A stretch of DNA of 64,000 bases from Escherichia coli O157:H7 (lineage in GTDB: Bacteria > Pseudomonadota > Gammaproteobacteria > Enterobacterales > Enterobacteriaceae): NCBI RefSeq assembly GCF_013167455.1, contig NZ_CP038328.1, one strand, 5' to 3'. The notes below the pieces were generated by a model, which did not search any database, was not told where the DNA came from, and saw nothing but the letters and a program-made list of their open reading frames with translations. Numbering within the stretch: the first letter of the stretch is position 1; the number at the start of each line of letters is the position of its first letter. Positions 1-64,000 of this stretch are shown in pieces. A program made the position numbers and the translations under genes.

Positions 1-9769: not shown

Positions 9770-9985
9770 AACCAGGCCAAGCGTATGCTGGTTGATCAAA
9801 TAATATCCCCCAAGCGCAGCAATATTAATATTCACCTGCAATGGGTCGATATCTGGCTTAAAAATATTGTATTTCTTCCCTTCATCCAATAAGGATTCCA
9901 TTAACTGCAAGTGCGCATGGTTGATTTCTAAGAGACGCTGTGATTTTGCATAATGCACACCTTTACTTTGATTTTCACTATGCAC
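9770..9985 (-). pseudogene. ytfA: 5' fragment of ytfA (small alpha-helical ORF, possibly a TetR-like C-terminal remnant) interrupted by the IS
   Basis: ORF 9563..9985 begins [27 protein letters not shown] and reads into the IS left end after about 72 codons. Confidence 0.5.
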
Positions 9986-10331
9986 AATTTTTAAAAACCA
10001 GGGGTTAGCAATATAATAATCCCATGTAAAATCAATAATTTTCTCAATGGCTTTTTGTGGCTGGTTAACCTGCTGATTAACGAATACACCGATACCGACA
10101 GCGTAGAATAATTACATACCGCACAACAAGAATGTACGGTGTAAGGCGTGGAAGTCATTTTCTCCCCGGGTGCATCGTTATATCCATAATGAGCGATTTT
10201 TGATATTAATATCTTTCACCATCCGCTATTTTCACCACTTCAGAAAACAAACTTATTTTTATTAATATCGATTTTTTTCTGTGAACATTCAGCTGCGATA
10301 TTTATAAAAACATTAAACAGGTCACATTACA

Positions 10332-11126
10332 ATGACATTACCAACCACTATTTATTCATTTCCTGCATATTTATCTCGTTTTTCGTCCACCGACAAACCA
10401 GTAAAATTAAAATTTCATCAATACGCACGCGCTACATTACTTTCAAATCGTGGAAGAGATCATAATTGCGATGGCAGACGTACTGTTGAGATCCACAAAC
10501 TAGATCTCTCAGACTGGCAAGCATTCAATAAGTTAGCAACGAAGTGTAATGCTTACGATGGAGTAACAATGAATGGTGATAATTCTTTTGGATGGAACCA
10601 TGAAGCTACATTAGATAATATTCACGCCCAGAAATACAATAAAGCTTACGCGGGTGCGAGGTTAACCGCAGAACTGAAATATTTATTGCAAGATGTCGAA
10701 TCCTTCGAACCCAACAGTAAATACACAATACACGAAGTGGTTTTGGGACCTGGTTATGGTACTCCAGACTATACCGGCCAAACGATAGGATACGTTGTAA
10801 CCCTTCCTGCCCAAATGCCTAATTGCTGGTCATCTGAACTACCAACAATCGATCTTTATATCGACCAACTTCGCACTGTTACAGGCGTTTCTAATGCCCT
10901 CGGATTCATCATTGCTGCATTGCTAAACGCGTATTCTGATTTACCCCATGATTTGAAAATTGGTCTGCGTTCCTTATCAAGTTCAGCCGCAATCTACTCG
11001 GGTTTGGGTTTCGAGCGAGTGCCGCAGGAGCGAGACATCAGTTGCGCTCGTATGTATCTAACGCCAGCAAACCATCCTGACTTATGGACACAAGAGAATG
11101 GTGAATGGATCTACTTGCGAAACTAA
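10332..11126 (+). CDS. yjfZ: uncharacterised protein (264 aa)
   Basis: 264-aa ORF with AT-rich codon usage and an AT-rich upstream region. Confidence 0.75.
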   Translation: MTLPTTIYSFPAYLSRFSSTDKPVKLKFHQYARATLLSNRGRDHNCDGRRTVEIHKLDLSDWQAFNKLATKCNAYDGVTMNGDNSFGWNHEATLDNIHAQKYNKAYAGARLTAELKYLLQDVESFEPNSKYTIHEVVLGPGYGTPDYTGQTIGYVVTLPAQMPNCWSSELPTIDLYIDQLRTVTGVSNALGFIIAALLNAYSDLPHDLKIGLRSLSSSAAIYSGLGFERVPQERDISCARMYLTPANHPDLWTQENGEWIYLRN

Positions 11127-11152
11127 TACCTGACGAAAAATAGAAAGCAAAA

Positions 11153-11177
11153 CGCCGACCAGTGGTCGGCGTTTTTA
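11153..11177. terminator. bidirectional intrinsic terminator between yjfZ and rplI
   Basis: cgccgaccagtggtcggcg stem-loop followed by TTTTT on plus and a T-rich tract on minus. Confidence 0.6.
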
Positions 11178-11196
11178 CGTCTCGTTGAATAACGAA

Positions 11197-11658
<462 letters not shown>

Positions 11659-11687
11659 TCAAAGTCGTATTAATGGACCGTGACCGA

Positions 11688-12234
<547 letters not shown>

Positions 12235-12240
12235 CAGAAA

Positions 12241-12654
<414 letters not shown>

Positions 12655-12962
12655 TTATTCAGCCTCCTGTCTGGGTCAGCCGAATCCCGGGGAGGCAAGG
12701 AACGTGTTAAAGGTCGGCTGAAAAATGACGCGTTATAGTACTGACATACCCCGCTAAACTCAAGGCCAGCCGACAAATAAATCTCATCTTTCACCAAAGT
12801 GGACTAACACGCTGATTTGAAGTTCATCACACTTCATCATGGTGTTTTTTCGAACAACTGCATCAGAAATGGTCACCATCAACTTCTTTATCATTGATTA
12901 AAATTAAATCAGAAGATCATCACAGAGGAGAGCACACAAAGTCAGCCGTCGAGGAGGTATCT

Positions 12963-13238
12963 ATGTTCAGTCGAGTTTTAGCCCTTCTGGCTGTGCTTTT
13001 GCTAAGTGCAAATACATGGGCAGCCATTGAAATTAATAACCACCAGGCCAGAAATATGGACGATGTGCAAAGCTTAGGCGTGATTTATATCAATCATAAT
13101 TTCGCCACTGAAAGCGAAGCACGTCAGGCATTAAATGAAGAAACAGATGCGCAAGGCGCAACGTACTACCACGTAATTCTGATGCGGGAACCGGGGAGTA
13201 ACGGCAATATGCACGCCAGCGCGGATATTTATCGCTAG
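12963..13238 (+). CDS. yjfY: DUF1471 (YhcN-family) small secreted protein (91 aa)
   Basis: ORF 12894..13238; start at MFSRVLALLAVLL (signal peptide); C-terminal region similar to bsmA and yjfN. Confidence 0.75.
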   Translation: MFSRVLALLAVLLLSANTWAAIEINNHQARNMDDVQSLGVIYINHNFATESEARQALNEETDAQGATYYHVILMREPGSNGNMHASADIYR

Positions 13239-13278
13239 CACCAGGTATAACCAACGAAACATTGCCATAGTTTGCTTT

Positions 13279-13303
13279 GCCCCCTTCGCAGGGGGCTTTT
13301 TTT
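13279..13303 (+). terminator. intrinsic terminator after yjfY
   Basis: gcccccttcgcagggggc stem-loop followed by TTTTTTT. Confidence 0.6.
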
Positions 13304-13366
13304 GAAAAACGGCTGCGGAATTAGACCAGTTATCTCCCGAGGAAGGAAATTTCCGCAGCGCGTGTT

Positions 13367-14053
13367 CTACTTCTGCCCGTAATAAGCGTTGGGGCCGTGC
13401 TTACGCATGAAGTGTTTATTCATCAGGAAGCTGTCGATGTGATTGAGTTGTGGATTAATACTGCGCGCAATCCACGCCATTTTCGCCACTTCTTCCATCA
13501 CTACCGCGTTATGCACCGCGTCGTGGGCATCTTTCCCCCAGGCGAACGGTCCGTGCTGATACACCACAATTCCCGGCGTATGCAGCGGCTCGGCGTTGCC
13601 CAGCGTTTCGATAATCACTTTGCCAGTGTTCAGTTCATACTCACCCTGCACCTCTTCTTCGCTTAATCCACGCGTACACGGGATATCACCAAAGAAGTAG
13701 TCAGCGTGCGTGGTGCCTAACGCCGGGATCGCCAGCCCCGCCTGCGCCCATGCGGTAGCATGAGTGGAGTGGGTATGGACAATGCCGCCAAGCGACGGAT
13801 AACGACGGTAGAGTTCGAGATGCGTCGCGGTGTCGGAAGACGGACGATATTCCCCTTCCACCACCTTACCGCTCATATCGACCACCACCATATCGTCTGC
13901 TTTCATGGTTTCGTAGGCGACGCCGCTGGGCTTGATCACCACCAGCCCGCGTTCGCGGTCGATAGCGCTGACGTTGCCCCAGGTAAAGGTCACCAGCCCA
14001 TAGCGCGGCAGATCCATGTTGGCTTCAAACACCTGCTGTTTTAGCTTTTGCAT
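13367..14053 (-). CDS. ulaF: L-ribulose-5-phosphate 4-epimerase (228 aa)
   Basis: ORF 13367..14101; start at [16 protein letters not shown]; class II aldolase/epimerase fold. Confidence 0.85.
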
Positions 14054-14907
14054 TATGCCGCCTCCACCATGCCCGCTTTCGCCATGCGCGCTTTCACCCA
14101 ATCACGCGCTTTCGCCACTTCTGCCGCCGGGTCTTCCGCCGTTTCGCTCCACATCTCAATCAGGTACGGCCCGCAATAGCCACTCTGTTTGAGCGTTTCG
14201 AAGCAACGTTCGAAATCCACCACACCTTCGCCAAATGGCACGTTTTTGAAGACGCCCGGTTTGGTGTCTTTCACATGTACCGCGACGATATGCCCGATTC
14301 CGGCCTGCAACTCCATCTGCACATCGTTGTCCCACGCCGACAGGTTGCCGATATCCGGGTAGAGCTGGAACCACGGATTGTTGAGATAGTGCGCGTAGCC
14401 CAGCGCCTTGCTGATGGAGTTCATCAACGGATAATCCATGATCTCCATCGCCAGCGTCACCTGCGCGCGGCTCGCCATCTCAACGCTCTCTTTCAGGCCG
14501 TCACGGAAACGACGACGCGTTTCGTTATTGGCTTCCTGATAGTAAACGTCATAGCCCGCCAGTTGGATCACGCGAATACCAACGTCCTGGGCGAACTGGA
14601 TAGCTTTACGCATAATCTCCAGCCCCTGCGCCCGCACCGCGTCATCTTCACTGCCCAGCGGGAAACGACGATGAGCAGAAAAGCACATGGACGGCACGCG
14701 CACGCCGGTTTCAACAATCGCATTCACCAGCGCCAGACGCTGCTCGCGGCTCCAGTCGAGGCGCGACAGGCGCTCGTCCGTTTCATCTACCGACATCTCG
14801 ACAAAATCGAAGCCCAACGTTTTTGCCAGTTGCAGGCGTTCCAGCCAGCACTCCCCGGCGGGGAGCGCTTTTTCATAGATGCCAAGCGGGATTTGTTTGG
14901 ACAACAT
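14053..14907 (-). CDS. ulaE: L-ribulose-5-phosphate 3-epimerase (284 aa)
   Basis: 284-aa ORF recognised as UlaE; start/stop overlap with ulaF. Confidence 0.85.
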
Positions 14908-14916
14908 ATCCGCTCC

Positions 14917-15567
14917 TTAGCCCCACAGTTCGGCGATGGAACGTTTGAACTGACGTGCGGCTTCCACCGGAGAAGCGGCATCACGGATACTACGGCCCGC
15001 GATAAAGACGTGAATCGGAATGCCTTTGAACAGCGGCAGATCTTCCAGCGCCAGGCCACCAGTGACGGTGACTTTGAAGCCCATATCGGAAAGACGTTTG
15101 ATCGCGGTGATGTCCGCTTCGCCCCACGCCACGCCTGCGGCCTGCGCGTCACGGCTGCGGTGATAAACCACCTGCTGAATACCTGCGTCGCGCCACTGTT
15201 GCGCCTGTTCCCAGGTCCAGTAACCGGTCAGTTCGATCTGCACGTCGCCGTTAAACTCTTTTGCCACGTCCAGCGCGCCTTTGGCGGTGTTGATATCCGC
15301 ACAGCAAATTACCGTCACCCAGTCAGCGTTGGCTTCGAAGCACATACGCGAAAGGATTTTGCCTGCATCGGCAATTTTGGCGTCTGCCAGTACGATTTTG
15401 TGCGGGTAGAGCGCTTTCAGGTCACGAACCGCACGCACGCCTTCGCCCACGCACAGAATGGTGCCCACTTCGATAATGTCGACTTCTTCGGCAATCAGGC
15501 GAGTGGTTTCGTAGGCGCTATCCATAGTCTGGTTGTCCAGCGCGACTTGCAACATCGGTAATGACAT
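14917..15567 (-). CDS. ulaD: 3-keto-L-gulonate-6-phosphate decarboxylase (216 aa)
   Basis: ORF 14917..15765; start at [13 protein letters not shown]. Confidence 0.85.
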
Positions 15568-15580
15568 GTTCAATTCCTTC

Positions 15581-16045
15581 TTAAGCTGCCGCGTTGGTGC
15601 GGTCAATGAGATCCAGTACTTCCTGCTCGGTACGGCAGGCGCGTAAACGGTCAAAATTCTCTTCATCTTCAAACAGGTTGACGATCTGCATGATGCCCAC
15701 TTCCTGGTGAGTATTGGCATCGACCGCCGCCATGGTGATGAGGATATCCACCGGATCGTTGTCATCGTGGTTGAACTCCAGCGGCTTTTTCAGCGTTACC
15801 AGAGAGAAACCGGTTTTCTTAACGCCCTCTTCCGGACGCCCGTGCGGCATTGCCAGGCCCGGAGCGATAACGAAATAAGGACCGAACTGTTCAACGCCAT
15901 CCAGAATCGCCTGGTAGTAACGCGGCTCTACCACATCTGCCGCCACCAGCAGGTCAACGCCGATTTTCACCGCTTCCTGCCATGTCTCTGCTTCAGCCTG
16001 CAGACGGATGGATTTATTTTCAGCCAGCGAATCACGTAATTTCAT
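15581..16045 (-). CDS. ulaC: ascorbate-specific PTS EIIA component (154 aa)
   Basis: 154-aa ORF recognised as UlaC. Confidence 0.85.
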
Positions 16046-16054
16046 GGCGCGTCC

Positions 16055-16360
16055 TTACTTCACGTCCTGCGGGAAATGCTCTTTGATCACTTCCAGCAGT
16101 TTCGGGCCAAAGTCGGCAGGAGAGAGCATGTTGCGCACGCCAACCACGTATTTGTTGCCGGTCACGGTGATTTCGCCCGCAATGTGCGTAGAAGCGATGA
16201 TGATATCCGCGCCACTCAACTCGCTTTTGTACTCGCCAACCGCGCAGCTGTTTACCGTATGGTCAATGTTTGATTGGGTTAAAAACTGGTCCACTTTCAT
16301 CTTCATGATCATGGAACTGCCTTGTCCGTTGCCACACACAGCCAGAATACGTACGGTCAT
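16055..16360 (-). CDS. ulaB: ascorbate-specific PTS EIIB component (101 aa)
   Basis: ORF with active-site Cys motif [10 protein letters not shown]. Confidence 0.85.
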
Positions 16361-16375
16361 AATCAAAACTCCTTA

Positions 16376-18127
<1,752 letters not shown>

Positions 18128-19192
18128 ATGAGTAAAGTGAAAAGTATCACCCGTGAATCCTGGATCCTGAGCACTTTCCCGGAGTGGGGTAGCTGGTTGA
18201 ATGAAGAAATTGAACAAGAACAGGTCGCTCCTGGCACATTTGCGATGTGGTGGCTTGGCTGCACCGGGATCTGGTTGAAATCGGAAGGTGGCACCAACGT
18301 TTGCGTTGATTTCTGGTGCGGCACTGGCAAACAAAGTCACGGTAACCCGTTAATGAAACAGGGTCACCAGATGCAGCGCATGGCTGGCGTGAAAAAACTG
18401 CAGCCAAACCTGCGTACCACCCCGTTTGTTCTTGATCCGTTTGCGATTCGCCAGATCGACGCGGTACTGGCGACTCACGATCACAACGATCATATCGACG
18501 TTAACGTCGCTGCTGCCGTGATGCAGAACTGTGCTGATGACGTACCGTTTATCGGACCGAAAACCTGTGTGGATTTGTGGATTGGCTGGGGCGTACCGAA
18601 AGAGCGTTGCATCGTGGTCAAACCGGGCGATGTAGTAAAAGTGAAAGACATTGAAATTCATGCGCTTGATGCTTTCGACCGTACTGCACTGATCACCCTG
18701 CCTGCCGATCAAAAAGCGGCTGGCGTACTGCCAGATGGCATGGACGATCGCGCGGTGAACTACCTGTTCAAAACGCCTGGCGGCTCCCTGTATCACAGCG
18801 GCGACTCCCACTACTCTAACTATTATGCGAAGCACGGTAACGAACATCAGATCGACGTGGCGTTAGGATCGTACGGCGAAAACCCGCGCGGTATCACCGA
18901 CAAGATGACCAGCGCCGATATGCTGCGTATGGGTGAAGCGCTGAATGCGAAAGTGGTTATCCCGTTCCACCACGATATCTGGTCAAACTTCCAGGCCGAT
19001 CCGCAAGAGATCCGCGTGCTGTGGGAGATGAAAAAAGATCGTCTGAAGTATGGCTTCAAGCCGTTTATCTGGCAGGTGGGCGGCAAATTTACCTGGCCGC
19101 TGGATAAAGACAACTTCGAGTACCACTATCCGCGCGGTTTCGATGATTGCTTCACTATTGAACCGGATCTGCCGTTCAAGTCATTCCTGTAA
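18128..19192 (+). CDS. ulaG: L-ascorbate-6-phosphate lactonase, metallo-beta-lactamase fold (354 aa)
   Basis: ORF 18122..19192; HxHxDH motif ([10 protein letters not shown]). Confidence 0.85.
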
Positions 19193-19299
19193 TCTGTCGT
19201 TTATACCGGATAGCGTGGAGAAGTTCGCGCTATCCGGCGTAGTATTTCCTGGCTATTTCAAATATCATCTAAAAAAATCAAATTTTATCGGAATAGCTC

Positions 19300-20055
19300 A
19301 TGACTGAAGCACAAAGACATCAAATCCTCCTGGAAATGCTCGCACAATTGGGCTTTGTGACCGTTGAGAAAGTCGTTGAGCGTCTGGGAATTTCGCCTGC
19401 CACTGCGCGACGCGATATCAATAAACTTGACGAAAGCGGCAAACTGAAAAAAGTGCGCAATGGTGCAGAAGCTATTACCCAACAGCGCCCGCGCTGGACG
19501 CCGATGAATCTGCATCAGGCGCAGAATCACGATGAAAAAGTACGTATCGCTAAAGCGGCCTCGCAGCTGGTTAATCCGGGCGAAAGCGTAGTCATCAACT
19601 GCGGCTCCACCGCGTTTCTGCTTGGGCGGGAAATGTGTGGCAAGCCAGTGCAAATCATCACTAATTATCTACCGCTGGCAAATTACCTGATCGATCAAGA
19701 ACATGACAGCGTGATCATTATGGGCGGACAGTACAACAAAAGTCAGTCCATCACTTTAAGCCCGCAGGGCAGCGAAAACAGTCTCTATGCCGGGCACTGG
19801 ATGTTTACCAGCGGAAAAGGGCTGACCGCAGAAGGGTTGTATAAAACCGATATGCTGACAGCAATGGCAGAGCAGAAGATGCTGAGCGTGGTAGGGAAAC
19901 TGGTGGTACTGGTTGATAGCAGTAAGATTGGCGAACGCGCGGGAATGCTTTTTAGCCGTGCCGATCAAATCGATATGCTTATCACCGGCAAAAATGCTAA
20001 CCCGGAAATCCTGCAACAACTGGAAGCGCAAGGGGTCAGCATTCTGCGTGTTTAA
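19300..20055 (+). CDS. ulaR: DeoR-family repressor of the ula regulon (251 aa)
   Basis: N-terminal HTH ([10 protein letters not shown]) and DeoR C-terminal domain. Confidence 0.85.
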
Positions 20056-20801
20056 AGATGCTGGCGGAAAAATGTCACGGCAGCATCTAACGCCTCAGGC
20101 GTAATGCGGTGACGCACGCCTGGCTGCCATGAACAGGTTAGCAGTTTATCCCGTCCCGTCTCGCTTAAGGCCTGCTGCAAACGTAGTGATTCGTCGGCAG
20201 GCACAACGTCATCGTCGAGGCCATACCACAGCAGTAGAGGTCTGTCACTAAGTTGTTCCAGGTGGTTTGTCGCTTCCCACTCTGCCAGTGGCGCGACAAT
20301 GTTATTGAATTCATTCTGCTGTGCTACCGTTTCAGGTATCAGCGGTGGAAACAGTGAACGGGCGAGTGATGTAAAATAGCCCGATCCCATCATGCTGGCG
20401 GTACATCTCACCGTGGGGTGGCGAGCGGTAATCCCCAGTGCCGTCATCGCGCCCATCGACGCACCACCGACTGCCAGACGGTCATCAAGCAGCCACTTTT
20501 CTTCGGCTATTGCCGCACGTAAAGTAGTGAATTCCTGCATACTTTGTAGCAAGATTTGCCAGAATTGATTTAACCGCCGCGCTGCGTCACCACTAAAACG
20601 GCTACCGTGATCGGGCGCATCCGGCATGATCACCCGCAAACCAGCCTGCGCCAGCGCAACGGCAAAATAGCTATACACCAGACTGGACGAAGTAAAGCCG
20701 TGATAAAAAATCACGCACGGTAACGGGGTATCTTTTTGTCCGACAGGATAAGCATGAAGAACGGGAATATCTGCCAGCTCGCGTGATTCTATTTCAATCA
20801 T
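20052..20801 (-). CDS. yjfP: alpha/beta-hydrolase esterase (249 aa)
   Basis: GASMG nucleophile-elbow motif. Confidence 0.8.
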
Positions 20802-20982
20802 CTGTCTCTCCTTTTTGTCTGGTATGACATGAAGAAATCCTTAGCACAAGTTTCTGCTGGCGGTATTAGTTCATAATGTTGAGATGTGGGTTACGCTTTC
20901 GTCACGTTTTCATTCGAAAATCGCGTACCAGGTAACAATTCGGGAACATTCCCCCAAAGTTAAATTAATAAGGCACTACACT

Positions 20983-21312
20983 ATGGTTAGCAGGAAACGT
21001 AATAGCGTTATTTACCGGTTTGCCAGTTTATTATTGGTGTTGATGTTAAGTGCCTGTAGCGCACTGCAAGGTACGCCACAGCCAGCACCGCCAGTAACGG
21101 ACCATCCGCAAGAGATTCGCCGCGACCAGACGCAAGGGTTACAGCGAATAGGTAGCGTAAGCACAATGGTTCGGGGTTCTCCGGATGACGCATTAGCAGA
21201 AATCAGAGCAAAAGCTGTCGCTGCAAAAGCTGATTATTACGTTGTCGTCATGGTGGACGAAACCATCGTGACAGGACAGTGGTATTCACAAGCCATTTTG
21301 TACCGTAAATAA
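20983..21312 (+). CDS. bsmA: DUF1471 lipoprotein linked to biofilm stress and motility (109 aa)
   Basis: ORF 20884..21312; start at MVSRKRNSVIYRF; lipobox LSAC; DUF1471-like C-terminus. Confidence 0.75.
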   Translation: MVSRKRNSVIYRFASLLLVLMLSACSALQGTPQPAPPVTDHPQEIRRDQTQGLQRIGSVSTMVRGSPDDALAEIRAKAVAAKADYYVVVMVDETIVTGQWYSQAILYRK

Positions 21313-21460
21313 ATCAGACAACTTACATAGTCAGCTTTACATTGCTTTGCGTCCCTATGCGTTTACCTGTGCACAATAAATTACCGGCTGGAAGCCTGGG
21401 CGTTTATTACCGCGATGGAATGCCCTGCAACATGTGGGGAAACGAAAAATGGAGCTGACG

Positions 21461-21736
21461 ATGAAACAATTACTTGCCTCACCCTCGCTGCAATTAGTGA
21501 CTTATCCTGCGAGCGCCACGGCACAGTCTGCAGAATTCGCCAGTGCTGACTGCGTGACGGGCCTGAATGAAATAGGTCAGATCTCAGTTAGCAATATTTC
21601 AGGGGATCCGCAGGACGTGGAACGTATCGTGGCGTTAAAGGCCGATGAACAAGGTGCGTCATGGTACCGCATTATTACCATGTACGAAGACCAGCAGCCT
21701 GATAACTGGCGCGTACAGGCGATACTGTATGCATGA
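21461..21736 (+). CDS. yjfN: DUF1471 small secreted protein (91 aa)
   Basis: ORF 21434..21736; start at MKQLLASPSL; C-terminus similar to bsmA and yjfY. Confidence 0.7.
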   Translation: MKQLLASPSLQLVTYPASATAQSAEFASADCVTGLNEIGQISVSNISGDPQDVERIVALKADEQGASWYRIITMYEDQQPDNWRVQAILYA

Positions 21737-21752
21737 GTGTCATCTACAGCAA

Positions 21753-21790
21753 ATGAACAATGCCGGATGCGGCGCGAGCGCCTTGTCCGG
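21753..21790. repeat. REP element
   Basis: gccggatgcggcgcgagcgccttgtccggcctaca matches the REP consensus. Confidence 0.55.
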
Positions 21791-21852
21791 CCTACAATTT
21801 TCACATATTTCATTTAGTTAATCGAAACCAGCGTCGCATCAGTCGTATACGC

Positions 21853-23478
21853 TTACACACACACTCCCCCCGTCGCCCGCAGCAATAAATCATTCTGGAT
21901 CTGCTCTGACAACCGTACGCCGCCGCGCGTATCTAACATCACCTGACACCACGCCTGCGCCATTGGCGGAGAAGCATATTTCAACATTTGCGCACCGCAG
22001 CCCAGCAGGAATAGCTGATGAGTAATCTCTCGCCCCAGTTCTTCAGCTGGCTTACGCAGCTGCTGCTGTAAACGACGAACCGCGCAATCAAAATAGCGAT
22101 CCTGCCCTTTCACTTCTACAAATGCTTCCGACAATAAGTCGTATACGCCCGCTTGCTTATTGAGAACGCGCAGCACATCCAGGCACATAATATTGCCGGA
22201 ACCTTCCCAAATACTGTTTACCGGCATCTCCCGGTAAAGCCGCGGCAGCTCGCTCTCCTCGCAATAACCAATGCCGCCCAGCACCTCCATCGCTTCGGCC
22301 ACAAACGGCATACCTCGTTTGCAGATCACAAATTTTGCCGCAGGCGTAAATAAACGCGCCCACAGAGCTTCTTTGGCATCGGCGCGCCGGTCCCACGCTC
22401 GCGCAAGACGAAACAGCAACGCCGTTTGCCCTTCAAGCTGAAGTGCCATGCGACTTAAGACATGACGCATAAGGGGCTGTTGGATCAATGGATTACCAAA
22501 AACATGGCGTTGATGCGCATGATAAATCGCCAGCGAGAACGCACGGCGCATCATGGCATGGCTACCCAGGGCGCAATCAAAACGCGTCATCCCCCCCATT
22601 TTCAGGATCAGACGAATTCCTTCCCCTTCCTGCCCCAATAACCAGCCAATGGCATCCTGAAACTCCACTTCACAACTGGCGTTAGAGCGATTACCCAGCT
22701 TATCTTTCAGCCGCTCGAGGCGAATCGCGTTGCGTTGCCCGTCAGGCAAAAAGCGCGGCACAAAAAAGCAGGACAAACCGCCCGCGGTCTGCGCCAGCAC
22801 CAGATGCGCATCGCTTTGCGGAACTGAGAAAAACCATTTATGCCCCACCAGCCGATAAGAGCCATCCTCCAGACGCTCTGCGCGGGTGGTGTTGCTCATG
22901 ACATCGGAACCGCCCTGCTTTTCCGTCATTCCCATGCCAATCAACAAACCGCGTTTTTGCCCACCTGGCAATAAGTGAGAATCGTAGCGATCGCTCAACA
23001 GCGGTGTGGTCCAGTCCTGAAACGGCGCGGGTAACATCTGTAACAACAATGGCGTGGCGGCAAAGGTCATGGTTATCGGACATAACGACCCCGCCTCAAC
23101 CTGTGCGTGCAACATAAAACGCGCCGCGCGCGCCACAAATGCGCCGGAGCGAGCGTCTTCTTCCCAGGCAAGATTGTGCACCCGATTGGTACATAGTGCC
23201 TGCATCAGCAGGTGCCAGGCGGGGTGAAAACGCACATCGTCCAGACGGCGTCCTTGCGCATCGTAGCGCAACAGTTCAGGCGGATTCACATTCGCCAGCC
23301 GCCCCAGTTCAAGGGATTCAGCCGTTCCTAACTGCTGACCAATACTGGCTAGAAAATCGCTATCCCAGCCAGCACCTTCACGCGTTACCGCTTCGCAAAG
23401 CGCGCCATCAGACAGGTATAAGTTGCTGTTATTTAATGGTATAGGTTGATTAAAAACGGTGTGAGTTTGCCAGTGCAC
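21853..23478 (-). CDS. aidB: acyl-CoA dehydrogenase-family adaptive-response protein AidB (541 aa, GTG start)
   Basis: ORF 21853..23496; acyl-CoA dehydrogenase fold; start inferred at VHWQTHTVFNQ. Confidence 0.85.
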   Translation of the reverse strand: MHWQTHTVFNQPIPLNNSNLYLSDGALCEAVTREGAGWDSDFLASIGQQLGTAESLELGRLANVNPPELLRYDAQGRRLDDVRFHPAWHLLMQALCTNRVHNLAWEEDARSGAFVARAARFMLHAQVEAGSLCPITMTFAATPLLLQMLPAPFQDWTTPLLSDRYDSHLLPGGQKRGLLIGMGMTEKQGGSDVMSNTTRAERLEDGSYRLVGHKWFFSVPQSDAHLVLAQTAGGLSCFFVPRFLPDGQRNAIRLERLKDKLGNRSNASCEVEFQDAIGWLLGQEGEGIRLILKMGGMTRFDCALGSHAMMRRAFSLAIYHAHQRHVFGNPLIQQPLMRHVLSRMALQLEGQTALLFRLARAWDRRADAKEALWARLFTPAAKFVICKRGMPFVAEAMEVLGGIGYCEESELPRLYREMPVNSIWEGSGNIMCLDVLRVLNKQAGVYDLLSEAFVEVKGQDRYFDCAVRRLQQQLRKPAEELGREITHQLFLLGCGAQMLKYASPPMAQAWCQVMLDTRGGVRLSEQIQNDLLLRATGGVCV

Positions 23479-23561
23479 TGTGTCTCCCTCCATCAATGGC
23501 AGTCACCATTAGTATGGTCACTGCCATGGATTCATGACAGAAAGAGATTGCTAAAACATTC

Positions 23562-35801: not shown

Positions 35802-37082
35802 TTAGATCAGGTAATCGATCAACGCCGGTTCTTGTTTACAGAGGCGACGCCAGTCAACGATCGGCATACGAACTTGCAGACTTACGCTGCCGTCCTCCTC
35901 CATCCACTCTTTTTCTATTGCCTGAAGCTGATAAAAACGACTTCTCAGACGCCCTTCCTGCGGTGGCAGACGCAATGTATGCTGCGCCACCTCGCCGGAA
36001 AGCCGCTCCGTCAAAGCCTGAAAAAGCTGTGGTATCCCCGCTCCGGTCTGTGCGGAAAGCCAGACACGGATCGGTTTGTTCTCTTCGTCCCGATCAATAC
36101 GCGGTTCGAAATCTTCCAGCATATCGATCTTGTTCATCACCAGCAGGGTTGGGATCTCGTGAGCGTCGATCTCTTCAAGAACCGTATTCACCGCTTCGAT
36201 GTTTTCTTGTACACGCACATCCGCCGCATCAATCACATGCAGCAGCAATGTGGCTTGCCGCGTCTCTTGTAACGTGGCTTTAAATGCTGCCACCAGATCG
36301 TGCGGCAGGTGGCGAATAAACCCTACGGTATCTGCAAGTACGGTTTCACCGACATCTGCAACGTCAATACGCCGCAACGTCGGGTCGAGGGTGGCAAACA
36401 ACTGGTCTGCCGCGTAGACCCGCGCTTCGGTGATGCGATTGAAAAGGGTAGATTTACCGGCGTTGGTATATCCCACCAGCGAAACAGTAGGAACGTCGGC
36501 TTTGATACGCGATTGCCGCCCCTGCTCACGCTGCTTTTCAACTCTTTCCAGGCGCGACTGTATCTGCACGATGCGATTACGCAACAAACGACGGTCGGTT
36601 TCGAGCTGGGTTTCACCCGGACCACGCAAACCAATCCCGCCTTTCTGTCTTTCAAGGTGGGTCCAGCCACGCACCAGGCGTGTAGCCAGATGGCGCAGCT
36701 GCGCCAGCTCAACCTGCAACTTACCCTCATGGGTACGCGCACGTTGGGCGAAAATATCTAAAATAAGGCCGGTGCGGTCGATAACACGACACTCGCACAA
36801 ACGCTCCAGGTTACGCTCTTGCGCCGGGCTCAGGGCATGGTCAAAAAGAACGACCGAAGCACCCGTCGCTTTGACAGCTTCCGCAATTTCAACTGCTTTA
36901 CCTTCACCTACAAAATACTTTGGGTGCGGCGCTTTACGGCTACCGGTAATCACCTGCAATGCTTCGACACCGGCGGAAGAGACCAGAGATTCAAACTCCT
37001 GGAGGTCTTCCATATCTTTGTCTTGCGTAAAATAGATGTGTACCAGTACCGCCTGCTCACCAGCATCATAACGGTCAAACAA
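35802..37082 (-). CDS. hflX: GTPase HflX (426 aa)
   Basis: G1 motif GYTNAGKST and other G-domain motifs. Confidence 0.9.
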
Positions 37083-37158
37083 GCGTATAACCCTCTAAAT
37101 AGATCAGCGGGGAACGCAGGATCGCTGGCTCCCCGTGTAAAAAAAACAGCCCGAAACC

Positions 37159-37479
<321 letters not shown>

Positions 37480-37552
37480 TTATATGCTTATTTGTACTTT
37501 GAACCTTTCGATTCTGAAAAAATTGCGCACGATACGTCTCAATTGTACACAT

Positions 37553-38503
37553 TCAGCCTGCGATAGCACCAACAACCTGTAATACTTCGTCACGCGCCTG
37601 TTCTGGTTTTTCACTGTCAAGCCAGTGAACCCCTTCCCAACCACGCAGCCAGGTTATCTGCCGCTTCGCCAACTGTCTCGTGGCGCAAACACCTCGATAA
37701 ACCATTTCATCGTATGAGATTTCGCCTCCAAGGTAAGACCACATCTGGCGATAACCCACGCAACGAATGGAAGGCAAGTCCGTATGCAAATCTCCTCGGG
37801 CAAAAAGCGCCCGGACTTCTGCTTCAAAACCTGAAGCCAACATCTGATGAAAACGCTGCTCAATTCGTTGATGGAGCAGTTCACGGCTCGCCGGGGCGAT
37901 GGCGAACTGATGCACCTGATACGGTAGAGCGTCTCCTGACGTTTGCGTCAGTTCCGTTAAAGTTTTACCCGAAATGAAAAAAACTTCCAGTGCCCGGGAA
38001 AGCCTTTGTGGATCATTTGGATGAATCCTTGCTGCCGCAACCGGATCGATCTCCTGAAGTTGACGATGCAATGACTCCCAACCTTGCTCTGCCGCCTGTT
38101 GCTCAATTCTGGCCCGTACTTCCGGGTCTGCCGACGGTAGCGGCGACAACCCTTCCAGCAATGCCTTGAAATACAACATCGTACCGCCCACTAACAGTGG
38201 GATCCGCCCCGCCGCGGTGATATCGGCCATTTCCGCCAGCGCATCGCGGCGAAAATCAGCAGCCGAGTAAGCCTGCGACGGATCGCGAATATCCAGCAAT
38301 CGGTGCGGCGCGGCGAGTAACTCTTCAGCGTTCGGCTTCGCCGTCCCGATATCCATCCCTTTGTAAATAAGGGCAGAATCAACGCTTATCAACTCTACTG
38401 GTAAAATTTTACGCAGCTCAATGGCTAACGCCGTTTTACCGGAGGCCGTCGGCCCCATCAAAAAAATCGCCTTAGGCAGGCTCGCCTTACTGATATCACT
38501 CAT
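37553..38503 (-). CDS. miaA: tRNA dimethylallyltransferase (316 aa)
   Basis: P-loop GPTASGKT; overlaps the mutL 3' end. Confidence 0.9.
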
Positions 38504-40343
38504 CTTTCAGGGCTTTTATCGCCGGATGTAAATCAACAGATTGTAACAGACCACCCGGCGGCGTTTTCACAAGTTGCGGACATAACCGTTCCACGTCCGC
38601 CAGCAGGGTTATGGCCTGTGCCATTGACCACTGCGCATGTTCGCTCATCAGATTTCGTGCAATCCACTGCGCAATATTGCCAGGTTCGAATACGGACTGC
38701 TTCGCTAGGTAGCCTATCAGTTCAGGAATCAAGATTTGTAAATTTTGTTGGCGTAAGGGTAAAGGCACGGCCCTGATGGTCACATGCTGTGCATCTGACT
38801 GGAAATCAATACCCAATTCCGCCAGGGCAGACTGCGCTTTTTCTAATGCCGATTTTTCTTCGCCAGAAACTTTTAGCCGCAACGGAATCAGCAACGGCTG
38901 GGCGCAAACGGGCGCTTCACCCGGCGTCAGTTGTACCTGACGCAGCCAACGTTCTGCCACTGGCAAGGCTAAAAGTGAAATGTTGCCGTCGCGCTCCAGC
39001 AACGCACAGTCGGAATGGACGATAGTCAGTACCCGACCAAAACTCTGACTGTTCGCCGCAAGTGCAGGTTCCTGCGGTTCCGGCGCTTTTGGTTTTTGCA
39101 TCGGCGCGGGCGTTTGCAAAAGCTGGCGATACACTTCACCTTGCTGTTTCTGGTAACCTGGCTGCGCATTCGGCCAGGGGGCAGCCGGACGACTACCTGA
39201 TGCTGGCGCAGGAGTGTAGCGCGGAGCTACTGGCTCACGAACTGCCGGTTCAGCAAAGTGATTGCGCCCCGCCGCCACGCGGTTTTCCGGAATGGGACGC
39301 GGTGCAGGTTGGGGTTCATCGTCCAGCGGTAGCGGCGTTTCCAGTTGCTGTTGTAGCACGCTCAGCACGCCCTGATAGATAAAGTCATGCACCAGACGCG
39401 ACTGATGAAAACGCACTTCGTGTTTGGCGGGGTGCACGTTGACGTCCACCTGATGCGGGTCGATCTCCAGATACAACACAAATGCAGGTTGCTGATCGGC
39501 CCCCAGTTTGTCTTCACAGGCCTGGCGGATCGCGTGATTGATCAGGCGATCGCGCATCATGCGACCATTCACGTAGCAATACTGAATTTCCGCCAGTGCG
39601 GGCGTGGTGTGATTTGGATCGGCCACCCAGCCGCGCAGCGTGAGATCGCCGTGTTGCCATTCAATCGCCAGCGCTTGTTCGAGAAAAGCGGTGCCACAAA
39701 TCGCGCCTAAGCGCCGTTCTTTTTGCCCGCCTTCCGGCACCGCGCGGTACTGGCGTACGATTTTGCCGTTATGCGACAGGTTGATCGTGACGTCGAAACG
39801 CGCCAGTGCGATGCGGCGGATGATTTCATCGATATGGTTAAATTCGGTTTTCTCGGTGCGCAGGAATTTGCGCCGCGCCGGGGTGTTGTAGAACAGGTCC
39901 AGTACCTCCAGCGTCGTTCCCACCGGATGCGCCGCCGGTTTAACCGTCACGTCCATATCGCGCCCTTCGGCATAGGCCTGCCAGGCTTCCTGCTGTTCTG
40001 CGGTGCGTGAAGTGAGCGTCAGGCGGGAAACCGAACTGATACTCGCCAGCGCCTCACCGCGAAAGCCCAGGCTGATAATGGCTTCGAGATCGTCCAGAGA
40101 GGCGATTTTACTGGTGGCATGACGCGCCAGCGCCAGCGCCAGCTCGTCTTTTTTGATACCACAGCCGTTATCACGAATGCGGATAAGTTTCGCCCCACCG
40201 CGTTCGATATCAATATCGATACGCGTCGCACCTGCATCGAGGCTGTTTTCCACCAGTTCTTTGACTACCGACGCAGGTCGCTCGACCACCTCACCTGCGG
40301 CAATCTGGTTCGCCAGTTGTGGCGGTAAGACCTGAATTGGCAT
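38496..40343 (-). CDS. mutL: DNA mismatch repair protein MutL (615 aa)
   Basis: GHKL ATPase N-terminus ([38 protein letters not shown]). Confidence 0.9.
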
Positions 40344-40352
40344 CAATCGTCC

Positions 40353-41690
40353 TTAGTTTGGCAGCGTGCGATCTGGCGTCGTCACCGTACTGGCAGTTTG
40401 TGCCGTTGCACCCTGCGGCGCAGATTGCATCGGATGCGCAAGGAAATAATTGCGCAGGCCTTTGTAAATGGCTTCTGCCAGCTGTTGTTGGTAATCGTCG
40501 CTCGCCAGCAAACGTTCTTCGCTGTTGTTGCTGATAAAACCGGTTTCGACCAGTACTGATGGGATATCCGGCGAGCGCAGAACGCCAAGGCTGGCGTGTT
40601 CTGGTCGACGTTTATGTATTTCGCCAATGCGTTGCAACTGACTGATCATACTGGTCGCTACATCATACCCTACCCGCTGGGAATGACCGAACTGTAAATC
40701 CAGCACCGCCTGGCTTAAATAGGGGTCAGACTGACTGTTCGCCAGCACATCACCCGCCCCGCCCAGCAGCTCCGACTGTTTCTCGTGCTGCTCCAGCCAG
40801 CTGGCCATTTCGCTGTTGGCGCGACGGTTAGAGAGCACCCATACGGAAGCGCCAGTCGCACTGCGGTTCGGTGCGGCATCAGCGTGAATCGACACGAGGA
40901 AATTGGCGTTTTGCTTACGTGCCACATCGCTGCGCCCCATCACCGAGATAAAGTAATCCCCGTCACGGGTTAAAACGCCTTTAAACATCGGATCGTCATT
41001 GAGCAAAGTACGCAATTTACGCGCGATGGCGATGGTGACATTTTTCTCCCGCGTACCACCGGGGCCGATAGCGCCAGGGTCCTGACCGCCGTGTCCGGCA
41101 TCAATAGCGATGATAATTTTATCGCCATTGTTAGCCGTCGCGCGCGCTGCCGGACGCGTTACCGTATTACTGCTGATAACACCCGTAGTGCGGTTACTTT
41201 CCGTTTTAAACGGATTGCGCGCCGGTTCGCTGACGCGCGGTGCGACAACCGTAGGCGTTTCAACGCGTTTCACAACCACAGGCGGCGGAGGAGGCGGTGG
41301 CGGCGCATCGGCGTTAATCGTAAAGACGACAGTGTAATTGCTGCCATTCTGCCGCTTCACCGCTTCGGTTTTACCATTTTCGGTAAGATCGACCACCAGC
41401 CGTAGCGTTTGTGCATCTTTAGGCGTTCCGGAGCGAATCGCCTTCACCAGATTATTACCGCTGAACAACAACGGCAGTCCCTGAATCACGCCCGTTTGTT
41501 TGATATCGAGCGCCACGGTGCGTTTGCTTTGATGGCTAAACGCATAATCAGGATCGCCAATAAAACTCAACGTTATCCGCGCCTGTTGGTTGCCGTTAGA
41601 AACCTGAATATCAGAGAGCGTCGCGGCACCCACCTGCGCGCACAGCAGCAGCAACGTCGCTACCAACCAATTTCTGATGCGATACATCAT
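40353..41690 (-). CDS. amiB: N-acetylmuramoyl-L-alanine amidase AmiB (445 aa)
   Basis: ORF 40353..41705; start at MMYRIRNWL; signal peptide, poly-Pro linker, Amidase_3 domain. Confidence 0.85.
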
Positions 41691-41708
41691 CCCACCACCT
41701 TTCAAAGG

Positions 41709-43687
<1,979 letters not shown>

Positions 43688-43689
<2 letters not shown>

Positions 43690-44827
43690 GTCAGAGCCCC
43701 TCGATCTCAATCAGTTAGCGCAAAAAATTAAACAGTGGGGGCTGGAACTGGGCTTTCAGCAGGTAGGTATTACCGATACCGATCTCAGCGAGTCCGAGCC
43801 CAAACTGCAAGCATGGCTGGACAAACAATACCACGGCGAAATGGACTGGATGGCACGTCACGGTATGCTGCGCGCTCGCCCCCATGAGTTATTGCCCGGT
43901 ACGCTGCGCGTGATCAGCGTGCGGATGAATTACCTTCCTGCTAACGCCGCATTTGCCAGCACGCTGAAAAACCCCAAACTCGGCTATGTTAGCCGTTATG
44001 CGCTGGGCCGTGACTATCACAAACTTCTGCGCAACCGACTCAAAAAGCTGGGCGAGATGATTCAGCAACATTGTGTTTCGCTGAATTTTAGACCGTTTGT
44101 CGATTCTGCGCCTATTCTCGAGCGCCCGTTAGCTGAAAAAGCTGGGCTCGGCTGGACAGGTAAGCACTCACTTATCCTCAATCGCGAGGCCGGTTCGTTC
44201 TTCTTTTTAGGCGAATTGCTGGTCGATATTCCGCTGCCCGTGGATCAACCAGTCGAGGAAGGATGCGGCAAATGCGTGGCCTGTATGACGATTTGCCCGA
44301 CCGGTGCCATCGTCGAGCCATATACCGTCGATGCTCGCCGCTGTATCTCTTATCTCACCATCGAACTGGAAGGGGCGATCCCGGAAGAGTTGCGACCGTT
44401 AATGGGAAACCGTATTTACGGTTGCGATGACTGCCAGCTTATCTGCCCGTGGAATCGCTATTCACAACTCACTACAGAAGACGATTTCAGCCCGCGTAAG
44501 CCGCTACACGCACCGGAACTCATTGAGTTATTCGCCTGGAGCGAAGAGAAGTTTTTAAAAGTCACGGAAGGTTCGGCGATTCGCCGTATAGGTCACCTGC
44601 GCTGGCTGCGTAATATCGCCGTGGCATTAGGCAATGCGCCCTGGGATGAAACGATTCTGGCGGCGCTCGAGAGTCGCAAAGGTGAGCACCCACTTCTTGA
44701 TGAGCACATAGCGTGGGCGATGGCGCAGCAAATCGAGAGGCGAAATGCGTGCATAGTCGAAGTGCAATTGCCGAAAAAACAGCGTCTGGTTCGGGTAATT
44801 GAAAAAGGGTTACCGCGTGACGCCTGA
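43688..44827 (+). CDS. queG: epoxyqueuosine reductase QueG (379 aa)
   Basis: ORF 43580..44827; start at MSEPLDLNQ; 4Fe-4S Cys motifs (CGKCVACMTICPTGA, CDDCQLICPWN). Confidence 0.8.
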
Positions 44828-45039
44828 TTCATCCACAGCTTGTGAATAAAAATAAAAACGCATTGCAATTCAAGACGAATAAAATCGTCAAGTGATCGAC
44901 TCGACAAAACGAAATCTTAATTTTTAAATTATCTATCAATAGGTTAAAAAAATACTATTCACCGTGCGAAGTTTCTTTGAAATTAAGATTACGGCCTGAG
45001 GCTGTGGATAACTCTGTTTACAAGAGTTTGTCAGAGACA

Positions 45040-45075
45040 ACAAAAACCAGCAATAACGCATCGCGTCGCTGTGGA
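45040..45075 (-). terminator. putative intrinsic terminator of the glyVXY tRNA operon
   Basis: On the minus strand a stem-loop (cagcgacgc...gcgttattgctg) is followed by TTTTT. Confidence 0.45.
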
Positions 45076-45096
45076 TATTTTATTGAGAGAAGAATT

Positions 45097-45172
<76 letters not shown>

Positions 45173-45207
45173 TTGGGTGGTCTGTGCCTTACAGCACTTT
45201 CAAATTT

Positions 45208-45283
<76 letters not shown>

Positions 45284-45319
45284 TTGGGTGGTCTGTGCTT
45301 TGCAGCACTTTTCAAATTT

Positions 45320-45395
<76 letters not shown>

Positions 45396-45443
45396 GTACT
45401 ACTTAATTTTGCTTTCGTAATTTTCGCATTTCTGCGTCGTTAC

Positions 45444-45500
45444 GGGAGGCGCATTATACGAGAAATCTTTCCCTCTGCAACCCCCCTAAAAATTTTTTTT
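45444..45500 (-). promoter_or_regulatory. candidate sigma70 promoter of the glyVXY operon with upstream A/T tract
   Basis: On the minus strand TTGCAG (45479-45474), 16-nt spacer, TATAAT (45457-45452), GC-rich discriminator gcgcctcc, and an upstream A9T5 run. Confidence 0.55.
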
Positions 45501-45605
45501 TGAGTTTTTATCTCAAGTGCTGAAATTATCAGCAAGACGTTCAATTTAGCGTCAAAATCACGCCGCCGCAAGTGGATTCCGGCGCTTACGTGACCAGCAA
45601 AAATT

Positions 45606-46151
45606 TTACAGCTTGATAAAATGCTCGCGGTAGTAAGCCAGCTCCGCCACCGATTCACGGATATCATCCATCGCCTGATGCGTCCCCTGTTTGGTAAAAC
45701 CATCAAGAATTTCCGGCTTCCAGCGGCGCGCCAGCTCTTTCAGGGTGCTGACATCGAGATAACGGTAGTGGAAGTAGGCTTCCAGCTCCGGCATGTATTT
45801 AAACAGGAAGCGACGATCCTGACCGATGCTGTTACCGCAAATCGGCGATTTACCCGCAGGCACCCACTGTTTTAAAAATTCGAGCGTTGCCAGTTCAGCT
45901 TCACGATCGCCCATCGTGCTCGCTTTCACGCGCTCCACCAGCCCGCTGGCGGTATGGGTGCGCACGTTCCAGCCATCCATCAGCGCCAGCTGTTCATCGG
46001 ACTGATGTACTGCAATGGTCGGCCCTTCTGCCAGAATATTCAGATTGGCATCGGTCACCAGCGTGGCAATCTCAATAATGCGATCGCGCTCGGGATCCAG
46101 ACCGGTCATCTCAAGATCGATCCAAATCAGGTTGTTTTCATTGGCACTCAT
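45606..46151 (-). CDS. orn: oligoribonuclease, DEDDh exonuclease (181 aa)
   Basis: ORF 45606..46295; start at [23 protein letters not shown]. Confidence 0.9.
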
Positions 46152-46244
46152 GCTATTTTCCACCCATTCACAGTGACTATATTGATCCACAATTGCGTGT
46201 ATCATAGATGTTTTGCCCATCAGGGGCGACCAGGAGTCAGTACG

Positions 46245-47298
46245 ATTGAGTAAAAATAAACTCTCCAAAGGCCAGCAGCGCCGCGTGAACGCCAATCACC
46301 AGCGTCGTCTTAAAACGTCTAAGGAGAAGCCCGACTACGACGACAATCTGTTTGGCGAGCCTGATGAAGGTATCGTCATCAGCCGCTTTGGTATGCACGC
46401 TGATGTGGAATCCGCCGATGGCGACGTTCACCGCTGCAATATTCGCCGTACCATCCGTTCGCTGGTGACCGGCGACCGCGTAGTCTGGCGTCCGGGTAAA
46501 CCGGCGGCGGAAGGCGTAAATGTCAAAGGGATCGTGGAAGCGGTGCATGAGCGCACCTCAGTGTTGACGCGTCCGGATTTCTACGACGGCGTGAAACCTA
46601 TTGCCGCCAACATCGACCAGATTGTCATTGTCTCCGCCATTTTGCCGGAGCTGTCGCTCAATATTATCGACCGTTACCTGGTGGCCTGCGAAACCTTGCA
46701 GATTGAGCCGATTATTGTGCTCAACAAGATAGACCTGCTGGACGACGAAGGCATGGCGTTCGTCAACGAACAGATGGATATCTACCGCAATATCGGTTAT
46801 CGCGTATTGATGGTTTCCAGCCATACTCAGGATGGGCTAAAACCGCTGGAAGAGGCGTTGACCGGGCGCATCAGCATTTTTGCCGGGCAGTCTGGCGTCG
46901 GCAAATCCAGCCTGCTGAACGCGTTGCTGGGGCTGCAAAAAGAGATCCTGACCAACGATGTCTCTGACAACTCGGGGCTTGGTCAGCACACCACGACCGC
47001 CGCACGCCTGTATCACTTCCCGCACGGCGGTGATGTGATTGATTCCCCTGGTGTGCGTGAGTTCGGCCTCTGGCACCTGGAGCCGGAACAAATCACTCAG
47101 GGCTTTGTCGAATTCCATGACTATTTAGGTCTGTGTAAATATCGCGATTGCAAACACGATACCGATCCGGGCTGCGCTATCCGGGAAGCGGTTGAGGAAG
47201 GAAAAATCGCGGAAACCCGTTTCGAAAACTATCACCGTATTCTGGAAAGCATGGCGCAGGTAAAAACGCGTAAAAACTTTTCTGATACGGATGACTGA
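46245..47298 (+). CDS. rsgA: ribosome small-subunit biogenesis GTPase RsgA (TTG start inferred)
   Basis: ORF 46213..47298; N-terminus [14 protein letters not shown] if TTG start; G-motifs and C-terminal zinc-binding Cys cluster. Confidence 0.85.
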
Positions 47299-47395
47299 CA
47301 ATTAAGCTAACCGTCGTTAGAATCGTCCCCCTTTTTTTCAGGATCCGGCATTTAGGCCGGATCAGGAACGACAAAACAATGGCCTGGAGGCTACC

Positions 47396-48364
47396 TTGTT
47401 AAATTCATTTAAACTTTCGCTACAGTACATTCTGCCGAAACTATGGCTTACTCGCCTGGCGGGTTGGGGCGCAAGCAAGCGGGCAGGATGGCTGACAAAA
47501 CTGGTTATCGATCTGTTCGTTAAATACTACAAGGTCGACATGAAAGAGGCGCAAAAGCCGGACACCGCCAGCTACCGCACCTTTAACGAATTCTTTGTCC
47601 GTCCGCTGCGTGACGAAGTACGCCCAATCGATACCGATCCGAATGTCCTGGTCATGCCTGCCGATGGCGTTATCAGCCAGTTGGGTAAAATCGAAGAAGA
47701 TAAAATCCTGCAAGCCAAAGGCCACAACTACAGCCTCGAAGCCCTGCTGGCAGGCAACTATCTGATGGCGGACCTGTTCCGCAACGGTACGTTTGTGACC
47801 ACTTACCTCTCCCCGCGTGACTACCACCGCGTACACATGCCGTGCAACGGTATTCTGCGTGAGATGATCTACGTGCCGGGCGATCTCTTCTCCGTTAACC
47901 ATCTCACGGCTCAGAACGTGCCGAATCTGTTTGCCCGTAACGAACGCGTGATCTGCCTGTTCGATACCGAATTTGGCCCAATGGCGCAGATTCTGGTCGG
48001 GGCGACGATTGTAGGCAGCATTGAGACGGTCTGGGCGGGCACCATTACGCCGCCGCGCGAAGGCATCATCAAGCGCTGGACCTGGCCTGCCGGGGAAAAC
48101 GACGGTTCTGTGGCGCTGCTGAAAGGCCAGGAAATGGGTCGCTTTAAACTTGGCTCTACCGTTATCAACCTGTTTGCACCGGGTAAAGTGAATCTGGTTG
48201 AGCAACTGGAAAGCCTGTCTGTCACGAAAATTGGCCAGCCGCTGGCAGTATCTACCGAAACCTTTGTTACGCCAGACGCTGAACCCGCCCCGCTTCCTGC
48301 TGAAGAGATCGAAGCAGAACACGACGCCAGCCCATTGGTTGACGATAAAAAAGACCAGGTCTAA
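47396..48364 (+). CDS. psd: phosphatidylserine decarboxylase proenzyme (322 aa)
   Basis: LGST self-cleavage motif ([11 protein letters not shown]) near the C-terminus. Confidence 0.9.
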
Positions 48365-48385
48365 TCCATCAAAGGAAACGCTGAC

Positions 48386-51300
48386 GTGCGCCTGATTATC
48401 ACTTTTCTGATGGCCTGGTGCCTCAGTTGGGGGGCGTACGCCGCGACGGCCCCCGATAGCAAACAAATCACCCAGGAACTGGAGCAGGCAAAAGCGGCGA
48501 AACCCGCGCAGCCAGAAGTCGTAGAGGCACTCCAGTCTGCCTTAAATGCGCTTGAGGAACGAAAAGGTTCCCTTGAGCGCATCAAGCAATATCAAGAAGT
48601 CATTGATAATTATCCGAAACTCTCCGCTACTCTGCGCGCACAATTAAACAACATGCGTGACGAGCCGCGCAGCGTGTCGCCGGGGATGTCTACCGACGCG
48701 CTGAATCAGGAAATTCTCCAGGTCAGCAGTCAGTTGCTGGATAAAAGCCGTCAGGCCCAGCAAGAGCAGGAGCGCGCCCGCGAGATTGCCGATTCGCTGA
48801 ATCAACTGCCGCAACAGCAAACCGACGCCCGCCGTCAGTTAAATGAGATCGAGCGCCGCCTGGGGACGCTTACCGGCAATACTCCGCTCAATCAGGCACA
48901 AAATTTCGCGTTGCAGTCTGACTCTGCACGTCTTAAGGCGCTCGTTGATGAACTGGAGCTGGCGCAGCTGTCTGCCAATAACCGCCAGGAATTAGCGCGC
49001 TTGCGCTCTGAGCTGGCTGAAAAAGAGAGCCAGCAACTGGATGCGTATTTGCAGGCCTTGCGTAATCAATTGAACAGCCAACGCCAGCTTGAGGCAGAGC
49101 GGGCGCTGGAAAGTACCGAATTACTAGCAGAAAACAGTGCCGATTTGCCGAAAGATATCGTCGCGCAATTCAAAATTAACCGCGAACTATCGGCGGCGCT
49201 GAATCAACAGGCGCAGCGGATGGATCTCGTTGCCTCGCAACAGCGTCAGGCTGCCAGCCAGACGTTACAGGTCCGGCAGGCGTTGAATACGCTGCGTGAA
49301 CAGTCGCAATGGCTGGGATCGTCCAATCTGCTCGGTGAAGCGTTGCGGGCGCAGGTGGCACGGCTGCCGGAAATGCCGAAACCACAACAGCTTGATACCG
49401 AAATGGCGCAGTTGCGTGTGCAACGGTTACGTTATGAGGATCTGCTTAATAAACAGCCGCTGCTACGGCAAATTCATCAGGCCGACGGTCAGCCGCTGAC
49501 CGCTGAGCAAAACCGTATTCTGGAAGCACAGCTACGCACTCAGCGTGAGTTGCTGAACTCATTGTTGCAGGGTGGCGATACGCTACTGCTGGAACTGACC
49601 AAGCTGAAAGTCTCCAACGGGCAACTGGAAGATGCGCTGAAAGAAGTGAACGAAGCGACCCACCGCTATCTGTTCTGGACCTCTGACGTGCGCCCGATGA
49701 CCATCGCCTGGCCGCTGGAAATCGCCCAGGATCTGCGTCGTCTCATTTCGCTGGACACCTTCAGTCAGTTGGGCAAAGCCAGTGTGATGATGCTGACCAG
49801 CAAAGAGACGATTTTGCCGCTGTTTGGCGCGTTGATTCTGGTCGGTTGCAGTATTTACTCGCGCCGCTATTTCACCCGTTTTCTTGAACGTTCGGCGGCG
49901 AAAGTCGGCAAAGTGACTCAGGATCACTTCTGGCTGACGTTGCGCACTCTTTTCTGGTCGATTCTCGTCGCGTCACCGCTGCCGGTGCTGTGGATGACGC
50001 TGGGTTACGGCTTGCGCGAGGCGTGGCCTTATCCGCTGGCGGTCGCGATTGGTGATGGCGTCACAGCCACCGTGCCGCTGCTGTGGGTAGTGATGATTTG
50101 CGCTACCTTTGCCCGCCCGAACGGCTTGTTTATCGCTCATTTTGGCTGGCCGCGCGAACGTGTTTCTCGTGGGATGCGCTACTACCTGATGAGCATCGGG
50201 CTTATTGTGCCACTGATTATGGCGCTGATGATGTTCGATAACCTCGACGACCGCGAATTTTCCGGTTCGCTGGGACGGCTTTGCTTTATCCTCATTTGCG
50301 GTGCGCTGGCGGTGGTCACCCTCAGCCTGAAAAAGGCCGGGATCCCGCTGTATCTCAACAAAGAAGGCAGCGGCGACAATATTACCAACCATATGTTGTG
50401 GAACATGATGATTGGCGCGCCACTGGTTGCCATTCTGGCGTCGGCGGTGGGTTATCTGGCAACGGCACAGGCGCTGTTAGCGAGGCTTGAAACCTCGGTT
50501 GCCATCTGGTTCCTGCTACTGGTGGTTTATCACGTTATCCGCCGCTGGATGCTGATCCAACGACGCAGGCTGGCGTTTGACCGGGCGAAGCATCGCCGGG
50601 CAGAGATGTTAGCGCAACGTGCGCGTGGCGAAGAGGAAGCACATCATCACAGTAGCCCGGAAGGGGCAATTGAAGTCGATGAAAGCGAAGTCGATCTCGA
50701 TGCCATCAGTGCGCAGTCCTTGCGGCTAGTGCGCTCAATTTTGATGTTGATCGCCCTGCTTTCGGTCATTGTGCTGTGGTCAGAAATCCATTCCGCTTTC
50801 GGCTTCCTCGAAAATATTTCGCTGTGGGATGTCACCTCCACGGTACAGGGCGTAGAAAGTCTGGAGCCGATTACCCTCGGTGCGGTGCTGATTGCCATTC
50901 TGGTGTTTATCATCACCACGCAGCTGGTGCGCAATCTGCCCGCGCTGCTGGAACTGGCGATTTTGCAGCACCTGGATTTAACGCCGGGTACCGGCTACGC
51001 CATCACCACCATCACCAAATATCTGCTGATGCTGATTGGCGGGCTGGTCGGCTTCTCGATGATTGGTATTGAGTGGTCGAAATTGCAGTGGCTGGTCGCC
51101 GCGCTCGGTGTTGGTCTCGGTTTTGGTTTGCAGGAAATTTTCGCCAACTTTATCTCTGGCCTGATCATCCTGTTCGAAAAACCGATTCGCATTGGCGATA
51201 CGGTGACAATTCGCGATCTTACTGGTAGCGTGACGAAAATTAATACCCGCGCAACCACCATCAGCGACTGGGACCGTAAAGAGATAATCGTGCCGAACAA

Positions 51301-64000: not shown

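What the first reader, a model, noticed from the sequence alone, without database searches (positions are those of the whole stretch)
43686..43690. Overlapping divergent start codons of nnr and queG
The queG ATG (43688-43690, plus) and the inferred nnr ATG (43689-43687, minus) share two nucleotides within CATGT, so each gene's promoter and ribosome-binding site must lie inside the other's coding region. nnr heads the long nnr-tsaE-amiB-mutL-miaA-hfq-hflXKC transcription unit, so this arrangement implies transcriptional interference or tight co-regulation with queG. It depends on my choice of the nnr start; the ORF could start at other in-frame codons.
Basis: inference. Interest (0 to 1): 0.3.

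Follow-up and report, generated by a model that had tools for sequence, protein, structure and literature searches.

The report
Head-to-head overlapping queG and nnr starts
Two divergent E. coli housekeeping genes, queG and nnr, really do begin on the same CATG, with each promoter inside the other gene, but this is already the standard annotation and their overlapping antisense transcripts are already published.

Summary
CATGT lies at 43686-43690, with the queG ATG at 43688-43690 (+) and the nnr ATG at 43689-43687 (-), sharing 2 nt. RefSeq and K-12 annotate exactly this.

Published K-12 data, mapped onto the window, place the queG TSS at ~43664, inside nnr codon 9. They place the nnr-operon TSS at ~44077, which is 388 nt upstream of the nnr ATG and inside queG codon 130. 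That gives 413 nt of complementary 5' RNA. The overlap was detected as dsRNA by antibody pull-down and by p19 capture, and queG-nnr is listed among 16 core divergent 'excludons' of E. coli.

My comparative work adds three points:
- Synonymous sites are frozen exactly at the two embedded promoters.
M1 has a conserved GAGG Shine-Dalgarno, many genera have no alternative start, and Pectobacterium keeps the M-T-D-H N-terminus even where a junction duplication has uncoupled the genes.
- The 2-nt overlap is conserved across Enterobacterales.

No regulatory outcome (interference or co-regulation) has been measured, and I found no direct N-terminal or TIS data. Verdict: real, ordinary, already known.

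The parts
43686..43690 (.). CATGT junction. The palindromic CATG (43687-43690) carries both start codons, which share 43688-43689.
   Evidence: annotated identically in RefSeq.
43688..44827 (+). queG CDS (epoxyqueuosine reductase, 379 aa)
   Evidence: Pfam QueG_DUF1730 + Fer4_16. Start fixed by in-frame stops 3-6 codons upstream in six genera and by alignment to the B. subtilis QueG structure from residue 6.
42142..43689 (-). nnr (yjeF) CDS, 515 aa, bifunctional NAD(P)HX epimerase/dehydratase, start at M1
   Evidence: Pfam YjeF_N (residues 40-199) + Carb_kinase. M1 supported.
43672..43674 (-). Alternative in-frame nnr ATG (codon 6, MKKNP...); minor or unused start
   Evidence: Anti-SD pairing only -3.2 kcal/mol. 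Codon 6 is CTG, GAG/GAA, AAG, CGG/CGA, ACG or TGC in Cedecea, Mangrovibacter, Serratia, Yersinia, Rahnella, Hafnia, Budvicia, Edwardsiella and others.
43697..43702 (-). nnr Shine-Dalgarno GAGGGG, 7 nt upstream of M1, encoded antisense to queG codons Pro4-Leu5
   Evidence: Anti-SD duplex -7.2 kcal/mol. GAGG or GAGAGG kept at a fixed distance in most of the 33 loci, weakened to GAAGGG/AAAGGG in two. queG Leu5 is CTC in 25/25 and Asp6 is GAT in 27/27.
43648..43656 (+). queG extended -10 promoter element TGgTATACT, antisense to nnr codons Ser12-Ile13-Pro14
   Evidence: TGnTAnAnT about 40 nt upstream of the queG ATG in nearly all Enterobacterales and many other gammaproteobacteria, including genomes where nnr is not adjacent. 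nnr codons AGT 31/31, ATA 20/20, CCA 30/30.
43664..43687 (+). queG 5' UTR (~24 nt, U-rich, no SD). Published queG transcript 5' end at U00096.2 4,392,114 = window 43664 (+/- a few nt; the G run at 43660-43663 is the likelier initiating base).
   Evidence: Conway coordinates quoted in the supplement of PMC7373196; mapping verified; anti-SD -2.2 kcal/mol, equal to the random mean.
44085..44090 (-). -10 hexamer TAAAAT of the distal nnr-operon promoter, antisense to queG codons Asn133-Phe134-Arg135 (AAT TTT AGA)
   Evidence: Lies 8 nt upstream of the published TSS. The block GGTCTAAAATTCAGCG is invariant in 21/21 Enterobacteriaceae. It is the lowest synonymous-diversity window in queG outside the first 15 codons, and the rare AGA codon is kept in 21/29.
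43690..44077 (-). nnr 5' UTR, 388 nt, fully antisense to queG codons 1-130. Published operon promoter at U00096.2 4,391,701 = window 44077.
   Evidence: Conway P 4391701, T 4408049; mapping.
43664..44077 (.). 413-nt region transcribed on both strands. dsRNA was detected here: Lybecker MS-212 = window ~43678-44061; p19 cluster S-361 = window 43669-44024.
   Evidence: ExcludonFinder lists queG-nnr.
43708..43710 (-). Upstream in-frame TTG (MRSRGSDM-); rejected as a start
   Evidence: No SD (+1.9 kcal/mol). The TTG is absent in many genera (L007, L018, L019, L022-L026 and others).

Best explanation
queG and nnr are a genuine head-to-head gene pair whose start codons share the palindrome CATG. Each gene is driven by a promoter embedded in the other's coding sequence.

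queG is transcribed from an extended -10 promoter (TGgTATACT, 43648-43656) lying in nnr codons 12-14. This gives a ~24-nt leader with no Shine-Dalgarno.

The nnr-tsaE-amiB-mutL-miaA-hfq-hflXKC... operon is transcribed from a promoter (-10 TAAAAT, 44085-44090) lying in queG codons 133-135. This gives a 388-nt leader that is antisense to the first third of queG. Nnr is translated mainly from the overlapping ATG (M1), using a GAGG Shine-Dalgarno that lies in queG codons 4-5.

The two promoters face each other 413 bp apart, so the two mRNAs are complementary over 413 nt. That stretch includes both start codons and the nnr SD. They form dsRNA that RNase III cleaves.

Shown: the sequence arrangement, the conservation, the published transcript 5' ends and the published dsRNA.

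Inferred: the pairing, and possibly polymerase collision, lowers expression. The effect would be asymmetric, because cleavage falls inside queG's coding region but mostly in the nnr leader.
For: Sequence and annotation.

Published transcript ends and dsRNA (mapping verified):
- Conway promoter 4,391,701 and overlap to 4,392,114 (413 nt).
- Lybecker dsRNA MS-212, 4,391,717-4,392,100.
- ExcludonFinder lists queG-nnr among 16 divergent excludons seen in at least 50% of 58 transcriptomes.
- O157 and K-12 differ at only 3 positions in 43560-44140, none in these elements.

Independent comparative support:
- The lowest synonymous diversity in nnr is at codons 6-14 (0.10 against a mean of 0.53), where AGT, ATA and CCA are invariant. 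These codons are the antisense of the -10.
- In queG the lowest windows are codons 1-14 and codons 125-135. The latter coincide with the published nnr TSS and -10.
- TGnTAnAnT persists about 40 nt upstream of queG even where nnr is absent or moved.

M1 as the start:
- Anti-SD pairing is -7.2 kcal/mol for M1 and -3.2 for M6.
- M1 is in frame in 32 of 33 species, with a tail of constant length (11 codons) or an in-frame +12 nt.
- Codon 6 is not a start codon in roughly half of the loci.
- In Pectobacterium a ~146-bp junction duplication uncouples the genes, yet nnr still begins MMTDH with synonymous codon changes, a stop 3 codons upstream and no codon-6 start.
Against: No direct N-terminal or translation-initiation-site data for Nnr could be retrieved. 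M1 is confounded with queG's own ATG, because only the C at 43687 is free to vary. One genome (L020, a MAG) has +1 nt between M1 and M6, so only M6 is usable there; this could be an assembly error. Conway's transcript ends come from RNA-seq coverage, not from 5'-triphosphate-specific mapping. I could not check dRNA-seq or Cappable-seq tables. The simple sigma-70 scan found no promoter-like site in 43200-44200, because both promoters lack a good -35. No experiment shows that the antisense overlap changes the level of either protein. The nnr -10 is conserved only within Enterobacteriaceae.
Confidence: 0.85

Rival explanations
1. The CDS overlap is an annotation artefact. Nnr would really start at the downstream in-frame ATG (codon 6, 43674-43672), so the two coding regions are separated by a 13-nt spacer and do not overlap.
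For: An in-frame ATG exists 5 codons downstream. It is ATG, GTG or TTG in most Enterobacteriaceae. L020 has a +1 frameshift that leaves only this start. Residues 1-10 are a poorly conserved tail outside the YjeF_N domain.
Against: The SD is weak (-3.2 against -7.2 kcal/mol). Codon 6 is CTG, GAG, GAA, AAG, CGG, CGA, ACG or TGC in roughly half of the loci, and those have no other start. Thr2-Asp3-His4 are kept at the amino-acid level with synonymous changes in Pectobacterium, where they are freed from queG.
Confidence: 0.12
2. The overlap is functionally neutral. The divergent pair simply has a compact ancestral arrangement, and the antisense RNA and dsRNA are by-products with no regulatory consequence.
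For: No study retrieved reports a reciprocal expression change. Several lineages have broken the arrangement without obvious compensation: the Pectobacterium/Brenneria duplication and the loss of nnr at this site in Morganellaceae. The distal nnr promoter is conserved only in Enterobacteriaceae.
Against: The dsRNA cluster is among the most abundant for coding genes. The overlap is seen in at least half of 58 transcriptomes. The CATG coupling is conserved across at least five families of Enterobacterales. None of this demonstrates a function.
Confidence: 0.4
3. An upstream out-of-frame ATG at 43678-43680 (+) starts a regulatory uORF ([17 protein letters not shown]) that overlaps and controls the queG start.
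For: This ATG lies 10 nt upstream of the queG ATG inside the leader and is present in 28 of 33 coupled genomes.
Against: The ORF length varies from 8 to 100 codons. The start codon becomes CCG, ACG, AAT or GAT in genomes where nnr is uncoupled. It is simply the antisense of the Nnr His4 codon.
Confidence: 0.03

Closest known systems
Divergent 'excludon' (Listeria mogR/flagellar locus; Sesto et al. 2013 concept, as applied to E. coli by ExcludonFinder, PMC12288877)
   Same: Neighbouring divergent genes whose 5' transcript regions overlap extensively (413 nt here), form dsRNA and are RNase III substrates. queG-nnr is explicitly listed as one of 16 core divergent excludons in MG1655.
   Different: The defining outcome, mutually exclusive expression, has not been shown for queG-nnr. 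Here the coding sequences themselves also overlap by 2 nt, and both promoters are intragenic.
Classical divergent overlapping promoters in E. coli (ilvY-ilvC, Wek and Hatfield 1986; argECBH), cited in PMC4161252
   Same: Divergent transcription units whose promoters are arranged so that the transcripts overlap at their 5' ends.
   Different: Those pairs have an intergenic control region bound by a shared regulator. queG-nnr has no intergenic DNA at all, and no known regulator.
Other p19/J2-detected 5'-overlapping divergent pairs in E. coli (asd-yhgN, rsd-nudC, cpxR-cpxP, plsB-dgkA; PMC7373196)
   Same: Same class in the same data set: 5' overlap, supported by the Lybecker dsRNA and the Conway overlapping operons.
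   Different: Most of those pairs overlap only in UTRs or promoter-proximal codons. Here one leader runs through 130 codons of the partner gene.

Membership tests
Divergent excludon (overlapping 5' transcription of neighbouring divergent genes) | Adjacent genes on opposite strands, transcribed away from each other | tested here: met
Divergent excludon (overlapping 5' transcription of neighbouring divergent genes) | Each transcript starts beyond the other's start, so the 5' regions are complementary | tested here: met
   Published 5' ends mapped to window 43664 (+) and 44077 (-), giving a 413-nt overlap. Conserved embedded -10 elements lie at the expected distance from each. No new wet-lab data.
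Divergent excludon (overlapping 5' transcription of neighbouring divergent genes) | dsRNA formation and RNase III processing of the overlap | tested here: met
   From the literature only: Lybecker MS-212 and p19 clusters S-361 and E-284.
Divergent excludon (overlapping 5' transcription of neighbouring divergent genes) | Reciprocal (mutually exclusive) expression of the two genes | not testable with these tools
   No expression-correlation or mutant data were found in the papers read.
Head-to-head overlapping coding sequences | The queG start codon at 43688 is genuine | tested here: met
   In-frame stops 3-6 codons upstream in L005, L022, L034, L035, L039 and L041. No nearby downstream start. 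Homology to solved QueG begins at residue 6. The TSS at ~43664 excludes upstream starts.
Head-to-head overlapping coding sequences | The nnr start codon at 43689 is genuine | tested here: inconclusive
   Strong comparative support but no direct N-terminal or TIS evidence. One genome (L020) contradicts it.
Nnr (bifunctional NAD(P)HX epimerase/dehydratase) and QueG (epoxyqueuosine reductase) families | Domain architecture: YjeF_N + Carb_kinase for Nnr; QueG_DUF1730 + 4Fe-4S for QueG | tested here: met
   Pfam hits far above the gathering scores; PDB homologues TM0922 and 5D08.

The most novel reading that the evidence does not exclude
The CATG-coupled starts plus the 413-nt antisense overlap could be a conserved cis-regulatory switch. 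It would make QueG synthesis and expression of the nnr-tsaE-...-miaA-hfq operon mutually antagonistic, linking queuosine tRNA modification to the t6A/i6A/Hfq superoperon. The unexplained freezing of synonymous sites in nnr codons 2-4 (43678-43686) would then mark an additional, unrecognised element, such as a processing or binding site at the shared initiation region.
Probability: 0.12. Interest if true: 0.45.

Novelty: already known. Interest (0 to 1): 0.15.

Why it matters
This locus is a clean textbook case of how far bacterial genome compaction can go. There is no intergenic DNA, two promoters are written in the antisense of codons, and a Shine-Dalgarno is written in the antisense of a Pro-Leu dipeptide. 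The constraint is visible as rare codons (ATA, AGA) frozen across genera. It also puts a long antisense leader in front of the operon that carries tsaE, mutL, miaA and hfq. However, the annotation, the transcript overlap and the dsRNA are all published, and no regulatory consequence is known. Its value is confirmatory: it validates the nnr start and the published transcript 5' ends by independent comparative evidence. It is not a discovery.

Tried and rejected
- **Consensus promoter/terminator scan of 43200-44200:** nothing found. Both real promoters lack a -35, so the negative result is uninformative.
- **Upstream TTG (43710) as the nnr start:** rejected. It has no SD and is not conserved.
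- **uORF at 43678:** rejected.
- **Rfam scan of 43300-44300:** only a sub-threshold ilvB-OMG hit (20.7 bits against a gathering score of 95.9), which I treat as chance.
- **Independent TSS tables:** the SMRT-Cappable-seq and Cappable-seq supplements held no entries for these genes or coordinates. The Conway supplements are not held. The Thomason dRNA-seq paper is not held.
- **Direct start-site evidence:** the TetRP, TRAINSPOTTER, INRI-seq and Salmonella riboproteogenomics supplements gave nothing usable.
- **RNase III cleavage-site paper (PMC5371410):** it does not mention these genes.
- **PDB:** no E. coli Nnr structure that could show the N-terminus.
- **RNA folding of both initiation regions:** only weak structure, -3.0 and -7.9 kcal/mol.

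Full report
**1. Observation**

The window carries 5'-CATGT-3' at 43686-43690. The ATG at 43688-43690 opens the 379-codon queG frame on the + strand. The reverse-strand ATG at 43689-43687 opens the 515-codon nnr (yjeF) frame. The two start codons share 43688-43689 within the palindrome CATG.

The window is 100% identical here to E. coli O157:H7. RefSeq annotates the same 2-nt divergent overlap in O157:H7, DH5alpha and MG1655. Pfam confirms both proteins: YjeF_N + Carb_kinase for Nnr, and QueG_DUF1730 + Fer4_16 for QueG.

**2. Are both start codons real?**

*queG.* Six genera have an in-frame stop 3-6 codons upstream of the ATG. There is no ATG, GTG or TTG in the next ~20 codons. Homology to the solved B. 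subtilis QueG begins at residue 6. The queG start is secure.

*nnr.* In E. coli the only candidates are an upstream TTG (43710), M1 (43689) and M6 (43674). The next Met is residue 42, inside the conserved core.

I compared 33 Enterobacterales species fetched with QueG as the query. The results were:
- M1 is in frame with the conserved body in 32 of 33.
- The tail before the conserved Ser-(Ile/Leu)-Pro is 11 codons in 30 species and 15 codons (an in-frame +12 nt) in two.
- A GAGG-type Shine-Dalgarno sits at a fixed distance upstream in most of them.

Anti-SD pairing energies were -7.2 kcal/mol for M1, -3.2 for M6 and none for the TTG.

Codon 6 is a possible start (ATG, GTG or TTG) only in the core Enterobacteriaceae genera and one Pantoea. 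It is CTG, GAG, GAA, AAG, CGG, CGA, ACG or TGC in Cedecea, Mangrovibacter, Serratia, Yersinia, Rahnella, Hafnia, Budvicia, Acerihabitans, Edwardsiella and a second Pantoea. In those genera M1 is the only available start.

These signals are partly confounded, because the same nucleotides are queG's ATG and its codons 4-5.

The cleanest evidence comes from Pectobacterium and Brenneria. There a stretch of about 146 bp, which looks like a tandem duplication of the junction, has separated the genes.
- The queG-proximal copy keeps the promoter motif, the CATG and a decayed relic of the nnr tail.
- The Pectobacterium nnr copy begins M-M-T-D-H using ACA GAT CAC in place of ACG GAC CAT. So the amino acids are kept while the synonymous sites have changed.
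- That copy has an in-frame stop three codons upstream and no start at codon 6. The Brenneria nnr copy begins M-A-D-Q instead.

These codons are therefore translated, and the M1-equivalent is the start.

One counter-example is L020, a metagenome-assembled genome. It has one extra base between M1 and M6, which leaves only M6 usable. I could not retrieve any direct N-terminal or TIS-profiling evidence. I put M1 as the main start at about 0.8-0.85.

**3. Where are the promoters?**

A supplementary table of Huang et al. 2020 (PMC7373196) collates three data sets in U00096.2 coordinates:

| Source | Feature | U00096.2 coordinates |
|---|---|---|
| Conway et al. | yjeF operon promoter | 4,391,701 (+) |
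| Conway et al. | operon terminator | 4,408,049 |
| Conway et al. | overlap with the divergent queG transcript | to 4,392,114 (413 nt) |
| Lybecker et al. | dsRNA MS-212 | 4,391,717-4,392,100 |
| Huang et al. | p19-captured dsRNA clusters | 4,391,754-4,392,109 and 4,391,759-4,392,107 |

I verified the mapping between the window and K-12 base by base. O157 and K-12 differ at only 43592, 43635 and 43882 within 43560-44140.

In window coordinates:
- The queG transcript starts at about 43664, giving a 24-nt leader. This lies inside nnr codon 9.
- The nnr operon transcript starts at about 44077, giving a 388-nt leader. This lies inside queG codon 130.

Sequence elements fit both positions:
- TGgTATACT, an extended -10, lies at 43648-43656, with its last base 8 nt upstream of the queG 5' end.
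- TAAAAT lies at 44090-44085, also with its last base 8 nt upstream of the nnr 5' end.

Neither promoter has a good -35, which explains why the consensus scan found nothing.

**4. Independent comparative support for the embedded promoters**

I measured synonymous-codon diversity along both genes.

*In nnr* (33 species, mean 0.53), the lowest window is codons 6-14 at 0.10. Ser12 is AGT in 31/31, Ile13 is ATA in 20/20 (the others have Leu TTA) and Pro14 is CCA in 30/30. These are the exact antisense of TGG-TAT-ACT or TGG-TAA-ACT, and they include rare codons.

*In queG* (29 species, mean 0.48), the lowest windows are codons 1-14 and then codons 125-135, which correspond to window 44060-44092. 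The second region coincides with the published nnr TSS and -10. There Asn133 is AAT in 27/29, Phe134 is TTT in 27/28 and Arg135 is the rare AGA in 21/29.

The block GGTCTAAAATTCAGCG is invariant in 21/21 Enterobacteriaceae. In Erwiniaceae, Yersiniaceae, Pectobacteriaceae and Budviciaceae it becomes GAAAAT, GGAAAT and similar. So the distal nnr promoter looks specific to the family.

The queG motif TGnTAnAnT is far older. It sits about 34-52 nt upstream of queG in most of the 80 loci. These include Alteromonadales and Tolumonas, and also Photorhabdus, Xenorhabdus and Proteus, where nnr is absent from this site and queG faces tsaE. In Enterobacterales the Nnr tail is therefore written across a pre-existing queG promoter and leader.

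**5. Mechanism**

The two promoters face each other 413 bp apart. Both RNAs cover both start codons and the nnr SD (43697-43702).

Documented:
- The overlap forms dsRNA, by J2 antibody pull-down and by p19 capture of RNase III products. [quoted passage not shown]
- ExcludonFinder lists queG-nnr among only 16 divergent excludons present in at least 50% of 58 MG1655 transcriptomes.
- In vitro run-off arrays show yjeF, yjeE, amiB and mutL behaving as one sigma-70-preferring unit.
- Conway et al. describe the 14-gene yjeF-rlmB operon as the most complex in their data set. The gene order is confirmed.

Inferred, not shown: pairing, RNase III cleavage and polymerase collision reduce expression. The effect would probably be asymmetric, because the duplex lies inside queG's coding region but mostly in the nnr leader. 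I found no evidence for 'tight co-regulation'.

**6. Comparison with known systems and novelty**

The locus meets the structural criteria of a divergent excludon and is already listed as one. The defining functional criterion, reciprocal expression, remains untested.

The annotation, the operon structure, the transcript overlap and the dsRNA are all in the literature, so the finding is already known.
- Codon-level evidence for both embedded promoters.
- Comparative validation of the M1 start.
- The Pectobacterium/Brenneria junction duplication as a natural uncoupling experiment.
- An unexplained freezing of synonymous sites in nnr codons 2-4.

**7. Verdict**

The finding is real and correctly read, and its interpretation is largely right, but it is ordinary and already documented. 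Interest is 0.15.

Noticed in passing
window 43678-43686 (nnr codons 2-4, ACG GAC CAT; equivalent to queG positions -10 to -2): These three codons are invariant at synonymous sites in coupled Enterobacterales (28/28, 26/27, 28/29). They vary synonymously in Pectobacterium, where nnr is uncoupled. The same queG leader positions are not conserved in uncoupled genomes. Neither protein coding alone nor the queG leader alone explains the nucleotide-level constraint.
   Followed up: partly
L029 2355-2502 (Pectobacterium betavasculorum); L033 2354-2502 (Brenneria roseae): A stretch of about 146 bp that looks like a tandem duplication of the queG/nnr junction separates the two starts. Between them lie a decayed relic of the nnr tail (MMGHRNKQDVLMLPY...*), still overlapping the queG ATG, and a decayed relic of the queG 5' end.
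   Followed up: partly
L037, L049 (Photorhabdus), L041 (Xenorhabdus), L040 (Proteus), about 2100-2500: nnr is missing between queG and tsaE. queG is divergent from tsaE with an intergenic region of about 170-180 nt. The queG TGnTAnAnT motif and the C before the ATG are retained.
   Followed up: partly
window ~44810-44863 (-): The 18-codon ORF yjeV is convergent with queG and overlaps its last 18 nt. It is annotated in RefSeq and listed in the literature as a yjeV-queG convergent excludon and as a 'noncontiguous operon' yjeV-queG-nnr.
   Followed up: no
window 42142-42170 (-): The nnr and tsaE coding sequences overlap by 29 nt on the same strand. The nnr stop lies inside tsaE, which suggests translational coupling.
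   Followed up: no
L051, L057, L061, L064, L070 (Vibrio spp.), about 2440-2500: Upstream of queG there are repeated GATC-containing motifs (TAAGATCCGTTAAGATCC). There is no TGnTAnAnT motif and no nnr homologue within 2.5 kb, so queG has a different upstream organisation in Vibrio.
   Followed up: no
L008, L012 (Escherichia sp. ESNIH1, Pseudescherichia vulneris), about 2440-2500: An in-frame 12-nt insertion in the nnr N-terminal tail (MTDHTLKSRLNKNRTTIPH) also lengthens the queG leader, with the -10 motif at -52 instead of -40. Both functions therefore tolerate some length change.
   Followed up: partly
window 43635: O157 has G where K-12 has A. This changes Nnr residue 19 (His in O157, Tyr in K-12) and lies just upstream of the queG -10 element. 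It is one of only three differences between the two strains in 43560-44140.
   Followed up: no
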